A stretch of DNA of 64,000 nt from Acidobacteriota bacterium (GTDB taxonomy: Bacteria; Acidobacteriota; Thermoanaerobaculia; Gp7-AA8), in contig JAFATB010000019.1 in NCBI GenBank assembly GCA_019244185.1, positions 64,001-128,000 of the forward strand, read 5' to 3'. Position numbers and translations under genes: made by a program. Shown one piece after another: positions 1-64,000 of the stretch. How positions within the stretch are numbered: position 1 is the first letter of the stretch; each line of letters opens with the position of its first letter. The notes under the pieces are model-generated. The model saw only the letters and a list, made by a program, of their open reading frames with translations, did no database searches and was not told the origin of the DNA.

Positions 1-2170
1 CCAATTGGGAGAGTGCCGCCGCCGTATCGCCGAGCCCCGCGTGAATCACAGCGATGTCATAAGGAGAGATGTAGCGGTGCTGCGCCTGCGTCTCGAGGTC
101 GCTCAATAGCGCGAGCGCCTGTTCGCGATGGCCGGCGATCGCGTGCGTATGCGCGAGCATCGCCAGAAGGATCGGAATGCGATCGACCTCGAGCGCGCGG
201 CCGAACGCATCGAGCGCCTCGTCGTAGCGACGTTGTTGTCCGAGGGCCATGCCGAGCCAGCCGTGCGCGGGGATGAAATGCTCGTCGAGCTCGAGCGCCT
301 TGCGGAAGCGGCGGATCGCGCTTTCGAAATCGCGCGCGAAGTAGAACGGCCAGCCCGCGTGCACTGCAGCGATGAGCGAGAGCGGATCGAGATCGCACGC
401 CTTCGTCACCTGCTCGACCGCTTCGTCGGAACGCCCGCGCGCGGAGAGCAGCATTGCGTAGCCGTCGTGCGCGGTGGCGTAGTTCGGATTGAGCTCGATG
501 GCGCGGCGATAGGCGTCTTCCGCGCCTTCCCAGTCCCATTCGAACCACCAGCGCACGGCGCCGAGGGACGCCCACGCTTCCGCGAGACCGTCGTCGAGCT
601 CGATCGCTTTCGTCGCGGCCGCTTTCGCTTTTGGCATCGCCTCGTGGGGTGGGAGCGGGATGTTCGTCGCCAGCGTGACGAAGCTGTCCGCGAGTCCCGC
701 GTACGCGCTGGCGAACGACGGATCGGCTTCAATGGCCGCGCGGTAGTAGCCGATCCCTTTCTTGAGGCTCTCTTCCGTCCGTTTGTTCCACTGATACCGC
801 CCGCGCAGATACTGCTGATACGCCTCGGAATTGCCCGTCGCGCTGCGGCGCAGTTTCTTTTTCTCCGCGCCGGTCAGCTTGATGCGCAGCTTCTCCGCGA
901 TGTCGCGCGAGATCTCGTCCGGAATCTTCGCGAGATCGGCGAGCTCGCGCACGTACGTCTCGCCCCAGACCAGCGCGCCGTCGAGCGAGTCGACGAGCTC
1001 CACGTTGATCTGCAGGCGGTCGCCGAGTTGCTTGACGATGCCGGTCAGCACCGCGCGGACGCGCAGCTCGCGGCCGACGGACTGCGCGTCGGCGTCGCGG
1101 TTCTTGTAGCGAAACACCGTGCTGCGCGCCATGACCTTCAGCTTCGGCAGATGAGAGAGCCGGTTGATGACGCCTTCGGTGATGCCGTCGCCGAGGTATT
1201 CGGCGTTCGGGTCGGCGAGCGCGTTGGCGAGCGGCAGCACGGCGATCGAGTCGATGGTCTTGCGCGAGGTGCGGCGGCGCGCGAGGTCTTTGATGAGGTC
1301 GTCCTTCATCGACGTCGCGCTGCTGCCGATGGCGCGCAGTGTGAGCGCGAGATCGCGCGCGGACTGGAAGCGCATCGACGGCGTCTTCTCGACGCAGCCT
1401 TCGATGATGCGCTGGAACTCGGGCGGCACGGAGTTGCTCAGCTCCTCGCGCGGCAGCGCGTCTTTGAGGATCGCGGCGATCGTGGCGGCGCCCGACTCGC
1501 GATGGAACGGCCGCTTCGACGTGACCATCTCGTAGAGGATGCAGCCGAGGGAGAAGATGTCCGCGCTCGCGTCGACGGCTTCGCCGCGGAGCTGTTCGGG
1601 CGACATGTAGCCGAGCGTGCCGATGACCGTGCCGGGCTGCGTCTGGAACCAGCGCGTGGTGGGGATGTTCGCCTCGTCGCGCTGCATGAGCGCGGGATCG
1701 GTCTGCGCGAGGCCGAAGTCGAGGATCTTCACGCGACCTTCGTCGGTGACGAAGATGTTCTCCGGCTTGAGGTCGCGGTGCACGATCGACTTCGCGTGCG
1801 CGGCGGCGAGACCTTCCGCGACTTCGGCGCCGATCTCCACCGCGCGGCGCCAGCCGATCGCGTTCGCGCGCAGCTGGTCGCGCAGCGTCTTCCCTTCGAG
1901 CAGTTCGGTGACGACGTAGAACGTGCCGTTCTCGCGGCCGACGTCGTAGACGGCGACGACGTTCGGATGCGACAGCGCCGCAATCGCGCGCGCCTCGCGC
2001 TCGAGCCGCGCGATGGCTTCCGTGTCGTGGATCGCGTCGCTCGCCAGGATCTTGATGGCGATGTCGCGGCCGAGCCGCGGGTCGCGGCCGCGGTACACCT
2101 GCCCCATGCCGCCCTCGCCGAGCAGCGAGACGACTTCGTAGGGGCCGACCTTCGATCCGGGAGAGAACAC
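1..2170 (-). CDS. Ser/Thr protein kinase with TolB-like N-terminal-type domain and TPR repeats (runs off the left window edge)
   Basis: Translated by hand from GTG at 2170: MFSPGSKVGPYEVVSLLGEGGMGQVY...HRDLKPENI...DFG...GTLGYMSPEQ, then SIAVLPL and TPR-like helices. The same frame reads as TPR-type sequence at the window edge (...YISPYDIAVIHAGLGD). Absent from the ORF track, consistent with no stop inside the window. Confidence 0.9.
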   Translation of the reverse strand, partial: MFSPGSKVGPYEVVSLLGEGGMGQVYRGRDPRLGRDIAIKILASDAIHDTEAIARLEREARAIAALSHPNVVAVYDVGRENGTFYVVTELLEGKTLRDQLRANAIGWRRAVEIGAEVAEGLAAAHAKSIVHRDLKPENIFVTDEGRVKILDFGLAQTDPALMQRDEANIPTTRWFQTQPGTVIGTLGYMSPEQLRGEAVDASADIFSLGCILYEMVTSKRPFHRESGAATIAAILKDALPREELSNSVPPEFQRIIEGCVEKTPSMRFQSARDLALTLRAIGSSATSMKDDLIKDLARRRTSRKTIDSIAVLPLANALADPNAEYLGDGITEGVINRLSHLPKLKVMARSTVFRYKNRDADAQSVGRELRVRAVLTGIVKQLGDRLQINVELVDSLDGALVWGETYVRELADLAKIPDEISRDIAEKLRIKLTGAEKKKLRRSATGNSEAYQQYLRGRYQWNKRTEESLKKGIGYYRAAIEADPSFASAYAGLADSFVTLATNIPLPPHEAMPKAKAAATKAIELDDGLAEAWASLGAVRWWFEWDWEGAEDAYRRAIELNPNYATAHDGYAMLLSARGRSDEAVEQVTKACDLDPLSLIAAVHAGWPFYFARDFESAIRRFRKALELDEHFIPAHGWLGMALGQQRRYDEALDAFGRALEVDRIPILLAMLAHTHAIAGHREQALALLSDLETQAQHRYISPYDIAVIHAGLGDTAAALSQL

Positions 2171-2249
2171 GAGCGTATTCTAGGTGCGCCCGCGGCGAAG
2201 GATGCATCAGGTCGGAAAACCTGCCGGCGGTTGTACCATCTAGACGCGT

Positions 2250-3332
2250 ATGGTCCTCATCAACAAAGCGATCAACGAGGTGACGGTCAAGCTCGTCTAC
2301 TACGGGCCGGGACTGTGCGGAAAGACGACGAACCTCGAGAAGATCTACGGCAATCCGAAGCTCGATCACAAGGGCAAGATGATCTCGATGGCGACCGAGA
2401 CCGATCGGACGCTCTTCTTCGACTTCATGCCGATGGAGCTCGGCACGATCGCGGGACAGAAGGTGCGCGTGCAGCTCTACACCGTGCCCGGCCAGGTCTT
2501 CTACGACGCCACGCGCAAGCTCGTGCTGCGCGGCGCGGACGGCGTGGTGTTCGTCGCCGACTCGCAGGCATCGATGCGCGAGTCGAACCTGCAGAGCCTC
2601 GAGAATCTGAAGACGAACCTGCGCATCAACCGCATCGATCCCGACAAGGTCGCGCTTGTGTTCCAGTACAACAAACGCGACCTGCCGAACGTGGCGACGG
2701 TCGACGAGATGTCGGCCTACCTGCAGCCGCCGAGCGGCACGCCGGTCGTCGAGGCGTCCGCGATCAACGGCGTCGGCGTGACCGCGACCTTGCGCGCGGC
2801 CGTCGCGCGGATCCTCGACAACCTCAAGGCGAACGTCGACACGATCCTGCACGACGAGCCGCCGCTCGCCGCGCCGGACATGACCCAGAAAGCAGGCGTC
2901 GCCGCGCATTCGGCGGGAACGCCGAAGCTGTCGATGAAGGCGGAGACTCCGGCGCCCGCGACGTCCGTGTCCGCGACGACGGCTCCGCCGCCGCCCGCCC
3001 CGCGGGAACAAACGCTGGGCGTCAGCGCGCCGTCGTTCGCCGAACTGCAGTCGCCGTTCGAAGTGCAGCTCGACGAGGCGTCGTCCGCGCTCGAGGATGA
3101 CGATCCCTTCGCGCACGTCGCCGCGCCCCTGGTGGAGGCGGAACCCGACTTTGCCGCGGAGATGGACGATCCCTTCGGCGCCTCCGTCACGGTGATGCAC
3201 GACGCGTCCGCCGAACGCGCCGAGCTCGAGTCGATGCTCGCCGGCGCGCGCGCCGTCGTCGCCGCGCTCGAACGCGCGCTGGAGACCGCGCGCGAGCAGG
3301 AGCGGAAGCTGTTGGCGCGGCTGGAATCGTAG
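2250..3332 (+). CDS. mglA: MglA-family small GTPase with a long C-terminal extension
   Basis: KLVYYGPGLCGKTTNL (P-loop), TETDRTLFFDF, YTVPGQVFY, YNKRDL. Roughly 170 extra C-terminal residues: Pro/Ala/Thr linker, acidic DDPF motifs, coiled-coil-like end. Confidence 0.9.
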   Translation: MVLINKAINEVTVKLVYYGPGLCGKTTNLEKIYGNPKLDHKGKMISMATETDRTLFFDFMPMELGTIAGQKVRVQLYTVPGQVFYDATRKLVLRGADGVVFVADSQASMRESNLQSLENLKTNLRINRIDPDKVALVFQYNKRDLPNVATVDEMSAYLQPPSGTPVVEASAINGVGVTATLRAAVARILDNLKANVDTILHDEPPLAAPDMTQKAGVAAHSAGTPKLSMKAETPAPATSVSATTAPPPPAPREQTLGVSAPSFAELQSPFEVQLDEASSALEDDDPFAHVAAPLVEAEPDFAAEMDDPFGASVTVMHDASAERAELESMLAGARAVVAALERALETAREQERKLLARLES

Positions 3333-3398
3333 AGGCGGCGGGCGCGCTAACGGCCGGCCGCGTGTGCGCATCGATGCCTCAGTAGGCGCGCACGGGCC

Positions 3399-3511
3399 TG
3401 AATGAAGAACGCAGAACGCAGAATGAAGAATTGAGAAGCCCGCCCCCGCAGGACGCGTGCGCGTGCGGCTCGATTCTGCATTCTTCATTCTGCGTTCTGC
3501 GTTCTTCATTC
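3399..3511. repeat. Heptamer-built inverted-repeat element, copy 1 (REP/MITE-like)
   Basis: Perfect 32-bp IR: GAATGAAGAACGCAGAACGCAGAATGAAGAAT at 3400-3431 versus its reverse complement at 3480-3511. Second copy at 53168-53273. Confidence 0.9.
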
Positions 3512-3569
3512 GCTTTTTCCCTCGCCACCGACTCGCACACGCCCCGCGCGATAGACTTCCCCCCACGTC

Positions 3570-4283
3570 ATGACCTGGTACCGGGAGTGGTTCGGCGAGG
3601 AGTATCTCGAGCTCTACGCGCATCGCGACGAAGAGGAGGCGCGGCGGCAGGTGGCGTTCTTCCGGCGCGTGGCCGGGCCGCTCGACGGTGCGGTGCTCGA
3701 TCTCGCGTGCGGGATGGGGCGGCACATGGCCGAGCTGCAGGCGCACGGCTACCATCCCGTCGGTTGTGACCTCTCGTTCACGCTGCTGCGCACCGGCATC
3801 GGCGAGTATGGGGCGATGCCGGTCGCACGCGCGGACATGCGCCAGTTGCCGTTCTGCGACCGCGTCTTCGCCGGTTTGGTCAACTTCTTTACCAGCTTCG
3901 GCTACTTCGCCACCGAGGACGAGAACCTGCAGGTCGTGGGCGAGATGGCGCGCGTGCTCGCGCCCGACGCGCGCTTCCTCTTCGACTACCTCAATGTCGA
4001 CCGCGAGCTGGAGAAGCTCGTCGAACGCGAGACCCGAGAGACGCCGATGGGACGCGTCAGCATCGAGCGGTGGTTCGACCCGCAGGACCGCTCCTTCGTG
4101 AAACGCATCAACATCGGCGCGAAACGCTACCTCGAGCGCGTGCGCGGCTACGCGCTCGAAGAGATCGCGTCGATGTTCGCCGCGCACGGCCTGGCCATCG
4201 AGCACGCGTACGGCGACTTCAGCGGCGCGGACTTTACGCGCACCGCGCCGCGGCTCATCCTCGTCGGGAGGCGCTCGCGATGA
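3570..4283 (+). CDS. Class I SAM-dependent methyltransferase (candidate bacillithiol N-methyltransferase, NmbA-like)
   Basis: VLDLACGMGRH SAM-binding motif I, FTSFGYF. Stop overlaps the bshC start (ATGA). Confidence 0.85.
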   Translation: MTWYREWFGEEYLELYAHRDEEEARRQVAFFRRVAGPLDGAVLDLACGMGRHMAELQAHGYHPVGCDLSFTLLRTGIGEYGAMPVARADMRQLPFCDRVFAGLVNFFTSFGYFATEDENLQVVGEMARVLAPDARFLFDYLNVDRELEKLVERETRETPMGRVSIERWFDPQDRSFVKRINIGAKRYLERVRGYALEEIASMFAAHGLAIEHAYGDFSGADFTRTAPRLILVGRRSR

Positions 4284-5782
4284 CGCGCGTCCCGCTGGCG
4301 CGCTATCCCGGCATGAACCGCTTCGTGCTCGACTGGCTCGGCGGCGACGCGCGCTTTCTGCCGCGCCGCACGCCGATCGCCGCGCGCAGACGCGACGTGG
4401 CGCCCGCGCTCGTCGACGCGCTGCGAACGTCGAACGCACATTGGGGGTTATCGGTTGCAGAGCCGCTCGCGCGCTGGGCGTCGCAGCCGACGCTGACGTT
4501 CGTCGCCGGGCAGCAGGTCGGGTTCGCGGGCGGGCCGCTCTACACGCTCGCGAAGCTGGCCACGCTGGTGAAGATGAAGCGCGACGCGGAAGCGCACGGC
4601 ACGCCGGCCACGGCGTTTTTCTGGCTGGCGACGGAAGACCACGACTTCGACGAGGTCGCGACGCTTAACGTCCCGGTCGCCGCGCTGCCGCGCACGAAAG
4701 ACGTGAACCGCCAGCGCGATCTCGTCTGTATGCGCGCGGCTCGGACAGCGGAGCCTCGTGCCGCTGTGGGGTCGCTTCCCGTTCCCGACCCGCTCATCGA
4801 GCAACTCCTCTCGCTCTTCGGCCTCCCCCGCCCGCACTGGCTGCGCGCGGGCATCACGTTCCGCGATTCCTTCGCGGAGCTCGTCGCGCAGCTCTTCGGC
4901 GACGAAGTCATCCTCGTCGACGCGCTGCTTCCGGAGCTGCGCCGCGCGGGCGCGCCGCTCTTCGCGCAACTCCATGCGCGCAACGACGAGATCCAGCGCG
5001 CGCTGCACGAGCGCGGCGAAGCGCTCGCGCAGGCCGGCTACGCCGAGCAGGTCGTGGCGCGCGACGGCGACGTCTACACGCTCCTCTTCGATCTCGACGC
5101 GCACGGCAACCGCGTGCCCGCGATGCCCGGGCAGCAGCCGGAGCGCACGTCGACGTCCGCGCTCACGCGTCCGCTGCTGCAGGATTCCGTGCTGCAACCG
5201 GACGTCTTCATCGGCGGTCCCGCGGAAGTCGCGTACTACGCGCAGATCTCGACGCTGCACGAACTGCTCGACATCGCGATGCCGCGCATCGCGCTGCGCG
5301 GCCACGCGCTGGTCGCGCCGAAACGCGTCGCGCGCGCAATCGAACGTTACGGCCTCGACGCCGAGTCGCTCTTCCGCGCGCCGGACGCGCTGCTCGCCGA
5401 GCGCGAGCCCGAAGGCGTGGCAAAAATCCGCGAGCTCGCGAGCGACGCGAAGCGCGACCTCTTCGCGCGCATCGACGCCATCCGCGAGCTCGCGCTCCCC
5501 GCCGACCATTCACTGGCCGGCTCGATCCAGCGCTCGGTCGGTCACCTCGACTATCACTTCAACAAGCTCGCGGAGCGCGCCATCAAAGGGCTCGTGCGCA
5601 AAGACCGCGAGCGTTACGCGGCGACGCGCGAGCTCGTGGCGACGCTCTTCCCCGACGGGCACGTGCAGGATCGCGTCGTGAGCTGGTTCGCGTATTGGCA
5701 GGAGCACGGCGCGCAGCTCGTCGAGCGGATGGTCGAGGAGATCGAGCCCGACGCCGACGTCTTCAAGGTCGTGGAGGTATGA
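4280..5782 (+). CDS. bshC: Bacillithiol biosynthesis cysteine-adding enzyme BshC
   Basis: AGQQVGFAGGPLYTLAK, FWLATEDHDFDEV, IGGPAEVAYYAQ, QDRV. ATG at 4280 is coupled to the upstream stop. Confidence 0.88.
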   Translation: MTRVPLARYPGMNRFVLDWLGGDARFLPRRTPIAARRRDVAPALVDALRTSNAHWGLSVAEPLARWASQPTLTFVAGQQVGFAGGPLYTLAKLATLVKMKRDAEAHGTPATAFFWLATEDHDFDEVATLNVPVAALPRTKDVNRQRDLVCMRAARTAEPRAAVGSLPVPDPLIEQLLSLFGLPRPHWLRAGITFRDSFAELVAQLFGDEVILVDALLPELRRAGAPLFAQLHARNDEIQRALHERGEALAQAGYAEQVVARDGDVYTLLFDLDAHGNRVPAMPGQQPERTSTSALTRPLLQDSVLQPDVFIGGPAEVAYYAQISTLHELLDIAMPRIALRGHALVAPKRVARAIERYGLDAESLFRAPDALLAEREPEGVAKIRELASDAKRDLFARIDAIRELALPADHSLAGSIQRSVGHLDYHFNKLAERAIKGLVRKDRERYAATRELVATLFPDGHVQDRVVSWFAYWQEHGAQLVERMVEEIEPDADVFKVVEV

Positions 5783-5789
5783 ACGAGCG

Positions 5790-6524
5790 ATGAACGACAC
5801 CGTCGACCTTCTCTTTTTCGGCGCGCATCCCGACGACGTGGAGCTCGGCTGCGGCGGCACGATCGCCAAGCTGGCCAAAGACGGCGCGCGCATCGGCATG
5901 GTCGATCTCACCCGCGGGGAGCTCGGCACGCGCGGCACGCCGCAGACGCGCAAGCGTGAGGCGCAACATAGCGCCCGCATCCTCGGTGCACTATTTCGCA
6001 CACAACTCGATTTCGGCGATGGGAACCTGCAGACCGGCCGCGAACAGGAGCTCGAGATCGTCGACCTGCTGCGGCGGCACCGGCCGCGGGTCGTGTTCGT
6101 GTCGTATCCGGATGACCGGCATCCCGATCACACGCGCGCCGGACGCATCGTGACCGAGGCGTCGTTCTACTCGGGGCTGCGCGCGCTGCCCGCGCCGGGC
6201 CATGCGCACCGGCCGCAGACGGTCGTCTACTACATCCAGAACTACATGCTGCCGCCGTCGTTCGTGGTCGACACGTCGAAGACGTGGAAGACGAAGATGC
6301 GCGCGATCGCGGCGTTCAAGTCGCAGTTCTCCATTCCCGGCACGACGTCAAAGTCGAAGGAGCCGCAGACGTTCATCTCCAAGCCGGGGTTCCTCGAGAC
6401 CATCGACGCGCGCGGACGCCACTTCGGCGCGCTGATCGGCGTCGAGTTCGGCGAGGCGTTCGTCACCAAACAGCCGCCGCGCGTCGACGACGTCATCGCC
6501 GCGTACGCGGGACGGGAAGTCTGA
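5790..6524 (+). CDS. bshB1: Bacillithiol biosynthesis deacetylase BshB1 (PIG-L family)
   Basis: GAHPDDVELGCGG, DLTRGELGTRG, DRHPDH. Lies between bshC and bshA. Confidence 0.92.
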   Translation: MNDTVDLLFFGAHPDDVELGCGGTIAKLAKDGARIGMVDLTRGELGTRGTPQTRKREAQHSARILGALFRTQLDFGDGNLQTGREQELEIVDLLRRHRPRVVFVSYPDDRHPDHTRAGRIVTEASFYSGLRALPAPGHAHRPQTVVYYIQNYMLPPSFVVDTSKTWKTKMRAIAAFKSQFSIPGTTSKSKEPQTFISKPGFLETIDARGRHFGALIGVEFGEAFVTKQPPRVDDVIAAYAGREV

Positions 6525-7648
6525 TGCGCATCGGGATCACCTGCTATCCGACCTTCGGCGGTTCCGGCGTCGTGGCCACGGAGCTCGGCCTCGCGCTGGC
6601 GAAGCACGGCGACAACGTGCACTTCATCAGCTACGCGCTGCCGTCGCGCCTCAACCTGCTGCACGAGCGCGTGCACTTTCACGAGGTCACGGTCACGCCG
6701 TATCCGCTGTTCGATCCGTATCCGCCGTACACGCTCGCGCTGGCGACGAAGATGGCCGAAGTCGCGGCGTACGAGAAGCTCGACATCCTGCACGTGCATT
6801 ACGCGATTCCGCACGCGATCAGCGCGTATCTCGCCAAGCAGATCCTGCAGTCGAAGCTGCGCGTGATCACGACGCTGCACGGCACCGACATCACGCTCGT
6901 CGGCCGCGACGAGAGCTATCTGCCGATCACGAAGTTCGGCATCGAGGTCTCCGACGGCGTGACCGCGGTGTCGCAGTGGCTGAAGGACGAGACGGCGACG
7001 CACTTCCATACGGCGAAGACGATCGAGGTCATCCCGAACTTCATCGATCCGGCACGCTTCCGCCGCGACGCGAGCAAGTTCTGCCAGATGTTCGGCGCGC
7101 CGGGTGACAAGTTGGTCTGCCATGTCTCGAACTTCCGGCCGGTGAAGCGCGTGCTCGACGTCGTGGAAGTCTTCCGCAAGATCGCGTCGGAAGTGCCGAG
7201 CCGCCTGCTCATGATCGGCGACGGCCCCGATCGTTCGCGCGCCGAGGCGTACGCGCGCGAGCATCGCCTCCGCGACCGCGTCTTCTTCCTCGGCAACGTT
7301 CCGAACCTCGAAGAAGTCCTCGGCGCATGCGATCTCTTTTTGCTGCCGTCCGAGACGGAATCGTTCGGCATGGCCGCGCTCGAGGCGATGTGCAGTGAAG
7401 TGCCCGTGATCGCGTCGCGCAGCGGCGGCTTACCCGAGGTGGTCGTCGACGGCGAGACCGGATACCTCGTCGGCGTGGGCGACACGGACGCGATGGCCGC
7501 GCGCGCGATCGAGATCCTGCGCGACGACTCGCTGCGCCGCCGGATGGGACGCCAGGCGCGCGAGCATGCGGTCGCGGAGTTCGACGACCAGAAGATCGTG
7601 CCGATGTATCGCGATCTATACGACCGCGCGATCGCGTCCGGCGCATAG
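6524..7648 (+). CDS. bshA: N-acetyl-alpha-D-glucosaminyl L-malate synthase BshA (GT4)
   Basis: MRIGITCYPTFGGSGVVATELG, HVHYAIPHA, TTLHGTDIT, SNFRPVKR, ESFG. ATG at 6524 overlaps the bshB1 TGA. Confidence 0.95.
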   Translation: MRIGITCYPTFGGSGVVATELGLALAKHGDNVHFISYALPSRLNLLHERVHFHEVTVTPYPLFDPYPPYTLALATKMAEVAAYEKLDILHVHYAIPHAISAYLAKQILQSKLRVITTLHGTDITLVGRDESYLPITKFGIEVSDGVTAVSQWLKDETATHFHTAKTIEVIPNFIDPARFRRDASKFCQMFGAPGDKLVCHVSNFRPVKRVLDVVEVFRKIASEVPSRLLMIGDGPDRSRAEAYAREHRLRDRVFFLGNVPNLEEVLGACDLFLLPSETESFGMAALEAMCSEVPVIASRSGGLPEVVVDGETGYLVGVGDTDAMAARAIEILRDDSLRRRMGRQAREHAVAEFDDQKIVPMYRDLYDRAIASGA

Positions 7649-7668
7649 CGGTCGCTAAAATCGCGCGT

Positions 7669-8707
7669 ATGCTCGACCGGCGCGACTTCGCACGACTCCT
7701 CTGCGTCTCCACCGCCACCGCCGCTCTCGCCGCCGCGCCGGCCGCGCCGCGCGCGACCGCGCGCAAGCTCGTGAAGCCGAAGCGGCTCGCGGAAGGCGAC
7801 ACCGTCGCGCTGGTGCTGCCGGCCTCCGCGACGTTCGAGGCCGACGCGATCGCCATCGCGCGCGAGCAGCTCGAGGCCATCGGCCTCAAAGTCGCGATCG
7901 GTCAACATGCGTACGATCGCTGGGGCTACTTCGCGGGACACGACCGCGATCGCGCCGACGATCTCAATCGCGCGTTCGCCGACGACGCGATCGCCGGCAT
8001 CGTCTGCTACACCGGCGGCTGGGGCTCGCCGCGCGTGCTGCCGTATCTCGACTACGACCTCATCGCGCGCAAGCCGAAAGTGCTCATCGGCTACAGCGAC
8101 ATCACGGCGCTGCTCAACGCGATCCATCAGCGCACGGGGCTGGTCACGTTTCACGGTCCCGTCGGCGGCTCGAAGCTCGATCCGTATTCGCTCGATTGCT
8201 TTCGCAAAGCGGTGATGACGCCGGAGCCGATCGGCGCGCTCGCACCCGCCGAAGAAGCCGGACGATCTCGTCGATCGCGACAATCGCGTGCTGCGCCTGC
8301 ACGGCGGCAAAGCGTCGGGACGTCTCATCGGCGGCAACCTCACGCTGCTCGCCACGCTCATGGGCACGCCGTGCGAGCTCGAAACGGACGGCGCGATCGT
8401 CTTCACCGAGGACGTGCGCGAGGACATCTACCGCATCGACCGCATGCTCACGCAGCTCGCCCTCGGCGGAAAGTTCGAGCGCATGGCGGGCTTCCTCTTC
8501 GGCCACTGCACCGAATGCAACAAGAACCCGTCGTTCTTCAGCCTCGAAGACGTGCTGCGCGACCGTTTCGGCAACGGACCGCAGCCCGCGCTGTCGGGAC
8601 TCGCGTTCGGCCACATCGATCAGAAGCTGACGATTCCGCTCGGCGTGATGGCCACGCTCGACGCCGACGCCGGCACGGTCGAGATCACCGAGAGCGCGGT
8701 GGTGTGA
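7669..8707 (+). pseudogene. LD-carboxypeptidase (peptidase S66) with Tat-like signal, split by an apparent +1 frameshift
   Basis: N-half has RRDF Tat-like motif, GYSDIT (catalytic Ser) and FHGP. C-half is in another frame: GRLIGGNL, EDV, FGH. Removing one C at 8245-8247 restores ...APPKKPDDLVDRDNRVLRLHGG. May be a sequencing error. Confidence 0.8.
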
Positions 8708-8807
8708 GGAGACGCGGCCCGCGGACTTGCGGCGGCGTCGAGACGCTCGGTTTGAGTTGTAGGGGGAGAATCAGGATCGCTGCTTGCCGCGTGACCGCGT
8801 CTCCTCA
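8705..8807. repeat. About 100-nt imperfect hairpin between convergent genes
   Basis: 13-bp perfect IR TGAGGAGACGCGG (8705-8717) / CCGCGTCTCCTCA (8795-8807), plus further internal pairing. Confidence 0.6.
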
Positions 8808-8841
8808 TCCGACTTAGACACGCAAAGGAGACGAATGTGGC

Positions 8842-11217
8842 TCACGGCTCCGCGCGCAGGCCGCCGACGGGCGCGGAGCTGCCGTAGATCGCGCCGTAAC
8901 GCTCGTACGAGTTCATCACCTTGCGGACGTAGTTTTTCGTTTCGTCGAAGTTGATCGCGCTCAGAAAGTAATCGTCGCCGGGCGCGGGCTGCAGGCGTGT
9001 CCAGAGCGCGACCTGTTTCGGACCGGCGTTGTAGGCGGCGCTGGCGCGATAGTGATCGCCGCCGAAGGTCTTCGACAACTCGCTGATGTACTTCGCGCCG
9101 AGGCGGATGATCACGCGCGGATCGTAGAGATCCTCCGGCGCGAGATCGACGATGCCGACGTCGCGGCCGATGTCGCGTGCGGTGGTGATAATGAACTGCA
9201 GCAGTCCGCGCGCGGCCGCCTCCGACTTCGCGCGCGGGTTGAAGCGCGACTCCTCGCGCATGATCGACAGCACGAGCGCGGGATCGGCCTCGTACTTTTT
9301 CGCGTCGTCGGCGATGTAGTTGTAGAAGTAGCGCGGGTAGAGGAGTTGCCGCACGACCTCCGGCAGAAGGTCCGGATGAAAGTCGTTCGGCACGGACTTC
9401 ATCATGACCTCGATCGCATAGATCGAGTCCTTCGACGCGCCGCCCTGGTTGAGCGCGAGCGAGCGCGTGAGCGCGGCGCGCGCGGGACGCAAACCCCAGC
9501 GCTTCTCGATCGACGGCACGGCGTCGTCGTACAAGCCCATGGCGAGGAGTTGATCCTGCGGCGTGGCCGCGTTCGGAAACTGCGGCAGCGACTCCGGCGT
9601 GAGCTCGAGGATCGCGCGATACGCCGGCAGCTCGCGATAGATCGCGGCGAGCTTCTGCAGTTGCGCCGCGCGGTCGCGCGAGGAGAGCAGCACGCGATCG
9701 GTCTGCAGCTGTTTCGCGGTGGCGAAGTTCTTCGCGGCGATGAGGTTCGCGACCTGCGCCTCGCGCAGCGCGAGCTCGCGCGTGAGCTTCGGCGCCATCG
9801 CCGGCGCGTCGAGCCGCTGCCGCGCAAAGTACGCAAAGTGCGTCGGCACTTTCGCGCGCAGCACATCGAGATAGTTGCGGAACGCCGCCGGCGGATCGCG
9901 ATCCTCGGCTGCCCGCGCGCGCCAGTACGCGAACTCCGCGCGGTCGTAGTCGTCGAGCAGTTTCGGCGGCACGCCGTTCAGCGTCGCGGTGGCGCCGGCG
10001 GGATTGCCGGTGCCGAGGAGCGCGATCGCGTACGCGAGCGAGCCTTCGACGATGGCGCGCTCGTTCGGCGCGAGCTTGCGCAGCTGCGCGAGATCGGCGC
10101 CCGCTTCCGCGAGGCGATGCTGCTTCGCGCGCGTACGCAGGCGTTGCGTCAGCGCGGCCAGCGTCGCCGGAAACTTCCCCGGCACCGCGATGGCCTGCGA
10201 CATCAGCTGCTCCGCGCCGCCGTCGTCGCCGCGCAGCTGCACGGAACGCGCGGCATGCCAGAGGAACGTCGCCTTCTGTCCCGGCGACTTCGTCGCGTTC
10301 GCGCCGCGCAGATAGGCCGCCTGCGCCTCCGCGAACTTCTCCGCGCCGAAGTAGCTGCGGCCGACGGCGAACTGCAGATCGTCGGTGTACGCGTGCTTCA
10401 GCGCGAGCTGCAGAAGCGCCGTCGCGCGGTCGAAGTGGCGGTGCTTCTGAAAGGTCTCGCCGAGGAGCGCCCACTGGTTGACGTTCATCCGCGGCAGGAG
10501 CTCGGGACGATCGAGCGCGCGCGCGGCGCGGTCGGCGGCGTCGTCGGACGTGCCGCCCTGCAGGAGCGCGAGGCCGCGCGTGAGCGCGCCGTTCGGATCG
10601 CGCTTCGCGGTCGCTTCGAGGATGCGCGCGGTGATGTCACGGCGCAGTGCCGTCGATGCGGACGGCGTGATCGTGGTCGCGAACTGCGTCAGGCGATTCG
10701 GGTCGTCGAGCGTCGAGAGATAGTCGATCTCGTCTTCGATCGCCTCGTCGCGATAGAGCGCGTGCGGATAGTCGGTGATGAGCGCCATGCGGTAGCGGCT
10801 CGCATCCTCGCCGTCCGCGATCGACGCGCGGTGATACAGCGCGAGCTCGCGCAGCGGATTGCCTTTCGCGAGAAACGGCTCGAGCTTCTTCGCGGCGTCC
10901 GACTTTTCGTTGCTCTCGATGAGAGCGCGCGCGTGCAGATATGCGAGCGAGTGGCGCGCGTAGAGGTCGGGCTGCTTCTGTTCGATCTGTTCGAGGAGCT
11001 CCGCGAGGTCGTCGCCGTCGAGCTGGCGGAACGTCGCCGACCATTGTTCGACCGGCGGGATGCCGCGCGGCGTCTCCGTCTTCTTCGTCTCGCCCGCGAC
11101 GGGCCGGAACACGCGATGGCGCTGCAGGCGCTCGCGGTACAGAACGATGCCGAAGATCGCGAGCAGGAGGACGAGCGCGGCGGCGGCGATGAGTACGTAG
11201 CGGCGGTTGCGGCTCAA
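8842..11217 (-). CDS. Membrane-anchored lytic transglycosylase (Slt70-like: TPR-like superhelix plus SLT domain)
   Basis: C-terminal SIMREESRF, ARGLLQF, AYNAG, ETKNYV. N-terminal TM helix. TTG start at 11217 inferred from TTGA overlap with the upstream stop. Confidence 0.88.
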   Translation of the reverse strand: MSRNRRYVLIAAAALVLLLAIFGIVLYRERLQRHRVFRPVAGETKKTETPRGIPPVEQWSATFRQLDGDDLAELLEQIEQKQPDLYARHSLAYLHARALIESNEKSDAAKKLEPFLAKGNPLRELALYHRASIADGEDASRYRMALITDYPHALYRDEAIEDEIDYLSTLDDPNRLTQFATTITPSASTALRRDITARILEATAKRDPNGALTRGLALLQGGTSDDAADRAARALDRPELLPRMNVNQWALLGETFQKHRHFDRATALLQLALKHAYTDDLQFAVGRSYFGAEKFAEAQAAYLRGANATKSPGQKATFLWHAARSVQLRGDDGGAEQLMSQAIAVPGKFPATLAALTQRLRTRAKQHRLAEAGADLAQLRKLAPNERAIVEGSLAYAIALLGTGNPAGATATLNGVPPKLLDDYDRAEFAYWRARAAEDRDPPAAFRNYLDVLRAKVPTHFAYFARQRLDAPAMAPKLTRELALREAQVANLIAAKNFATAKQLQTDRVLLSSRDRAAQLQKLAAIYRELPAYRAILELTPESLPQFPNAATPQDQLLAMGLYDDAVPSIEKRWGLRPARAALTRSLALNQGGASKDSIYAIEVMMKSVPNDFHPDLLPEVVRQLLYPRYFYNYIADDAKKYEADPALVLSIMREESRFNPRAKSEAAARGLLQFIITTARDIGRDVGIVDLAPEDLYDPRVIIRLGAKYISELSKTFGGDHYRASAAYNAGPKQVALWTRLQPAPGDDYFLSAINFDETKNYVRKVMNSYERYGAIYGSSAPVGGLRAEP

Positions 11218-11669
11218 GAATCCTCTCGGGCGAGAGTGCCCGACAGGATCGCCTGCGGAGCTCGCCTGAGGATCTCCGCGCGTGCAATCGCATAGCCAAG
11301 AATCGCGTCGACGAGCATCCGCCGTCCGTCGCGCGAGAGCAGGATCAGCACCTTCTGCTTCACCTCGCGCACCTCGACGATGTCCTCCCAGCGCATCCAC
11401 CGCCCGTGTTTGCCGAACAGCTTCAGCAAGCGGTTCTCGTACTTCACGCCGATGTTGCTGAAGTAGATGTGATCGCCGTACTGCAGCACCGCGGCCGCGA
11501 CCGTGCCCAGAAAGAGCAGGACCAGGCCGAACATCGGCAGGAACCGGTAGTCGGTCGGATGATCGGCGAGATACATGAAGAAGATCGCCGCGGAGCCGAA
11601 CGACGCCGCGCACGAGATGATGCGCGACACCGGCGGGCGCTCGAATACGAGGACCTGATCGTCGTTCAT
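11214..11669 (-). CDS. Hypothetical membrane protein (2 TM helices plus PH-like soluble domain)
   Basis: Two hydrophobic helices then MRWEDIVEV-type motif; coupled to the slt-like gene. Confidence 0.7.
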   Translation of the reverse strand: MNDDQVLVFERPPVSRIISCAASFGSAAIFFMYLADHPTDYRFLPMFGLVLLFLGTVAAAVLQYGDHIYFSNIGVKYENRLLKLFGKHGRWMRWEDIVEVREVKQKVLILLSRDGRRMLVDAILGYAIARAEILRRAPQAILSGTLAREDS

Positions 11670-11718
11670 GGCGTCAAAAGCTCAACAAAACAACGGCTCG
11701 GATACAATCCCCGCCCTT

Positions 11719-13431
11719 ATGCGCTGGAGCCGTTTCTTCATCAATACACTGCGAGAAGTGCCCGCCGACGCGGAAGTCGTCAGTCAGAGACTGATGATGC
11801 GCGCCGGCATGATCCGTAAAGTCGCCGCCGGCATTTACACGTATCTGCCGCTCGGCCTCCGTTCCATCCAGAAGATGGAGGCGATCGTCCGCGACGAGAT
11901 GAACCGCGCGGGCGCGTCCGAGCTGCTGATGCCGTCCATCCAGCCGGCGGAGCTCTGGATGGAATCGGGTCGCTGGCAGAAGTATGGAAAAGAACTTCTG
12001 CGGATCAAAGACCGGCACGACCGCGACTTCGTCTTCGGCCCCACGCACGAGGAAGTGATCACGGACACCGTGCGCGACGCGATCAACTCGTATCGCCAGC
12101 TGCCGATCAATCTCTATCAAATTCAGACGAAGTTCCGCGACGAAGTGCGTCCGCGCTTCGGCCTCATGCGCGGCCGCGAGTTCATCATGAAGGACGCGTA
12201 CTCCTTCCACACGACGCGCGAGTCGCTCGACGAGACGTACGACGTGATGCGCGACGCGTACAGCCGCATTTTTCATCGCTGCTCCTTAGACCACGTTCCC
12301 GTCGAAGCCGATACCGGCAACATCGGCGGCTCCGCATCGCACGAGTTCATGGTGCTCGCGCAGTCCGGCGAGGACGCGGTCGTGAGCTGCCCGAACTGCC
12401 GCTACGGCGCGAACGTGGAGAAGGCGACGTCGAAGTTCTTCGACGACGAAGTCGAGCCCGCGCCGTCGGAGGTGCTCGCCGAGCTGCATACGCCCGGCAC
12501 GCAGAGCATCGACGACGTCGGCGCTTTCCTGAACAAGCCGACCTCGCAGCTGATCAAGACGCTCGTCTTCGACACCGACCTCGGTCCGGTGATGGTGCTC
12601 GTGCGCGGCGATCGCGCCGGCAACGAGATCAAGATCAAAAACCACCTCGGCGCGCAATGGATGGAGATGCTCTCCGACACGCGCTTCGAGGAAACGACCG
12701 GCGGCCCGATCGGCTACTGCGGCCCGGTCGGCACGAAGTGCGCGCGCGTGCTCGCCGATCATTCGCTGCGCGGCCGCAAACGCTGGATCGTCGGCGGCAA
12801 CCGCAAGGACATGCATTACGACTTCGCCGTGCCCGGCCGCGACTTTCCCGAGCCGGAGTTCGGCGACTTCACGACCGCCATCGAAGGCGATCCGTGCGTG
12901 CGCTGCGGCACGCCGCTCGAGATCTATCGCGGCATCGAAGTCGGCCACATCTTCAAGCTCGGCACGAAGTACTCCGAGGCGATGCAGTGCACGTTTCTCG
13001 ATGAGAGCGGCCAGCGGCAGCCGATGGTCATGGGCTGCTACGGCCTCGGCATCGGCCGCACGGTGGCGTCGGCGATCGAGCAGAGTCACGACGACGACGG
13101 CATCATCTGGCCGATGCCGATCGCGCCGTTCGAAGTCGTGGTGACGTCGGTCGGCAAAGACGAAGCGGTGCTGCGCACGGCAACCGAGGTGTACGAGAAG
13201 CTGAAGACGGAAGGCATCGACGTGCTGTTCGACGATCGCGACGAGCGTCCGGGCGTGAAGTTCAAGGACGCGGACCTCATCGGCTTCCCGCTGCGCATCG
13301 CCGTCGGCGCGAAGAGTCTCGCCAACGGCCAGATCGAATGGAGCTTCCGCAAGGATCGCGCGAAGCAGCTCGGCGCGCCGGACGAGGTGCTGGCGCGCGT
13401 TGTCGAGGCTGTCAGGGCGGGGCTATCATGA
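11719..13431 (+). CDS. proS: Proline--tRNA ligase (bacterial type with editing insertion)
   Basis: MRWSRFF start, GPTHEE, KFRDEVRPRFGLMRGREF, GIEVGHIFKLG, MGCYGLGIGR, DDRDERPGVKF. Confidence 0.97.
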   Translation: MRWSRFFINTLREVPADAEVVSQRLMMRAGMIRKVAAGIYTYLPLGLRSIQKMEAIVRDEMNRAGASELLMPSIQPAELWMESGRWQKYGKELLRIKDRHDRDFVFGPTHEEVITDTVRDAINSYRQLPINLYQIQTKFRDEVRPRFGLMRGREFIMKDAYSFHTTRESLDETYDVMRDAYSRIFHRCSLDHVPVEADTGNIGGSASHEFMVLAQSGEDAVVSCPNCRYGANVEKATSKFFDDEVEPAPSEVLAELHTPGTQSIDDVGAFLNKPTSQLIKTLVFDTDLGPVMVLVRGDRAGNEIKIKNHLGAQWMEMLSDTRFEETTGGPIGYCGPVGTKCARVLADHSLRGRKRWIVGGNRKDMHYDFAVPGRDFPEPEFGDFTTAIEGDPCVRCGTPLEIYRGIEVGHIFKLGTKYSEAMQCTFLDESGQRQPMVMGCYGLGIGRTVASAIEQSHDDDGIIWPMPIAPFEVVVTSVGKDEAVLRTATEVYEKLKTEGIDVLFDDRDERPGVKFKDADLIGFPLRIAVGAKSLANGQIEWSFRKDRAKQLGAPDEVLARVVEAVRAGLS

Positions 13432-13436
13432 ATTTC

Positions 13437-14834
13437 ATGCGCAAGTTTCTCGTGGTGCTCGCCGCGTTCGCGGCGCTTCCGCTCGCCGCACAGAACGTCG
13501 ACATCGAGGCGTTGTCGGGCCTGCAGTTCAATTTCGGCAATCCCGGCGCGCGTTCCCTTGGCATGGGCGGCGCGTTCCTCGGACTGGCCGACGACGCCTC
13601 CGCGGCCGAAGCGAATCCCGCCGGCCTCACGATCCTGCGCAAGCCGGAAGTCTCGGTCGAAGTGCGCAACTACCTCGAGCAGCAGCTCTTCTCGACGAGC
13701 GGCACGTTCCCGAACATCCAGCGCACGCCGTTCACGCACTACAGCGACCGCGTGGTGATCAGCTTCGCCAGCGCGGTCTTCCCGATCAAGAAGTTCACCC
13801 TCGGCGCGTACTACCACGAGCCGCTCAACAACAAAGGCGGCGGCGTGGTCGCGCCGGTGACGGACCAGTTCACGGGACGCGTCACGACGCCGCTGCCGAA
13901 CTTCTATCTGCCGGCGACGAATCGCGTGCCGTCGGGCGATCCGATCACGCTCGCCGAATGCCAGGCGCTGCGCACGCAGCGCAACGATCCGTTCGCGTGC
14001 CTCGAGTTCCGCATCAATCCGTTCGTCTCCGCGCTCGACGTGCGCGAGCGGACGTTCGGCCTCGCCGGCGCGTGGCAGATCCATCCGAAGTTCTCCATCG
14101 GCGCGACCGTGCGCCACCATCGCTTCGAGGAAGCGGCGTTCACCTCGCGCTACACGCAGCAGTTCGCGCTCGACGCGATCATCGTGCAGGCCACGGCGAA
14201 GACGAACGGCGGCAACGTCGACATCGGCGAAGTCTCGGACACCACGTTCGCGGCCGGCTTCAAGTGGACGCCGCTCGACAAGCTGAGCATCGGCGGCGTG
14301 TACAAGCAGGGACCGCAGTTCGAGGCGCCGCTCTTCTTCGCGAACACGGCCTCGCAGTTCCAGTTCAACAACGTGGCGAGCACGAAGTTCCACGTGCCCG
14401 ACATCATGGGACTCGGCGTCTCGTACCGCCCGATCCCGGTGCTGACGATCAACGCCGACGCGGTGCGCGTGAAGTACTCGAATCTCGCCGACGATTTCGT
14501 GGCGTCGGTCGCCGACGTGCGCGATCTCGAGGATCCGTTCGGCGCGAACGACGTGACGGAGCTGCACGCGGGCGCGGAGTACTTTTTCCCGACGAAGATC
14601 CCGTTCGCGCTGCGCGGCGGCTTCTGGCGCGACCCCGCGCATTCGATCGAGTGGCAGGGACCGCTCAACCGTCCCGACTACATCGCCGAGGCGCTGCTCT
14701 ATCCGAAGGGCGAGTCGCAGAACCACTGGGCGGTCGGCGGCGGCTTCGCGTGGCCGCGCTTCCAGATCGACTTCGGCTACGACTCGTCGCCGCACTACAA
14801 GGTGGGGTCGCTATCGATGGTCACTCGTTTCTAA
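13437..14834 (+). CDS. Outer-membrane beta-barrel, FadL/OMPP1/TodX-like
   Basis: Signal peptide, NPGARSLGMGGAF...DDASAAEANPAGL hatch motif, C-terminal Phe. Alternative start at 13428. Confidence 0.8.
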   Translation: MRKFLVVLAAFAALPLAAQNVDIEALSGLQFNFGNPGARSLGMGGAFLGLADDASAAEANPAGLTILRKPEVSVEVRNYLEQQLFSTSGTFPNIQRTPFTHYSDRVVISFASAVFPIKKFTLGAYYHEPLNNKGGGVVAPVTDQFTGRVTTPLPNFYLPATNRVPSGDPITLAECQALRTQRNDPFACLEFRINPFVSALDVRERTFGLAGAWQIHPKFSIGATVRHHRFEEAAFTSRYTQQFALDAIIVQATAKTNGGNVDIGEVSDTTFAAGFKWTPLDKLSIGGVYKQGPQFEAPLFFANTASQFQFNNVASTKFHVPDIMGLGVSYRPIPVLTINADAVRVKYSNLADDFVASVADVRDLEDPFGANDVTELHAGAEYFFPTKIPFALRGGFWRDPAHSIEWQGPLNRPDYIAEALLYPKGESQNHWAVGGGFAWPRFQIDFGYDSSPHYKVGSLSMVTRF

Positions 14835-15510
14835 GCGCCTCCAGCGGCACATCCATCAACTCGAATTTCTCCCATCCGCCAAAGTCAAAGTGCCACCACT
14901 CGGATGGCAGCGGCGCGAAGCCGTGCCGCGTCATCACGTCGCGCAGCTTCGCGCGATTCGCGACGACGTCCGGCGGCAGGTCGTTGAAATCCTGACGCGC
15001 GCGTGACGTGAAGTCGTCGTACGGCGTCGGCATCGCCAGCTCGGAGCCCGTGCGGAGGTCGATGAGCGTGAGATCGACGGCGGCGCCGCGATTGTGGCGC
15101 GAGCCTTTGGCCGGATCGGCCACAAAGTCCGGATTCCTGATCGGCTCCCACATCGCCTCGGTCACGCAATAGGGGCGATACGCGTCGAACACCTTCACGC
15201 CGAGTCCCTGTTGCGCGAGCTCGCGCTCGACGTCCGCCAGCGCGCGGGCGGCGGGCGCGCGCAGATACGCCTTCGCCACCGGATAGAGCGTGTGCTTCAT
15301 GAAGTTGTTCGGCGTCGCGTAGCGGATGTCGAGCGGGATGCCCAGCGACGCGACGTCGACGAGGCGCGTGTCGGGATTGCGCCGCGCGAGACGCTCGTAC
15401 GTCGCGCGATCGGGCACGACGTGAAGACCGTAGCGGTTCGCGGGAATCGCCACCTGCGACGCGCACGCGAGCGCGCATGCGACGAGAGCGAAGTTGATCG
15501 CGCGTTTCAT
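14821..15510 (-). CDS. ddpX: D-Ala-D-Ala dipeptidase (VanX/DdpX, M15D), lipoprotein-like signal
   Basis: DIRYAT.NNF, DAYRP, SRHNRGAAVDLT, EWWHF; LAC lipobox. Confidence 0.88.
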   Translation of the reverse strand: MKRAINFALVACALACASQVAIPANRYGLHVVPDRATYERLARRNPDTRLVDVASLGIPLDIRYATPNNFMKHTLYPVAKAYLRAPAARALADVERELAQQGLGVKVFDAYRPYCVTEAMWEPIRNPDFVADPAKGSRHNRGAAVDLTLIDLRTGSELAMPTPYDDFTSRARQDFNDLPPDVVANRAKLRDVMTRHGFAPLPSEWWHFDFGGWEKFELMDVPLEALRNE

Positions 15511-15530
15511 GTCGCCTAATGTACCGCCCG
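15511..15530. promoter_or_regulatory. Putative bidirectional promoter with overlapping -10 boxes serving two leaderless genes
   Basis: TAATGT (15517-15522, +) is 8 nt before ATG 15531; TACATT (15523-15518, -) is 7 nt before ATG 15510. Confidence 0.55.
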
Positions 15531-16721
15531 ATGGAGCTGGACATCTTCTTCTCGATCTGTCAGACCGACGTGCACGGGTACGTGCCGAGCGAGCGGGAGA
15601 TGTTCGAGCACTTCTTCGAGCAGGTCGAGCTCGCGGACGCGCTGGGCTTCGGCACGGCGTGGGTCGCGGAGAGCCACCTCTCGACGGAGATTCAGAAAAC
15701 GAATCCCGGCGCCGTGATCCCGCACTTCATCGGCGAGATCGGCCTCAACACCGACATCCTGCAGCTCGCCCATCGCGTGTTCGCGCGCACGAAGCGCATC
15801 GGCATGGGCTCGGCGATCATGAACATTCTCTGCAACGGCGGACCGATCGCCGCGGCGGAGCGCATCAAGACGTTCCTCACGCTGCACGGGCTCGACCCGA
15901 ACGAGCGGCGCACGCTGACGGTCGGCTTCGCGTCGGGACGCTTTCCGTTCATCAACGTTCCGTACGGCATCGTGCCGCGCAATCCCGTCGAGGCTGCGGC
16001 GTGGCCGGTGGTGAAGAACAAGATCTTCGAGGAAGCGACGGAGATCTTCCTGCGGCTGCTGAAAGGGGAAGTGCTCAGCTCCGCGATGATCGCGCCGCGC
16101 GCGCTGCGCCGAGGGGACTTCCGCACCGACGCCGACTGGCAGCGCGTGCAAGAGGCATTCGGTCAATACGTTGACGAAATCGCGCTCGAGCCGCGCTGGC
16201 GCTTTCCGAACCTCAAGATCGTGCCGCAGGAGCCGCGCATGGACCTGCTGCGGCTGTCGATCGGCTCGCACGATCCGGCGACGCAGATCTTCGCGAACAC
16301 GATCCTCCCCGTCGGCGTCTTCAATCTCTCCATCACGCCCGGCGCGGAGATCGAGGAGACGAACCGCCGCATGCAGACGCACTACCACGCCGACGGCGGC
16401 GGCTGGCAGCGGCGGCTGATGCCGCGCACGGTGCTGGTCTTCATCAGCGACGACGCGCAGCAGGCCGCGGACGAGGCGCGCGACGCGCTGTCGAACTACT
16501 GGCGCGCGCTCGAAGGCACGCTCGACGAGGAGAAGGTGCGGCGCGCGACGAACAACGCGCTCGTCGGCACGCCGGACCAGATCGCGGAACAGATGCGCGA
16601 GCGCTTCGATCCCGAGGACCGGCTCATGCTCTGGTTCGACTTCAACAACCACGACTCGAAACGCGTGATGAAGAACATGCGCGACTTCATGACGCGCGTC
16701 GCGCCGGAGCTCGCGTCATGA
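15531..16721 (+). CDS. Luciferase-like (LLM class) flavin-dependent monooxygenase
   Basis: ADALGFGTAWVAESH, RTKRIGMGSAI, P...AERI, LVGTPDQIAEQM: TIM-barrel LLM motifs. Confidence 0.88.
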   Translation: MELDIFFSICQTDVHGYVPSEREMFEHFFEQVELADALGFGTAWVAESHLSTEIQKTNPGAVIPHFIGEIGLNTDILQLAHRVFARTKRIGMGSAIMNILCNGGPIAAAERIKTFLTLHGLDPNERRTLTVGFASGRFPFINVPYGIVPRNPVEAAAWPVVKNKIFEEATEIFLRLLKGEVLSSAMIAPRALRRGDFRTDADWQRVQEAFGQYVDEIALEPRWRFPNLKIVPQEPRMDLLRLSIGSHDPATQIFANTILPVGVFNLSITPGAEIEETNRRMQTHYHADGGGWQRRLMPRTVLVFISDDAQQAADEARDALSNYWRALEGTLDEEKVRRATNNALVGTPDQIAEQMRERFDPEDRLMLWFDFNNHDSKRVMKNMRDFMTRVAPELAS

Positions 16722-17818
16722 CCACCGTCGACGAAACGACGACGCCCACGGCCACGTTCGACGAGAGCGTCGCGCCGAACTTCGCGCGCGCGATGCCGAA
16801 CTGGCAGCCGCTCGTCGAGTACCGCCGCAACGGCGTCGCCGAGAACACGATCCACGGCGCGGTGTCGTGGGTCACCGGCAAGAACCTGCTCTACTCGTTC
16901 GGCGGGAACGTCGAGGTCTACGGACGCTCGATGGTGAAGCCGCTGATGATGAAAGTCTTCGCGCGCGACTTCGCGTCCGCGCTGACGCCGGAGCAGCAAG
17001 CCATCTCCGTCGCCTCGCACAACGGCGACACCGAGCACGTCGCCGTCGCGCGCTCCATCCTGCGCGAGAGCGAATGGGGCCTCATGCAGACGCCGCACGA
17101 CGTGCCGCTCGTGCAGTTCGGCCGGCAGGTGCGCCGCCCGCGCCGCTGGTATCACTGCTGTTCCGGCGAGCACGCGGCCATCCTGCGCGGCTGCCGCCTG
17201 CGCGGCTGGCGCCGCACCGGCTACGTCCTGCCGCATCATCCGTTCTTCCAGGAGTACATGCAGTACATGCGCGGCGTGCTCGGCGGCGACTGGAAGATGG
17301 GCACGATCGCGAAAGACGGCTGCGGCCTGCCGACGGTGTCGATGACGGTGACCGATCTCGCGAAGCTCTTCGCGAATCTCGTCACCGAAAAGCACGACGA
17401 CTGGATCTGGCGCGCGATGGTCGAACATCCCGATCTCATCGGCGGCTTCAACCGGCTCGACTCGACGGTGCTCAAGGCGTGCGGCGGCAAGGTCCTCGCG
17501 AAGGAAGGCGCCGACGGTCTCCTCGGCCTCGCCATCGAGCATCCCGAATTTCCCGAGGGACTCGGCGTGGTCGTGAAGATCGCGCACGGCTGGAACCCGC
17601 AGGCGACGTGGTACATCGCCCGCTACATCCTCGGCGTCCTCGGCTTCGAGTTCCGCAACCCATACAAGCTCCGGCGGCAGAAGGCGTACATCGTCCCGGA
17701 AGTGATTCCGCCGAATTTGCGCGAGCGCATGGCCGCCATCGTGCCGTGGGACTCATGGGATCCGGACATCGACCGTTGGGAGTTCGATCCGCAGGAGTTC
17801 TTCATTGCGCCTCGCTAA
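16718..17818 (+). CDS. Class 3 (Rhizobium-type) asparaginase-like hydrolase with a variant active site
   Basis: RSMVKP, ASHNG..EH, HCCSGEHA (canonical NCSGKH), DGCG, AKEGADG. ATGA overlap with the LLM gene. Confidence 0.82.
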   Translation: MTTVDETTTPTATFDESVAPNFARAMPNWQPLVEYRRNGVAENTIHGAVSWVTGKNLLYSFGGNVEVYGRSMVKPLMMKVFARDFASALTPEQQAISVASHNGDTEHVAVARSILRESEWGLMQTPHDVPLVQFGRQVRRPRRWYHCCSGEHAAILRGCRLRGWRRTGYVLPHHPFFQEYMQYMRGVLGGDWKMGTIAKDGCGLPTVSMTVTDLAKLFANLVTEKHDDWIWRAMVEHPDLIGGFNRLDSTVLKACGGKVLAKEGADGLLGLAIEHPEFPEGLGVVVKIAHGWNPQATWYIARYILGVLGFEFRNPYKLRRQKAYIVPEVIPPNLRERMAAIVPWDSWDPDIDRWEFDPQEFFIAPR

Positions 17819-19232
17819 CTTCATCAACGGCACCTTCGTCCCCCCGCGCGCGAACGCCTACCTCGACGACGTCGAGCCCGCCACCGGCGAAGTGCTCGCG
17901 CACGTTCCCGACTCCGACAGTCAAGATGTTGACGATGCCGTGCGCGCGGCGAAGGCGGCGTTCCCCGCGTGGGCGGCGATGCACGCCGAGCAGCGCAGCC
18001 GGTTGCTGCTGAAGCTCGCGGAGCTCATCGAACAGAACCTCGACGAGCTCGCGCAACTCGAGAGCCGCGACAACGGCAAGTCGGTCTCGCTCGCGCGGCG
18101 GCTGGACATCCCGCGCGCGGTGGCGAACTTCCGTTTCTTCGCCACGGCCATCCTGCATCACGCCAGCGAGGCGCACATCGCCGACGGGCACGCGCTCAAC
18201 TACACGCTGCGCCAGCCGATCGGCATTGCGGGTCTGATCTCGCCGTGGAACCTGCCGCTGTATCTGCTGTCGTGGAAGATCGCGCCTGCGCTCGCGTGCG
18301 GCAATACGTGCGTGGCCAAGCCTTCCGAGCTGACGCCGTTGACGGCGCAGCGGCTCGCGGAGCTTTCGCTCGATGCCGGCATTCCGCCGGGCGTCCTCAA
18401 CATCGTGCACGGCTACGGCGCGAAAGCCGGCGCCGCGCTCTGCGAACACCCCGACGTGCCGCTGATCTCGTTCACGGGCGGCACCGTCACCGGCGCGAAG
18501 GTCGCCGCAACCGCGGCGCCGAAATTCAAGAAGCTCTCGCTGGAGCTCGGCGGCAAGAACCCGAACCTCATCTTCGCCGACGCCGATCTCGACGAAGCCG
18601 TGTCGACGTCGATCCGCTCGAGCTTCTGGAATCAGGGCGAGATCTGTCTCTGCGGCTCGCGCATCTTCGTCGAGCGCTCGATCTACGACGCGTTCCTCGA
18701 ACGCTTCGTGGCCGCGACGAAGCAGCTGCGCATCGGCGATCCGGCCGATCCACAAACCGATGTCGGCGCGCTGATCAGCGCCGCGCACCTCGAGAAAGTC
18801 ACCGGCTATCTCCGCCTCGCCGAAGAAGAAGGCGGCACGATCGTCACCGGCGGCAAGCGCGTCGATCGTCCCGGCTTCTTTCTCGAGCCCGCGGTGATCA
18901 CGGGCCTCGGCTGCGACTGCCGCGTCCTGCAGGAAGAGATCTTCGGACCCGTCGTCACCATCACGCCGTTCGACGCGGAAGACGACGCGATCGCGTTCGC
19001 GAACTCGACGCGCTACGGACTTTCGGCAACAGTGTGGACGCGCGATCTGCAGCGCGCGCATCGCGTCGCGGCGAAGCTCGACGCCGGCACGATCTGGATC
19101 AACTGCTGGCTATTGCGCGATCTGCGCGTGCCGTTCGGCGGCGTCAAAGACAGCGGCGTGGGACGCGAGGGCGGCGTCGATTCACTGCATTTTTTCACCG
19201 AGCCGAAGAACATCTGTGTGAAGCTGTCCTGA
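17805..19232 (+). CDS. amnC: 2-aminomuconate/2-hydroxymuconate 6-semialdehyde dehydrogenase-like ALDH
   Basis: ISPWNLPL, SFTGGT, LELGGKNP, NQGEICLC, EEIFGP, WINCWLLRDLRVPFGG (ALDH8/HMSADH-type C-terminus); aminophenol pathway context. Confidence 0.85.
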   Translation: MRLANFINGTFVPPRANAYLDDVEPATGEVLAHVPDSDSQDVDDAVRAAKAAFPAWAAMHAEQRSRLLLKLAELIEQNLDELAQLESRDNGKSVSLARRLDIPRAVANFRFFATAILHHASEAHIADGHALNYTLRQPIGIAGLISPWNLPLYLLSWKIAPALACGNTCVAKPSELTPLTAQRLAELSLDAGIPPGVLNIVHGYGAKAGAALCEHPDVPLISFTGGTVTGAKVAATAAPKFKKLSLELGGKNPNLIFADADLDEAVSTSIRSSFWNQGEICLCGSRIFVERSIYDAFLERFVAATKQLRIGDPADPQTDVGALISAAHLEKVTGYLRLAEEEGGTIVTGGKRVDRPGFFLEPAVITGLGCDCRVLQEEIFGPVVTITPFDAEDDAIAFANSTRYGLSATVWTRDLQRAHRVAAKLDAGTIWINCWLLRDLRVPFGGVKDSGVGREGGVDSLHFFTEPKNICVKLS

Positions 19233-20500
19233 TGGACGAGCTCGATTCGCAGAGCATTCGCTGGCATCCGGCCACGCGCGTCCTCTTCCGCTTCGCCTTC
19301 GCCTTCTTCGTCCTCATCAACGCGCCGTTCCCGCTCGACTACATCCCGGGTGTCGGCAGCGCGTGGATGAAGATGTGGCAGGCGGCGGTGCCCGTGATCG
19401 CCGAGCGCGTCTTCCGCGTGAAGACGCCGATGCTGCCGAACGGCAGCGGCGACACGACGTGGAACTGGGTCCAGATCGCGACGATGCTCGCCGTCGCGCT
19501 CCTCGTCACGATCGTCTGGAGCGTCCTCGATCGCCGCCGCACGCAGTACACGTGGCTGCACGAGGCGCTGCGCATCTACGTCCGCTTCGCGCTCGCGCTC
19601 ACGATGATCTTCTACGGCATGGACAAGGTGATGGTGGCGCAGTTCCCGCCGCCGTCGCTCGAGAAGCTCGCGCAGCTGTACGGCGACTCCTCGCCGATGG
19701 GCGTGCTGTGGGCTTTCATGGGCTACTCGAACGCGTATCAATGTCTCACCGGACTCGTGGAAACCGTCGCCGGCATCCTGCTCACGTTCCGCCGCACGAC
19801 GCTCCTCGGCGCCTGCGTCTCGATCATCGCGATGACGAACGTCGTTGCGCTGAATTTCTTCTTCGACGTGCCGGTGAAGATCTACTCGTCCGAGCTCCTG
19901 CTGATGGCGGTCTTTCTCACCGTACGCGATCTGCCGCGGCTCGCGCGTTTCTTTCTCGATCAGCCCGCCGACGCGCCGCCACCGCCGCCGCTGCGCATGC
20001 GTCCGTGGGTGCGCCTCACGGCGATCGTCGTGCGCAACGTGCTCATCGCGCTCTACATCTACCAGTGCGTCGAGCACGTCCACGACATCCGCAAGTACAT
20101 GGAAGTGGGCCTCGAGTCGCCGCTGCGCGGCGTATGGAACGTCGACGAGCTCGTGTTCGACGGCAAGCCGCGCCCGCCGCTGACGACCGACTTCACGCGC
20201 TGGCGCCGCGTGGTCATCGACCGTCCCGGCTTTCTCTCGATCTACTCGATGGAAGACAAACGGCAGCGCTTCACGGCCAAAGTCGACGAGAAGAAGCAGA
20301 CCATCGACGTCGAAGACCGCGACAACGCGAGCGTGAAGTTCACGCTGCACTACCAGCGTCCCGCGCGCGACGTGCTGGTGCTCGACACGAACGCGCTGGG
20401 TCACGCGATCCACGCGACGTGCAGGCGCCGCGCGGACCAGAACTTCTTCCTGGTCACGCGCGGCTTCCACTGGGTCAACGAACAGCCGCTGAATCGCTAG
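19232..20500 (+). CDS. DoxX-like multi-pass membrane protein
   Basis: NGSGDTT, YG..K...QF..P, SPMGVLWAFMGYS, FDVPVK, RGFHWVNE; several TM helices. Confidence 0.75.
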   Translation: MDELDSQSIRWHPATRVLFRFAFAFFVLINAPFPLDYIPGVGSAWMKMWQAAVPVIAERVFRVKTPMLPNGSGDTTWNWVQIATMLAVALLVTIVWSVLDRRRTQYTWLHEALRIYVRFALALTMIFYGMDKVMVAQFPPPSLEKLAQLYGDSSPMGVLWAFMGYSNAYQCLTGLVETVAGILLTFRRTTLLGACVSIIAMTNVVALNFFFDVPVKIYSSELLLMAVFLTVRDLPRLARFFLDQPADAPPPPPLRMRPWVRLTAIVVRNVLIALYIYQCVEHVHDIRKYMEVGLESPLRGVWNVDELVFDGKPRPPLTTDFTRWRRVVIDRPGFLSIYSMEDKRQRFTAKVDEKKQTIDVEDRDNASVKFTLHYQRPARDVLVLDTNALGHAIHATCRRRADQNFFLVTRGFHWVNEQPLNR

Positions 20501-20507
20501 CGTCGAT

Positions 20508-22602
<2,095 letters not shown>

Positions 22603-22651
22603 TGCGCGCGCGCCAGTTGACCTGCCGCGACGCGTCGCGCATTCTGCGCCG

Positions 22652-24076
22652 GTGATTCAGAAGGCGTACATCGTTCCGGGCCAGCCGCATCCGCTCCTCG
22701 CGCCGGAGAAAAATGCCGGATGGGCGTCGCTGCGGCGCAGCTACGAGGCCGTCGGGAAGGAAATCGAGCGTTCCGGAGCGGAGCTGATCCTGCTTTATTC
22801 GACGCAGTGGTTCTCCGTCATCGGGCATCTCTTCCAGATCGACCCGAAGCCGAAGTGGACGCTCGTCGATCAGAACTGGTACGCGCTCGGCGAGATCCCG
22901 TACGAGTTCCGCATCGAACCGGAGTTCGGCAAGCTCTACGCGCGCCTGTGCAAAGAGCACGGCATGCAGGCGGCGACGGTCGCGTATCACGGCTTCCCGA
23001 TCGACACCGGCACTGTCGTCGCGCTGAAGCTTCTCAACCCGAACAACGCCATCCCCGCGTCGGTCGTCTCGTGCAACATCTACGCGGAGCGCGAGGAAAC
23101 GCGCGCGCTGGGATTCGCCGCGCGTGCCGCGATCGAGGCGTACGGCAAGAAGACGATCGTCGTCTGCGTGACGAATCTCTCGAACCGTTACGAGGTCGCG
23201 GACATCGATCCCGCGCACGACCGCATCTCGTCGCAGAAAGACGACGAGTGGAACCGCAAGATCCTGGAGATGTTCGGCGAGGGTCGGCTCGAAGACGTCG
23301 CGCAGGTCGCCCGCGACTTCGCGCGCGAGGCCAACGCCGACATGAACTTCAAGGCGATCTGGTGGCTCGGCGCGGTGATGGGCGAGCACAACAAGTACGA
23401 CGGCAAGGTGTGGGATTACCAGCCGGTGTGGGGTACCGGCAACGCCATCGTCGAGCTCACGCCGAACGACCGCAAGCAGATGGACTGGGAGAAGGAGTTC
23501 GACGAGGGACCGGTCCCGGAGTTCGCGGCGGGCGGTACCGGACTCGAGTCGCATAACGTGCTCGCCGAAGGGCCGGACGTGCACCGGCAGAGCGAGCTCT
23601 CGTCGCAGGACGATTACGGCGGCGCCGCGCCCGCGTCCTCGCAGACGGCTGCTGCAGCGCAGCCGCCGCAGATCATCCGCAGCGAACGCGCGCCGAAGCC
23701 GGTGGGGCCGTATCCGCACGCGCGCCGCGTCGGCGACTTTCTCTTCCTCTCCGGCATCGGTCCGCGCACGCCGGGCACGAACGAGATCCCCGGCCTGCTG
23801 CGCGACGGTGCGGGCAGCGTCATCGGCCACGACATCGACGTCCAGACGCGCGCGTGCATCGAGAACGTGAAGACGATCCTCGAGGAAGCGGGCAGCTCGC
23901 TCGCGAAGGTGCTCGACGTGACGGTGTATCTCACCGACATGCAGGGCGACTTCGCGCGCTTCAACGAGGTCTACGCGGAATACTTCGGCACGATCCAGCC
24001 GACGCGCACGACCGTCGGCGTCGACTCGCTGCCGACGCCGATCGCGGTCGAGTTGAAGGTCATCGCCGCGGCGTGA
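22652..24076 (+). CDS. Fusion of 2-aminophenol 1,6-dioxygenase alpha subunit and RidA-family 2-aminomuconate deaminase
   Basis: N-domain YSTQW, VDQNWY, Y.GFPIDTGT, GTGNAIVE (AmnA/CnbCa-like); linker of about 70 aa; C-domain APKPVGPYPHARRVGDFLFLSGIGPR...PTRTT...LPTPIAVELK. One uninterrupted ORF. Confidence 0.88.
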   Translation: MIQKAYIVPGQPHPLLAPEKNAGWASLRRSYEAVGKEIERSGAELILLYSTQWFSVIGHLFQIDPKPKWTLVDQNWYALGEIPYEFRIEPEFGKLYARLCKEHGMQAATVAYHGFPIDTGTVVALKLLNPNNAIPASVVSCNIYAEREETRALGFAARAAIEAYGKKTIVVCVTNLSNRYEVADIDPAHDRISSQKDDEWNRKILEMFGEGRLEDVAQVARDFAREANADMNFKAIWWLGAVMGEHNKYDGKVWDYQPVWGTGNAIVELTPNDRKQMDWEKEFDEGPVPEFAAGGTGLESHNVLAEGPDVHRQSELSSQDDYGGAAPASSQTAAAAQPPQIIRSERAPKPVGPYPHARRVGDFLFLSGIGPRTPGTNEIPGLLRDGAGSVIGHDIDVQTRACIENVKTILEEAGSSLAKVLDVTVYLTDMQGDFARFNEVYAEYFGTIQPTRTTVGVDSLPTPIAVELKVIAAA

Positions 24077-24080
24077 GCGC

Positions 24081-25148
24081 TCACGACGCGCGCGTCGAGT
24101 CGTAGGCGGTCATGAGCCGCTCGGCCGCGCGCGGGTAGCCGAACTCCAGCGAGCGCTGGTACACCGCGCGCCGCAGCGGCTCGGGCTCGCGCGCGAGAAG
24201 GTCGGCGGCGAGCGCGGCGAGGGCGCCCGGCGCCGCGGCGCTCGCCACGTGTGCGCGGCCGGTGAGCGCGAGGACGCCTTCGATTGGATAGACGGCCGGC
24301 GGCACGCCGCACGCCATCGCCTCGAGCACGGCGCGATGACCTTCGTCGGAGCCGCGCGCGGTGAAGAAGAGCAGATCCGCGGCGCGGTAATGCTCGGCGA
24401 GATCGTCCTCGTGATAGCCGGCCCAGAGCACATCATCCGCGACGCCGAGCTCGCGAGAGAGCGTTTCCAGCGCCGGCCGATGCTCGCCGTGGCCGATGAT
24501 CATCAGGCGCACCTTCGTCGTCGACGCGCGCAACTCCGCGAACGTCCGCAGCGCGTCTTCGAAGCCGCGTCCCGCGGAGAGCTTGCCGATCACGGTGACG
24601 AGCTTCGTTTCCGGCGCGATGCCGTACTGCGCGCGCACGTCGCCGCCCGCGGGCGTGAACTGCCGGTGATCGAGCGGCGGCGGCGTGAAGGTGACCTCGC
24701 GCCCGCCGAAGACCGGCGCGCCGAGGAACGCGTCGTTGATCGCGAAGAGATGCGCGGTGCGCGCGATGAGCGAGCGCGTGAAGACGTCCGAGCGCAGCAC
24801 GCGCCGCGCGTGGAACGTGCGCGCGAGCCGCAGGCGCGGATGGTTGCGCGAGACGGCGCGCGCGAGCCAGTGGTCGTAGGTGAGATGCGCGTGCAGGACG
24901 TCGAAGCCGTGCTGGTGGACCATCCGGTCGAGCGCGCCGAGGGAGCGGACGAACGTCATCGGGTTCTGCGCCTTCTCGATGAGCGGATGCGCGAAGTCGT
25001 GATGCTCGAGCTTCGCCTGCAGCTTGTAGCCGCCGACGTACGCGTAGTGCGCGTCGACGCCGGCCGCGCGCAAGGCTTCGACTTCGGCGAAGGCCGGTGC
25101 CGCGGCGCCGGTCCAGCGGTTGCCCGCGGCGAGATGGAGAACGCGCAT
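24081..25148 (-). CDS. Glycosyltransferase family 4
   Basis: MRVLHL, DVLHAH, IGKL, LEAMACGVP. Confidence 0.85.
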   Translation of the reverse strand: MRVLHLAAGNRWTGAAAPAFAEVEALRAAGVDAHYAYVGGYKLQAKLEHHDFAHPLIEKAQNPMTFVRSLGALDRMVHQHGFDVLHAHLTYDHWLARAVSRNHPRLRLARTFHARRVLRSDVFTRSLIARTAHLFAINDAFLGAPVFGGREVTFTPPPLDHRQFTPAGGDVRAQYGIAPETKLVTVIGKLSAGRGFEDALRTFAELRASTTKVRLMIIGHGEHRPALETLSRELGVADDVLWAGYHEDDLAEHYRAADLLFFTARGSDEGHRAVLEAMACGVPPAVYPIEGVLALTGRAHVASAAAPGALAALAADLLAREPEPLRRAVYQRSLEFGYPRAAERLMTAYDSTRAS

Positions 25149-25170
25149 GTTTTGCTATAGTTCGCGCGCC

Positions 25171-25410
25171 ATGGCCGTCGACGCCGAACTCCTCGAGATT
25201 CTAGCCTGCCCGCTCTGCAAGCAGGAGGTGAAGCTCGTCCCGCTGACGCCGGCGCGCGCCACCGCCGTGCGCGACAAGTTCCGCGAGAAGTTCCGCGGCG
25301 AAGAGCCGGTCGTCGAACAGGGGCTGCAGTGCGTCAAGTGCGGCCGCGTGTATCCGATCGTCAGCGACATCCCCGTGATGCTCGTTGAAGAAGCTTTCGA
25401 AGAGGCGTGA
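25171..25410 (+). CDS. Trm112/YcaR-like protein
   Basis: LLEILACPLCK...CVKCGRVYPIVSDIPVML; extended -10 TGcTATAGT upstream. Confidence 0.85.
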   Translation: MAVDAELLEILACPLCKQEVKLVPLTPARATAVRDKFREKFRGEEPVVEQGLQCVKCGRVYPIVSDIPVMLVEEAFEEA

Positions 25411-26627
25411 ATCCTCGCGTCAACGAAGGCGCGAATCGTTCGGCGCTGCTCGCCTGGGCGTGCGGCCTCTATCTCGCGCACATCCTTCTGCAAGGAAAAA
25501 TCGCACTCTCCGAGCTGAGCGCGTTCTGGGCGATCTTCTGCCTCGGCTGGGCCATCGCCCGCGGCGAGGCGCGCTTCTCGTTTCACATCCTCTACTACCC
25601 GCTCCTCGTGTACGGCGCCGCGTCGACGCTTTCCGCGCTCGCGGCCTCGCGCCGCATCCATCAGGGCGCCGAAGGGATGCTCTGGTTCAAGATGCTGATC
25701 TTCCCGGCGGCGCTGATCCTCTTCCGCCACTTCCCGAAGCTGCGCGAGCGGACGATCTGGGCGCACGCGATCTTCGCGGCCGGCATCGCCACGTGGGGAC
25801 TCTTCCAGTTCGTCTTCCTCGACCGGCGCGATCTCGAGCATCGCATTCAGGGTCCGTCGACGCACGTCATGACGTTCTCGGGCCTCCTGCTCCCGCTCTC
25901 GCTCATGTTCCTGCTCCTCTGGTGGCACGAGCGGAAGCCGTGGCAGCTCGTGGTCACGCTCGTGGTCACGCTGACGCTGCTCCTCACGTTCACGCGCAGC
26001 GTCTGGCTCGGCTGGGTCGCCGCCGCGGCGACGGTGCTGCTGATGACGCGCGCCCGCGCGCGCATCGCGCTCTACGCGCTGCCGGTGCTGATCCTCTTCG
26101 TCACGTTCCTGCCGCTGTCGCTCTTCAGCCGCCTGATGTCGACGTTCGACACGAGCCAGTCGTCGAACTTCGACCGCATCCGCATGGTCGAAGCCGGCGT
26201 CGAGATGATCCGCGACCACCCTCTCCTCGGCGTCGGTCCCGCGAACGTGAAAGAGGTGTATCCGCTCTATCGCAGACAGGACGCGCCGCGGCCGCGGCCG
26301 CCGCATCTCCACAACAACGTCGTGCAGCTGTGGGCCGAACGCGGCATCCTCGGGCTCGCCGCGTACGTGCTGCTGCTCACGCTCTTCCTGCGTGAATGCG
26401 CGCGGGCGCGGCGCGGACCGCAGCGCATGTGGGGAGAGATCGGCATCGCCGTGGCCGTCAGCCTCACGGTGGCGGGACTCTTCGAGTTCAACTTCGGGGA
26501 TACCGAGGTGTTTTATCTGATGCTCAACCTCTTCGCGCTCGTGGTCGCTTCGAGCGAAGAGCTCGCCGAGCAGCCTGAGCCGCGGACGAATGAACTGCGG
26601 ACACCGCTTGTTGCCACGAGCGCGTAA
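25407..26627 (+). CDS. O-antigen ligase family membrane protein
   Basis: Many TM helices, TFTRS.W, DHPLLGVG, HLHNN..Q..AERGILG. Confidence 0.87.
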   Translation: MNPRVNEGANRSALLAWACGLYLAHILLQGKIALSELSAFWAIFCLGWAIARGEARFSFHILYYPLLVYGAASTLSALAASRRIHQGAEGMLWFKMLIFPAALILFRHFPKLRERTIWAHAIFAAGIATWGLFQFVFLDRRDLEHRIQGPSTHVMTFSGLLLPLSLMFLLLWWHERKPWQLVVTLVVTLTLLLTFTRSVWLGWVAAAATVLLMTRARARIALYALPVLILFVTFLPLSLFSRLMSTFDTSQSSNFDRIRMVEAGVEMIRDHPLLGVGPANVKEVYPLYRRQDAPRPRPPHLHNNVVQLWAERGILGLAAYVLLLTLFLRECARARRGPQRMWGEIGIAVAVSLTVAGLFEFNFGDTEVFYLMLNLFALVVASSEELAEQPEPRTNELRTPLVATSA

Positions 26628-26632
26628 CCGCA

Positions 26633-26660
26633 GAACCTTTCGTCCCATGGGTCCGTCGAA
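26633..26660 (+). promoter_or_regulatory. Putative autoregulatory ECF promoter GAAC-N17-CGTC
   Basis: GAAC 26633-26636, CGTCGAA 26654-26660, directly upstream of the ECF sigma gene. Confidence 0.6.
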
Positions 26661-26679
26661 GAGCAGAGAAATCGGGGAG

Positions 26680-27261
26680 ATGAAGCACCTGAGCGATCAG
26701 GAGTTGATGCGCATCGTTCAGGGCGGCGACTACTCCCCCGCGTCGGAGATCTACGACCGCTACAGCGGCAGGATCTACAACTTCGCCTTCCGCTTTCTGA
26801 AGAACGCGGAGGCGGCGGAAGACGCGACTCAGGAAGTCTTCGTCAAGATGCTCAGGTACGCGAACCAGTTTCACGGCGACGCCAAGTTGTCGACATGGCT
26901 CTTCTCGATCACGGCGAACTGGTGCCGCGATTACCTGCGCAAGGCGGACAACCGGAACAAGGAATCGGAAGAAGTGCTGATCAGTCTGCCGGCGTCGAGC
27001 GAGCACGCGCCGGACCGGAATCTCGAACAGCGCGAGAACGAACAGCGGGTCCGCCGCGCGCTCGAGGCGCTCACGCCCGAACAGCGCGAGGCCATCCTGC
27101 TGTCGCGGTATCAGGGACTGTCGTACGCCGAGATCGCGCAGATCGCCGGCTGCTCGGAAGGCGCCGTGAAAACGCGCGTCTTCCGCGCCATGGAAACGCT
27201 CAAACGCACGCTCACCGCTGAGGCGAGCGGAGGTGACCGATGTCTGAATGTAGTGCCGTGA
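26680..27261 (+). CDS. ECF RNA polymerase sigma factor
   Basis: AEDATQEVF, STWLFSITAN, GLSYAEIA...GAVKTRVFRA; GGGGAG upstream. Confidence 0.93.
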   Translation: MKHLSDQELMRIVQGGDYSPASEIYDRYSGRIYNFAFRFLKNAEAAEDATQEVFVKMLRYANQFHGDAKLSTWLFSITANWCRDYLRKADNRNKESEEVLISLPASSEHAPDRNLEQRENEQRVRRALEALTPEQREAILLSRYQGLSYAEIAQIAGCSEGAVKTRVFRAMETLKRTLTAEASGGDRCLNVVP

Positions 27262-28328
27262 ACGAGAGCATGCCGCTGCTGCTCACCGAGTCGCTCGACG
27301 CGCAGCGGCGGGAGCTCGCGCACCAGCACATCGAAAGCTGCGCCGTCTGCGGCGAGGAGTGGAGCGCCTTCAAAGAGACGTGGGCCACGCTCGGCGACCT
27401 GCCGGAAGTCGAGGTGCCGCCGCGCGTGCGCGCGCGCTTCCTCGAACGCGCCGGACTCGCCGAACGAGACGACGTCGGCGAGCTCGTGCCGATGCCGGCG
27501 CGGACGCCGGAGCCGGTGCGCGAACGCGAGCGCGACAACGTCGTGCCGTTCCATCGCCGCTCCGCGTTCAAGTGGGTCGCGCAGGCCGCGGCCGTCGTCG
27601 TGCTCGCCGGCGGCGGCTACCTCGCCGGACATCGCAGCGCGCCGATTCTGCCGACGACCGACGCGCAGCTGACGAGCGTCACGCCGCGGACGCAGCGCGT
27701 CGCCGACGTGCGTCCGATGTCGATCGCGGAGACGCGCGTCATCGACGCCGACGCGGTGAGCCCGATCATCGAAGGCCGTCCGAACATCGCCAACGTGCAG
27801 CTCGTCGACTCCGACGCCAGCGACAACCAGATCGGCGTCGCGTTCGACATCACCTCGCGCTGGACCGTCACCGGCAGCCCGAAGGACAAGAGCATGGTGC
27901 GCCTGCTGTCGTACATGCTCGAGAACGAAGGCGCGATCTCGCCGCGCTCGAACGCCATGGAGTGGGTGCGCCGCACGTACTCCGATCCGCAGAACGCGAA
28001 CCCCGAGATCGCCAACGCTCTCGCCAAGGTGCTGCGCAGCAGCGACTCGCACGAGGGCGTGCGCATCCGCGCCGTCGAGACGCTGACGAACCTGCCGCCC
28101 GCGGTGGCCACGCAGACGCGCGACGCGCTCATCAGCGCGCTCCAGAGCGATCCGAATCCGGCCGTGCGCATCAAGGCCGTCGAAGCGCTCGCGAACATGG
28201 CCCGCAGCGGCGCCGTCCTCGATCAGACCACCGTCGACACCCTGCGCAGCAAGGCCGCGCAGGATGACGAGAACCTCTACGTCCGCGTGAAAGCCGCGGA
28301 AGCTCTGAGCAACCTCAAGCCGGAATGA
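27240..28328 (+). CDS. Zinc-finger anti-sigma factor with TM helix and periplasmic HEAT-like repeats
   Basis: HIESCAVC (HxxxCxxC), TM helix, three VR.[KR]A.E.L HEAT-like repeats. Confidence 0.85.
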   Translation: MSECSAVNESMPLLLTESLDAQRRELAHQHIESCAVCGEEWSAFKETWATLGDLPEVEVPPRVRARFLERAGLAERDDVGELVPMPARTPEPVRERERDNVVPFHRRSAFKWVAQAAAVVVLAGGGYLAGHRSAPILPTTDAQLTSVTPRTQRVADVRPMSIAETRVIDADAVSPIIEGRPNIANVQLVDSDASDNQIGVAFDITSRWTVTGSPKDKSMVRLLSYMLENEGAISPRSNAMEWVRRTYSDPQNANPEIANALAKVLRSSDSHEGVRIRAVETLTNLPPAVATQTRDALISALQSDPNPAVRIKAVEALANMARSGAVLDQTTVDTLRSKAAQDDENLYVRVKAAEALSNLKPE

Positions 28329-29866
28329 AACAACGAGTCCTCATCGCGGCAGTCGTCCTCTTCGCGTGCGGCACGCTCAGCGCGGCCAACGTGAAGAAGT
28401 CGTTCCGCATCGAGAAGAAGTTCACGCTCGCGCCGGGCGGCTCGCTCGTGCTCGACAACCCGAACGGCGACATCGAGATCGTCGGCACCGACGAGCCGGG
28501 CATCGACGCGATCGCGATGAAGACCATCGTCGCGCCGGACGCCGCGGGCATCGAAGAGGGTGACGACCAGACCGCGCTTCTCGTCGACGGCGACGAGCGC
28601 TCGCGCATCCTGCGCGCGACGAGCGGCCTCAATCGCAACCGCCGCTGGACGTCGTCCGTGGCGTGGCGCCTCACGATTCCGCGCACGGCGTTCCTGCGCG
28701 TGATCTCCAGCACGAGCCAGCGCATCCGCATCGACGCCATGACCGGCAGCGTCTTCGTGAAGAACTTCGCCGGCGACGTCGTGCTTGTCAACGACAGCGG
28801 CCAGACCACGGTCGAGAGCGTGAACGGCTCGGTGATCTACAGCAACCTCGAGCCGCACGGCAACGTCGCGCTATCGACCGTCAACGGCAACGTCACGGTG
28901 AGCGTCTCGCCCACCGCCGATCTGCGCCTCATCGCCGAGACGGTGAAGGGCGACATCCGCACGAACCTGCCGGCGCGCGGCAGCTTCTTCGGCCAGACGT
29001 ACCGCGGCAGCGTCAACGCGCCCGGCGGCCCGACCGTGACGATGGTGACGCTGATGGGGAACATCCATCTGATCGCCAACGGCACGACGCTGCAGAGCGC
29101 GCAGTCGATCCGCCCGCCCACGCCGGCGCAGGCGCCGATGTCGTCGTCGTCCGAGATCCGCCCCGCGGCGCAGCTGCCGCACGGCGGCACGTTCCACCAG
29201 CCGCTCGTGAAGGGCGTCTTCCGCTACGAGACAAACCTCGGCGACATCAAGGTCGGCGAGATCCAGGGCGACGCCTTCATCGCCACCGGCGCGGGCGAAG
29301 TGCTCCTCGGCGCCGTCAGCGGTGAATGCAACGTGAAGTCGTTCGGCGGACCGCTGCAGCTCGGCGAGATCTCCGGACCGCTCAATGCGACGACCAACGC
29401 CGGCGACATCACCATCGACGCCGCGCGCCGCGGCGGCACCGCGCTCACGCGCGGCGGCACGATCCGCGTCGGCGTCGTCAACGCGCCGGTGCGCCTCATG
29501 TCCGGCGGCGGCGACATCATCGTGCGCAACGGCGCCGCGCCGGTCAGCGCCGAGACGCGCTCCGGCGACGTCAACGTGACGCTCGAACGCGGCGCGCGCT
29601 CGCAGAAGCTCGATCTGAAGACCGACAAGGGGAACGTCTACCTCAACGTCACGACCGGCTTCGGCGCCGACGTCGAGGCGACGATCTTCACCGACGATCC
29701 CGCCGCCGACACGATCGTCTCCGACATCGCCGGCCTCACCATCACGAAGGAGCAGGTCGGCAATCGCACGCGCGTGCACGCCGTCGGAAAGCTCAACGGC
29801 GGAGGCGAGCGCGTGCAGATCGAGGCAACCGCCGGCGACATCCGCATCGCGTCGACGCCGCGTTAG
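28325..29866 (+). CDS. Secreted DUF4097 family beta-strand repeat protein
   Basis: Signal peptide; repeated [ST]..G[DSN][IV] strands in two tandem blocks. Confidence 0.82.
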   Translation: MKQRVLIAAVVLFACGTLSAANVKKSFRIEKKFTLAPGGSLVLDNPNGDIEIVGTDEPGIDAIAMKTIVAPDAAGIEEGDDQTALLVDGDERSRILRATSGLNRNRRWTSSVAWRLTIPRTAFLRVISSTSQRIRIDAMTGSVFVKNFAGDVVLVNDSGQTTVESVNGSVIYSNLEPHGNVALSTVNGNVTVSVSPTADLRLIAETVKGDIRTNLPARGSFFGQTYRGSVNAPGGPTVTMVTLMGNIHLIANGTTLQSAQSIRPPTPAQAPMSSSSEIRPAAQLPHGGTFHQPLVKGVFRYETNLGDIKVGEIQGDAFIATGAGEVLLGAVSGECNVKSFGGPLQLGEISGPLNATTNAGDITIDAARRGGTALTRGGTIRVGVVNAPVRLMSGGGDIIVRNGAAPVSAETRSGDVNVTLERGARSQKLDLKTDKGNVYLNVTTGFGADVEATIFTDDPAADTIVSDIAGLTITKEQVGNRTRVHAVGKLNGGGERVQIEATAGDIRIASTPR

Positions 29867-29998
29867 CCGGTGCAGCCTTCTCAGAAACCCCGTCGAGGGC
29901 AGCCGCACGTGCAACCTGGCTATGCCCTTAGCGCTGCCGGCCGCGCCGGCCGGCCGTGCTAGGATTCGCGGCCTGAGTTGAACACGAGGGGGTTGAAC

Positions 29999-30745
29999 GT
30001 GAAACGACTTCTGGTTGCCGTGCTGCTGGTGGCGGGCGTGGCGTGTTCGCAGCGGGGCGCGGACAGCGCCGCGCAGAGCGACACGGTTGCGACCGACACG
30101 ATGACGACGGCCTCGAGCTCCACCACGAGCAGCACGACCGCGGCGGCCGACACGGCTGCATCTGCGACAGCGACGGACACCGCCACGACGGCGGCCGCGC
30201 AGGAGAATGCGTCCATGAGCAATTACGAGAACAAAGTCGCCGAGCTCCACACCAGCGCCGGCGAGATCGACATCCGCTTCTTCCCCGACGTGGCGCCGAA
30301 CCACGTCAAGAACTTCATCGACCTCGCCAACAAAGGCTTCTACAACGGCACCAAGTTCCACCGCGTGATTCCCGGCTTCATGATCCAGGGCGGCGACCCG
30401 AACACGAAGTCCGGTGACCCGTCGTCGTGGGGCGTGGGCGGCTCGGGCACGAACGTGAAGGCGGAGTTCAACACCGTCTCGCACAAGCGCGGCATCGTCT
30501 CGATGGCGCGCGCGCAGCATCCCGACAGCGCCTCGTCGCAGTTCTTCATCGTCGTCGCCGACTCGCCGTTCCTCGACCGCCAGTACACGGTCTTCGGCCA
30601 GGTGACCAAGGGCATGGACGTGGCCGACAAGATCGTCAGCGCGCCGCGCGGTGCGAACGACCGCCCGAACAGTCCGACCACGATCGACAAAGTCGTGATC
30701 CGCGACGCGCGCGACGACGAAAAAGGCCCCGCGCCGCAGCAATAG
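29999..30745 (+). CDS. Cyclophilin-type peptidyl-prolyl isomerase, lipoprotein
   Basis: VAC lipobox, Thr/Ser/Ala linker, FHRVIPGFMIQGGDP, SMAR, SQFFI, YTVFG. Confidence 0.92.
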   Translation: MKRLLVAVLLVAGVACSQRGADSAAQSDTVATDTMTTASSSTTSSTTAAADTAASATATDTATTAAAQENASMSNYENKVAELHTSAGEIDIRFFPDVAPNHVKNFIDLANKGFYNGTKFHRVIPGFMIQGGDPNTKSGDPSSWGVGGSGTNVKAEFNTVSHKRGIVSMARAQHPDSASSQFFIVVADSPFLDRQYTVFGQVTKGMDVADKIVSAPRGANDRPNSPTTIDKVVIRDARDDEKGPAPQQ

Positions 30746-30752
30746 GCTCGTC

Positions 30753-31736
30753 GTGAGCTCGCTCCCGGAAGACGCGGCGCCGTTCCTCACGCAATGGCTC
30801 GGCGAGCGCTGGACCGCGCGCGCGCTCGCCGGCGACGCCTCGGTGCGCGCGTACTACCGCGTCCATGACGCGGACGGCCGGTCGTACATCCTCGCCTATT
30901 ACCCCGAGGAGGTGCGGCCGCAGCTGCGGCGGTTCCTCGGCGCGTACGACGCCATTCGCGAGCACGGCTCGGTGCCGCACGTGCTGCATCACTGCGAGAT
31001 CGCGGTGCTGCAGCACGACGTCGGCGACCGCACGCTCTTCGACATCCTGCACGAGGACCGCGAGGAGGGCGTGCGGCTCTACCGCCGCGCCATCGAACTC
31101 CTGGTCGCGTTTCAGCAGGCCTCCGAGCCGAACCTCAACGCCGCGTTCACGGCCGAGTTCTTCTACGGCGAGTTGGAGATGGCCCGCGAGTTCTACGTCG
31201 AACAGCTCATGGGCGCCTCCGCGTCCGGGCTCGAAGAGCTCACGAAAAAGCTGTGCGAAAATGTGGCCTCGCACCCGTACGTTTTATGTCATCGCGATTT
31301 TCATGGCCAGAATCTCCATATCGCCGATGACACGATTTACCTGATCGATTATCAGGATTTGCGGCAGGGTCCCGACACCTACGACCTCGCCTCGCTGCTG
31401 CGCGACCGCGGCGTCGCGCGCATCCTCGGCGACGCGACCGAGCTCGAGATGCTCGCCGAATACGGCGCGCTGACGGGCGCCGATGAACGCATCCGCGCGC
31501 GCTACTTCGAGACGCTGCTCCAGCGCTCGATCAAGATCCTCGGCACGTTCTCGAAGCAGCCGATCACGCGCGGCCGCATGCACTACCTCGACTTCATCCC
31601 GGCCACGCTCGACAGCATCCGCCGCTGTCTCGACGAACTGCCGGAGTACGCCGCGTTGCGCGACCGCTTCCCGCTCGACTTCTCGCTCGAGCGCGCGCGC
31701 GACCGCGCACGGGAATTGAACCAGTCCCTGTCGTAA
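30753..31736 (+). CDS. APH-family phosphotransferase (AmgK-like MurNAc/GlcNAc kinase)
   Basis: LAGDASVRAYYR, HRDFHGQNL, IDYQD..GP..YDLASLL.D. Confidence 0.82.
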   Translation: MSSLPEDAAPFLTQWLGERWTARALAGDASVRAYYRVHDADGRSYILAYYPEEVRPQLRRFLGAYDAIREHGSVPHVLHHCEIAVLQHDVGDRTLFDILHEDREEGVRLYRRAIELLVAFQQASEPNLNAAFTAEFFYGELEMAREFYVEQLMGASASGLEELTKKLCENVASHPYVLCHRDFHGQNLHIADDTIYLIDYQDLRQGPDTYDLASLLRDRGVARILGDATELEMLAEYGALTGADERIRARYFETLLQRSIKILGTFSKQPITRGRMHYLDFIPATLDSIRRCLDELPEYAALRDRFPLDFSLERARDRARELNQSLS

Positions 31737-31745
31737 GGAGCTTTC

Positions 31746-32774
<1,029 letters not shown>

Positions 32775-33172
32775 CCGAAGGTCCGCAAAAGGAACTGTCA
32801 GCCGGGATCGCGCTCTTCAACGCCGGTGAGTTCTGGCACGCGCACGAGGCGTGGGAACGCCTGTGGCTCGCCGCGAGCGGCGACGAGAAGCGTTTTCTCC
32901 AGGGGCTGATCCAGCTCGCGGCGGCGTATCACCACATGCAGCGCGGCACGTTCCGCGGCGGCGCGCGCCTCTTCCGCGCCGCACTCGAGAAGCTCGCGCC
33001 GTTCCCGGACGGGCATGGCGGCGTCGATCGCGCGGAAGCCGTCGAGGCGGCAGTCCGGCATTGCGCAAGTGCGGAACGCGGCCAGCCGATTGCCGCGGAG
33101 TCGTATCCGAAGCTGCGCTACAATTGAGAGCTCTCACATAGCCCACGGAACGCTCGCAAACCGAGGGGTGGA

Positions 33173-34186
33173 ATGCAGGACATCGATCAACGGGACCGGG
33201 AGCTGTTGTCCGCTCTGCAGGGAGAGATTCCACTCGTTTCCACGCCGTTCGCGTTTCTCGGACAGGCGCTGGACATGTCCGAAAAAGAAGTGATCAAGCG
33301 CACCGAGCGGCTCAAGCGCGACGGCATCGTGCGGCAGCTCTCGGCGCAGTTCGACCCGCGCGCGCTCGGCTATCGCTCGTGTCTCGTGGCCGCGCGCGTC
33401 GCGCCGCAGCGGCTCGAGGAAGCGGCCGCGGCGATCAACGCGCATCCCGGCGTCACGCAGAATTACCGCCGCAACAACGACTTCAATCTCTGGTTCACGC
33501 TGCACGTCGCACCGCAGTCGAAGCTCGGACTGGAAGCGACGATCGCGGTGCTCGGACGCGAGGCGGAATGCGACGTCGTGCGCCCGCTGCCGACGCTGCG
33601 GCAGTACAAGACCACCGACTCGGAGCTCGGCTCCGCGCCGGACGACGAGCACGCGCAGACGACGCAGCTCACGCCGCAGGAGACCGAATGCGTGCGCCTG
33701 CTGCAGCGCGATCTGCCGCTGCAGCCGCGGCCGTTCGATGCGCTCGCGCGCGTCAGCGGCATCGCGGCGGACGAGCTCCTCGCCGCCGCGCGCGCGTTGC
33801 AGAAGCGCGGACAGATCCGCCGCTTCACGGCCACGATTCACTCGCGCAAGAGCGGCTTCGTCGCCACCGCGATGGGCGTCTGGATCGTGCCGAAGGACGA
33901 AGTCGACGACTACGCCGCGAAGCTCGCGCAGCATCGCGCGGTGTCGCACTGCTATCTCCGTCCCGTGTACGACGACTGGCCGTACAACCTCTACACGACG
34001 GTGCACGCGCGGTCGGTCGACGAATGCGAGTCGGTGATCAACGATCTCGCGACCGACGCGGGGCTGCGGCAGAAGCAGGTGCTCTTCCCGGTCAAGGAGT
34101 ACAAGAAGTCGCGGCTCGGCTACTTCGCCCCTGAGGCGGAGGAGTGGGAGAACGCGCACGCCGCGCTCGCCGCGGCCGCCTCGTAA
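33173..34186 (+). CDS. Fused siroheme decarboxylase AhbA-AhbB (NirDL-like, two Lrp/AsnC-like halves)
   Basis: LQ.EIPL..TPF, HPGVTQNYRR...FNLWFT, LQRDLPL.PRPF, VSHCYLRP...WPYNLYT.VH. Confidence 0.85.
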   Translation: MQDIDQRDRELLSALQGEIPLVSTPFAFLGQALDMSEKEVIKRTERLKRDGIVRQLSAQFDPRALGYRSCLVAARVAPQRLEEAAAAINAHPGVTQNYRRNNDFNLWFTLHVAPQSKLGLEATIAVLGREAECDVVRPLPTLRQYKTTDSELGSAPDDEHAQTTQLTPQETECVRLLQRDLPLQPRPFDALARVSGIAADELLAAARALQKRGQIRRFTATIHSRKSGFVATAMGVWIVPKDEVDDYAAKLAQHRAVSHCYLRPVYDDWPYNLYTTVHARSVDECESVINDLATDAGLRQKQVLFPVKEYKKSRLGYFAPEAEEWENAHAALAAAAS

Positions 34187-34189
34187 GCG

Positions 34190-34504
34190 TTGTTCGATTC
34201 GGCGCGGCTCCCCGACACGAACGTCCGCCTGCGCGGCGCGGCGTTTCCACCGTTTCTCGGCTTCGTCCTGGCCGAGCTCGCGCTGACGCTCCAGCCGTCG
34301 CTGCAGGCGCGGGAGCCGGCCGCCGTCTTCTGGGCGCTGGCCTCGCTCGTCTCCCTCGGCGCGCTTGCCGGCGCTGTGCTGCTCGTGCGGACGGCGTTCA
34401 CGTCGAAGCTCCGCGGCCGCGCCATCGGCTGGCTGCTCGTCGCAGCGGTCATGGACTACGTCTGCGCGCGCCTGGCCATCGCCATGATCTTTCCGGCGTG
34501 GTGA
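34190..34504 (+). CDS. Small hypothetical membrane protein
   Basis: About three hydrophobic segments, directly after the ahbAB-like gene; start uncertain. Confidence 0.45.
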   Translation: MFDSARLPDTNVRLRGAAFPPFLGFVLAELALTLQPSLQAREPAAVFWALASLVSLGALAGAVLLVRTAFTSKLRGRAIGWLLVAAVMDYVCARLAIAMIFPAW

Positions 34505-34633
34505 GCAGAAGATTTTGACGCGTGCGGCGCGCTTCTCTCTCTACGGCCAGGCGGAAGGGCGTCTGCATGGAGCGGCATCCCGGAGGAAATGCCGATGAAT
34601 GACTGGCCGGAGTTCGTGCGGGACGGAGAGGCA

Positions 34634-34661
34634 GCATGCGCGCCGCGGGCGGCGCGCATGC
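34634..34661. terminator. GC-rich hairpin between convergent genes
   Basis: GCATGCGCGCCGC-GG-GCGGCGCGCATGC; no clear U-tract. Confidence 0.4.
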
Positions 34662-34710
34662 GGGAACTGACGGGTTGGGAGACGGTGGTGTTCGAGGTCG
34701 CGGATGCGGC

Positions 34711-34938
34711 TCAGGAGCCGGAGGGCGTGCTGCCGTCGTCCGCTTTCTCGACGGCGGCGTTCGCGCCCTGAAAGCCGATCTTCGAGTGCGTGCCGTCGCA
34801 GAACGGCTTGATCGTCGAGCCGCCGCAGCGGCAGAGCGCGCGCTTAGTAATCGGGACTTCGTTGCCGTTGTGATCGACGAGCGTGAACTCGCCGTCGACG
34901 AGGTAGGGACCGTTCTCGCGAATCTTGATGGTGACCAA
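34711..34938 (-). CDS. CDGSH iron-sulfur domain protein
   Basis: NGPYLV...ALCRCGGSTIKPFCDGTH; TTG start with AGGAG upstream. Confidence 0.9.
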   Translation of the reverse strand: MVTIKIRENGPYLVDGEFTLVDHNGNEVPITKRALCRCGGSTIKPFCDGTHSKIGFQGANAAVEKADDGSTPSGS

Positions 34939-34946
34939 TGGCTCTC

Positions 34947-35309
34947 CTAGAAAATCGGATTCTCGGCTTTGTGCTCGAAGTTCCACTTGTACACGTAGCC
35001 GGGGAACTGCACGGGAACGGTGTACTTCACGTCGACGCGGATCATGCTGTTGCGCCGTTCGATGACGACGTCGTCGTCGGTGATCGGCAGCTCGAGCTCG
35101 TGCGCCTTGTCCATGATCGCCGCGTGGATGGCGCGGTCGTCGTGGAGGCCGGCGGACTTTGCCTCGTCGACGACGGTGTCGCGCATGTCGGCCGCTTTCA
35201 CCTTGACGGGGATCATCTTGTAGGCGACGAGACCGGCGATGAGGAGGAGGACGAGACCGACCAGACAGCCGAAGTTTCCCTCTCCCCGTTCACTGCGCTT
35301 CCGCATCAT
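34947..35309 (-). CDS. DUF4845-like small membrane-anchored protein
   Basis: ERGEG followed by a TM helix and IP motif; typical position downstream of lepB. Confidence 0.65.
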   Translation of the reverse strand: MMRKRSERGEGNFGCLVGLVLLLIAGLVAYKMIPVKVKAADMRDTVVDEAKSAGLHDDRAIHAAIMDKAHELELPITDDDVVIERRNSMIRVDVKYTVPVQFPGYVYKWNFEHKAENPIF

Positions 35310-35345
35310 GCGACCTCCACTGTTCCTCTCGCGCAGAGTAGCAGT

Positions 35346-35933
35346 TCAGTCGAGCCATTTGAAGAGACGCAGCCCGCGATGCGCGCGCGCGTCGGGCGCC
35401 GCATGCTGCGGCGTCGAGGCGTTCGCTTCCGCGCCGGCCTCCAGCGTCGACGACCAGAGGATGAGGCGCGCGCGTCCGACGATCCGCTCGCGCGGCACGA
35501 CGCCCCAGCTGCGGCTGTCGAGCGAGTCGTCGCGGTTGTCGCCCATGACAAAGTACGAGTCGGCGGGGATGAGCTGCGTCTGGATCGCGCCGCTCGCGGC
35601 TTGGCGCAGCACGTACGGCTCGGAAAGCGTGTGGCCGCCGATGCGCACGCGTCCTTCGCGGCTGTCGACGAGATCGCCCGGCACGGCGATGACGCGCTTG
35701 ACCAGCAGCTCGTCTTCGGCGAGCGGCGAGTGGAAGACGATGATGTGGCCGCGCTCGGGCTTGCTGTCGAAGTAGCGGAAGACGACGATCTGATCGCCGG
35801 ACTCGAGCGTCGGCTGCATCGATGCCGAGGGAATCGCGTAGATGTGCGCGACCGCGCGGACGGCCACCGCGAGCCCGATCGCAATCGCGAGCGGCTCGAG
35901 GATCGTGCGCAGCAGGGACTTCGATCGCGGCAT
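35346..35933 (-). CDS. lepB: Signal peptidase I
   Basis: IPSASMQPTL (Ser), LVKRVIA (Lys), FVMGDNRDDSLDSR. Confidence 0.93.
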   Translation of the reverse strand: MPRSKSLLRTILEPLAIAIGLAVAVRAVAHIYAIPSASMQPTLESGDQIVVFRYFDSKPERGHIIVFHSPLAEDELLVKRVIAVPGDLVDSREGRVRIGGHTLSEPYVLRQAASGAIQTQLIPADSYFVMGDNRDDSLDSRSWGVVPRERIVGRARLILWSSTLEAGAEANASTPQHAAPDARAHRGLRLFKWLD

Positions 35934-35992
35934 GGCGCGGAGTTACAACGAATCGTCACCTGCGAAAGTTCCGCCTGCCGGCGAGAGCGCGC

Positions 35993-37663
35993 TCAGCGCG
36001 TCGCGGCGTGGAACGTGTCGCTCGCCGTGCGTTTCGGCGACGGCGCATTGCCGTGCACGGTCTTCACCGCGAACACCGGCATCTTCTGCTGCAAGCCCTT
36101 GAGCGCGAACTCGCCGAGCGGCTCGATCTCGAAGTTGCCGATGACGCGGTCGAGCGTGTGCTGCGAGATGACGAGCTGGCCCGGCTTGGCCACGCCGCTC
36201 TCGAGGCGCGAGGCGATGTTCACCGAGCTGCCGAGGACCGTGTAGTCGACGCGCTTCTCCGTGCCGACGTTGCCGACGACGGCGGCGCCGCTGTTGATGC
36301 CGACGCGGATGCGCACGACGGGGAGGTTCTCGCGCTCGCGCTCCGCGTTCCACTCCGCGATGCGCTCCTGCATCATGAGGCCGGCCATGATCGCGCGGTC
36401 GGCGTGATCGTCCTGCGGGATCGGCGCGCCGAAGAACGCCATCACCGCGTCGCCGATGAATTTGTCGAGCGTTCCGCCGTACGCGAAGATCGCGTCCACC
36501 GCCGCGGAGAAGAAGTTCGACAGAAACGCCGCCACTTCTTCGGGCGCCTTCGTCTCGGACACCGTCGTGAAGCCGGAGATGTCGGCGAAGAGGATCGACA
36601 CTTCCGCGGTGCGGATCGCCGTCTCGTCCGCGGCGACGACGCCCTTCACGATCTCGTCGATGACCGCGGGCGAGTGATAGCGCTCCATCTTCGAGCGGAT
36701 CTTCCGCTCCTGTTCGATCTTCTCGGAGAGCTGCGCGCGCTCGATCGCGACGGCCGCGAAGTTCGCGAGCGCGGTGAGCAGGTCGAGGTCTTCTTCGGTG
36801 AAGCGGCCGATGTGGATCGGCGAGTCGACCTGCACGGCGCCGATGACGCGCTGGCGGTTCCAAAGCGGCACGCACATCGCGGAGCGGATGCCGTGGATGG
36901 CGATCGACTTGCCGCCGAGGAGTCGCGCGTCTTCGAGCGCGTTCGAGGTCATCAGCGCGACCTGCTGCTCGGCGACCATCTTGAGGATCGTGCGCGAGAT
37001 CGGGATGTCGTGCGCGTCGGCGCCTTCGATGAACTTCGTCAGCTTCGGCACCGGATTGCCGCTCTCGTCGAAGAGGATGATCAGCCCGCGCTCGACCGGC
37101 AGGTACTTGAAGATCATGTCCATGACGATGTGCAGCAGCGCCTGCAGCTCTTCGGTCTGCAGCAGCGAGCGCGCGACCTGCACGAGCACCTGGAAGATCT
37201 TCTCGCGCGTCACTGACGGCTCGGGCTTGAAGCCGGGCTCGGAGAGCGGACGCGCGGCGGCGGCCTCCTGCACTTCCGAGAGATCGAGGCCGAACTCGGA
37301 GTTGAAATCGGAGATGCGGCGGATGACGGTGCCCGACGGGTTGTCGAACATCGATTCGCCGGTGAACTCGACCGACGGCATCGTCTTCACGTCGAGCTGC
37401 ACGCTGCCGATGAGGATCTTGTCGCCGGCGTTGATCTGCGACTCGGAGATGAGGTTGCCGTTGACCTTCACGCCGTTGGTCGACTTGAGGTCGATGATCC
37501 ACCACGCGTCGTGCCGCGCCTCGACGCGCGCGTGCCGGCGCGAGACGGAAGGGTGGTTGAGCACCAGATCGTTTCCTTCCGTGCGGCCGATCGACATGTC
37601 CTCCTTCAGATCGGTCACGCGCGGTACGCCGAGATCGACGTAGTGGATCTGGAGCTGGTCCAT
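35993..37663 (-). CDS. FHA-GAF-class III adenylate/guanylate cyclase
   Basis: FHA (IGR...VSRRHA...STNG), GAF (SAMCVPL), cyclase (LFADISGFT, DKFIGDAVMA, DYTVLG..VN.ASRLE). Confidence 0.93.
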   Translation of the reverse strand: MDQLQIHYVDLGVPRVTDLKEDMSIGRTEGNDLVLNHPSVSRRHARVEARHDAWWIIDLKSTNGVKVNGNLISESQINAGDKILIGSVQLDVKTMPSVEFTGESMFDNPSGTVIRRISDFNSEFGLDLSEVQEAAAARPLSEPGFKPEPSVTREKIFQVLVQVARSLLQTEELQALLHIVMDMIFKYLPVERGLIILFDESGNPVPKLTKFIEGADAHDIPISRTILKMVAEQQVALMTSNALEDARLLGGKSIAIHGIRSAMCVPLWNRQRVIGAVQVDSPIHIGRFTEEDLDLLTALANFAAVAIERAQLSEKIEQERKIRSKMERYHSPAVIDEIVKGVVAADETAIRTAEVSILFADISGFTTVSETKAPEEVAAFLSNFFSAAVDAIFAYGGTLDKFIGDAVMAFFGAPIPQDDHADRAIMAGLMMQERIAEWNAERERENLPVVRIRVGINSGAAVVGNVGTEKRVDYTVLGSSVNIASRLESGVAKPGQLVISQHTLDRVIGNFEIEPLGEFALKGLQQKMPVFAVKTVHGNAPSPKRTASDTFHAATR

Positions 37664-37674
37664 GTGAGCGTCCG

Positions 37675-37704
37675 ATTATAGCGGCTCGCGGACGCGGGTA
37701 TAAT
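37675..37704. promoter_or_regulatory. Back-to-back consensus -10 boxes of a divergent promoter
   Basis: TATAAT on - (37680-37675) and TATAAT on + (37699-37704), between the cyclase and PP2C genes. Confidence 0.6.
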
Positions 37705-37736
37705 GGCGGCTCCGCGTACAGTCGGATAGCTTCGCT

Positions 37737-38939
37737 ATGAGCGAGCAAGCATCGTCCACTCCATCCTCCGCGTCCTCGCAACGACGCCTCGTGGTTCGGG
37801 CCGCGTTACGGACGGACGTAGGTCTGGTGCGCTCGGAAAATCAGGATTTCGGCACCTACACCACGCCGGAAGAAGAGAAAGAAAGCCATCCGGGCGGACG
37901 TCTGCTCATCGTCGCCGACGGCATGGGCGGTCATCGCGGCGGCGCCACCGCCTCGCGCCTCGCCGCCGAAACCGTCAAAGCCCAATTCCTCGGCAGCGAG
38001 ACGCGCGACATCGCCACCGCGCTGCGGCAGTCGCTCGCGCGCGCGAACTCGCGCATCTACACCGAGGCGCAGTCGAATCCGGAGCTGCGCGGCATGGGCA
38101 CGACGACGTCCGCGCTCGCGGTGCGCAACGGCAAAGGCTGGCTCGCGCACGTCGGCGACTCGCGCATCTATCGCGTGCGTGACGGCGCGATTGAGCAGCT
38201 GACCGAAGACCACTCGCTCGTCGCCAGCATGGTGCGCGAGGGGCTGCTGACGCCGGCCGAAGCGGAGACGCATCCGCGCCGCAACGTGCTGCAGCGCTCG
38301 ATGGGCGTGGCCGAGGACGTCGACATCGACGTGCGCGGCCCGATCGAGTTGCGCGAAGGCGACACCTTCATCCTCTGCAGCGACGGCCTGCATGGACTAG
38401 TGAAAGAGCCGGAGCTGCGGGAGATCGCCGCGCTGCCGATCGAGAATGCCGCGGAAGAGTTCCTCAAACGCGCGCTCGACCGCGGCGCGCCCGACAACGT
38501 GACGGTGATCGTCGCGCGCGTCGAGGCTAGCGACGATCCGGGCGACGAGACGCTGCTCGATCACGACGACCCGATCGACGAGACGCAGAAGCTCTCGCTC
38601 GCCGATCACCAGCTCTACGACGAGACGCAGCGCGAGATCACGCAGAAGCTCGCCACCGCGGACACGACGAAAGTGGCGGCGCTCGCCGACACGCAGAAGA
38701 TGGTCGCGGTCAGCGTTCCGCCGCCGGCGCCGAAGCCGATCGCGCCGACGCTGGAGCTGCCGGTCGAAGACGCGGTGGACGCCGCGCCTGCACCGGCGAC
38801 GGCCGCGCCGCAGGGCGGCACAAGTCCGGTGCTGAAGTGGGCGCTCGTCGCCGTCCTCGCCCTCGGCGCCGCCGGCGCGTGGTTCTACTGGAATCATCAG
38901 CAGAGCCTTCCCGCCGCCGCGCAACCCGCCGCCCGTTAG
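37737..38939 (+). CDS. Stp1/PP2C Ser/Thr phosphatase with Thr-repeat tail and C-terminal TM
   Basis: TDVGLVRSENQD, VADGMGGH, GTT, HVGDSR, LCSDGL, DNVT; C-terminal hydrophobic helix. Confidence 0.93.
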   Translation: MSEQASSTPSSASSQRRLVVRAALRTDVGLVRSENQDFGTYTTPEEEKESHPGGRLLIVADGMGGHRGGATASRLAAETVKAQFLGSETRDIATALRQSLARANSRIYTEAQSNPELRGMGTTTSALAVRNGKGWLAHVGDSRIYRVRDGAIEQLTEDHSLVASMVREGLLTPAEAETHPRRNVLQRSMGVAEDVDIDVRGPIELREGDTFILCSDGLHGLVKEPELREIAALPIENAAEEFLKRALDRGAPDNVTVIVARVEASDDPGDETLLDHDDPIDETQKLSLADHQLYDETQREITQKLATADTTKVAALADTQKMVAVSVPPPAPKPIAPTLELPVEDAVDAAPAPATAAPQGGTSPVLKWALVAVLALGAAGAWFYWNHQQSLPAAAQPAAR

Positions 38940-38942
38940 CTC

Positions 38943-40574
38943 ATGTCCCGCCCCCGGATCCTCCTCGCCGGCGTACTCCTGCTGCTCCTCGCCTGCAAAC
39001 GCGACGTCTCGAAGCTCGACGACGTGCAGAAGATGGCGTACGCGGTGAAGCCGGCGGTCGTGCGCATCAGCGCGTACGCGACGGCGCAGTTCCGCTATCC
39101 CGCGTCCGCGATCGCGCGCATCGAACAGCAACTGCGCGCCGACAAACACGAGTTGCGCGCGCGCGACGTCTCCGGCGCCGAGCTGGTCGCCGACACCGGC
39201 GCCGGCGGCTCGGGCAGCGGCTTTCTCGTGCATCCCGACGGCGTGATTCTGACGAGCGGCCACGTCGTGGCGCCGACGCGCGACGAAGACGCGCTCGCGC
39301 GCGAGCTGCGCCGCAACGGCGCGATCGCCGCGCTCGTGCGCCACTTCCCCGTCGACACGCTGCGCACGATCTACCGCGACGAAGAGCTCGACCGCTACCT
39401 CGTGCCGCTCGCCGCGGCGGGACGCATCGAGCAGACGAAGGTCGTCAATCAGGTCGAGCTCTCGAACGGCGAGACGCTGCCGTTCCGCATCCGCCGCTTC
39501 TCGCCGGCCCTCTACGCGCGCGGCGACGATCTCGCGGTGCTGCAGATCGATCGCAAGGCGCTGCCGTCGCTGCCGCTCGGCGACTCGGAAGCGACACGTG
39601 TCGGCGAGTCGATCTGGTCGGTCGGTTATCCCGCCGTCGCGAGCAGCAGCGACGACGTCATCGGCGGCTGGCTCTCGCGCGACAGCGATCTCGAGGCGAC
39701 GTTCAATCCGGGGACGATCACGGCGATCAAACGCAACGTCGCGAACGTGCCCGTCTTCCAGTCGAACGTTGCGATCTATCGCGGCAACTCCGGCGGACCG
39801 GCGGTGAACCGCGACGGCGAAGTCATCGGCGTGTCGACGTGGGGACACACGAACGCCGAGCAGATCAAGTTCCTCGTCCCGGTCAACGTCGCGAAGCAGT
39901 TTCTCGCCGCCGCGGGCGTGACGCCGTCGACGGAAGGCGCATTCAACGAGCATTACCGCGCCGCGCTCGAAGCCGCGGGCAACGGGCGGTGGGTGGACGC
40001 GAAGCGCGAGCTCGAGCGCGCGGCGCCGCTCTTCCGCAACTCGCCGGAGCTCATTCGTTTCGGCCGCGACGCGAACCGCGCCATCGCCGCGATGCCGGCG
40101 TGGCGGCGGCATCCGTACGCGGCGCTTGCCATCGTGCTCGCGTTCGTCGCCGGTCTCATCACCGCGCTCGTGGCCGCGCGTCGCGCGCGCACGCCGCGGT
40201 TCCCGCCGGACGTGCTGAAAGCGGCGACGATCGAGACCGTCGTCGCGCCGACCGGCGTGCTCTCTTCGCACGCGGCGCTCGGCCGTTTTACGATCCTCAA
40301 CGGCACGCGCGCGGGCGAGAAGCTCGGCCTCGGCGGCTCGGGCATCCGCATCGGGCGCGAATCGACAATTTGTGAGATCGTATTGGAGAATCCGAAGGTG
40401 TCGCGGCTCCACGCGGAAGTGGTTTCGATCGACGGCAAGGTCCTGCTGATCGACCGGAATTCCTCGAACGGCACGTACGTCAACGACCAGAAGATCGACA
40501 AGCGATTCCTCAAGGACGGCGACATCATCTACTTCGGCGGCCGCAACGCCGTCGCGGTGGCGTTTCACGCGTGA
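38943..40574 (+). CDS. Trypsin-like serine protease (lipoprotein signal) with TM helix and C-terminal FHA domain
   Basis: LLAC lipobox; catalytic triad TSGHVV / DLAVL / GNSGGP; TM helix; FHA IGR..VSRLHA..SSNGT. Confidence 0.88.
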   Translation: MSRPRILLAGVLLLLLACKRDVSKLDDVQKMAYAVKPAVVRISAYATAQFRYPASAIARIEQQLRADKHELRARDVSGAELVADTGAGGSGSGFLVHPDGVILTSGHVVAPTRDEDALARELRRNGAIAALVRHFPVDTLRTIYRDEELDRYLVPLAAAGRIEQTKVVNQVELSNGETLPFRIRRFSPALYARGDDLAVLQIDRKALPSLPLGDSEATRVGESIWSVGYPAVASSSDDVIGGWLSRDSDLEATFNPGTITAIKRNVANVPVFQSNVAIYRGNSGGPAVNRDGEVIGVSTWGHTNAEQIKFLVPVNVAKQFLAAAGVTPSTEGAFNEHYRAALEAAGNGRWVDAKRELERAAPLFRNSPELIRFGRDANRAIAAMPAWRRHPYAALAIVLAFVAGLITALVAARRARTPRFPPDVLKAATIETVVAPTGVLSSHAALGRFTILNGTRAGEKLGLGGSGIRIGRESTICEIVLENPKVSRLHAEVVSIDGKVLLIDRNSSNGTYVNDQKIDKRFLKDGDIIYFGGRNAVAVAFHA

Positions 40575-40600
40575 GGCTGTGAATCTGGAGAGGGTGGATC

Positions 40601-41230
40601 GTGGCTGACAAGCGATGTGAGAACGGGCACTTCATCGACGAGTCCTGGGATCTCTGTCCTTACTGTCCGCAGGATGCCAGCGAGCCCGAGATCCCGGTGG
40701 TGCGCCCGCGTGCGGCCGAGCTCTCGCCGCGCGCCGTCGCGTCCGCCGCGGCTCCGGCGCCCGACGCCGCGCCACGGCGCGTAACGTCGAGCGGGTCCGC
40801 CGCCGCCGTCGCGTCACCTCCGCCGCAGCAGCAGATCGAGCGAACCGTGGCCTCGCGTTTGGAAGCGGGCGCGCAGCAGAAGCGCTACGTCGTCGGCTGG
40901 CTGATCGGCCTCAACGGCGCGTCGCGCGGCGAGTCGTTCCCCGTGCGCATGGGACGCAACGTCATCGGCCGCGACCGGCGCTCCGACATCGTGATCGCGG
41001 ACGATCAGGCGTCGTCGCACCACGCCGATCTCGTCTTTCGTCCCGAGGAGCGGCGGTACATCCTCATGGACCACAACTCGACCAACGGCACGTACGTGAA
41101 CGAGGCCGAGATCGAGCCGCGGCGCGATCTCATCGGCAAGGACGTCGTGCGCATCGGCTCGCACCGCTTCGTCTTCATGCCGCTCTGCCACGACGGCTTC
41201 TACTGGGATGACGAGGGCCTGCTGCAATGA
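40601..41230 (+). CDS. Zinc-ribbon plus FHA domain protein
   Basis: CENGH...CPYC, VVGWL, IGR..SSHHA..STNGT. Confidence 0.87.
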   Translation: MADKRCENGHFIDESWDLCPYCPQDASEPEIPVVRPRAAELSPRAVASAAAPAPDAAPRRVTSSGSAAAVASPPPQQQIERTVASRLEAGAQQKRYVVGWLIGLNGASRGESFPVRMGRNVIGRDRRSDIVIADDQASSHHADLVFRPEERRYILMDHNSTNGTYVNEAEIEPRRDLIGKDVVRIGSHRFVFMPLCHDGFYWDDEGLLQ

Positions 41231-42462
41231 TCGGCAGTCTCACGGGCAACACGATCGGCAACTACCGCATCGACCGCGAGATCGGCGAAGGCGGCATGAG
41301 CCACGTCTACGTCGGGCGCACCGTCGCCGCGACGGACGTGCTCCCCGAGGATTACCAGGTCGTCCTGAAGGTGATGTCGGACGAGCTCGCGGGCGACCTC
41401 ACCGCGCGCAAGCGCTTCATCAAGGAAGCGTCGATCCTCTCGAAGCTGCGCCACCGTTACATCACGCGCTTCTACGAGTTCATCAACAACGCGGACGGCG
41501 CGGTGCTGGTGATGGAGTTCGTCGAGGGAACGCCGGTCGACGTGCTGCTCTCCGAGCGCGGCGCGCTGCCGGTCAACGACGCGATCAACACCGCGCAGTG
41601 CCTGCTCGAGGCGCTCGTCTACGCGCACGGCAAAGGCATCGTGCATCGCGACATCAAGCCGGCGAACCTCATCCGCGAAGCGAGCGGCGTCGTGAAGGTG
41701 ACGGACTTCGGCATCGCCAAGATCAAAGAAGGCGCGGGCACGCCCGGTTCGACCGTGCTCACGAAGTCGGGCTTTCTCCTCGGCACGCCGCACTACATGT
41801 CGCCCGAGCAGATCCGCGAGCCGAAGGACGCGGGCGCGAAGAGCGACGTCTACTCCGCGGGCGTCGTGCTGTACGAGATGCTCACCGGCGCGCTGCCGTT
41901 CAACAGCCGCTCGCTGCCGAAGCTGATCGACGCGATCTATCGCGGCGAGAAGCAGCCGCCGAGCGCGCTGCGTCCCGAGGTCGGCAAAGAGCTCGAGCAG
42001 ATCGTGATCAAGGCGATGCAGCCGCGCGCCGACCAGCGCTACGAGACCGCGCGCGAGTTCTTCGAGGCGCTCGAGGAGTACACCGCGCGGCAGCCGATCG
42101 GCATCACCGCGCGCCACGCCGCCGCGCCGCCCGAGCCGCCCCCCCCGCCCGCCGTCGAAGCGGCGAAGCATTGGGCGCTCGTGAACGTGAAACCCGAGGC
42201 GAACGAGAAGCACGCCATCCTCGGCGACAGCGTGATGGTCGGCCGCGACCGCACCTGCTCGATCGTGCTCGCGCATCCGGCCGTGTCGCGCCGCCACGCG
42301 CGCATCACCCTCGGCGGCGCCGCGCCGGTGCTCGAGGACCTGCAGTCCGCGAATGGAACGTACGTCAACAACGCGCGCATCGAGCGCGCGGTGCTCAAGC
42401 CGGGCGACATCGTCCGCTTCGGCGCCGACCCGTCGTGCAGTTACGTGTTGCGAGACCACTAG
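41227..42462 (+). CDS. Ser/Thr protein kinase with C-terminal FHA domain
   Basis: IGEGGM, HRDIKPAN, DFG, GTPHYMSPE; FHA VGR..VSRRHA..SANGT. Confidence 0.93.
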   Translation: MIGSLTGNTIGNYRIDREIGEGGMSHVYVGRTVAATDVLPEDYQVVLKVMSDELAGDLTARKRFIKEASILSKLRHRYITRFYEFINNADGAVLVMEFVEGTPVDVLLSERGALPVNDAINTAQCLLEALVYAHGKGIVHRDIKPANLIREASGVVKVTDFGIAKIKEGAGTPGSTVLTKSGFLLGTPHYMSPEQIREPKDAGAKSDVYSAGVVLYEMLTGALPFNSRSLPKLIDAIYRGEKQPPSALRPEVGKELEQIVIKAMQPRADQRYETAREFFEALEEYTARQPIGITARHAAAPPEPPPPPAVEAAKHWALVNVKPEANEKHAILGDSVMVGRDRTCSIVLAHPAVSRRHARITLGGAAPVLEDLQSANGTYVNNARIERAVLKPGDIVRFGADPSCSYVLRDH

Positions 42463-42470
42463 GTGAGCTC

Positions 42471-44336
42471 ATGAGCATGATTCCCTGTTTACGCTGTAAA
42501 CAACAGATCGATTCGGAGTACGACCTCTGCCCGCACTGCGGCGAGAAGGTCACGCTCTTCCAGCGGACCTATTCGACGCGGCTGCTCGACGGCAAGTACC
42601 AGATCATCGACCGGCTCGGCGTCGGCGGCATGGGCGAGATCTTCAAGGTCCGCCACATCCATCTCAACGAGCTGCGCGTGATCAAGATCATGCGCCCGAA
42701 CGTGGCCGCGGACGATCAGGGGCTGCAGCGCTTCCTCCAGGAGGCGCGCACCTCGACCATGATCAAGCACAAGAACCTGGCCATGCTGTACGACTTCGCG
42801 CAGCTCGAAGACGGGTCGTACTACATGGTCTGGGAGTTCATCGACGGCACGAACATTCAGAAGTGGATCGCGCAGAACGGCGCGCTGCCGCCGCGCCTCA
42901 CCGTGGAGATCTCGATCCAGGCGCTGCACGGCCTCGATCACCTCCATTCCATGGGCTTGATTCACCGCGACGTCTCGCCCGAGAACATCATGCTGTCGCA
43001 GGACCATCACGGAAAGCTGCTCGTGAAGGTCATCGACTTCGGCATCGCCAAACAGCTAGCCGAAGGCGAAGGCGGCCAGGGTCTCACGCAGACCGGCATG
43101 TTCCTCGGAAAACTGAAGTATGCGTCGCCGGAACAGGCCGGCTTCCTCAAAGAGAACGAACACCTCGATCCGCGCAGCGATCTCTATTCGTTCGGCATCG
43201 TGATGTACGAGATGCTCGCCGGACGCGCGCCGTTCCAAGCCACGAACCCGCACGGCTACATCCTCAAGCACGTCACCGAGAAACCCGCGCCGATCGCGGA
43301 ACTGAACCCGGCATCGAAAGTGCCGCGGCAGCTCGAGGACGTGATCATGCGCTCGCTCGAGAAGAACCGCGACCAGCGCTTCGCCAGCGCCGCGGAGTTC
43401 GCGGAGACGCTCGAGGCGATCCGCGCGTCGATCCCGCCCGACACGAAGTACGGCCTCGGCGAGAAGATGGTCACGCTCTCCGGCGCGCAGACGCTCGCCG
43501 ATCTGCCGAAGATCACGACCACCGGTCCGTCCGCCACGTTCGGCGGCGCCGCGCAGACGCAGCAGACGCAGACCGGCGGTCCGCTTGCCGGCGGCACGAT
43601 GCCGGGCGGAACGATGCCCGGCGGAACGAACGTCGCGCCGCGCGTCGGTCCCGCCACCGGTCCCACCGGCACGCGCATCGCCGGCGATGAAGCGACCGTG
43701 ATGGAGCGCATGCCGCCGAAAGCCGGCAGCAACGAGCCGACGGTGATGGAGCGGCTCGGCACGCCCGGCGGCGCCGCGCCGACGTCCGTCGAAGCGAAGA
43801 TGCAGTGGAGCGACGCCACGCCGCCCGCCGAGCCGACGTTGCTCGAGCGGCAGTTCACCGGCGCCGCCACGCCGCCGCCCGCGAAGAAGAACAACGCCGT
43901 GCTCTTCGCCATCGCCGCCGTCGTCGTCATCGGCATCGCCGTCGGCGCCTTCATGATGACGCGCAAGCCGTCGCCCGCGCCGGTGGCGACGAACAGCGTC
44001 GCGCCGTCGGCGACCGAAGTCACCACGACCGGCGCGCCGAGCAACGCGCCCGTGCCTGCGGGCCAGGGACTGCTGCTGCTCTCCGCGTCGCCGTGGGGCG
44101 ATCTCGACAAGATCGTGAGCAAGCGCGATCAGCACGAGGTCGCGCTGAGCGACGACGCGCGCTCGACGCCCGCGCGCATTCCGCTCGAGCCGGGCTCGTA
44201 CAGCGTCACGCTCTCCGGTCCCGCCGGACAGAAGACGATCGACGTGCAGATCGAAGCCGGCAAACGCACTCCCCACAACATCGACATGGGCAACGTCGAC
44301 GTCGACGCCCTCGCGGAGGAAGTGAGCAAACCATGA
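42471..44336 (+). CDS. Transmembrane Ser/Thr kinase with N-terminal zinc ribbon and PEGA-like extracytoplasmic domain
   Basis: CLRC...CPHCG, LGVGGMG, HRDVSPEN, DFG, GKLKYASPE, TM helix, SPW...TP..I.L.PG.Y. Confidence 0.9.
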   Translation: MSMIPCLRCKQQIDSEYDLCPHCGEKVTLFQRTYSTRLLDGKYQIIDRLGVGGMGEIFKVRHIHLNELRVIKIMRPNVAADDQGLQRFLQEARTSTMIKHKNLAMLYDFAQLEDGSYYMVWEFIDGTNIQKWIAQNGALPPRLTVEISIQALHGLDHLHSMGLIHRDVSPENIMLSQDHHGKLLVKVIDFGIAKQLAEGEGGQGLTQTGMFLGKLKYASPEQAGFLKENEHLDPRSDLYSFGIVMYEMLAGRAPFQATNPHGYILKHVTEKPAPIAELNPASKVPRQLEDVIMRSLEKNRDQRFASAAEFAETLEAIRASIPPDTKYGLGEKMVTLSGAQTLADLPKITTTGPSATFGGAAQTQQTQTGGPLAGGTMPGGTMPGGTNVAPRVGPATGPTGTRIAGDEATVMERMPPKAGSNEPTVMERLGTPGGAAPTSVEAKMQWSDATPPAEPTLLERQFTGAATPPPAKKNNAVLFAIAAVVVIGIAVGAFMMTRKPSPAPVATNSVAPSATEVTTTGAPSNAPVPAGQGLLLLSASPWGDLDKIVSKRDQHEVALSDDARSTPARIPLEPGSYSVTLSGPAGQKTIDVQIEAGKRTPHNIDMGNVDVDALAEEVSKP

Positions 44337-45412
44337 ACCGCGTCCGACTCCTGTCGTTCCTCTTCGTCGCGCTCGCCGTCGCGGGCGCGGCGCAGGCTTC
44401 GTGGTACGACGATTACGACGCCGGCATCGCCGCGGCGCGCAAAGGCAACTGGAGCGTCGCGCAGCAGAAGATGTCCGCGGCGATCAAAGGCAACGCGACC
44501 GAGAGCAACAAGGCGCGCACCTACGGCGCGATCTTCATCAACTATCACCCGTACTACTACCGCGGCGTCGCCAACCTGAACCTCGGCAACTACCAGGACG
44601 CGATCAACGATCTCGAGAAGACCGCCGGCCCCGGCGAGCTCGATCTCGGTCCGATTGCGTGGCACCTCGATCGCGCGAAGACGAAGCTCGCCGCGAACGA
44701 CAACACGCCGTCGACGCCGCAGCCCGAGCCCGCCCGGCCCACGCCCGCGGCGCCGACACCGACGCCTGCCGCACCCGTCGTGACGACGCCCGCCGTGCCG
44801 TCGATCGATCCCGCGCTGCGCCAGCGCGCGACGTCGGCGCTCGGCACCGCGCGCCAGAAGCTGCAGGCCGCGCAGCAGCGCCGCGCCACGAGCTCGCAGC
44901 AGTACACGCAGGCGATGTCGATGTTCACCGACGCGACGACGCGCAGCGCGTCCGCGCGTTCGAACGACGACTGGAGCGCGATCGCATCGATGGCCGAGAA
45001 CGCGGGCGTACTCGCCGATCTCGCCACGCCGCCGAGCGCGATCCCGTCGACGAATCCCGCCACGCCGTCGCCCGCGCTCATGCCGAAGCCGGCCGCCGCG
45101 ACCGACATCGTGCTCGCCGACTACAAGGCGCAACTGCGCCGCGCTCTGGAGAACTACTTCGCCGGCGAGTTCGAGTCGGCCTCGCGCGACTTCGAAGACC
45201 TCACGCGCAAGCTTCCGGGCAACGCGTGGATCTGGGCGTTCCTCGGCGCGTCGCAGTATTCGCAGTACGCGTTCGAAGCGGACGACGCGTATCGCACGAA
45301 GGCGACGCACGCGTTCCGCAGAGCGAAGCAGTTGCGCACGTGGAGAGACGGGCTGCCGTCGAAGTACTTCTCGCGGCGCATCCGCAAGGCGTTCAGCGAG
45401 ACGGCCGGCTAG
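44333..45412 (+). CDS. Secreted TPR-containing protein
   Basis: Signal peptide (AQA-S), TPR helices at both ends, Pro/Thr linkers; ATGA overlap with the kinase. Confidence 0.78.
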   Translation: MNRVRLLSFLFVALAVAGAAQASWYDDYDAGIAAARKGNWSVAQQKMSAAIKGNATESNKARTYGAIFINYHPYYYRGVANLNLGNYQDAINDLEKTAGPGELDLGPIAWHLDRAKTKLAANDNTPSTPQPEPARPTPAAPTPTPAAPVVTTPAVPSIDPALRQRATSALGTARQKLQAAQQRRATSSQQYTQAMSMFTDATTRSASARSNDDWSAIASMAENAGVLADLATPPSAIPSTNPATPSPALMPKPAAATDIVLADYKAQLRRALENYFAGEFESASRDFEDLTRKLPGNAWIWAFLGASQYSQYAFEADDAYRTKATHAFRRAKQLRTWRDGLPSKYFSRRIRKAFSETAG

Positions 45413-45446
45413 CGAACCTGGGCGGCGAGCGCGCGCGTCGCCGCGA

Positions 45447-45479
45447 AGGTGTCATTCCGCGTTCCGCGGAATGACACCT
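45447..45479. terminator. 15-bp perfect hairpin between convergent genes (terminator or REP-like)
   Basis: AGGTGTCATTCCGCG-TTC-CGCGGAATGACACCT. Confidence 0.6.
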
Positions 45480-45498
45480 CAACGCGATGCTTCGTTCG

Positions 45499-46362
45499 TT
45501 ACTCGACGCTCGAATCGTCGGAACCGCTGCTGCCGTTGCCGCCGCCGTTCCCGCCGTTCCCGTTGCCGCCATTGCCGCTGTCGCTGCCGATCGACGGCAC
45601 GACCGAGGCCGCGACTTCGCGGACCGAATCGACTACGCGGCTGACCGCTTCGCGCGCGCGAGCGGCGACGCCGCCGCCACTCGAACGCTTGGCACTGCTG
45701 CCGCCACGCGATGACTTCGAACCGCCGCGCGATCCGGCCGACGACTTGGAGCCGCCGCGAGACGCTGCTGCGCCACGCGAGGCCGCCGACGACTTCGAAC
45801 CGCCGCGAGCTCCGCCCTTGGACGAGCCGCCCTTCGACGAGCCAGCCTTCGACGCTCCGGCCTTCGACGCTCCGGCCTTCGACGCTCCGCCCCGCGCTCC
45901 GCCTTTCGACGAACCGCCGCGCGAGGCAGCCGACGAATTCGAGCTACCGCCGCGGGAAGCCGCTCCGCCGCGCGAGGCCGCGGACGACTTCGAGCCGCCG
46001 CGCGCTCCGCCCTTGGACGAGGTGCCCTTCGACGAGCTGCCCTTCGAGGAACCGCCCTTCGATGCGCTGCCCTTCGATGCACTGCCCTTCGAGGAGCCGC
46101 CGCGCGAGGCCGCGGACGACTTCGAGCCGCCGCGCGCTCCGCCCTTCGACGCCGCGCCGCGCGAGGCGGCCGACGCCTTCGAAGCGGACTTCGACGACGA
46201 CGACTTGGAGGACGACTTCGACGAGGACTTGCTACCGCCGCCGCCGCTCTTCGAGGATTTGCTCGACGGACTCGACTTGCTCGAGCTTTTCGCCGAGGAC
46301 TTCGTGCCCTTCGAGCCGCCACCCTTCGACGACTTCGATGCACTCTTCTTTGCTGCAGCCAT
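45499..46362 (-). CDS. Highly basic Ser/Lys/Gly/Ala low-complexity protein with RGG repeats (histone H1-like)
   Basis: AGGAGA upstream of the ATG; MAAAKKSASK start; repeated SKGGARGGSKSSAASRGG; amphipathic C-terminal helix. Confidence 0.72.
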   Translation of the reverse strand: MAAAKKSASKSSKGGGSKGTKSSAKSSSKSSPSSKSSKSGGGGSKSSSKSSSKSSSSKSASKASAASRGAASKGGARGGSKSSAASRGGSSKGSASKGSASKGGSSKGSSSKGTSSKGGARGGSKSSAASRGGAASRGGSSNSSAASRGGSSKGGARGGASKAGASKAGASKAGSSKGGSSKGGARGGSKSSAASRGAAASRGGSKSSAGSRGGSKSSRGGSSAKRSSGGGVAARAREAVSRVVDSVREVAASVVPSIGSDSGNGGNGNGGNGGGNGSSGSDDSSVE

Positions 46363-46480
46363 GTGAGTTTCTCCTGTTCAAAAGTTACCGGGTGGGGGAG
46401 CCGTACTTTTTGTCCAGAGATCGCTGCAAGGGACGCAACCCGGTGTACGAGTTGCACGAAAACCAATGTAGACGAACGCA

Positions 46481-48634
46481 ATGCGATTGTCACGCCCGGC
46501 CCGCCTCGCACGTTGGATGCTGCCGTTTGCGGTCGCGCTGTTTCTCGCGATCGAGACGTTCTGCATTTACATTTTCGTGCTCGACGTGCGCATGATGCGC
46601 GCGCTCGGCAGCCGCAGCTGGCGCCGTCCGACGATCCTCGCCACCGACGCCGGCGGCCGCACGCGCGAGTTCGCGCGCGTGTACGGCGTCGACTGGCGCG
46701 TCACGCCGCCGGTGCTCATCGAGACGCTGCCGCCGCACGTCGCCGACGCCTTCCTCGCCGCCGAAGACGTGCGCTTCCGCCACCACATCGGCGTCGATCC
46801 GGTCGGCATCGCGCGCGCGCTCCTCACCAACGTGCGCGCGGGCGGCATCGCACAAGGCGGCTCGACCATCACGCAGCAGATCGTCAAACAGCGCTTCCTG
46901 ACGCAGGAGCGCACGTGGTCGCGCAAGATCGTGGAAGGCATCCTCGCCGTCGTGCTCGACGCGCGTCTCTCGAAAGACGACATCCTCGAGCTCTACCTCA
47001 ACGACGTCTACCTTGGACATCACGCAGGCGCGGCGATCCTCGGCATCGACGAAGCCTCGCGTCTCTACTTCGACAAGCCGCCGCGTTTGCTGCGCGTCGA
47101 CGAGGCGGCGCTGCTCGCGGGGATGATCCGCGCGCCGAATCGCGACAATCCGGAGAAACGCCCCGACCTCGTGCGCGCGCGCCGCGACGCGATCCTCGGC
47201 GTCATGCGCGACCATCACTGGATCGACGACGCGGAGTATCGCGCCGCCGTCGCGCAGCAGGCCGACGTCTCGCGCGGCGCGCTGCCGGAGACGCCGTATC
47301 CGTATTACCTCCGCGCGTTGCGCACGGAGTTCGTACGCGAGCTCGGTGAACGCGTGCTCGCCGAAGGCGGCCTCACCATCGTCTGCGAGCTCGATCCCGC
47401 GGCGCAGCGCGCGGCCGAACGCGAGGCGCAGCGCGGCGTGGCGCGGCTCGAAGCGCGCTACTCGTGGATCCGCCAGCAGTCGCGCACCGATCCGCTGCAG
47501 GTGGCGATCCTCACCGTCGATCCGCGCAACGGCGGCGTGCGCGCGCTCGTCGGCGGCGCCGACTTTCATCGCTCGCCGTTCGACCGCACCTGGCAGATGC
47601 GCCGCCAGCCCGGCTCCGCGTTCAAGTCGTTCGCGTATCTCGCCGCGATCGCGTCGAAGCGCGCCACGCCGGCGACGCTGCTCCTCGACGCGCCGTTGCG
47701 CGTGGAGCTGAGCAGCGATGAAGTGTGGGAGCCGCAGAACTACGATCAGAACTATCGCGGCCGCGTGACGCTGCGCGAATCGTTCGAACGCTCGCTCAAC
47801 GTGCCGACCGTGCGGCTCACCGAACAGATCGGCCTGCGGCGCGTGGTCGGCGCGGCGAAGGACTTCGGCTTCCAGGACATCCAGTCGATTCCCGCGCTGC
47901 CACTCGGCGTCGTCGAAGTCACGATGCGCGAGCTCACCGCCGCATACACCGCGTTCCCGAACCTCGGCCAGCGCGTCGAGCCATTCCTCCTGCAGCGCGT
48001 CGCGAACCGCAACGGCAAGGTGCTGTACGAACACGAGCTGAAGTCGAAGCGCGTCGTCGACGCCGCGCCCGCGTACGTTTTGCACACGCTGCTGCGCGGC
48101 GTCGTGCGCCGCGGCACCGCCACGCGACTGCGCCGCTACGGCCTCGGCTACGTGGCCGGCAAGACCGGTACGACGAACGACTATCGCGACGCGTGGTTCG
48201 TCGGCTACACCGCCGACGCCGTGTCGACGGTCTGGGTCGGCTACGACCGCGGCGCGCCGCTGCGGCTCTCGTCGTCGGAAGCCGCGATTCCGATCTGGGG
48301 TGCGTACATGAGCGCCACGCCACACCAGCCGTCGAATCCGAAGCCGCCCGCCGGCGTCACGTTCCGCGACATCGATCCGGAGTCGGGGATGCTGTGGCAG
48401 GACGGCTGTCCCGGTCCGATCCGCGAAGTGTTTCTCGACGGCACCGCGCCGACGCGCCGCTGTCCGCGCGGCATCTTCGGACGCATCGTGCGCCGCGTGC
48501 TGTTCGATGAAGATCACTTCGACGAGCCGCCCGCGATCACGTTCGAGCAGTTCCGCCGCTGGGCGAACGAAGTCGACCGCAACCGGCAGGACGTCGAAGG
48601 CGCGCTCGACAAACTGCGGCGCTGGTTCCATTGA
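46481..48634 (+). CDS. Class A penicillin-binding protein (transglycosylase-transpeptidase)
   Basis: EDVRF..H.G.D, GGSTITQQ, RKI.E; QPGSAFK (SxxK), SLN, KTG. Confidence 0.93.
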   Translation: MRLSRPARLARWMLPFAVALFLAIETFCIYIFVLDVRMMRALGSRSWRRPTILATDAGGRTREFARVYGVDWRVTPPVLIETLPPHVADAFLAAEDVRFRHHIGVDPVGIARALLTNVRAGGIAQGGSTITQQIVKQRFLTQERTWSRKIVEGILAVVLDARLSKDDILELYLNDVYLGHHAGAAILGIDEASRLYFDKPPRLLRVDEAALLAGMIRAPNRDNPEKRPDLVRARRDAILGVMRDHHWIDDAEYRAAVAQQADVSRGALPETPYPYYLRALRTEFVRELGERVLAEGGLTIVCELDPAAQRAAEREAQRGVARLEARYSWIRQQSRTDPLQVAILTVDPRNGGVRALVGGADFHRSPFDRTWQMRRQPGSAFKSFAYLAAIASKRATPATLLLDAPLRVELSSDEVWEPQNYDQNYRGRVTLRESFERSLNVPTVRLTEQIGLRRVVGAAKDFGFQDIQSIPALPLGVVEVTMRELTAAYTAFPNLGQRVEPFLLQRVANRNGKVLYEHELKSKRVVDAAPAYVLHTLLRGVVRRGTATRLRRYGLGYVAGKTGTTNDYRDAWFVGYTADAVSTVWVGYDRGAPLRLSSSEAAIPIWGAYMSATPHQPSNPKPPAGVTFRDIDPESGMLWQDGCPGPIREVFLDGTAPTRRCPRGIFGRIVRRVLFDEDHFDEPPAITFEQFRRWANEVDRNRQDVEGALDKLRRWFH

Positions 48635-48687
48635 TCGCGCTTAAAACCGTGCAAGACGCCGCGCGCGCGGATCGCTACGGTATGCGC

Positions 48688-50001
48688 ATGAAACGCCTCC
48701 TGTTCCTTGCGCTCCTCGCGACCACTGCCGCCGCCGACACGCCGATCGCCGCGACCGCACGAGCGCACGTCGTCGACGAGATCGCGCGGCAGATCACCGC
48801 GCGTTACGTGCTCGTCGACGCCGCGCCGAAGATCGCCGCCGCTCTGCGCGCGCGGACATACGACGACGCCACGACCGCGGAAGCGTTCGCGCGCGCGCTC
48901 ACCGACGATCTGCGCACGATCGGAAACGACCTCCATTTCGCCGTCGAATTCGATCCCGCGCGCGAACAGCGCCTGCGCGCCGCCGGCGCCGGCACGTTGC
49001 GCAAACTTCCCGACGTGCCGCCTACGCCCGACGAGCTCGAGTCGATGCGGCGTGCGAACTACGGATTCCGTAGTAGCTCGATCCTCGAAGGCAACGTCGG
49101 CTATCTCGAGCTGACGACGTTCGAAGACCTCGCGCGCTCGCGCGAGACCGCCGTCGCGGCGATGCAGTTCCTCGCGCACACCGACGCGCTCATCGTCGAT
49201 CTGCGCCGCAATCCCGGCGGCAGCGGCAACCTCGTGTCGTTTCTCCAGAGCTACTTCCTCCCGCCCGATACGCGCCTCGGCGCGATGTTCGACCGCGAGA
49301 CCGGCAAGACCACCGAAGGCCGCACGCTGCGCGCGATTCCGGGCGCGCGGCGCCTCGACATCCCGCTCTACATCCTCGCCGGACCCGGCACCGGCTCCGC
49401 GGCGGAAGCCTTCGCATTCGGCCTGCAGCTGCGCGGACGCGCGCGCATCGCCGGCGAGAAAACGTCGGGCGCGGCGCAGGGCGGCGGGTGGGTGCCGGCG
49501 GCGGAAGGCTTCGTCGTCTTCATCCCGACGTTCCGCGCGTTCGATCCAGCGACTGGGAAAACGTGGGAGCGCGTCGGCGTGCAGCCCGATCTCGCCGCGC
49601 CGGTCGAGCGCGCGCTCGCGGTCGCGCATCTCGACGCCGTGAACGCGCTCGCGGAGCACGCGAGCGACGACCGCAAACGCGAGCTGCACTGGCTCGCGGC
49701 GCTGCTCGACGTCGACGCGCACGGCGCGAAGCCGCTCGACGCGAACGACGCCGGCGCGATCGTCGGCCACTATCGCGGTATCGAGATCGAACGCGACGGC
49801 GATGCGCTCACCTTCCTCGGCGCGAGCGGCGTGAAACGCACGCTCATCCCGCTCGGCGACGGCACGTTCCTCATCGAAGACCGTTCCGTTCCGCGCATGA
49901 ATCAGGCGCGCGTGCGCTTCGTGCGCGACGATGCCGGACGCGTGAACGGACTCGAGCTCCTCACCGTGAGCGGGCAGGTGCTTCCGCGCCCGCGGCTTTG
50001 A
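48688..50001 (+). CDS. S41 family (IRBP-like) peptidase, secreted
   Basis: Signal peptide, NVGYL, DLRRNPGG, TGSAAE, GE.T.G, WE.VGVQPD. Confidence 0.88.
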   Translation: MKRLLFLALLATTAAADTPIAATARAHVVDEIARQITARYVLVDAAPKIAAALRARTYDDATTAEAFARALTDDLRTIGNDLHFAVEFDPAREQRLRAAGAGTLRKLPDVPPTPDELESMRRANYGFRSSSILEGNVGYLELTTFEDLARSRETAVAAMQFLAHTDALIVDLRRNPGGSGNLVSFLQSYFLPPDTRLGAMFDRETGKTTEGRTLRAIPGARRLDIPLYILAGPGTGSAAEAFAFGLQLRGRARIAGEKTSGAAQGGGWVPAAEGFVVFIPTFRAFDPATGKTWERVGVQPDLAAPVERALAVAHLDAVNALAEHASDDRKRELHWLAALLDVDAHGAKPLDANDAGAIVGHYRGIEIERDGDALTFLGASGVKRTLIPLGDGTFLIEDRSVPRMNQARVRFVRDDAGRVNGLELLTVSGQVLPRPRL

Positions 50002-50026
50002 CAAACACGCCGCACGGTTCTACATT
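49998..50026 (+). promoter_or_regulatory. Sigma70 promoter TTGACA-N17-TACATT
   Basis: -35 TTGACA 49998-50003, 17-nt spacer, -10 TACATT 50021-50026. Predicted start near 50033, just before the riboswitch. Confidence 0.8.
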
Positions 50027-50033
50027 GCGAATC

Positions 50034-50088
50034 GCTGGATTGATTTGGGGCCGCTTGCAACCAGCTTAAAAAAAGCTAAATCGCCGGC
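50034..50088 (+). ncRNA. SAM-II-like riboswitch aptamer (H-type pseudoknot)
   Basis: P1 GCTGG/CCAGC (50034-38 / 50061-65), GATTT (50042-46), TTGC (50055-58), A-rich linker, GCTAAA (50075-80), GCCG/CGGC pairing. Upstream of a methionine synthesis gene. Confidence 0.82.
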
Positions 50089-50113
50089 AAGTCGAACGCA
50101 TCGCATTCGAATC

Positions 50114-50150
50114 GGCCCCACGTCCTTCCGGCGTGGGGCTTTGTCTTTTT
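50114..50150 (+). terminator. Intrinsic terminator (riboswitch expression platform)
   Basis: GCCCCACG/CGTGGGGC stem (50115-22 / 50132-39) followed by TTTGTCTTTTT, immediately before ATG 50151. Confidence 0.8.
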
Positions 50151-52013
50151 ATGGAGTTCATCCAGGCAATCGCCGACGAGCACGTCTACCTCTTCGATGG
50201 TGCGATGGGGACGATGCTCTACGCGAAGGGCGTCTTCATCAACAAGTGCTACGACGAGCTGAACGTGCGCTCGCCGGAGATCGTGCTCGAGGTGCACCGG
50301 CAGTACGTGCGCGCGGGCGCGGAGATTCTCGAGACCAACACCTACGGCGCGAATCGCGTGAAGCTGCAGAGCTTCGGCATCGAGGACGAGCTGCGCGACA
50401 TCAACCTGCGCGCCGCCGAGATCGCGCGCAAGGCCGCGGGCGATTCCGTCTACGTCGCCGGCGCGATGGGACCGCTGGGCATCCGCATCGAGCCGTACGG
50501 ACCGATGGCGCTCGACGAGGCGCGCGGGATCTTTCGCGAACAGGCCGAGGCGCTGCGGGACGGCGGCGTGGATCTGTTCGTGCTCGAGACGTTCTCGAAC
50601 CTCAGCGAGATCGAACAGGCGCTCGAGGCGGTGCGCGACGTCTGCTCGCTGCCGGTGATCGCGCAGGTCACGATCGGCACCGACGGCCGCACGGTCTTCG
50701 GCGACACGCCGCGCGTCATCGCGCAGCGGCTCGACCGCGCCGGCGTCGACGTCATCGGCCTCAACTGCTCGGTCGGTCCCGACGTCATGCTCGACGCGAT
50801 CGAGGAGATGGCCGCGGTGACCGCGAAGAAGATCTCCTGTCAGCCGAACGCCGGCCTGCCGCGCGACGTCAACGGGCGGCAGATGTACATGGCCTCCCCT
50901 GACTACTTCGGCAAGTACGCCAAGCGGCTGATCCACAAGGGCGTCAAATTCATCGGCGGCTGCTGCGGCACGACGCCGGAGCACATCAAAGTCATGGCCG
51001 ACGCGGTGCGCCCGCTCTCGCCGCGGCGCGCGTTCGTCGTCGTCGAAAACGATCCGGCCGCCGACAAGCCCGCGGGCCGCGAGCCGGTGCCGATGTGCGA
51101 CCGCTCGCGCTGGGGCGAAAAGCTCGCGCGCGGCACGTTCGTCACCACGATCGAGATCACGCCGCCGAAAGGCGCGAACGCGGACGCGATGGTGCGCTCG
51201 GTGGAGAGCATCCGCGCCGCCGGAGTTGACGCCGTCAACGTCCCCGATGGCCCGCGCGCGCAAAACCGCATGGGCGCCATCGCCGTGGCCGTGCTGCTGC
51301 AGCAGCGCGTCGGCATCGAAGCGGTGCTGCACTACTGCTGCCGCGACCGCAATCTCCTCGGCATGCACTCCGATCTTCTCGGCTGCGCGGCGCTCGGCGT
51401 GCACAACCTGCTGCTGATCACCGGCGATCCGCCGAAGATGGGACCGTATCCCGAGGCGACGGCGGTGTTCGACATCGACAGCATCGGCCTCACGAACATG
51501 GTGAGCCTGATGAACCGCGGCCTCGACCTCGGCGGCAACCCATTCGGCGACGCCACGTGCTTCACGATCGGCGTCGGCGTGAATCCCGGTCATCTCGATC
51601 TCGATTACGAGCTGCGCCGCCTCGACTGGAAAGTGAAAGCCGGCGCCGAGTACGCGATCACGCAGCCGGTGTTCGACGTGCGGCAGCTCGAGCATTTCCT
51701 CGCGCGCATCGAACATCTGCACCTGCCCGTCGTCGCCGGCATCTGGCCGCTGCTCTCGTATCGCAACGCGCAGTTCATGAACAACGAAGTGCCGGGCGTC
51801 TCCGTGCCGGACGACGTCATGGAGCGCATGCGCATCGCGAGCGAGAAGGGCAAAGAGTTCGCGCTCGTCGAAGGCGTGACCATCGCGCGCGAGACGCTGG
51901 CCCGCGTGCGCGAGCGCGTCGCCGGCGTGCAGGTCTCCGCGCCGCTGGGACGCGTCGATCTCGCGCTGCAGGTGTTCGACGGACTCGTCGAGAAGCGCGT
52001 CAGCGCGTCGTGA
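50151..52013 (+). CDS. yitJ: Bifunctional homocysteine S-methyltransferase / 5,10-methylenetetrahydrofolate reductase
   Basis: FDGAMGT, GLNCS.GP, PNAGLP, IGGCCGTTPEHI; MTHFR half EITPP, DGP, RDRN, ITGDPP, ITQPVFD. Confidence 0.92.
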   Translation: MEFIQAIADEHVYLFDGAMGTMLYAKGVFINKCYDELNVRSPEIVLEVHRQYVRAGAEILETNTYGANRVKLQSFGIEDELRDINLRAAEIARKAAGDSVYVAGAMGPLGIRIEPYGPMALDEARGIFREQAEALRDGGVDLFVLETFSNLSEIEQALEAVRDVCSLPVIAQVTIGTDGRTVFGDTPRVIAQRLDRAGVDVIGLNCSVGPDVMLDAIEEMAAVTAKKISCQPNAGLPRDVNGRQMYMASPDYFGKYAKRLIHKGVKFIGGCCGTTPEHIKVMADAVRPLSPRRAFVVVENDPAADKPAGREPVPMCDRSRWGEKLARGTFVTTIEITPPKGANADAMVRSVESIRAAGVDAVNVPDGPRAQNRMGAIAVAVLLQQRVGIEAVLHYCCRDRNLLGMHSDLLGCAALGVHNLLLITGDPPKMGPYPEATAVFDIDSIGLTNMVSLMNRGLDLGGNPFGDATCFTIGVGVNPGHLDLDYELRRLDWKVKAGAEYAITQPVFDVRQLEHFLARIEHLHLPVVAGIWPLLSYRNAQFMNNEVPGVSVPDDVMERMRIASEKGKEFALVEGVTIARETLARVRERVAGVQVSAPLGRVDLALQVFDGLVEKRVSAS

Positions 52014-53120
52014 TCAACGCCTGCGGATGACGGCGATCGAGACGTCGTCTTCCGGCGGACGCGCGCCGGAGAACACGCGCCATTCGCCGACGAGCGAGTC
52101 GACGAGACCGACGGCGCTCGCGTCGGGATGCCAGCCGGCGATCACCTCGACGTACGCGTCGCCGAATTCCGTTTCGGCGGCGTTGCGCGCTTCCGTCAGG
52201 CCGTCCGACGCGAGCAGCAGACGCTCGCCGCTCGCGAGCGTGCCGTGCACGACGTCCCACGCGAGCCCTTGCTTCACGCCGAGGGGATAGGCGCCGCGGC
52301 CGATGCGCTCGACGACTCTGCCCTGCGCGTCGATCTTCAGAATCGGCGGATGTCCTGAGACCGTCGCGACGTACGTGCCGTCGGGCGAGAGCAGGAAGTA
52401 GCAGCACGAGAAGAACGAGCGCGAGCCGCCGGTGCGGCAGAGGATGCGGTTGAGCGACGCGACGATCGACTGCGGTTCCGGGTCGACGTCGAGCTGCGTG
52501 CGGAACGCCGCGTGCGCGACCGCCATCACCAGTCCCGCCGCCATGCCGTGTCCCGACGCGTCGCCGAAGAGAACCGCGAGGCGGCCGTCGGGCAATGGGA
52601 CGAAATCGTAGATGTCGCCGCCGACGGTGTTCGCGATGCGGTTGAACGCCGCGAGCTCCCACACGTCGCTCTGCGGCAGCTGCTGCGGGATGAGGCTCGC
52701 CTGCAGATCGCGCGCGAGCTGCAGCTCGTCGCGGAACTTGATCTTGTCGATCAGCTCCATCGCCAGGAGCAGCGTCATCATCAGAAACGTCGCGGTGAGC
52801 TCGAGGAACGTGCCGAGCGGCGGATGCCGCATCGCGCTGAACACCGACAGCAGGCACGCGAAGAAGGCGATGAACGAGAGCAGGAACAGGATGCGCCGAT
52901 GCGGCGCGAGCTTCTTCGCGAGGCCATAGAAGATCGCGCTGGTCGAGCGCACGAAGCGCCGCACGCGCTTCCGCTCCCGCGCGATCGAGTCGAGATGCTC
53001 GGCCATGAGCATCTTCTTCGTCTCCGGCCATTCGAGCGCGTAGAGGTTCGTCACATCGTTGGTGGTCAACGAGGTGACGGTGCTCTTGCCGAGGTCGATC
53101 CAGTCGCGGAGACGGGCCAT
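52014..53120 (-). CDS. SpoIIE/RsbU-type PP2C phosphatase with two TM helices
   Basis: ARDLQASL.P, VGGDIYD, GDASGHG, GHPP, SDGL.EA, DD.S. Confidence 0.9.
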   Translation of the reverse strand: MARLRDWIDLGKSTVTSLTTNDVTNLYALEWPETKKMLMAEHLDSIARERKRVRRFVRSTSAIFYGLAKKLAPHRRILFLLSFIAFFACLLSVFSAMRHPPLGTFLELTATFLMMTLLLAMELIDKIKFRDELQLARDLQASLIPQQLPQSDVWELAAFNRIANTVGGDIYDFVPLPDGRLAVLFGDASGHGMAAGLVMAVAHAAFRTQLDVDPEPQSIVASLNRILCRTGGSRSFFSCCYFLLSPDGTYVATVSGHPPILKIDAQGRVVERIGRGAYPLGVKQGLAWDVVHGTLASGERLLLASDGLTEARNAAETEFGDAYVEVIAGWHPDASAVGLVDSLVGEWRVFSGARPPEDDVSIAVIRRR

Positions 53121-53132
53121 CTGAGAGACGTT

Positions 53133-53159
53133 TACGGATTCAAGACGAGCGGGGTTTTC
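53133..53159 (-). promoter_or_regulatory. Putative ECF promoter GAAAAC-N17-CGTA
   Basis: Minus strand GAAAAC 53159-53154, CGTA 53136-53133. Confidence 0.45.
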
Positions 53160-53167
53160 GGAACGGC

Positions 53168-53273
53168 TGAATGAAGAACGCAGAACGCGGAATGAAGAAT
53201 TCAGAAAGGGAGAACCGAAGCGCGGAGCGTCCTCTTCTCAATTCTTCATTCTGCGTTCTGCGTTCTTCATTCA
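53168..53273. repeat. Heptamer-built inverted-repeat element, copy 2
   Basis: Arms 53169-53200 / 53241-53272 (one mismatch). The reverse complement of 53234-53273 is identical to 3399-3438 (40 bp). Confidence 0.9.
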
Positions 53274-53290
53274 TCTTTTAAACTCTCTCC

Positions 53291-56200
53291 GTGCCTCGCA
53301 GGCTCGCGTTCTTCCTCCTCGCCGTCGCGCTTGGTCTGCGCGCGCACGCGCAGGAACTGCCGTTCACGCAGTTCACGCCGAGCGATCAGGGCACTCCGCT
53401 TCCGTCCGCCAGCGTTCAGAAAGTCGTGCAGGACCACCTCGGCTTCATCTGGTTCGCGTTCTACTCGTCCGGCATCGCGCGCTACGACGGCCACGCGATG
53501 GAAAACTACGGCGTCTCCGACGGCCTCGTCGATCTCACCGTCCGCGAGATCGCGGAAGACGCGACGCATCATCTGTGGGTCGGCTCGGAAGCAGGGCTCG
53601 TCGTCTCCGACAAGCCGCTCGACGCGTATCGCGCGGGCGAGCGTCTGCGGTTCGTGTCGAACGTCGGCGGCGTCGCGCTCGCGCGCACGCGCATCCGCCG
53701 CAACTGCCTCATCGCGGCGAATGACGGGTGGGTGTGGGTCGGAACGCAGGACGGCATCGTGCGCTACCGCTTCGACGGGAACGGCGAGCTCGCGACGAGC
53801 AACGCCGATCTGCGCGACACGGAACAACCCGCGGCCGCGCTGGTGCTGTTCGCGCGTCGCGACGGCACGCTGCTCGCGGGTCTGCTCGGCGGCACGATCG
53901 TCGCGCTCGACGCGCGCGGCAACGTGCAGCGCATCGTCGCGCGCACGCAGCCGGTCGTCGGCGCATTCGCGGAGACCGCGGACGGCGCGTTGTGGGGCGG
54001 CGCGGTCGACGGCTCGATCGTGCGCTTCGACGCCGACACGCCGCGTGTCGTGAACCACGATCTCGGCGAGCGCATCGTGACGCTCCTCGCCACGCGCGAC
54101 GGCGACTTGTGGGCGGCGAGCCTCGGCAGCGGCGCGGTGCGCATTCAGCTGCGCGATCCCGCGCATCCGTTGCGCGTCACGCACGCGAACGGTCTCCTCG
54201 GCGACACGCTCTGGTCGCTGCTCGAAGACCGCGAAGGCAATCTCTGGTTCGGCCAGAACGGCGGCGTGTCGCGGCTGCGGCGCGGCTATCGCGCGTTCAG
54301 CGCGTACACGGCCGAGTCGTCGCCGGCGCTGCCGGATCCCGGCACGTTCGCCGCGATTCCGCGCGGGATCGCGCACGCGCCGTGGAACGACGCGCTCTGG
54401 ATCGGCACCGGCGGCGGACTCGCGGCCATCGATGCGAACGGCTCCGTGTCGACGCTCCGCGCCGCCGACGGGCTCTTTTCGAATCAGGTCTACGCGTTCG
54501 GTGACGACGGCGCCGGCCGTCTCTGGATCGGCACATCCGCGGGCGTCAACTGCCTGTCGCTCGCCGGTTCGGAGCCGCCGCCCTTCAGCGTCATGCAGCG
54601 CAAGCCGGTGACGATCGCGGGCGTGCACGCGGTGCTCAGCGCGATCGGCTTCGACTCGACGTATGCCGCGCACGGCAACGGACGCGCGATGTGCTTCGCC
54701 GGCGGCTGGGGCGTCGCGTGCCTCATGGACGACGCGTGGTATCTGCTGCGCGCCAACGCGGGACTGCCGGCCGCGGGGGCGTCGAGTCTCGCCTTCGACG
54801 CGAACGGCTATCTCTGGATCGGCAGCATCGACCACGGCGTGTACCGCACGCGCGCGCCGCTCGCGGAGAGTCTTGCGACCGCGCAACTCGATGGCGCGTC
54901 GCATCGCGAAGTCGCGCAACCGATCGTCGCGCCGGTGTGGACGAAGGCGAACGGCGCGCCGGCGGAGAACGTGCGGTCGCTCTTCGCCGACGCTCGCGGA
55001 CGGATCTGGGTCGGCACCGGCGTCGGCCTCGCGGTCGTCGACGCGGCGCCGCCGTTCCGCGCGACGCGCGTCCTCGAAGGACATCCCATCGTCGGCATGA
55101 CGCCGTCGCGCGACGGTCGGAGCATCTTCGTCAGCGACAACGCGGGGCTCGTCGAAGTCGACGCCGCGACGCTGCGCGTGCGCGCGCGCATCACGAAAGC
55201 GGACGGCCTCGTCGACGACGAGGCGTGGGCGTACGGTCCGCTGACGACGGGACCGGACGGCCGCATTCACTTCGCGACGCCGAGCGGTCTCTCGATCTTC
55301 GATCCCGCGCTGCGCGACGCCGCCGCGCCGGCGCCGATCGTGCGGCTGCGCAACGTCGAGATCGGCGCGGACCACGACGTCGCGTTCGAGTATGCCGCGC
55401 TCACGTTCCTCGACGAGGCGCGCGTTCGCTACCGCACGCGGCTCGAGGGCTTCGACCGCGGCTGGTCGAATCCGACGAGCGACGTGAAGATCCGCTACAC
55501 GAACCTCCCGGCGCTCTTCTTCGCGCGCGACTACACGTTCGAAGTCGAGGCGCGCAACGGCGACGGCGCGTGGTCGAAGCCGGCGGTCTATCGCATGTCC
55601 ATTCAGCCGCCGCTCTGGCTGCGGTGGTGGGCGGCGCTGCTCTACGCCGCGCTCGTCGTGTGGCTGCTGTGGCTGACGAACCGCTACCGCACGCGCCAGC
55701 TCAAGCGCAAGAACCGGGTGCTCGAAGACCTGGTGCTTGCGCGCACGGCCGAGATCCGCGCGCAGGCGCGCGAGCTCGAGACGCTCGACCGCATCGTTGA
55801 AGTGATCAACCGCGAGGTCGTGCTCGAGAACGTGCTCAAGAGCATTCTCGATCAGGGCATGAAGCTCTTTCCGCAGGCGGAGAAAGGAGTCTTCATCCGC
55901 TTCGACGAGCAGACCGGCCGCACGGAGGCGATCGCGTACTCCGGCTACGACGCCGACTTTTTCCGCGGCATCTCGATGACCTTCGAAGAGACCATGCGCC
56001 GCTACTCCGAGCGCGCGGAGCAGCTCGAGGAAGGCGTCTATCTCATCAAAGGCGACGCGTTCCGCGACCTCGAAGGCAACGATCGCCTCGCGCATTTCCC
56101 GCGGCCGAAGGCGATGCTTGCGATGGCCGTCACGCTCGGTGGCCGCATGGAAGGCTTCCTCGTCTTCGACAACTTCTCGAACGAGCAGGCCTTCGGCCGC

Positions 56201-57799
56201 TCCGACCTGCAGAAGCTCGCGCGCGTCCGCGAGCACGCCATCTCCGCGATCGCGAAGGCGCGCATCCTGCGCGAGCTGCAGATCAAGAACGAGCAGGCCG
56301 AAGAGGCGAACCGCGCGAAGAGCATCTTCCTCGCGAACATGTCCCACGAGTTGCGCACGCCGATGAACGCGATCATCGGCTTCTCCGAGATCCTCGTCGA
56401 GCGCCTGCACGACCGCATCGAGCCGAAGTACCTCGGATTTCTCCGCTCCATCCTGCAGTCGGGGCAGCACCTCCTCAGCATCATCAACGACATCCTCGAT
56501 CTCTCGAAAGTCGAGGCGGGGAAGATGGAGCTGTATCCCGAGACCTTCAGCGTGCGCGGCGCGATCGACGGCGTCTGCCAGGTGATGAAGGGGCTCTCAT
56601 CGAAGAAGACGGTCACGTTCGACGTCGACGTCGCGCCCGACGTCACCGACATCGAGACCGATCACGCGAAGTTCAAGCAGATCCTCTACAACCTGCTGTC
56701 GAACGCCGTGAAGTTCTCGAAGTCGCAGGGCGTCGTCACGATCCGCGCGCGCCGCGTCGGCGAGTCGGTGGCGATCTCCGTCATCGACCGCGGCATCGGC
56801 ATCGCGCCCGAACATCAGAAGGTGATCTTCGACGAGTTCCGCCAGGTCGAGAGCGCGATGAGCCGCTCGTACGGCGGCACGGGACTGGGGCTGTCGCTGG
56901 TGAAGAAGTTCGTCGAGCTGCAGCGCGGCAGCGTCGGCGTGCGCAGCGTCGTCGGCGAAGGAAGCGAGTTCACGTTCACGCTGCCGCTGCGTTTCGCCGG
57001 CACCGCGATCCCGAGTCCGATCGTCGGCCCCGACGGCGTGGTCGTGCCGCCGGGGAATCGCGTGCTCGTCGTCGAAGACGAAGATGAGGCGTTCGACACG
57101 CTGAGCGCGTATCTGCATTCGGCCGGCTACGTGCCGATCCGCGCCCGCTCCGGCGAAGAAGCGCTGAAGCTCGCGCGCGTCATGCGCCTGCACGCGATCA
57201 CGCTCGACCTCGTGCTGCCGGGCATGGAAGGGTGGAACGTGCTGCGCGAGCTCAAACGCGATCCGGCGACGGCGAACGTGCCGGTGATCATCGTCTCGAT
57301 GCTCGACAACCGCGAGCTCGCGCTCGCCGTCGGCGCGGAAGACTACTTCGTCAAGCCGGTCGACTGGCCGCGACTGCTGCGGCGCCTCGCGGAGATCACC
57401 GGTCCGGCGCGCGTCGCACGCGGCGCGCGCTTGCTCGTCGTCGACGATGACGCGGCCGTGCACGCGATGCTCGAACAGGAGCTCGAGCGCGAGGGCTACA
57501 TCGTCGAGAGCGCGGCGTCAGGCGCGGAAGGCCTCGCGCGCGCGGAGACGCTGCGTCCCGATGTGATCATCCTCGATCTCATGATGCCGGGCATGAGCGG
57601 CTTCGAGCTCGCCGACGCGCTGCGCCAGCGCGAGACCACCGCGCGCATTCCGATCGTCGTCTTCACGGCGAAGGAGCTGACCGCCGAAGACCGCGAGCGG
57701 CTGCGCCACGGCGTGAGCGGACTCGTGACGAAGGGCAGTGCCGCGGGCGCGCGGCTCATTCAAGCCATTCGCGCGCTGGAAACACCGGCGACGGCGTAA
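53291..57799 (+). CDS. Hybrid sensor histidine kinase (beta-propeller sensor, Y_Y_Y, TM, GAF, HisKA/HATPase, two receiver domains)
   Basis: Repeated D..G.LW.G propeller motifs, [41 protein letters not shown], two REC domains with LDL..P. Confidence 0.93.
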
Positions 57800-59026
57800 C
57801 TACCGCCGATGCTGCCCCGACGCGCGGCGGATCGGCTCGACCGGTGCGGCCGGCTTCTCCGGTTGCGGCGCGGGCGGTGGCGTGGGCGGCGTCGCGGGAG
57901 GTGCCGTCGGCGTCTTCGCCTCGCGCGCGGCGTCGGACGGCGTGCGCAGGATCACCGCGAGCACGCCGATGCCGATGAGACCGATGATCACGAGCAGGAG
58001 ACCGCGGCTGGCGAGATCGGGCTTTCCGTTCGCGGGCGGCTGCGGGAGCTGCACCGGTTCTTGTGCAGGCGTGGAATCGACGACCGTCGGCGTGATCGGC
58101 GCGGGGGTGGCGGTGGGCGGCGCGACCGGCGTGTTGCTCGCGGTCGATGCGGGAATCGGCGCGGGCGTCGTGCTGATCGGCGCAGGATTCGGTGCCGCGC
58201 TGTTCGCGGACGAGCTCGCGTTCGGCGTCGCCGTCACCGGCTCGGCATGCACGACGACCGGCGGCGCGATCGGCGCGGCGGTCGCGTGTTGCGGCGCGGT
58301 CGTTTGCGCGGACTTGGTTGCATGCGGCGTCGCGGACTTTGCGTTCGAGGACGCGCGCGCGTGCACCGGCGCATTCGCATGCGCGGATCTCGTTTCGTGC
58401 CTCGGCGTCGCGTGCGTCGCATCAGCGCTGCGCACCGGCTTCTTCGTGTGCTTCGGCGTTTCCACGCGCGCGGACTTGGTCGTGGAGTGCGACGTCGTAT
58501 GCGTACGCGAGGGCGTCGGCGTAAGGTGCGCGATCGTCGTGCGCGGCGTGTCGCCGTCGAGCACGCGCTCGAGGATGAACGTGCGCGTTTCGCTGGTCGG
58601 ATAGAACGTGTGGCCGCGATCGTCGACGATGCGGTTTCGCGCGATCGCGGCGGCGAGCCCGGGGTACGCGCGGCTGAGGCGCGTGAACGTGTCTTCGCCG
58701 TAGAACGCGCCGATCGGATCGGTCACCGAGTACGTCCAGAGCTCGTAGAGCGGGCGCCACGCGGCGGCGGGATGCCGCTCGTACAGTGCGGCGAAGGTCG
58801 CGTAGTCATTCGCACGCGCGGCCTGCGCGAGCGTCCCGGATTCGGGTGCGGCCTCGGAGCGGATCGGCTCGACGGGTAGCGTCACGGACGGCAAGGCCGC
58901 GTCGGCGATGAACGTCCGCGGCTGCACGGGCGGCAGCGGCTCTTCCTGTCCGTTGAGGGGCAACGCGTTCGCGCCGAGGAGCGCGAGAAGACCAGCTGCA
59001 GCGGTGACGGAGTTCCTGAATCGCAC
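57800..59026 (-). CDS. Hypothetical exported protein with Pro/Thr/Ala-rich stalk and C-terminal TM
   Basis: Signal-like N-terminus, small globular domain, low-complexity linker, GLLLVIIGLIGIGVLAVIL helix; GGAGG upstream. Confidence 0.65.
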   Translation of the reverse strand: MRFRNSVTAAAGLLALLGANALPLNGQEEPLPPVQPRTFIADAALPSVTLPVEPIRSEAAPESGTLAQAARANDYATFAALYERHPAAAWRPLYELWTYSVTDPIGAFYGEDTFTRLSRAYPGLAAAIARNRIVDDRGHTFYPTSETRTFILERVLDGDTPRTTIAHLTPTPSRTHTTSHSTTKSARVETPKHTKKPVRSADATHATPRHETRSAHANAPVHARASSNAKSATPHATKSAQTTAPQHATAAPIAPPVVVHAEPVTATPNASSSANSAAPNPAPISTTPAPIPASTASNTPVAPPTATPAPITPTVVDSTPAQEPVQLPQPPANGKPDLASRGLLLVIIGLIGIGVLAVILRTPSDAAREAKTPTAPPATPPTPPPAPQPEKPAAPVEPIRRASGQHRR

Positions 59027-59098
59027 GCAACCCTCCCGGCCGTATCTGGGGACCCGGAAGAGTGTAGCGCGAAATGTGCCGGGACGGACGCGCCCCGG

Positions 59099-59563
59099 TT
59101 ATTGCGGCCGCGGTGGCCGCGCGGAGGCCTGCTGCCCGAGGATGCGGGCGGTGTCGATGAGTTCCTGGATGGTCGTCTGATCCTTGCCGCTGGCCTGCAG
59201 GAGATTGATGCGGATGGCGCTGTCGAGCGGGATCATCACGTTCGCGGGATCGGAGTAGAAGCGCTCGAGACCCGACACGAGCTCGAAGCCCGTGATCTTG
59301 CCGGCGGTCGACGTCTGCCGCTCGGTGCGCGCGGCGAGACTGGCGCACGGCGAAGTCGGACCGGCCGTCACGTCGATCTTGTCGAGTGCGTCGCGGTAGC
59401 CGGCCGAGTACCCGATGGCCCAGAAGAGTTTCTCGGTGCTGCTGAGCCGGAGCCATTCCTCACCATTGCTCGGCGGCGTGATCTCGGGCGCGGCGGGCCG
59501 ATCGGCGGCCATCCCGACGACCGCGGTGAGGAGCAGGGCAAGACCGACGACGATTTTTTTCAT
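59099..59563 (-). CDS. Hypothetical secreted helical protein
   Basis: MKKIVVGLALLLTAVVGMAA signal peptide; AAGG upstream. Confidence 0.7.
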   Translation of the reverse strand: MKKIVVGLALLLTAVVGMAADRPAAPEITPPSNGEEWLRLSSTEKLFWAIGYSAGYRDALDKIDVTAGPTSPCASLAARTERQTSTAGKITGFELVSGLERFYSDPANVMIPLDSAIRINLLQASGKDQTTIQELIDTARILGQQASARPPRPQ

Positions 59564-59645
59564 TGGACGCACCTTCTCAAGATTGGAACGGCTGGTCGAT
59601 TCGGGCGCGATTCTAACCAAATGCAGGGAGCGAACGGAAGAGCGA

Positions 59646-61058
59646 TCAGTCGGCCGCGGCTTCGATCTTCGCACGATACCGCGCGACATCGGGAGTGATC
59701 TCGATGAACGGCAGCGCCGCCGCGAGCTCGCGCTTCGCCTGCACGTACGCGCCGGTCTCGTAGAGCGCCACCGCGATGTAGTAGCGGTACGGCTCTTCGC
59801 CGCCGCGCAGCGTGCCGGCCCGGCTGAACGCCGCCAGCGCGTTCGCGAAGTCGCGCGCGCGGTAGAAGCCTTCCGCGACGCGGATCAGCGCATCGTGATC
59901 GAGGCGCATGTCGAGCAGTCCGCGATAGATCGTCCGCGCCTCGGGCAGCTGCGCGCGTGACAGCGCGCGTTCCGCCGCGGCGAAGCGCGACGCGAGCTCG
60001 GCGGCCGTCGGCGCCGGCGCGAGCGTGTTCATGGGCGCTGTCGTCGCGGGCGCGGTGGTCGTCGTGCGCGTCGTCGTGGTCGTGGTCGTCGTGGTGGTGC
60101 GCGGGGCGGCGGCGGTGCTCGATGGCGCGCTGTTCGGCACCGTGGTGCGCGCGGGGCTCGGCGGCTGCGTCGTCGTGCGCGGCGTCGTCGCCGTGCTGCT
60201 CGGCGGAACCGTGGTGGTGCCGCTCGGCGCCGCGGTGTTGTTGCGCGGCGTCGTCGATGGCGCGGACGGCTGCGTGTTGCGCGGCGTGGTGGCCGGCGCC
60301 GACGTGCTGGTGTTCGGCAGCGCGGTGTTCGACGGTTGCGTCGCGGCGGTGCGCGGCGGAGGGTTCGTGGTCGTGCGCGGCGCGGTGGTGCTGCTCGGCG
60401 GCGGCACCGGAATGGCGTGCGGCGCGTTGGTATTCGCCGGCGTCGTCATGTCCGTCGTCTGCGTCGGACGCGTCGGCGTCACCGGCTGCGGCGGATTGTT
60501 GCGCGGCGCGGTCGTCGTCGAGCGCGGCGGCGTTGTCGTCTGCGTCGTGCGCGGCGTCGTCGCAGCCGTCGTCGACGGATTGCTGTTGTTCGACGTCGTC
60601 CGCGGCGGCGGCGTCACATCCGCTTCTTCGCCCAGCGGCACCGAAGGCGTCGCGGGGTTGCGGCCGAGCGTCGCCACTTCCGCGCCAGTCAACAGCTTCT
60701 TCGCCACGGTCTCGAACGCGGAGCGCGTCTGCGCGGGCAGCGCGCGATAGTGCGGCTCGATGCGCTCGGCCGCGACGACGCGACGCGCGGCATCACGCGC
60801 CGGCTCTTCCTGCGCGAGGCGGTCGTACGCGATCGCGAGCGACGCCTGCGCGAGCTCGTACTGCTCGAGCGCATCCACGAGCCCAAAGGCCGCGACGCGC
60901 AGCGGCGTCGTCGCATCCTCGAAGCGTCCCGCCTCGAGGGCGCTCACGCCGCGGCGCAGAAGATTGATGTAGAAATCGGCCGCCGTCGCTCCCTGGAGGG
61001 GAACGGACGCGCCCAGCAGAAGCGCGATCAGCAATGGGGCGATTGCAAATTTCCGCAT
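59646..61058 (-). CDS. Secreted TPR protein with a long Thr/Pro-rich linker
   Basis: Signal peptide, TPR-like helices at both ends, about 200-aa T/P/S linker. Confidence 0.72.
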   Translation of the reverse strand: MRKFAIAPLLIALLLGASVPLQGATAADFYINLLRRGVSALEAGRFEDATTPLRVAAFGLVDALEQYELAQASLAIAYDRLAQEEPARDAARRVVAAERIEPHYRALPAQTRSAFETVAKKLLTGAEVATLGRNPATPSVPLGEEADVTPPPRTTSNNSNPSTTAATTPRTTQTTTPPRSTTTAPRNNPPQPVTPTRPTQTTDMTTPANTNAPHAIPVPPPSSTTAPRTTTNPPPRTAATQPSNTALPNTSTSAPATTPRNTQPSAPSTTPRNNTAAPSGTTTVPPSSTATTPRTTTQPPSPARTTVPNSAPSSTAAAPRTTTTTTTTTTRTTTTAPATTAPMNTLAPAPTAAELASRFAAAERALSRAQLPEARTIYRGLLDMRLDHDALIRVAEGFYRARDFANALAAFSRAGTLRGGEEPYRYYIAVALYETGAYVQAKRELAAALPFIEITPDVARYRAKIEAAAD

Positions 61059-61201
61059 TCGGACGCGGTTCAGAACAGCAGAGCCTTGCGCCGAATTCGC
61101 GCGTCACTGCACGGCATTCGGACCTGTTTCCGATTCTGCCACAACCCAAGCTACGGCGTCGACAGGGGTTACGTCAGAAATGAAGTAACATCCTCCGACT
61201 C

Positions 61202-62503
61202 GTGGGAAAGAACGTCGTTATCGTCGGCGGCGGCCTCGCCGGTCTCGCCGCGTCGATCTATCTCGCCCGCGGCGGCCGCAACGTGACGCTCTTCGAAAAG
61301 CGGACGTACCTCGGCGGCCGCGCGATCACCACGCACCGTCACGGCTACCGCTTCAACCTCGGCGCGCACGCGCTCTACCGGCAGGGACACGCCGCCTCCG
61401 TCTATCGCGAGCTCGGGATTCCCGTGCGCGGCAAATCGCCGGCGACCTCCGGCGCGGCACTGTTCCGCGGCGACGCGTACCGGCTGCCGAGCGGCATCTT
61501 CTCGCTGCTCACGACGTCGCTGCTCTCGTTCCGCGGCAAGCGCGAGCTCGTCGCCGCGTTCGTGCGCGTGCGCCGCAACGAGGCCGCGCGCGTCGCCGAT
61601 CAAACTCTCGGCGCATGGCTCGACGCACGCTTCACCGACGCGCGCGCGCGTCAGGTGATGGAAGCGTTCTTCCGCCTCTTCACGTACGCGAACGACGCGC
61701 GCGAGCAACGCGCCTCGCTCGCACTGGCGCAGGCGCGGCTCGGCTTGCGCGGCGTGCTCTATCTCGATGAGGGCTGGCAGAAGCTCGTCGACTCGATGCA
61801 CAGCGCGGCGATCAGCTCCGGCGTGCATTTCGTCAGCAGCGCGCGCATCGTCGGCATCGTGCACGACGACCGCGTGCGCGCCGTGGAGCTCGGCGGACTC
61901 GATCTCGACGCCGATCGCATGGATACCCAGGCAATCGCGTTTCCCGCCGACGATCCCGAGATGGTCGAGGGCGCGCTCATCCCCGCAGACACCGTGCTGC
62001 TCGCCGTCGATCCGACGACCGCGGCGTCGCTGGCGGGCAACACCGGTGAAACGTGGACGCGCGCGCAGCGCGTCAACGCGGCGTGTCTCGACGTCGGCCT
62101 GCGCGCGCTGCCGCGTCCGCGCGCGACGTTCGCGCTCGGCATCGACGAGCCGACGTACCTCTCCGTCCATTCCGCCGCCGCGCATCTCACGCCGAAAGGC
62201 GGCGCGCTGATTCAGCTCGTGCGCTACGGCGGCAGCGACGCGGCCGCGGACGAGCGCGCGCTCGAGGCGATGCTCGACCGCTTTCAGCCCGGTTGGCGCG
62301 AGCTCGTCGTGCACCGCCGCTTCCTGCCGTCGATGACGGTCTCCAACGCGCTGGTCACGCCCGCGAACCCGCGCCCATCCGTCAACACCTCGGTGCGCGG
62401 GCTCTACCTCGCGGGCGACTGGGTCGGCGACGAAGGGCTGCTGTCCGACGCCGCGCTCGCGAGCGCCCGCGCCGCGGCGCGGGCGATTCTCGCGGAAACG
62501 TAG
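61202..62503 (+). CDS. FAD-dependent oxidoreductase (phytoene desaturase-like family)
   Basis: IVGGGLAGL...FEK...GGRA, FNLGAHAL, GLYLAGDWV. Confidence 0.85.
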   Translation: MGKNVVIVGGGLAGLAASIYLARGGRNVTLFEKRTYLGGRAITTHRHGYRFNLGAHALYRQGHAASVYRELGIPVRGKSPATSGAALFRGDAYRLPSGIFSLLTTSLLSFRGKRELVAAFVRVRRNEAARVADQTLGAWLDARFTDARARQVMEAFFRLFTYANDAREQRASLALAQARLGLRGVLYLDEGWQKLVDSMHSAAISSGVHFVSSARIVGIVHDDRVRAVELGGLDLDADRMDTQAIAFPADDPEMVEGALIPADTVLLAVDPTTAASLAGNTGETWTRAQRVNAACLDVGLRALPRPRATFALGIDEPTYLSVHSAAAHLTPKGGALIQLVRYGGSDAAADERALEAMLDRFQPGWRELVVHRRFLPSMTVSNALVTPANPRPSVNTSVRGLYLAGDWVGDEGLLSDAALASARAAARAILAET

Positions 62504-62518
62504 CTGTCGCGATAAAAA

Positions 62519-63475
62519 CTACAGCGGCCGCACGCGGATGCCGCCGCCGGACGAGCGCAGCACGAGACGCGGACCGCCGCCGTTGATCTGGCCTTTCAAC
62601 GAGTCTTCGCCCTGCGTGCCGAGGATCGTCACGGGGACGTTCGAGCTCACGCCGCCGCCGCTGGAGCGCGCGTCGAGATCGAGCTTCACACCCTGCGCGA
62701 TCGCCACGACCACGCCGCCGCCCGAGGTCACGAGACGCGAGTCGCCGCGCGGCTGGCGCGAGAGCTTCGCCTCGATCGAGCCGCCGGACGTTTCGGCGTC
62801 GACCGCGCCCATCGCTTCGTCGACGCGGATGCTGCCGCCGGAGCTGCGCACGTACACGTCGCCGGTCGCGCGCTCGACCGTCACCGAGCCGCCGGACGTC
62901 CGCGCGTCGACTTTGCCCTGCGTTTCGCCGACGTGGATCGAGCCGCCGGAGCTGCGCGCGGTGATCGAGGCCGCGCCGCCCGCGACATCCACCTGACCGC
63001 CGGACGTGTAGAGATTCGCGACGCCGCCGAGACGGCCGGTCTTGATGTTGCCGCCCGAGGTGCGCGCGTCGACGGTGCCGCCGAGGTCGGCGAGGTCGAT
63101 GTTGCCGCCGGAGGTCTTCAGCTCGACGTTCGTGTGCGCGGGGACGCGCACGTTCCACTGCACGCTGAGATTGGAGAAGTTGAACCAGCCGTGATCGTGC
63201 TCGTCCTCGGTATCGATGACGACGTCGTTGCCGTGCTGCTCGAACGTCACTTTGTGATTCTGCAGGTCTTCGGTCGCGTGGCGCCCGTGGGCCTCGCGCA
63301 CGACCTCGATCGCGACGCCGGTGCCGCCGGCGACGACCTTGATGTTTCCGAAGCCGGCGTCGAGGCGCAGCGTGCCTCCGTCGGCGACATCGAAATGGCG
63401 TCGGATGACGTCATCCGCGGCGTGCAGGCGAACGGCGGCGACGAGGAGAAGAGCGAGCGTGATCGTGCGGCGCAT
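62519..63475 (-). CDS. Secreted DUF4097 family beta-strand repeat protein
   Basis: Signal peptide; about ten [TS]SGG[SNGQ][IV] repeats. Confidence 0.85.
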   Translation of the reverse strand: MRRTITLALLLVAAVRLHAADDVIRRHFDVADGGTLRLDAGFGNIKVVAGGTGVAIEVVREAHGRHATEDLQNHKVTFEQHGNDVVIDTEDEHDHGWFNFSNLSVQWNVRVPAHTNVELKTSGGNIDLADLGGTVDARTSGGNIKTGRLGGVANLYTSGGQVDVAGGAASITARSSGGSIHVGETQGKVDARTSGGSVTVERATGDVYVRSSGGSIRVDEAMGAVDAETSGGSIEAKLSRQPRGDSRLVTSGGGVVVAIAQGVKLDLDARSSGGGVSSNVPVTILGTQGEDSLKGQINGGGPRLVLRSSGGGIRVRPL

Positions 63476-63484
63476 GCGGCTTCA

Positions 63485-63510
63485 TACGCGGCGCGGGCCG
63501 AAAAGTTTGC
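63485..63510 (-). promoter_or_regulatory. Putative ECF promoter GCAAAC-N16-CGTA
   Basis: Minus strand GCAAAC 63510-63505, CGTA 63488-63485, 9 nt before the ATG of the DUF4097 gene. Confidence 0.55.
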
Positions 63511-63527
63511 AGTACACTCCGACCGGT

Positions 63528-63998
63528 ATGGCCATGGATGAAGGTGAGTTTCGCGCGGCGATGTCGCATTTCGCCAGCGGCGTGACGGTCGTGACGACCG
63601 AGCACGAAGGCAAGCGGTATGGCATGACGGTGGCGTCCTTCGCGTCGCTCTCGCTGCATCCGCCCCTCGTCATCGTCTGCATCGAGAAGAGCGTGAAGTC
63701 GCACGACGCGATCGCCGCCGCGGGCCGCTTCGGCGTGAGCATCCTGGCCCTCGATCAGAAAGACGTCTCCGGCCGCTTCGCCTCGAAGCGCGACGACAAG
63801 TTCGACGGCGTGGCCGTCCGCGAGGGCGCGCTCGGCGTACCGCTCATCGAAGGCGCGATCTGCACCCTCGAATGCCGCATCCATCAGCAGCTTCCCGGCG
63901 GCGATCATTCGATCTTCGTCGGCGAAGTGGTCGACGCGCAGATGCGCGAAGCCGCGCCGCTGGTCTACTTCCGCAGCGCGTATCGAGAGCTCGCGTAA
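63528..63998 (+). CDS. Flavin reductase family protein (HpaC/RutF-like)
   Basis: FRAAMSHFASGVTVVT, SLSL.PPL, GDHSIFVGEV, PLVY. Confidence 0.92.
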   Translation: MAMDEGEFRAAMSHFASGVTVVTTEHEGKRYGMTVASFASLSLHPPLVIVCIEKSVKSHDAIAAAGRFGVSILALDQKDVSGRFASKRDDKFDGVAVREGALGVPLIEGAICTLECRIHQQLPGGDHSIFVGEVVDAQMREAAPLVYFRSAYRELA

Positions 63999-64000
63999 CG

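Follow-up and report, generated by a model that had tools for sequence, protein, structure and literature searches.

Why should an LLM flavin monooxygenase and an asparaginase-like hydrolase be encoded in front of genes for the ring cleavage of 2-aminophenol? This arrangement is found in an Acidobacteriota genome of the class Thermoanaerobaculia, in a stretch of 64,000 nucleotides referred to here as the window. In a preliminary description, five of its genes were interpreted as a route from kynurenine to L-aspartate and 2-aminophenol, and a flavin reductase was proposed at 63528-63998. The content and coordinates of the five genes were confirmed by Pfam and PDB matches, and the flavin reductase proved to be real. 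The features are as follows.

15531..16721, plus strand: LLM flavin monooxygenase, divergent (Pfam Bac_luciferase PF00296, 50.7 bits; cut-off 27.9)
16718..17818, plus strand: AsnII-like serine hydrolase of the class 3 asparaginase family, divergent (Pfam Asparaginase_II PF06089, E 1.5e-50)
17805..19232, plus strand: AmnC-like ALDH, similar to 2-aminomuconate 6-semialdehyde dehydrogenase (Pfam Aldedh, E 1.3e-175)
19013..20470, minus strand: conserved hypothetical protein with no Pfam match
20508..21608, minus strand: TPR protein (weak TPR matches in Pfam)
21685..22602, plus strand: AmnB, catalytic beta subunit of 2-aminophenol 1,6-dioxygenase (PDB 3vsg_B, E 1.4e-132)
22652..24076, plus strand: AmnA, alpha subunit (residues ~1-270), fused to a RidA domain (~340-474) (Pfam LigB and Ribonuc_L-PSP)
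63528..63998, plus strand: HpaC-type flavin reductase, running past the window end (Pfam Flavin_Reduct PF01613, E 1.7e-48)

The gene set is conserved in soil and marine bacteria and appears to enable a breakdown of tryptophan that bypasses kynureninase via 2-aminophenol. The LLM is unclassified. Its open reading frame begins at 15519, but the likely start is 15531 because it matches the 'ME.DIFF' start of aligned homologues. None of the NCBIfam LLM subfamilies reaches its cut-off. With the AF2 model (pLDDT 87.8), the best Foldseek matches were FMN luciferases and monooxygenases (8cbb, 2i7g, 7bip, LuxA), and the type II Baeyer-Villiger monooxygenases (BVMOs) 4uwm and 5aec ranked 22 and 50. As identity to solved structures is only 13-19% and no close relative is characterised, homology gives no indication of Baeyer-Villiger activity. 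The protein is proposed to be the oxygenase acting on kynurenine or N-formylkynurenine.

By its coordinates, the AsnII-like gene overlaps the LLM gene by 4 bases. Its product matches ReAIV and ReAV at E 4e-21 and keeps the equivalents of Arg47, Ser48, Lys51, Ser80, Lys263, Cys135, His139, Asp187 and Cys189, while Lys138 is replaced by Glu. Identity within this group is 63-95% across phyla and about 30% to canonical paralogues, one of which is encoded in the same genome. In a study on ReAV, a conserved arginine anchors the alpha-carboxylate of L-Asn (PMC12292245). Retention of the catalytic Ser-Lys tandems and of this arginine speaks for the proposed role as a beta-aspartyl amide or ester hydrolase releasing L-aspartate and 2-aminophenol. 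The ALDH gene follows with an overlap of 14 bases. Its best PDB matches are AMSDH (4npi/4i1w, E 1.6e-139) and AmnC (7bzv, E 4.8e-136), and it stays below the cut-off of the NCBIfam HMSD model (581.9 versus 693 bits).

The downstream genes are close to known enzymes. AmnB also matches 8ihg_A (E 3.1e-125) and 7txy_B (E 5.7e-114), and its alignment to the solved 2-amino-5-chlorophenol dioxygenase reaches 445 bits over 294 residues; its open reading frame begins at 21535, but homology begins at Met 21685, where translation fixes the start. The AmnA part matches 7txy_A (E 1.4e-55). The fused RidA domain, a predicted AmnD-like 2-aminomuconate deaminase, matches the deaminase 6izh (E 3.4e-26), and TIGR00004 exceeds its cut-off of 106.25 with a score of 107.4. 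The gap of 2.4 kb noted earlier between ALDH and AmnB is present and is occupied by the two minus-strand genes. The hypothetical protein recurs there (31-45% identity) in 16 of 80 Thermoanaerobaculia loci. Since AmnB directly follows ALDH in many relatives, the gap is a local interruption, and the minus-strand pair (19013..21608) probably lies outside the pathway. The HpaC-type flavin reductase is a possible, unlinked supplier of FMNH2 to the LLM.

Conservation of the LLM and AsnII-like genes with the amn genes, on which the preliminary interpretation depended, was found in several ways. Among 301 Acidobacteriota genomes, an AsnII orthologue occurs in 12, separated by a clear score gap (at least 513 versus at most 104 bits). 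LLM and AmnB orthologues occur in an identical set of 11 genomes, all within these 12; in the twelfth, AmnB has been lost and a remnant of the LLM is left. In the window's order (104 genomes), the counts for both, AsnII only, the partner only and neither are 84/4/0/16 with AmnB and 84/4/2/14 with TDO (tryptophan 2,3-dioxygenase), and Fisher values for these tables overstate the support because related genomes are not independent. The exceptions for TDO are thus 4 of 88 AsnII-positive genomes without a match and 2 of 16 AsnII-negative genomes with one. Presence and absence are mixed within four genera of the order. Beyond the window's lineage, 80 metagenome loci with a GC content of 0.34-0.72 were compared. 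The LLM adjoins the AsnII-like gene on the same strand in all 63 loci with at least 1.5 kb available upstream, ALDH is adjacent in 67 of 68, and AmnB and AmnA were each found in 38 of the 40 loci with at least 7 kb available downstream. An amino-acid permease gene follows AmnA in half of the loci (40/80). Three natural fusion proteins of 719-736 aa even combine AmnA-like and AsnII-like domains.

The expectation that host genomes carry TDO was also borne out: TDO occurs in 12/12 module genomes versus 108/301 Acidobacteriota overall. In the window's own genome it is encoded away from the module, on another contig (C18). In three lineages it belongs to the cluster. The order TDO-SDR-(IVP)-LLM-AsnII ... 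ALDH-AmnB-AmnA/RidA is shared by four genomes of family f40; genome G273 has a tight operon TDO-SDR-LLM-ALDH-RidA, with AmnB-AmnA-AsnII at another site; and locus L133 reads TDO-like-LLM-AsnII-AmnB-AmnA/RidA. Between these lineages, LLM identity is only 49-64%. Within 10 kb, 79 of the 80 metagenome loci and all 80 Thermoanaerobaculia loci showed no TDO. All TDOs score under the NCBIfam equivalog cut-off of 390.7 bits (own genome 109.6, f40 204.6, f85 275.4), so their substrate could differ from L-Trp. The residues aligned to the two heme-site histidines of Xanthomonas TDO are retained.

Kynureninase had been reported as absent from the window, and none was found in the whole genome either (98.9% complete). 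At E<=1e-30, 10 of the 12 module genomes have no kynureninase-like match, whereas 81 of 96 other TDO-positive genomes have one; the remaining 15 lack both the module and a match. The sole 3-HAO match in the own genome is a borderline cupin (24.7 bits) and is not convincing. No kynurenine formamidase was recognised in the genome or the clusters, the cyclase type being absent from the genome, and the alpha/beta hydrolase encoded in the marine clusters gave no kynurenine-formamidase match.

On balance, the window genes would cover the central and lower steps of a tryptophan catabolic pathway that does without kynureninase. TDO would open the indole ring to N-formylkynurenine, and deformylation would give kynurenine. 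The LLM, FMN-dependent and served by a separate flavin reductase, would place an oxygen atom between aryl ring and ketone in a Baeyer-Villiger reaction. The product, 2-aminophenyl beta-L-aspartate, could rearrange to N4-(2-hydroxyphenyl)-L-asparagine, and the asparaginase-family serine hydrolase would cleave the beta-aspartyl ester or anilide to L-aspartate and 2-aminophenol. AmnBA would convert 2-aminophenol to 2-aminomuconate semialdehyde, the ALDH would oxidise it to 2-aminomuconate, and the RidA domain on AmnA would deaminate this to 4-oxalocrotonate.

This route from tryptophan through kynurenine and a flavin-dependent Baeyer-Villiger step to Amn ring cleavage is favoured with modest confidence, and the earlier interpretation of the five genes is supported. 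It builds on observations: what the genes encode, their conserved linkage, their inheritance together with TDO and the lack of kynureninase. The tryptophan link is well supported. The chemistry is an inference only; this covers all steps before AmnBA, whether deformylation or oxygenation comes first, and the reliance of the LLM on FMN. The route would be the sole one that gives each family a known reaction type and AmnBA a known substrate, with no need for a decarboxylase. Against it stand the distance of the LLM from characterised enzymes, the low TDO scores, the unrecognised formamidase, the exceptions in the distribution of TDO and its absence near the module in most loci. In addition, an SDR conserved between TDO and LLM in f40, f85 and marine clusters has no role in it, and DmpG_comm, a marker of the classical lower meta-pathway, is absent from the own genome. 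No published description of a route from kynurenine to aspartate and 2-aminophenol was found in the literature. If the proposal is true, 2-aminophenol ring-opening enzymes, previously known mainly from pollutant degraders, serve tryptophan catabolism.

The conserved SDR and the unrecognised formamidase would be accommodated if the roles are distributed differently. For instance, the AsnII-like protein could be the missing N-formylkynurenine formamidase, with the LLM oxygenating kynurenine or N-formylkynurenine, the ester being opened spontaneously or by another hydrolase, and the SDR reducing flavin or catalysing an unrecognised redox step. In marine clusters, an alpha/beta hydrolase gene is conserved beside the LLM. 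The window's lineage has no SDR but a flavin reductase in the window, which suits such a division. It is nevertheless unlikely, as the anchoring arginine is conserved and the AsnII-like protein is fused to or adjoins AmnA in several lineages, a better fit to a step next to the dioxygenase than to the first hydrolysis after TDO. A distinctly unlikely variant leads to the same products via 3-hydroxykynurenine: the LLM would replace KMO as C3 hydroxylase, AmnBA would cleave the o-aminophenol ring of 3-hydroxykynurenine, and the AsnII-like protein would hydrolyse the beta-keto-imine C-C bond, removing the side chain as L-aspartate and leaving 2-aminomuconate semialdehyde for ALDH and RidA. With identical genes, it accounts equally well for the linkage to TDO, the missing kynureninase and HAAO, and the AmnA::AsnII fusions, and the hydrolase would still form a beta-aspartyl-enzyme. 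However, it demands three unusual activities: an LLM would have to hydroxylate an aromatic ring, AmnBA to accept a bulky ortho-acyl substituent, and a Ser-Lys enzyme of beta-lactamase fold to hydrolyse a C-C bond. Moreover, the AmnB match to 2-amino-5-chlorophenol dioxygenase argues for a small aminophenol substrate.

The low TDO scores, the unclassified LLM and the non-adjacent TDO of most loci would also agree with a substrate other than tryptophan. A divergent TDO-family protein might open another indole or heterocycle, or the LLM and hydrolase might free 2-aminophenol from an N-acyl-aminophenol, a benzoxazolinone-type compound or an anilide. This is improbable given the co-inheritance of TDO and module, the TDO operons of three lineages, the retained histidines and the permease after AmnA. 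Inherited synteny without shared function, the amn genes having no relation to those for the LLM and the AsnII-like protein, is barely credible. Within Thermoanaerobaculia, the neighbouring genes for ProRS, an outer-membrane protein, DdpX and a glycosyltransferase are likewise syntenic, but none of these neighbours is syntenic in the 80 metagenome loci, where the five genes still stay together. All five variant genomes with dispersed genes still hold the whole module, and together with the fusion proteins this already contradicts synteny alone.

Among known systems, the closest relatives of the lower part are the amn and cnb operons for 2-aminophenol meta-cleavage of Pseudomonas sp. AP-3, P. 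pseudoalcaligenes JS45 and Comamonas CNB-1. AmnB, AmnA, the AmnC-like ALDH and the RidA-type, AmnD-like deaminase are shared and close to solved proteins. The operon of Burkholderia xenovorans LB400 is given as amnRJBACDFEHG (PMC3790839). Here, in contrast, an amnEFGH-type lower pathway is missing, judging by the absence of DmpG_comm. AmnA is fused to RidA or elsewhere to the AsnII-like hydrolase, and the linked genes are those for the LLM, the asparaginase-family hydrolase and TDO instead of nitroreductase and mutase genes. The kynurenine pathway of bacteria and eukaryotes (TDO, formamidase, KMO, kynureninase, HAAO, ACMSD, AMSDH, deaminase) is similar in its start at TDO and its end with AMSDH and 2-aminomuconate deamination. 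Its middle would be taken over by LLM, AsnII-like hydrolase and AmnBA, the side chain leaving as aspartate rather than alanine and with no decarboxylation step.

Compared to ReAIV and ReAV of Rhizobium etli, the hydrolase has the same Pfam family, Ser-Lys tandems, Arg47, His139, Asp187 and two zinc cysteines; it differs at the zinc ligand Lys138, carries the Arg-rich stretch RQVRRPRRWYH as an insert and has a conserved extension at its C-terminus, and both cysteines are missing in the G273 protein. LLM-type Baeyer-Villiger enzymes exist, e.g., the 2,5- and 3,6-diketocamphane monooxygenases (type II BVMOs). The window LLM has their luciferase-like TIM-barrel fold at only ~14% identity, and luciferases, Atu2307-type monooxygenases and RslO1 are closer in fold; its membership in this group is uncertain. 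The Rut pyrimidine pathway likewise combines an LLM (RutA), an amidohydrolase (RutB), a RidA protein (RutC) and a flavin reductase (RutF). Kinship with the window genes is at the superfamily level only, and RidA is attached here to a ring-cleavage dioxygenase subunit. The logic is also that of the 4-hydroxyacetophenone pathway of Pseudomonas fluorescens ACB, in which an aryl-ketone BVMO, an aryl-ester hydrolase, a ring-cleaving dioxygenase and a semialdehyde dehydrogenase lead from aryl ketone to aryl ester, then to phenol and acid, followed by ring cleavage and aldehyde oxidation. In ACB, the BVMO is of type I (single-component, FAD/NADPH) and the hydrolase is an ordinary esterase, whereas the corresponding steps would be carried out here by a type II-like LLM and an asparaginase-II family hydrolase.

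The five genes that the preliminary description had joined into one pathway lie on the plus strand of the window at 15.5-24.1 kb, and Pfam, PDB and NCBIfam matches bore out both their identities and their placement. The genome that carries them (5.3 Mb, 98.9% complete) has Thermoanaerobaculia (Acidobacteriota) MAGs as its closest relatives. The cluster is arranged as follows:

15519/15531-16721 (+): divergent luciferase-like monooxygenase (LLM); Pfam 50.7 bits, NCBIfam subfamilies all far below cut-off
16718-17818 (+): Asparaginase_II-family (AsnII-like) protein, overlapping the LLM gene by 4 bases
17805-19232 (+): aldehyde dehydrogenase (ALDH), with a 14-base overlap with the AsnII-like gene; among solved proteins, closest to 2-aminomuconate 6-semialdehyde dehydrogenases (1.6e-139)
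2.4 kb ALDH-AmnB interval (-): two genes, for a conserved hypothetical and a TPR protein
21685-22602 (+): AmnB, aminophenol dioxygenase beta subunit; 3vsg_B 1.4e-132
22652-24076 (+): AmnA::RidA fusion, alpha subunit joined to a deaminase-type domain; 7txy_A 1.4e-55, 6izh (2-aminomuconate deaminase) 3.4e-26

In many relatives, the ALDH gene directly abuts that of AmnB. A DdpX/VanX-like D-Ala-D-Ala dipeptidase gene (M15; 14821-15510, minus strand) divergently adjoins the LLM gene; most Thermoanaerobaculia loci share this synteny, and the metagenome loci lack the gene. Further upstream, the prolyl-tRNA synthetase gene (11668-13431) and the ORF of a FadL/PorV-like outer-membrane protein (13338-14834, plus strand) share about 90 bases at the 3' end of the former. 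A flavin-containing amine oxidase (61202-62503, plus strand) and an HpaC-type flavin reductase (63528-63998, plus strand, cut by the window boundary) are encoded at the window's far end.

The five genes are mostly found together in 80 Thermoanaerobaculia loci. There, the LLM gene is the same-strand neighbour of the AsnII-like gene in 40/71 and lies elsewhere in the locus in 24 more, the ALDH gene is a neighbour in 62/68, and AmnB is found in 34/49. These same loci also keep the flanking prolyl-tRNA synthetase, outer-membrane protein, DdpX-like dipeptidase and glycosyltransferase genes, so the set proves nothing alone. A metagenome scan whose query alignment was headed by a marine AsnII homologue gave 80 loci with a GC content of 0.34-0.72, none of which contains the window's housekeeping neighbours. 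The LLM gene is nonetheless the same-strand neighbour in all 63 loci that extend 1.5 kb or more upstream, and the ALDH gene is a neighbour in 67 of the 68 that extend 1.6 kb or more downstream. Where at least 7 kb of downstream sequence is present, AmnB and AmnA are each encoded in 38 of 40 loci. The co-occurrence of LLM, AsnII-like and amn genes proposed in the preliminary description thus extends beyond the window's lineage. Loci with AsnII and ALDH but lacking AmnBA were considered as a sign that ALDH function does not depend on ring cleavage; this was rejected, since all five genomes concerned carry AmnB (90-91% identity) and LLM (79-84%) elsewhere. In 40/80 of the metagenome loci (L083-L162), the next gene after AmnA, about +6.5 kb from AsnII, is that of an APC-family amino-acid permease ending in an EF-hand pair, and PanB and a Lon-substrate-binding-domain protein are encoded between ALDH and AmnB in many.

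The phyletic profile was established in a sample of 301 Acidobacteriota genomes, with AmnB called at E<=1e-40 and LLM at E<=1e-30. AsnII orthologues occur in 12 genomes and are separated from paralogues by a clean gap (at least 513 bits and at least 63% identity vs. at most 104 bits). AmnB is present in 11 genomes and LLM in the identical 11; AmnB without the LLM/AsnII pair was never found in this sample. The twelfth AsnII genome (G056) lacks AmnB and has an LLM remnant only (residues 333-398). Its locus L178, on contig C43, and locus L073 hold a decaying copy of the cluster in which AsnII, ALDH and AmnA-RidA are intact. Among 104 genomes of the window's order, 84 have both AsnII and AmnB, 4 AsnII only, none AmnB only and 16 neither. 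The counts for AsnII and tryptophan 2,3-dioxygenase (TDO) are 84 with both, 4 with AsnII only, 2 with TDO only and 14 with neither. The Fisher values for these order tables (4e-12 and 2e-15) overstate the support, because related genomes are not independent. Genomes without AsnII and TDO occur in 11 or more genera, and the genera g190, g199, g202 and g3 hold both states, so the two must have been lost together repeatedly.

The preliminary description had also linked the module to hosts that possess TDO and are poor in kynureninase (kynU), and both parts held in the 301-genome sample. TDO is encoded in 108 genomes and in 12/12 module genomes. Kynureninase-like matches were called at E<=1e-30, a threshold preferred to the curated cut-off because many sub-cut-off matches sit beside TDO (e.g., in genomes G050, G218 and G299). 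Such matches occur in 124/301 genomes and in 81 of the 96 TDO-positive genomes without the module. Ten of the 12 module genomes have none, and the matches in the other two are weak (117-123 bits), comparable to the 127 bits obtained in G294, a genome without TDO. In the window's own 98.9%-complete genome, the kynureninase profile TIGR01814 has no match, and 3-hydroxyanthranilate dioxygenase (HAAO) gives one borderline match of 24.7 bits. The sole TDO-family gene of this genome lies outside the window:

G000:C18:16308-17009 (L165:9809-10510): short TDO-family protein of 233 aa

This protein scores 93 bits in Pfam (cut-off 34.9), matches TDOs of the PDB at 2e-20 and reaches 109.6 against the equivalog TIGR03036 (cut-off 390.7); the cluster TDOs of other lineages are likewise under the NCBIfam equivalog cut-off. 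It retains both residues aligned to what we take to be the heme-site histidines. The gene begins 28 bases past ribBA (DHBP synthase/GTP cyclohydrolase II), and a riboflavin-synthesis gene thus neighbours that of the first enzyme in a pathway which presumably requires FMN.

In other lineages, TDO is part of the cluster itself. Four genomes of the acidobacterial family f40 share the order TDO - SDR - LLM - AsnII - about 2.6 kb - ALDH - AmnB - AmnA/RidA, where SDR stands for a gene between TDO and LLM. In one of them (G113), a 23S-rRNA-intervening-sequence-type protein gene (PF05635; L166:8125-8526) is inserted between SDR and LLM. A genome of family f85 (G273, GC 0.52) contains the tight operon TDO - SDR - LLM - ALDH - RidA - AHSA1 - GST, with AmnB - AmnA - AsnII on a separate contig, and metagenome locus L133 reads TDO-like - LLM - AsnII - AmnB - AmnA/RidA. 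The LLMs of these TDO-cluster lineages are 49-64% identical and are therefore not near-duplicates. The SDR is a FabG-like classical SDR directly upstream of LLM in f40, f85 and the marine clusters, with 47-51% identity between lineages (e.g., L189:7498-8265, L166:7271-8065 and L110:1564-2433). Its matches are generic FabG-like only, and it was not found beside the module in Thermoanaerobaculia. A 279-aa protein of the marine clusters was considered as a hidden TDO and rejected as a genuine TPR protein: the PDB profile search led to LGN and kinesin-light-chain TPRs, and 16/16 members match TPR_12 and 0/16 TDO. No formamidase was found for the pathway, either of the cyclase type in the window's genome or in the alpha/beta hydrolase of the marine clusters. 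The latter was tried as a kynurenine formamidase, and its best PDB match is a carboxylesterase (3.8e-19), with no NCBIfam assignment.

The downstream enzymes resemble those of aminophenol degradation. AmnB aligns along its entire length with its solved homologues AmnB/CnbCb (3vsg_B, 445 bits over residues 3-296; 8ihg_A, 3.1e-125; 7txy_B, 5.7e-114). Its alignment keeps the stretches LAPHPPH, VHSPHW and EVK(A/S)G, which presumably contain the ligands of the 2-His-1-carboxylate iron site. The gene of the paralogous non-catalytic alpha subunit begins 50 bases past AmnB, and residues 3-269 of AmnA match 7txy_A and also 3vsg_A (6.4e-48). By the homology of both subunits, AmnBA of the window is a predicted 2-aminophenol 1,6-dioxygenase. 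The closest characterised relatives of the ALDH are AMSDH/AmnC enzymes (4npi/4i1w, 1.6e-139; 7bzv, 4.8e-136), other ALDHs matching at 1e-125 or weaker; it falls below the 2-hydroxymuconic semialdehyde dehydrogenase equivalog TIGR03216 (581.9 bits vs. a cut-off of 693.25). The RidA domain is related to the solved 2-aminomuconate deaminase AmnD and reaches 107.4 in TIGR00004 (cut-off 106.25). In G273, a stand-alone RidA gene directly follows that of the ALDH. As for an amnEFGH-type lower meta-pathway, a profile search found no DmpG_comm in the window's genome, whose only two FAA_hydrolase genes are generic and lie away from the cluster.

The AsnII-like protein belongs to PF06089, the class 3 L-asparaginases (172.5 bits vs. 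a cut-off of 25). In an alignment of 27 sequences, R70, S71, K74, S100 and K262 are invariant. According to the study on the asparaginase ReAV (PMC12292245), Arg47 anchors the substrate alpha-carboxylate, Ser48 is the nucleophile, and Ser48-Lys51 and Ser80-Lys263 form tandems. The AsnII-like protein keeps the equivalents of Arg47, Ser48, Lys51, Ser80, Lys263, His139, Asp187 and both zinc cysteines. The Cys135-Lys138-Cys189 zinc site is not kept whole, as CSGEH replaces CSGKH across the clade (Lys138 to Glu); a canonical AsnII paralogue in the same genome retains CSGKH. Since the catalytic residues and Arg47 are kept and the zinc lysine is lost, the protein is predicted to be a catalytically competent serine hydrolase and not a typical class 3 asparaginase. 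It probably still binds an alpha-amino acid, judging from its residues. In the G273 orthologue (L170:9250-10332), both zinc cysteines are gone (SSGHH and DGDG vs. CSGEH and DGCG), so zinc may be dispensable in this clade. Conservation of the AsnII-like protein is unusually high, with 63-95% identity in the 120 best database matches; Planctomycetota, Sericytochromatia, Myxococcota and Alphaproteobacteria MAGs are among the sources named for them.

The LLM is a member of PF00296 (cut-off 27.9) outside the named subfamilies (MsnO8, Atu2307, F420-dependent and others), with a best score of 28.1 bits vs. a cut-off of 166.95. Its AF2 model (pLDDT 87.8) has a TIM-barrel fold with 112 PDB matches at E<=0.001, luciferase-family proteins throughout among the matches listed. 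Among solved structures, its fold comes closest to FMN-type luciferases and monooxygenases (Enhygromyxa luciferase 8cbb, 2i7g, RslO1 7bip and LuxA/B). 3,6-Diketocamphane monooxygenase (4uwm), a Baeyer-Villiger enzyme of type II, stands at rank 22 (TM 0.58, 14% identity), with luciferases and other monooxygenases above it, and all fold matches are at 13-19% identity. The modelled homology allows a flavin-peroxide oxygenase and leaves its reaction unspecified. One orthologue (G069:C32:80593-81702) matches as two abutting pieces, residues 2-196 and 218-396, possibly through a frameshift or an assembly error.

Gene fusions place the hydrolase step beside the dioxygenase step, in that AmnA occurs joined to the hydrolase in some proteins and to the deaminase in others. 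Three proteins of greater length (P0124, P0125 and P0126; 719-736 aa) were found in which an AmnA-like LigB domain at the N terminus is combined with an AsnII-like one at the C terminus; these domains are 52% and 61-67% identical to the window proteins, respectively. AmnA seems to serve as a scaffold for neighbouring pathway enzymes, and its fusions with the hydrolase and with RidA suggest that the reactive 2-aminophenol and 2-aminomuconate are channelled. The search for LLM fusions gave a single match, the eukaryotic EukProt protein P0127 (1501 aa), whose N-terminal LLM homologue is 41% identical at 99% coverage. Behind this homologue come a class-I glutamine-amidotransferase-like domain, an ApbE flavin-transferase domain and some 500 residues without assignment. 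P0127 may represent an oxygenase-amidase-flavin module on one chain and is a lead only.

Taken as a whole, the module is likely a kynureninase-independent, TDO-dependent tryptophan pathway. As for its chemistry, we lean slightly towards the scheme of the preliminary description. TDO and a formamidase would yield kynurenine, and the LLM would insert oxygen beside the electron-rich aminophenyl ring. Hydrolysis of the resulting beta-aspartyl aryl ester, or of the anilide to which an O-to-N shift would convert it, would give L-aspartate and 2-aminophenol, after which AmnBA, ALDH and RidA would work as in known aminophenol degraders. This scheme is the most economical because each family keeps a reaction type known for that family and no decarboxylase is required, and it accounts for the missing kynureninase and HAAO. 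The main rival makes use of the same genes: the LLM would hydroxylate kynurenine to 3-hydroxykynurenine, AmnBA would cleave the ring, and C-C hydrolysis would free aspartate. It requires three atypical activities and fits poorly with the 445-bit match of AmnB to a solved 2-amino-5-chlorophenol enzyme. The fuller proposal of a widespread tryptophan route in soil Acidobacteriota and marine bacteria, with Baeyer-Villiger oxidation of kynurenine by the LLM and release of L-aspartate and 2-aminophenol by a recruited asparaginase-fold hydrolase that is at times joined to the dioxygenase alpha subunit, stands evenly poised.

No description of the gene set, of a kynurenine-to-2-aminophenol route or of a kynurenine Baeyer-Villiger route was found in CC-licensed PMC and bioRxiv main texts. 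The ARO microcompartment paper (PMC10470539), searched by terms, mentions neither tryptophan nor kynurenine, and neither asparaginase nor luciferase. If the scheme is true, it would add a third way of kynurenine degradation besides the anthranilate and 3-hydroxyanthranilate branches, in which kynureninase, KMO, HAAO and ACMSD would all be dispensable. The "xenobiotic" aminophenol dioxygenase pathway would gain a natural amino-acid substrate, and the 2-aminophenol 1,6-dioxygenases, known mainly from nitrobenzene and aminophenol degraders, a physiological origin. Blanket annotations as "asparaginase" or "LLM oxidoreductase" would be corrected in many environmental genomes and metagenomes. Compared with known systems, the Amn pathway corresponds to the downstream half of the route and TDO to its entry enzyme. 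What would be new is the bridge between the two, built by the LLM and the hydrolase as candidates for two new activities: Baeyer-Villiger oxygenation of kynurenine by an LLM-type monooxygenase and hydrolysis of a beta-aspartyl-aminophenol.

What the first reader, a model, noticed from the sequence alone, without database searches (positions are those of the whole stretch)
49998..50153. SAM-II-like riboswitch wired to a transcription terminator/antiterminator
Seen: promoter TTGACA-N17-TACATT; aptamer with SAM-II hallmarks (P1, GAUUU, UUGC, A-run, GCUAAA); small hairpin TCGAA/TTCGA (50092-50110); then a strong terminator with U-tract ending at the yitJ ATG. The aptamer loop TGGGGCCG (50046-50053) is the exact complement of CGGCCCCA (50113-50120), the 5' arm of the terminator. 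Known: SAM-II is mostly proteobacterial and typically acts by hiding the Shine-Dalgarno, while yitJ in Firmicutes is under SAM-I control. Inference: without SAM the loop invades the terminator (read-through); with SAM the pseudoknot locks the loop and termination occurs. This is a compact transcriptional SAM-II switch in an unexpected lineage.
Basis: partly seen in the sequence, partly recalled or inferred. Interest (0 to 1): 0.8.

Follow-up and report, generated by a model that had tools for sequence, protein, structure and literature searches.

The report
Acidobacterial SAM-II riboswitch with terminator
This is a real S-adenosylmethionine-sensing RNA switch of the known SAM-II type that most likely shuts off a methionine-synthesis gene by ending transcription early. 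It sits in a soil acidobacterium, not a Firmicute, and is an ordinary kind of switch with a clade-specific wiring.

Summary
Window 50031-50150 holds a promoter, a SAM-II-like pseudoknot aptamer, an intrinsic terminator and an exact 8-nt loop/terminator-arm complement.

Rfam scores the aptamer just under threshold: RF01726 40.4 bits against 44, RF00521 26.8 against 36.

The host is a Thermoanaerobaculia acidobacterium. The gene is the YitJ-type homocysteine methyltransferase/MTHFR fusion. A second copy precedes metH.

A model built from relatives finds the element in 36 of 36 sampled genomes of the window's family and its sister family, and in 0 of 114 other genomes of the class. Of 89 unique leaders, 87 carry a terminator.

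The aptamer's third strand plus linker loop pairs with the terminator's 5' arm. 94% of cells are paired against 36-52% when slid, and one pair shows CG/GC/AU exchange. Each leader fits its own terminator better than other leaders' terminators (0 of 5000 permutations).

The most likely function is a SAM OFF switch.

The novelty claim fails. SAM-II riboswitches are mostly transcriptional (PMC1273637, PMC2258182, PMC6061858). What is new is the clade, its near-invisibility to Rfam thresholds, and an antiterminator drawn from the aptamer's 5' half.

The parts
49998..50026 (+). Sigma-70-type promoter, TTGACA-17-TACATT. The -10 ends 7 nt before the first base of P1's GCUGG.
   Evidence: 10 of 12 matches, 1 site against 0.1 in shuffles; a TTGACN-N16-18-TANNNT site lies within 40 nt upstream in 64 of 89 unique related leaders. 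In 62 of those 64 it ends 6-8 nt before the base preceding CUGG.
50034..50038 (+). P1 5' strand (GCUGG). It is also the outer part of the antiterminator 5' strand.
   Evidence: P1 cells are 95.5% paired in 49 leaders, with no covariation because the columns are almost invariant.
50039..50046 (+). L1, the predicted triplex third strand (AUUGAUUU).
   Evidence: One search aligns it to the GAUUU of both Rfam models. It is invariant in A2. Its role as third strand is inferred from the SAM-V/SAM-II structures (PMC6061858).
50047..50053 (+). Linker loop X (GGGGCCG) between the third strand and the P2 5' strand. This is the position of the P2a 5' strand in classical SAM-II. Here it is the core of the antiterminator.
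50054..50058 (+). P2 (pseudoknot) 5' strand, CUUGC.
   Evidence: pairs 27-30 with 47-51 are 100% paired and invariant.
50061..50065 (+). P1 3' strand, CCAGC.
50066..50074 (+). A-rich L3 (UUAAAAAAA).
   Evidence: Its A-minor role is inferred from PMC6061858.
50075..50084 (+). P2 3' strand GCUAAA, then UC, then GC. The GC can form a 2-bp P2a with G50053/C50054.
   Evidence: columns 25:56 and 26:55 are paired in 43 of 49.
50092..50110 (+). Spacer hairpin, TCGAA...TTCGA.
   Evidence: Present in only about half of relatives, so it is probably a spacer and not a required part.
50113..50133 (+). Antiterminator 3' strand. It covers the terminator 5' arm, the apical loop and the first bases of the 3' arm.
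   Evidence: Searches give U46:A120, G47-C52:C119-G114, G42-U44:C124-G122 and C33-A39:G133-U127.
50114..50140 (+). Intrinsic terminator hairpin.
   Evidence: 11 pairs, 8 of them G-C, loop of 5; 96% paired in 49 leaders, with 4 pairs changed on both sides.
50140..50150 (+). U-tract (TTTGTCTTTTT), abutting the start codon.
50151..52013 (+). Regulated gene: the bifunctional homocysteine S-methyltransferase/methylenetetrahydrofolate reductase (YitJ type), 620 aa.
   Evidence: PF02574 and PF02219. NF006396, 741 bits against a cut-off of 453.

Best explanation
A SAM-II-family riboswitch in a Thermoanaerobaculia (Acidobacteriota) genome that acts as a transcriptional OFF switch on the YitJ-type methionine-synthesis gene.

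Transcription starts just before P1.

Without SAM, the aptamer's 5' half pairs with the terminator's 5' arm and apical loop (50113-50133). That 5' half comprises the P1 5' strand, the U-rich third strand L1 and the G-rich linker loop (50033-50053). The terminator hairpin then cannot form, and RNA polymerase reads into the gene.

With SAM, P1 forms, the CUUGC/GCUAAA pseudoknot forms, and L1 forms a triplex in the pseudoknot's major groove. This ties up the antiterminator strand. The terminator at 50114-50140 forms and transcription stops at the U-tract.

Shown here: the sequence features, their conservation, the covariation of antiterminator and terminator, the gene association, and the energy ranking of the two folds.

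Inferred: SAM binding, the triplex, and the direction of the switch.
For: 1. Aptamer identity. RF01726 scores 40.4 bits (E 1.7e-6) and RF00521 scores 26.8 bits (E 3.2e-4) on 50025-50099, both over the full model length. The core motifs GAUUU, CUUGC, the A-run and GCUAAA are invariant or nearly so in 49 aligned leaders (one leader, L030, reads GAAUUU and AUUGC). Two close orthologous leaders do pass the RF00521 cut-off (L001 at 37.6; L115 at 36.6).

2. Gene context. Both copies in the genome precede homocysteine-to-methionine genes: the YitJ type and metH. Among 89 unique related leaders, 52 precede yitJ-type genes, 36 precede metH and 1 is undetermined.

3. Terminator. 87 of 89 unique leaders carry a hairpin plus T-run within 125 nt. 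The metH copy lies next to a divergent upstream gene, so its terminator cannot serve that neighbour.

4. Antiterminator.
- Columns 12-25 with 93-104 are 94.0% paired. The whole 17-pair structure is 90.5% paired against 35.7-52.1% when slid by 1-3 columns.
- Pair 24:94 reads CG 35, GC 6, AU 3, GU 1, other 4.
- The metH leaders use another register and sequence, for example UUUGCGGGGCUG with CAGCCCCGCAA.
- Own-loop with own-arm duplexes average -17.9 kcal/mol against -15.7 for mismatched pairs. 0 of 5000 permutations reach the matched mean, over 70 unique combinations.
- 81 of 87 duplexes are at or below -12 kcal/mol.

5. Mutual exclusion. The antiterminator consumes L1 and the P1 5' strand. In the SAM-V/SAM-II structures these are the ligand-pocket third strand and the aptamer stem (PMC6061858).

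6. Energetics. The antiterminator fold is -45.3 kcal/mol and the enforced P1+terminator fold is -39.3, in a pseudoknot-free model. The apo RNA therefore favours read-through, and the ligand-bound tertiary fold has to tip the balance.

7. Orthologous genes in Blastocatellia carry RF00521-type aptamers wired unambiguously OFF. There, GCUAAACAGC pairs with the terminator's apical part in 38 of 40 leaders, at or below -10 kcal/mol.
Against: - Neither Rfam model reaches its gathering score in the window.
- P1 and the pseudoknot show no covariation in this clade because their columns never vary. The aptamer fold therefore rests on homology to SAM-II, not on independent covariation.
- Only one antiterminator pair shows changes on both sides. 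The shuffle control for 'pairs with a change on both sides' is not exceeded (477 of 500).
- The sequences are related, so the permutation result overstates independence.
- G-rich loop with C-rich terminator arm is partly a composition effect: mismatched pairs still give -15.7 kcal/mol.
- Two of 89 leaders, both metH (L094, L149), have the aptamer and no terminator.
- There are no binding data, no transcription data and no usable RNA reads.
Confidence: 0.8

Rival explanations
1. ON-switch reading. The loop/arm helix (50046-53 with 50113-20) is the aptamer's own distal P2a helix, with the spacer as an insertion. SAM would then stabilise it, hold the terminator arm and increase read-through.
For: The linker loop sits exactly where classical SAM-II has its P2a 5' strand (PMC6061858). 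The local P2a with the immediate 3' tail is only 2 bp here. The topology of loop pairing with a downstream strand is the same as P2a.
Against: - The conserved pairing runs on into L1 (GAU with GUC; UUU with AAA or CAA in the metH leaders) and into the P1 5' strand. These segments must be free for the ligand-bound fold.
- SAM-induced expression of methionine synthases would be the reverse of every characterised SAM switch.
- Orthologous Blastocatellia leaders are wired OFF.
- Spacer length and content vary freely.
Confidence: 0.05
2. The aptamer is a SAM-II look-alike that has shifted ligand, for example to S-adenosylhomocysteine or another methionine-cycle metabolite.
For: It fails both Rfam cut-offs. 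Variant aptamers with changed ligands exist in other classes, for example the SAM-I variants that sense spermidine (PMC10853860, abstract). From my own recall, not from any call: metH and MTHFR genes are typical targets of SAH riboswitches in Proteobacteria.
Against: All positions matching the conserved SAM-pocket motifs of RF00521 and RF01726 are kept, and they are invariant or nearly so in 49 leaders. The wiring favours ligand-dependent termination, which suits SAM and not SAH.
Confidence: 0.05
3. The terminator is constitutive or leaky, and the loop/arm complementarity is a by-product of G+C-rich composition. The aptamer would then control something else, such as translation or RNA stability.
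For: Mismatched loop/arm pairs still pair well at -15.7 kcal/mol. The start codon abuts the U-tract with no Shine-Dalgarno sequence, so a hairpin there could also affect translation. In S. meliloti a SAM-II leader carries a terminator that is not riboswitch-driven (PMC9373788).
Against: - There are compensatory CG/GC/AU exchanges at pair 24:94.
- The two gene classes use class-specific registers, and own pairs beat mismatched pairs.
- Slid controls give 36-52% paired against 90.5%.
Confidence: 0.07

Closest known systems
SAM-II riboswitch (Rfam RF00521 SAM_alpha; A. tumefaciens metA, S. meliloti metZ)
   Same: H-type pseudoknot layout. It has the same conserved GAUUU, CUUGC, A-rich L3 and GCUAAA motifs. 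The promoter sits just before P1 and an intrinsic terminator lies between P2 and the ORF, read as an OFF switch (PMC1273637). The regulated genes are methionine-pathway genes.
   Different: It scores 26.8 bits, below the 36-bit cut-off. P2a is 2 bp, where 60% of SAM-II have a stable 5 bp (PMC6061858). The linker loop and third strand are complementary to the terminator 5' arm, so the aptamer's 5' half supplies the antiterminator strand. In the RF00521-type Blastocatellia leaders examined here, the P2 3' strand supplies it. The host phylum is Acidobacteriota.
SAM-II long-loop motif (Rfam RF01726; Weinberg et al. 2010)
   Same: It is the best-scoring Rfam model (40.4 bits, E 1.7e-6, full length), with an enlarged loop between L1 and the P2 strand.
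   Different: The score is below the 44-bit cut-off. The motif was reported from Bacteroidetes and marine samples (PMC2864571 table). Its description is in a supplement I could not open.
SAM-V riboswitch (metY, 'Ca. Pelagibacter')
   Same: The same pseudoknot and triplex ligand pocket as SAM-II, with a 2-bp P2a (PMC6061858).
   Different: SAM-V is translational and has a P3 hairpin. No SAM-V hit appeared at E up to 10 in 49900-50250.
S-box / SAM-I riboswitch upstream of B. subtilis yitJ
   Same: The same regulated gene family and the same logic: SAM-dependent terminator against antiterminator. PMC6061858 describes SAM-I as a transcriptional OFF switch.
   Different: An unrelated aptamer fold (a four-way junction). 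No SAM-I hit in the window.

Membership tests
SAM-II (Rfam RF00521 SAM_alpha) | Infernal score at or above the curated gathering score (36 bits) | tested here: not met
   26.8 bits, E 3.2e-4 in a 351-nt search. No hit at gathering in the whole window. In the same clade, 2 of 50 loci pass: L001 among 10, L115 among 20 and 0 of 20.
SAM-II (Rfam RF00521 SAM_alpha) | P1 hairpin whose loop 3' side pairs with a 3' tail (H-type pseudoknot P2) | tested here: met
   GCUGG/CCAGC and CUUGC/GCUAAA are complementary. P1 is 95.5% paired and P2 is 100% paired in 49 leaders, but the columns never vary, so there is no covariation support within this clade.
SAM-II (Rfam RF00521 SAM_alpha) | Conserved core nucleotides: L1 GAUUU, CUUGC, A-rich L3, GCUAAA | tested here: met
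   All are aligned to the model consensus. They are invariant or nearly so in 49 leaders.
SAM-II (Rfam RF00521 SAM_alpha) | Stable P2a helix of about 5 bp between the linker and the immediate 3' tail (60% of members, PMC6061858) | tested here: not met
   Only 2 bp (G50053:C50084 and C50054:G50083), paired in 43 of 49 leaders. The rest of the linker covaries with the terminator arm instead.
SAM-II (Rfam RF00521 SAM_alpha) | Selective binding of SAM over SAH | not testable with these tools
   This needs in-line probing or ITC.
SAM-II (Rfam RF00521 SAM_alpha) | Location in 5' leaders of methionine/SAM genes, usually with an intrinsic terminator | tested here: met
   The genes are the YitJ type and metH. 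A terminator is present in 87 of 89 unique leaders.
SAM-II long loop (Rfam RF01726) | Infernal score at or above the gathering score (44 bits) | tested here: not met
   40.4 bits in the window and 38.1 bits for the metH copy.
SAM-V (Rfam) | Any match to the family model | tested here: not met
   Not among the 4 matches at E up to 10 in 49900-50250.
SAM-I / S-box (RF00162) | Any match to the family model | tested here: not met
   No hit at gathering in the window and none at E up to 10 around the leader.

The most novel reading that the evidence does not exclude
This clade has re-wired SAM-II. The classical P2a helix is reduced to 2 bp. The freed linker, together with the ligand-pocket third strand itself, serves as the antiterminator, a form of 'third-strand capture'. 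Orthologous genes in Blastocatellia keep the opposite wiring, in which the P2 3' strand is the antiterminator. That gives two mirror-image expression platforms on one aptamer class within one phylum, in a switch of about 118 nt. It could serve as the missing experimental model for how transcriptional SAM-II riboswitches work.
Probability: 0.65. Interest if true: 0.4.

Novelty: new variant of a known kind. Interest (0 to 1): 0.3.

Why it matters
1. Annotation. In this order of soil Acidobacteriota, two methionine-synthase genes per genome are preceded by a SAM riboswitch that Rfam's curated thresholds miss in 48 of 50 loci tested. Standard pipelines will leave these leaders blank. The model R1 finds them at 56-87 bits.

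2. Mechanism. Reviews note that most SAM-II riboswitches are transcriptional, yet structural and kinetic work has used the rare translational metX RNA (PMC6061858). In 2007 the control mechanisms were called not yet experimentally established (PMC2258182). This leader is a compact natural example with a covarying, easily mutated antiterminator.

3. Evolution. Two different antiterminator wirings on orthologous genes in one phylum show how freely expression platforms are rebuilt around a fixed aptamer.

None of this changes the picture of what SAM-II riboswitches are.

Tried and rejected
- Whole-window Rfam scan at gathering thresholds: nothing. This looked like a refutation until the E-value scan.
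- RNAalifold on the 49 leaders recovered the terminator. It gave a meaningless aptamer fold built on invariant columns, and it cannot show the pseudoknot or the alternative fold.
- My first two regex parsers failed for technical reasons and were replaced.
- My terminator finder picked an upstream hairpin in L097 and L123. Their weak duplex values (-9.6 and -9.2) are therefore artefacts.
- Public runs: 24 listed. Only metagenome contigs hold the stretch, and the rows marked RNA hold 0.05-0.06 of the sampled words. Contigs cannot show RNA ends, so I did not lay reads. There is no expression evidence either way.
- The spacer hairpin as a functional part: rejected as general, since about half of relatives have it.
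- Pairing of the linker with the immediate 3' tail (a classical P2a) was examined on the alignment. Only the 2 bp next to P2 are kept.
- The idea that the terminator belongs to the upstream S41 peptidase gene: rejected, because the promoter lies between them and the metH copy has a divergent neighbour.
- Literature searches for SAM-II in Acidobacteria and for a SAM-II antiterminator gave no paper describing either, judged by listing and abstract starts. I read passages only of PMC2864571, PMC9373788, PMC2258182 and PMC10907184.
- Supplements were not opened: Additional file 1 of PMC2864571, Figure S1 of PMC9373788 and Figure S5 of PMC6061858. They may describe long-loop SAM-II details or a SAM-II antiterminator, and so bear on the claim that the wiring is new.
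- No structure prediction, protein search or complex prediction was needed.


Full report
**What is in the sequence**

- A sigma-70-type promoter, TTGACA-17-TACATT, lies at 49998-50026. It overlaps the stop codon of an upstream S41 peptidase gene.
- Seven bases after the -10 element begins a 5-bp stem, GCUGG 50034-38 with CCAGC 50061-65.
- That stem encloses the loop AUUGAUUU-GGGGCCG-CUUGC-AA.
- After the stem come UUAAAAAAA and GCUAAA (50075-80).
- Further on lie a small hairpin (50092-50110), an 11-bp G+C-rich hairpin (50114-50140) and TTTGTCTTTTT, which runs straight into the ATG at 50151.
- TGGGGCCG (50046-53) and CGGCCCCA (50113-20) are exact reverse complements.

The 8-mer is expected 1.85 times in the whole window on both strands. 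A copy within 100 nt on the right strand would therefore arise by chance about 0.15% of the time (my arithmetic).

**What the aptamer is**

At Rfam's curated thresholds the window has no RNA family hit at all. With E-value reporting on 49900-50250, two full-length matches appear:

| Rfam model | Score (bits) | Cut-off (bits) | E-value |
|---|---|---|---|
| RF01726, SAM-II long loop | 40.4 | 44 | 1.7e-6 |
| RF00521, SAM_alpha (classical SAM-II) | 26.8 | 36 | 3.2e-4 |

No SAM-V and no SAM-I match appears at E up to 10.

Every strongly conserved word of the two models is present: GAUUU, CUUGC, the A-run and GCUAAA. The element is therefore a SAM-II-family aptamer that sits just outside the curated score limits.

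Huang and Lilley describe the fold as follows (PMC6061858, passages read). The U-rich stretch after P1 is the third strand of a major-groove triplex on P2. SAM lies in that triplex. The nucleotides that link the third strand to the descending P2 strand form a helix, P2a, with the sequence just 3' of the aptamer.

In the window that linker is GGGGCCG. Only its last base and the following C can pair with the immediate tail (G50053:C50084 and C50054:G50083).

**Organism and gene**

The downstream 620-aa protein carries PF02574 plus PF02219. It meets the NCBIfam equivalog for the bifunctional homocysteine S-methyltransferase/methylenetetrahydrofolate reductase (741 bits against a cut-off of 453). 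This is the YitJ type.

Its 33 best genomic relatives have 77-87% amino-acid identity. All are labelled Thermoanaerobaculia or Acidobacteriota assemblies. The next group is Pyrinomonadaceae/Blastocatellia at 61-66%.

**Distribution**

- The genome holds a second copy, in front of metH. It scores 38.1 bits for RF01726 and 31.4 bits for RF00521.
- I built a covariance model from 28 aptamers and searched 151 genomes of the class.
- It found 72 hits at 56-87 bits in 37 genomes. These were the window's own genome, 35 of 35 others in its family and 1 of 1 in the sister family of the order. It found 0 of 114 genomes in 15 other families.
- 35 of the 37 genomes have exactly two copies.
- One of these genomes, G135, is unpublished. 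Without it the counts are 36 of 150 genomes and 34 of 34 in the family.
- The searches used strict filters on a sample, so 'not found in those searched' is all that can be said for the other families.
- Rfam's own thresholds detect very few of these leaders: 1 of 10, 1 of 20 and 0 of 20.
- Across the phylum, RF00521 passes its cut-off in 12 of 151 sampled genomes and gives E up to 0.001 in 24 of 151. SAM-II as such is therefore present in several acidobacterial families.
- My parser found a SAM-II-like aptamer in 73 of 82 leaders of the orthologous gene (80 loci plus the window's two).

**Terminator and promoter in relatives**

I examined 103 loci and could parse 100. L002 has no aptamer, L028 is cut by its contig end, and L030 has a variant L1 that my pattern missed. 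The 100 gave 89 unique leaders.

- 87 of 89 have a hairpin plus T-run within 125 nt. The two exceptions are metH leaders (L094, L149).
- 64 of 89 have TTGACN-N16-18-TANNNT within 40 nt upstream. In 62 of those 64 the -10 ends 6-8 nt before the stem.
- This matches the original description of SAM-II: a near-consensus promoter a few nucleotides before P1, and a putative terminator between P2 and the ORF in many representatives (PMC1273637, passages).

**The alternative fold**

The minimum-free-energy structure of the leader is not aptamer plus terminator. It is a long helix in which 50033-50052 pairs with 50114-50133:

- C33-A39 with G133-U127
- G42-U44 with C124-G122
- U46-C52 with A120-G114

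Its energy is -45.3 kcal/mol. Enforcing P1 and the terminator gives -39.3 kcal/mol, in a model that cannot score the pseudoknot.

The antiterminator therefore consumes the P1 5' strand, the third strand and the linker. All of the aptamer's 5' half is used.

**Is that helix real?**

On a MAFFT alignment of 49 distinct yitJ-type leaders, I counted the helix I specified:

- 90.5% of cells are paired, against 35.7-52.1% when the 3' partners are slid by 1-3 columns.
- The core (columns 12-25 with 93-104) is 94.0% paired.
- Pair 24:94 reads CG 35, GC 6, AU 3, GU 1 and unpaired 4. It is the one position with true compensatory exchange.
- Pairs 23:95 and 25:93 vary by G-U wobble.
- The outer part (P1 strand with UCCGGC) is 82.6% paired and varies on one side only.

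The metH leaders carry different loops, such as GCGGGGCUG or GCGGGCCG, and correspondingly different arms, such as CAGCCCCGCAA. The register extends into the UUU of the third strand.

Over 70 unique loop/arm combinations, a leader's own pair averages -17.9 kcal/mol and mismatched pairs average -15.7. 0 of 5000 permutations reach the matched mean. 81 of 87 own-pair duplexes are at or below -12 kcal/mol, and two of the six weaker ones are artefacts of my terminator finder.

Caveats:

- The sequences are kin, so these figures overstate independence.
- Much of the pairing is GGGG with CCCC, which any such terminator would offer.
- Only one pair shows double changes.

The terminator itself is 96.0% paired, with four doubly-changed pairs. 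P1 and P2 never vary and so give no covariation signal.

**Direction of the switch**

The linker sits where P2a's 5' strand sits in classical SAM-II. One could therefore read the loop/arm helix as a distal P2a that SAM stabilises, which would make an ON switch. I rate this low for four reasons:

- The conserved pairing runs on into the third strand and P1, which the ligand-bound fold needs.
- The spacer is free in length and content, and its hairpin is present in only 27 of 52 yitJ-type and 16 of 34 metH-type leaders.
- The regulated genes make methionine.
- The orthologous Blastocatellia leaders, whose aptamers do pass RF00521, are wired so that GCUAAACAGC (the P2 3' strand) pairs with the apical part of the terminator in 38 of 40 cases. 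That is an unambiguous OFF design.

SAM binding, the triplex and the termination response remain inferences.

**Comparison with what is known**

- Corbino et al. 2005 already inferred an OFF switch from terminators.
[quoted passage not shown] They also say that its control mechanisms had not been experimentally established.
- Scheuer et al. 2022 describe the S. meliloti metZ SAM-II riboswitch as predicted to terminate transcription.

A transcriptional SAM-II is therefore the rule.

What I did not find in print is SAM-II in Acidobacteriota, or an antiterminator drawn from L1 and the linker. I searched, judging by listings and abstract starts only. Barrick and Breaker's main text does not mention Acidobacteria. 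The supplements that might show SAM-II expression-platform models were not available.

**Verdict**

This is a genuine, well-conserved riboswitch of a known class with the class's usual mode of action. It occurs in a lineage where it goes unannotated, and its wiring is clade-specific.

I rate it as a new variant of a known kind, with modest interest.

Noticed in passing
G233:C53:9738-9810 and 9879-9950; G244:C128:9976-10046 and 10102-10173; G189:C9:287827-287903 and 287984-288063, also 293163-293241 and 293301-293378; G174:C323; G236:C35: In several other Acidobacteriota genomes, RF00521 hits come in same-strand pairs about 110-160 nt apart. This suggests tandem SAM-II aptamers in one leader. 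The scores are mostly below the cut-off.
   Followed up: no
L093, L011, L020, L019, L089, L069, L064, L038 and others, between the terminator and the start codon: Many orthologous leaders carry an insertion of short tandem repeats between the riboswitch terminator and the ATG. It is often followed by the inverse copy, making a long hairpin. Examples are ACCCAGCA repeats in L093 and GTAGTCA-type repeats in Pyrinomonadaceae. The window's own leader lacks it.
   Followed up: no
L094 (G022, sister family) and L149 (G083, same genus as the window), metH leaders: These two leaders have an intact aptamer but no hairpin plus T-run before the start codon. They may use another mode of control, or may have lost the terminator.
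   Followed up: partly
L002 (87% amino-acid identity orthologue), about 1330-1500: In one close relative the orthologous gene has a TTGACA promoter directly upstream and no aptamer or terminator. The riboswitch seems to have been lost there.
   Followed up: no
window 50140-50153, and relatives: The start codon follows the terminator U-tract directly and there is no Shine-Dalgarno sequence. In 17 of 42 parsed yitJ-type leaders the ATG lies 5-11 nt after the start of the T-run. A reformed terminator hairpin could therefore also hinder translation initiation.
   Followed up: partly
L034-L079 (Blastocatellia/Pyrinomonadaceae orthologues): These leaders carry RF00521-type aptamers. Their GCUAAACAGC tail is complementary to the apical part of the terminator in 38 of 40 leaders. 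This is the opposite wiring from the window's clade.
   Followed up: yes
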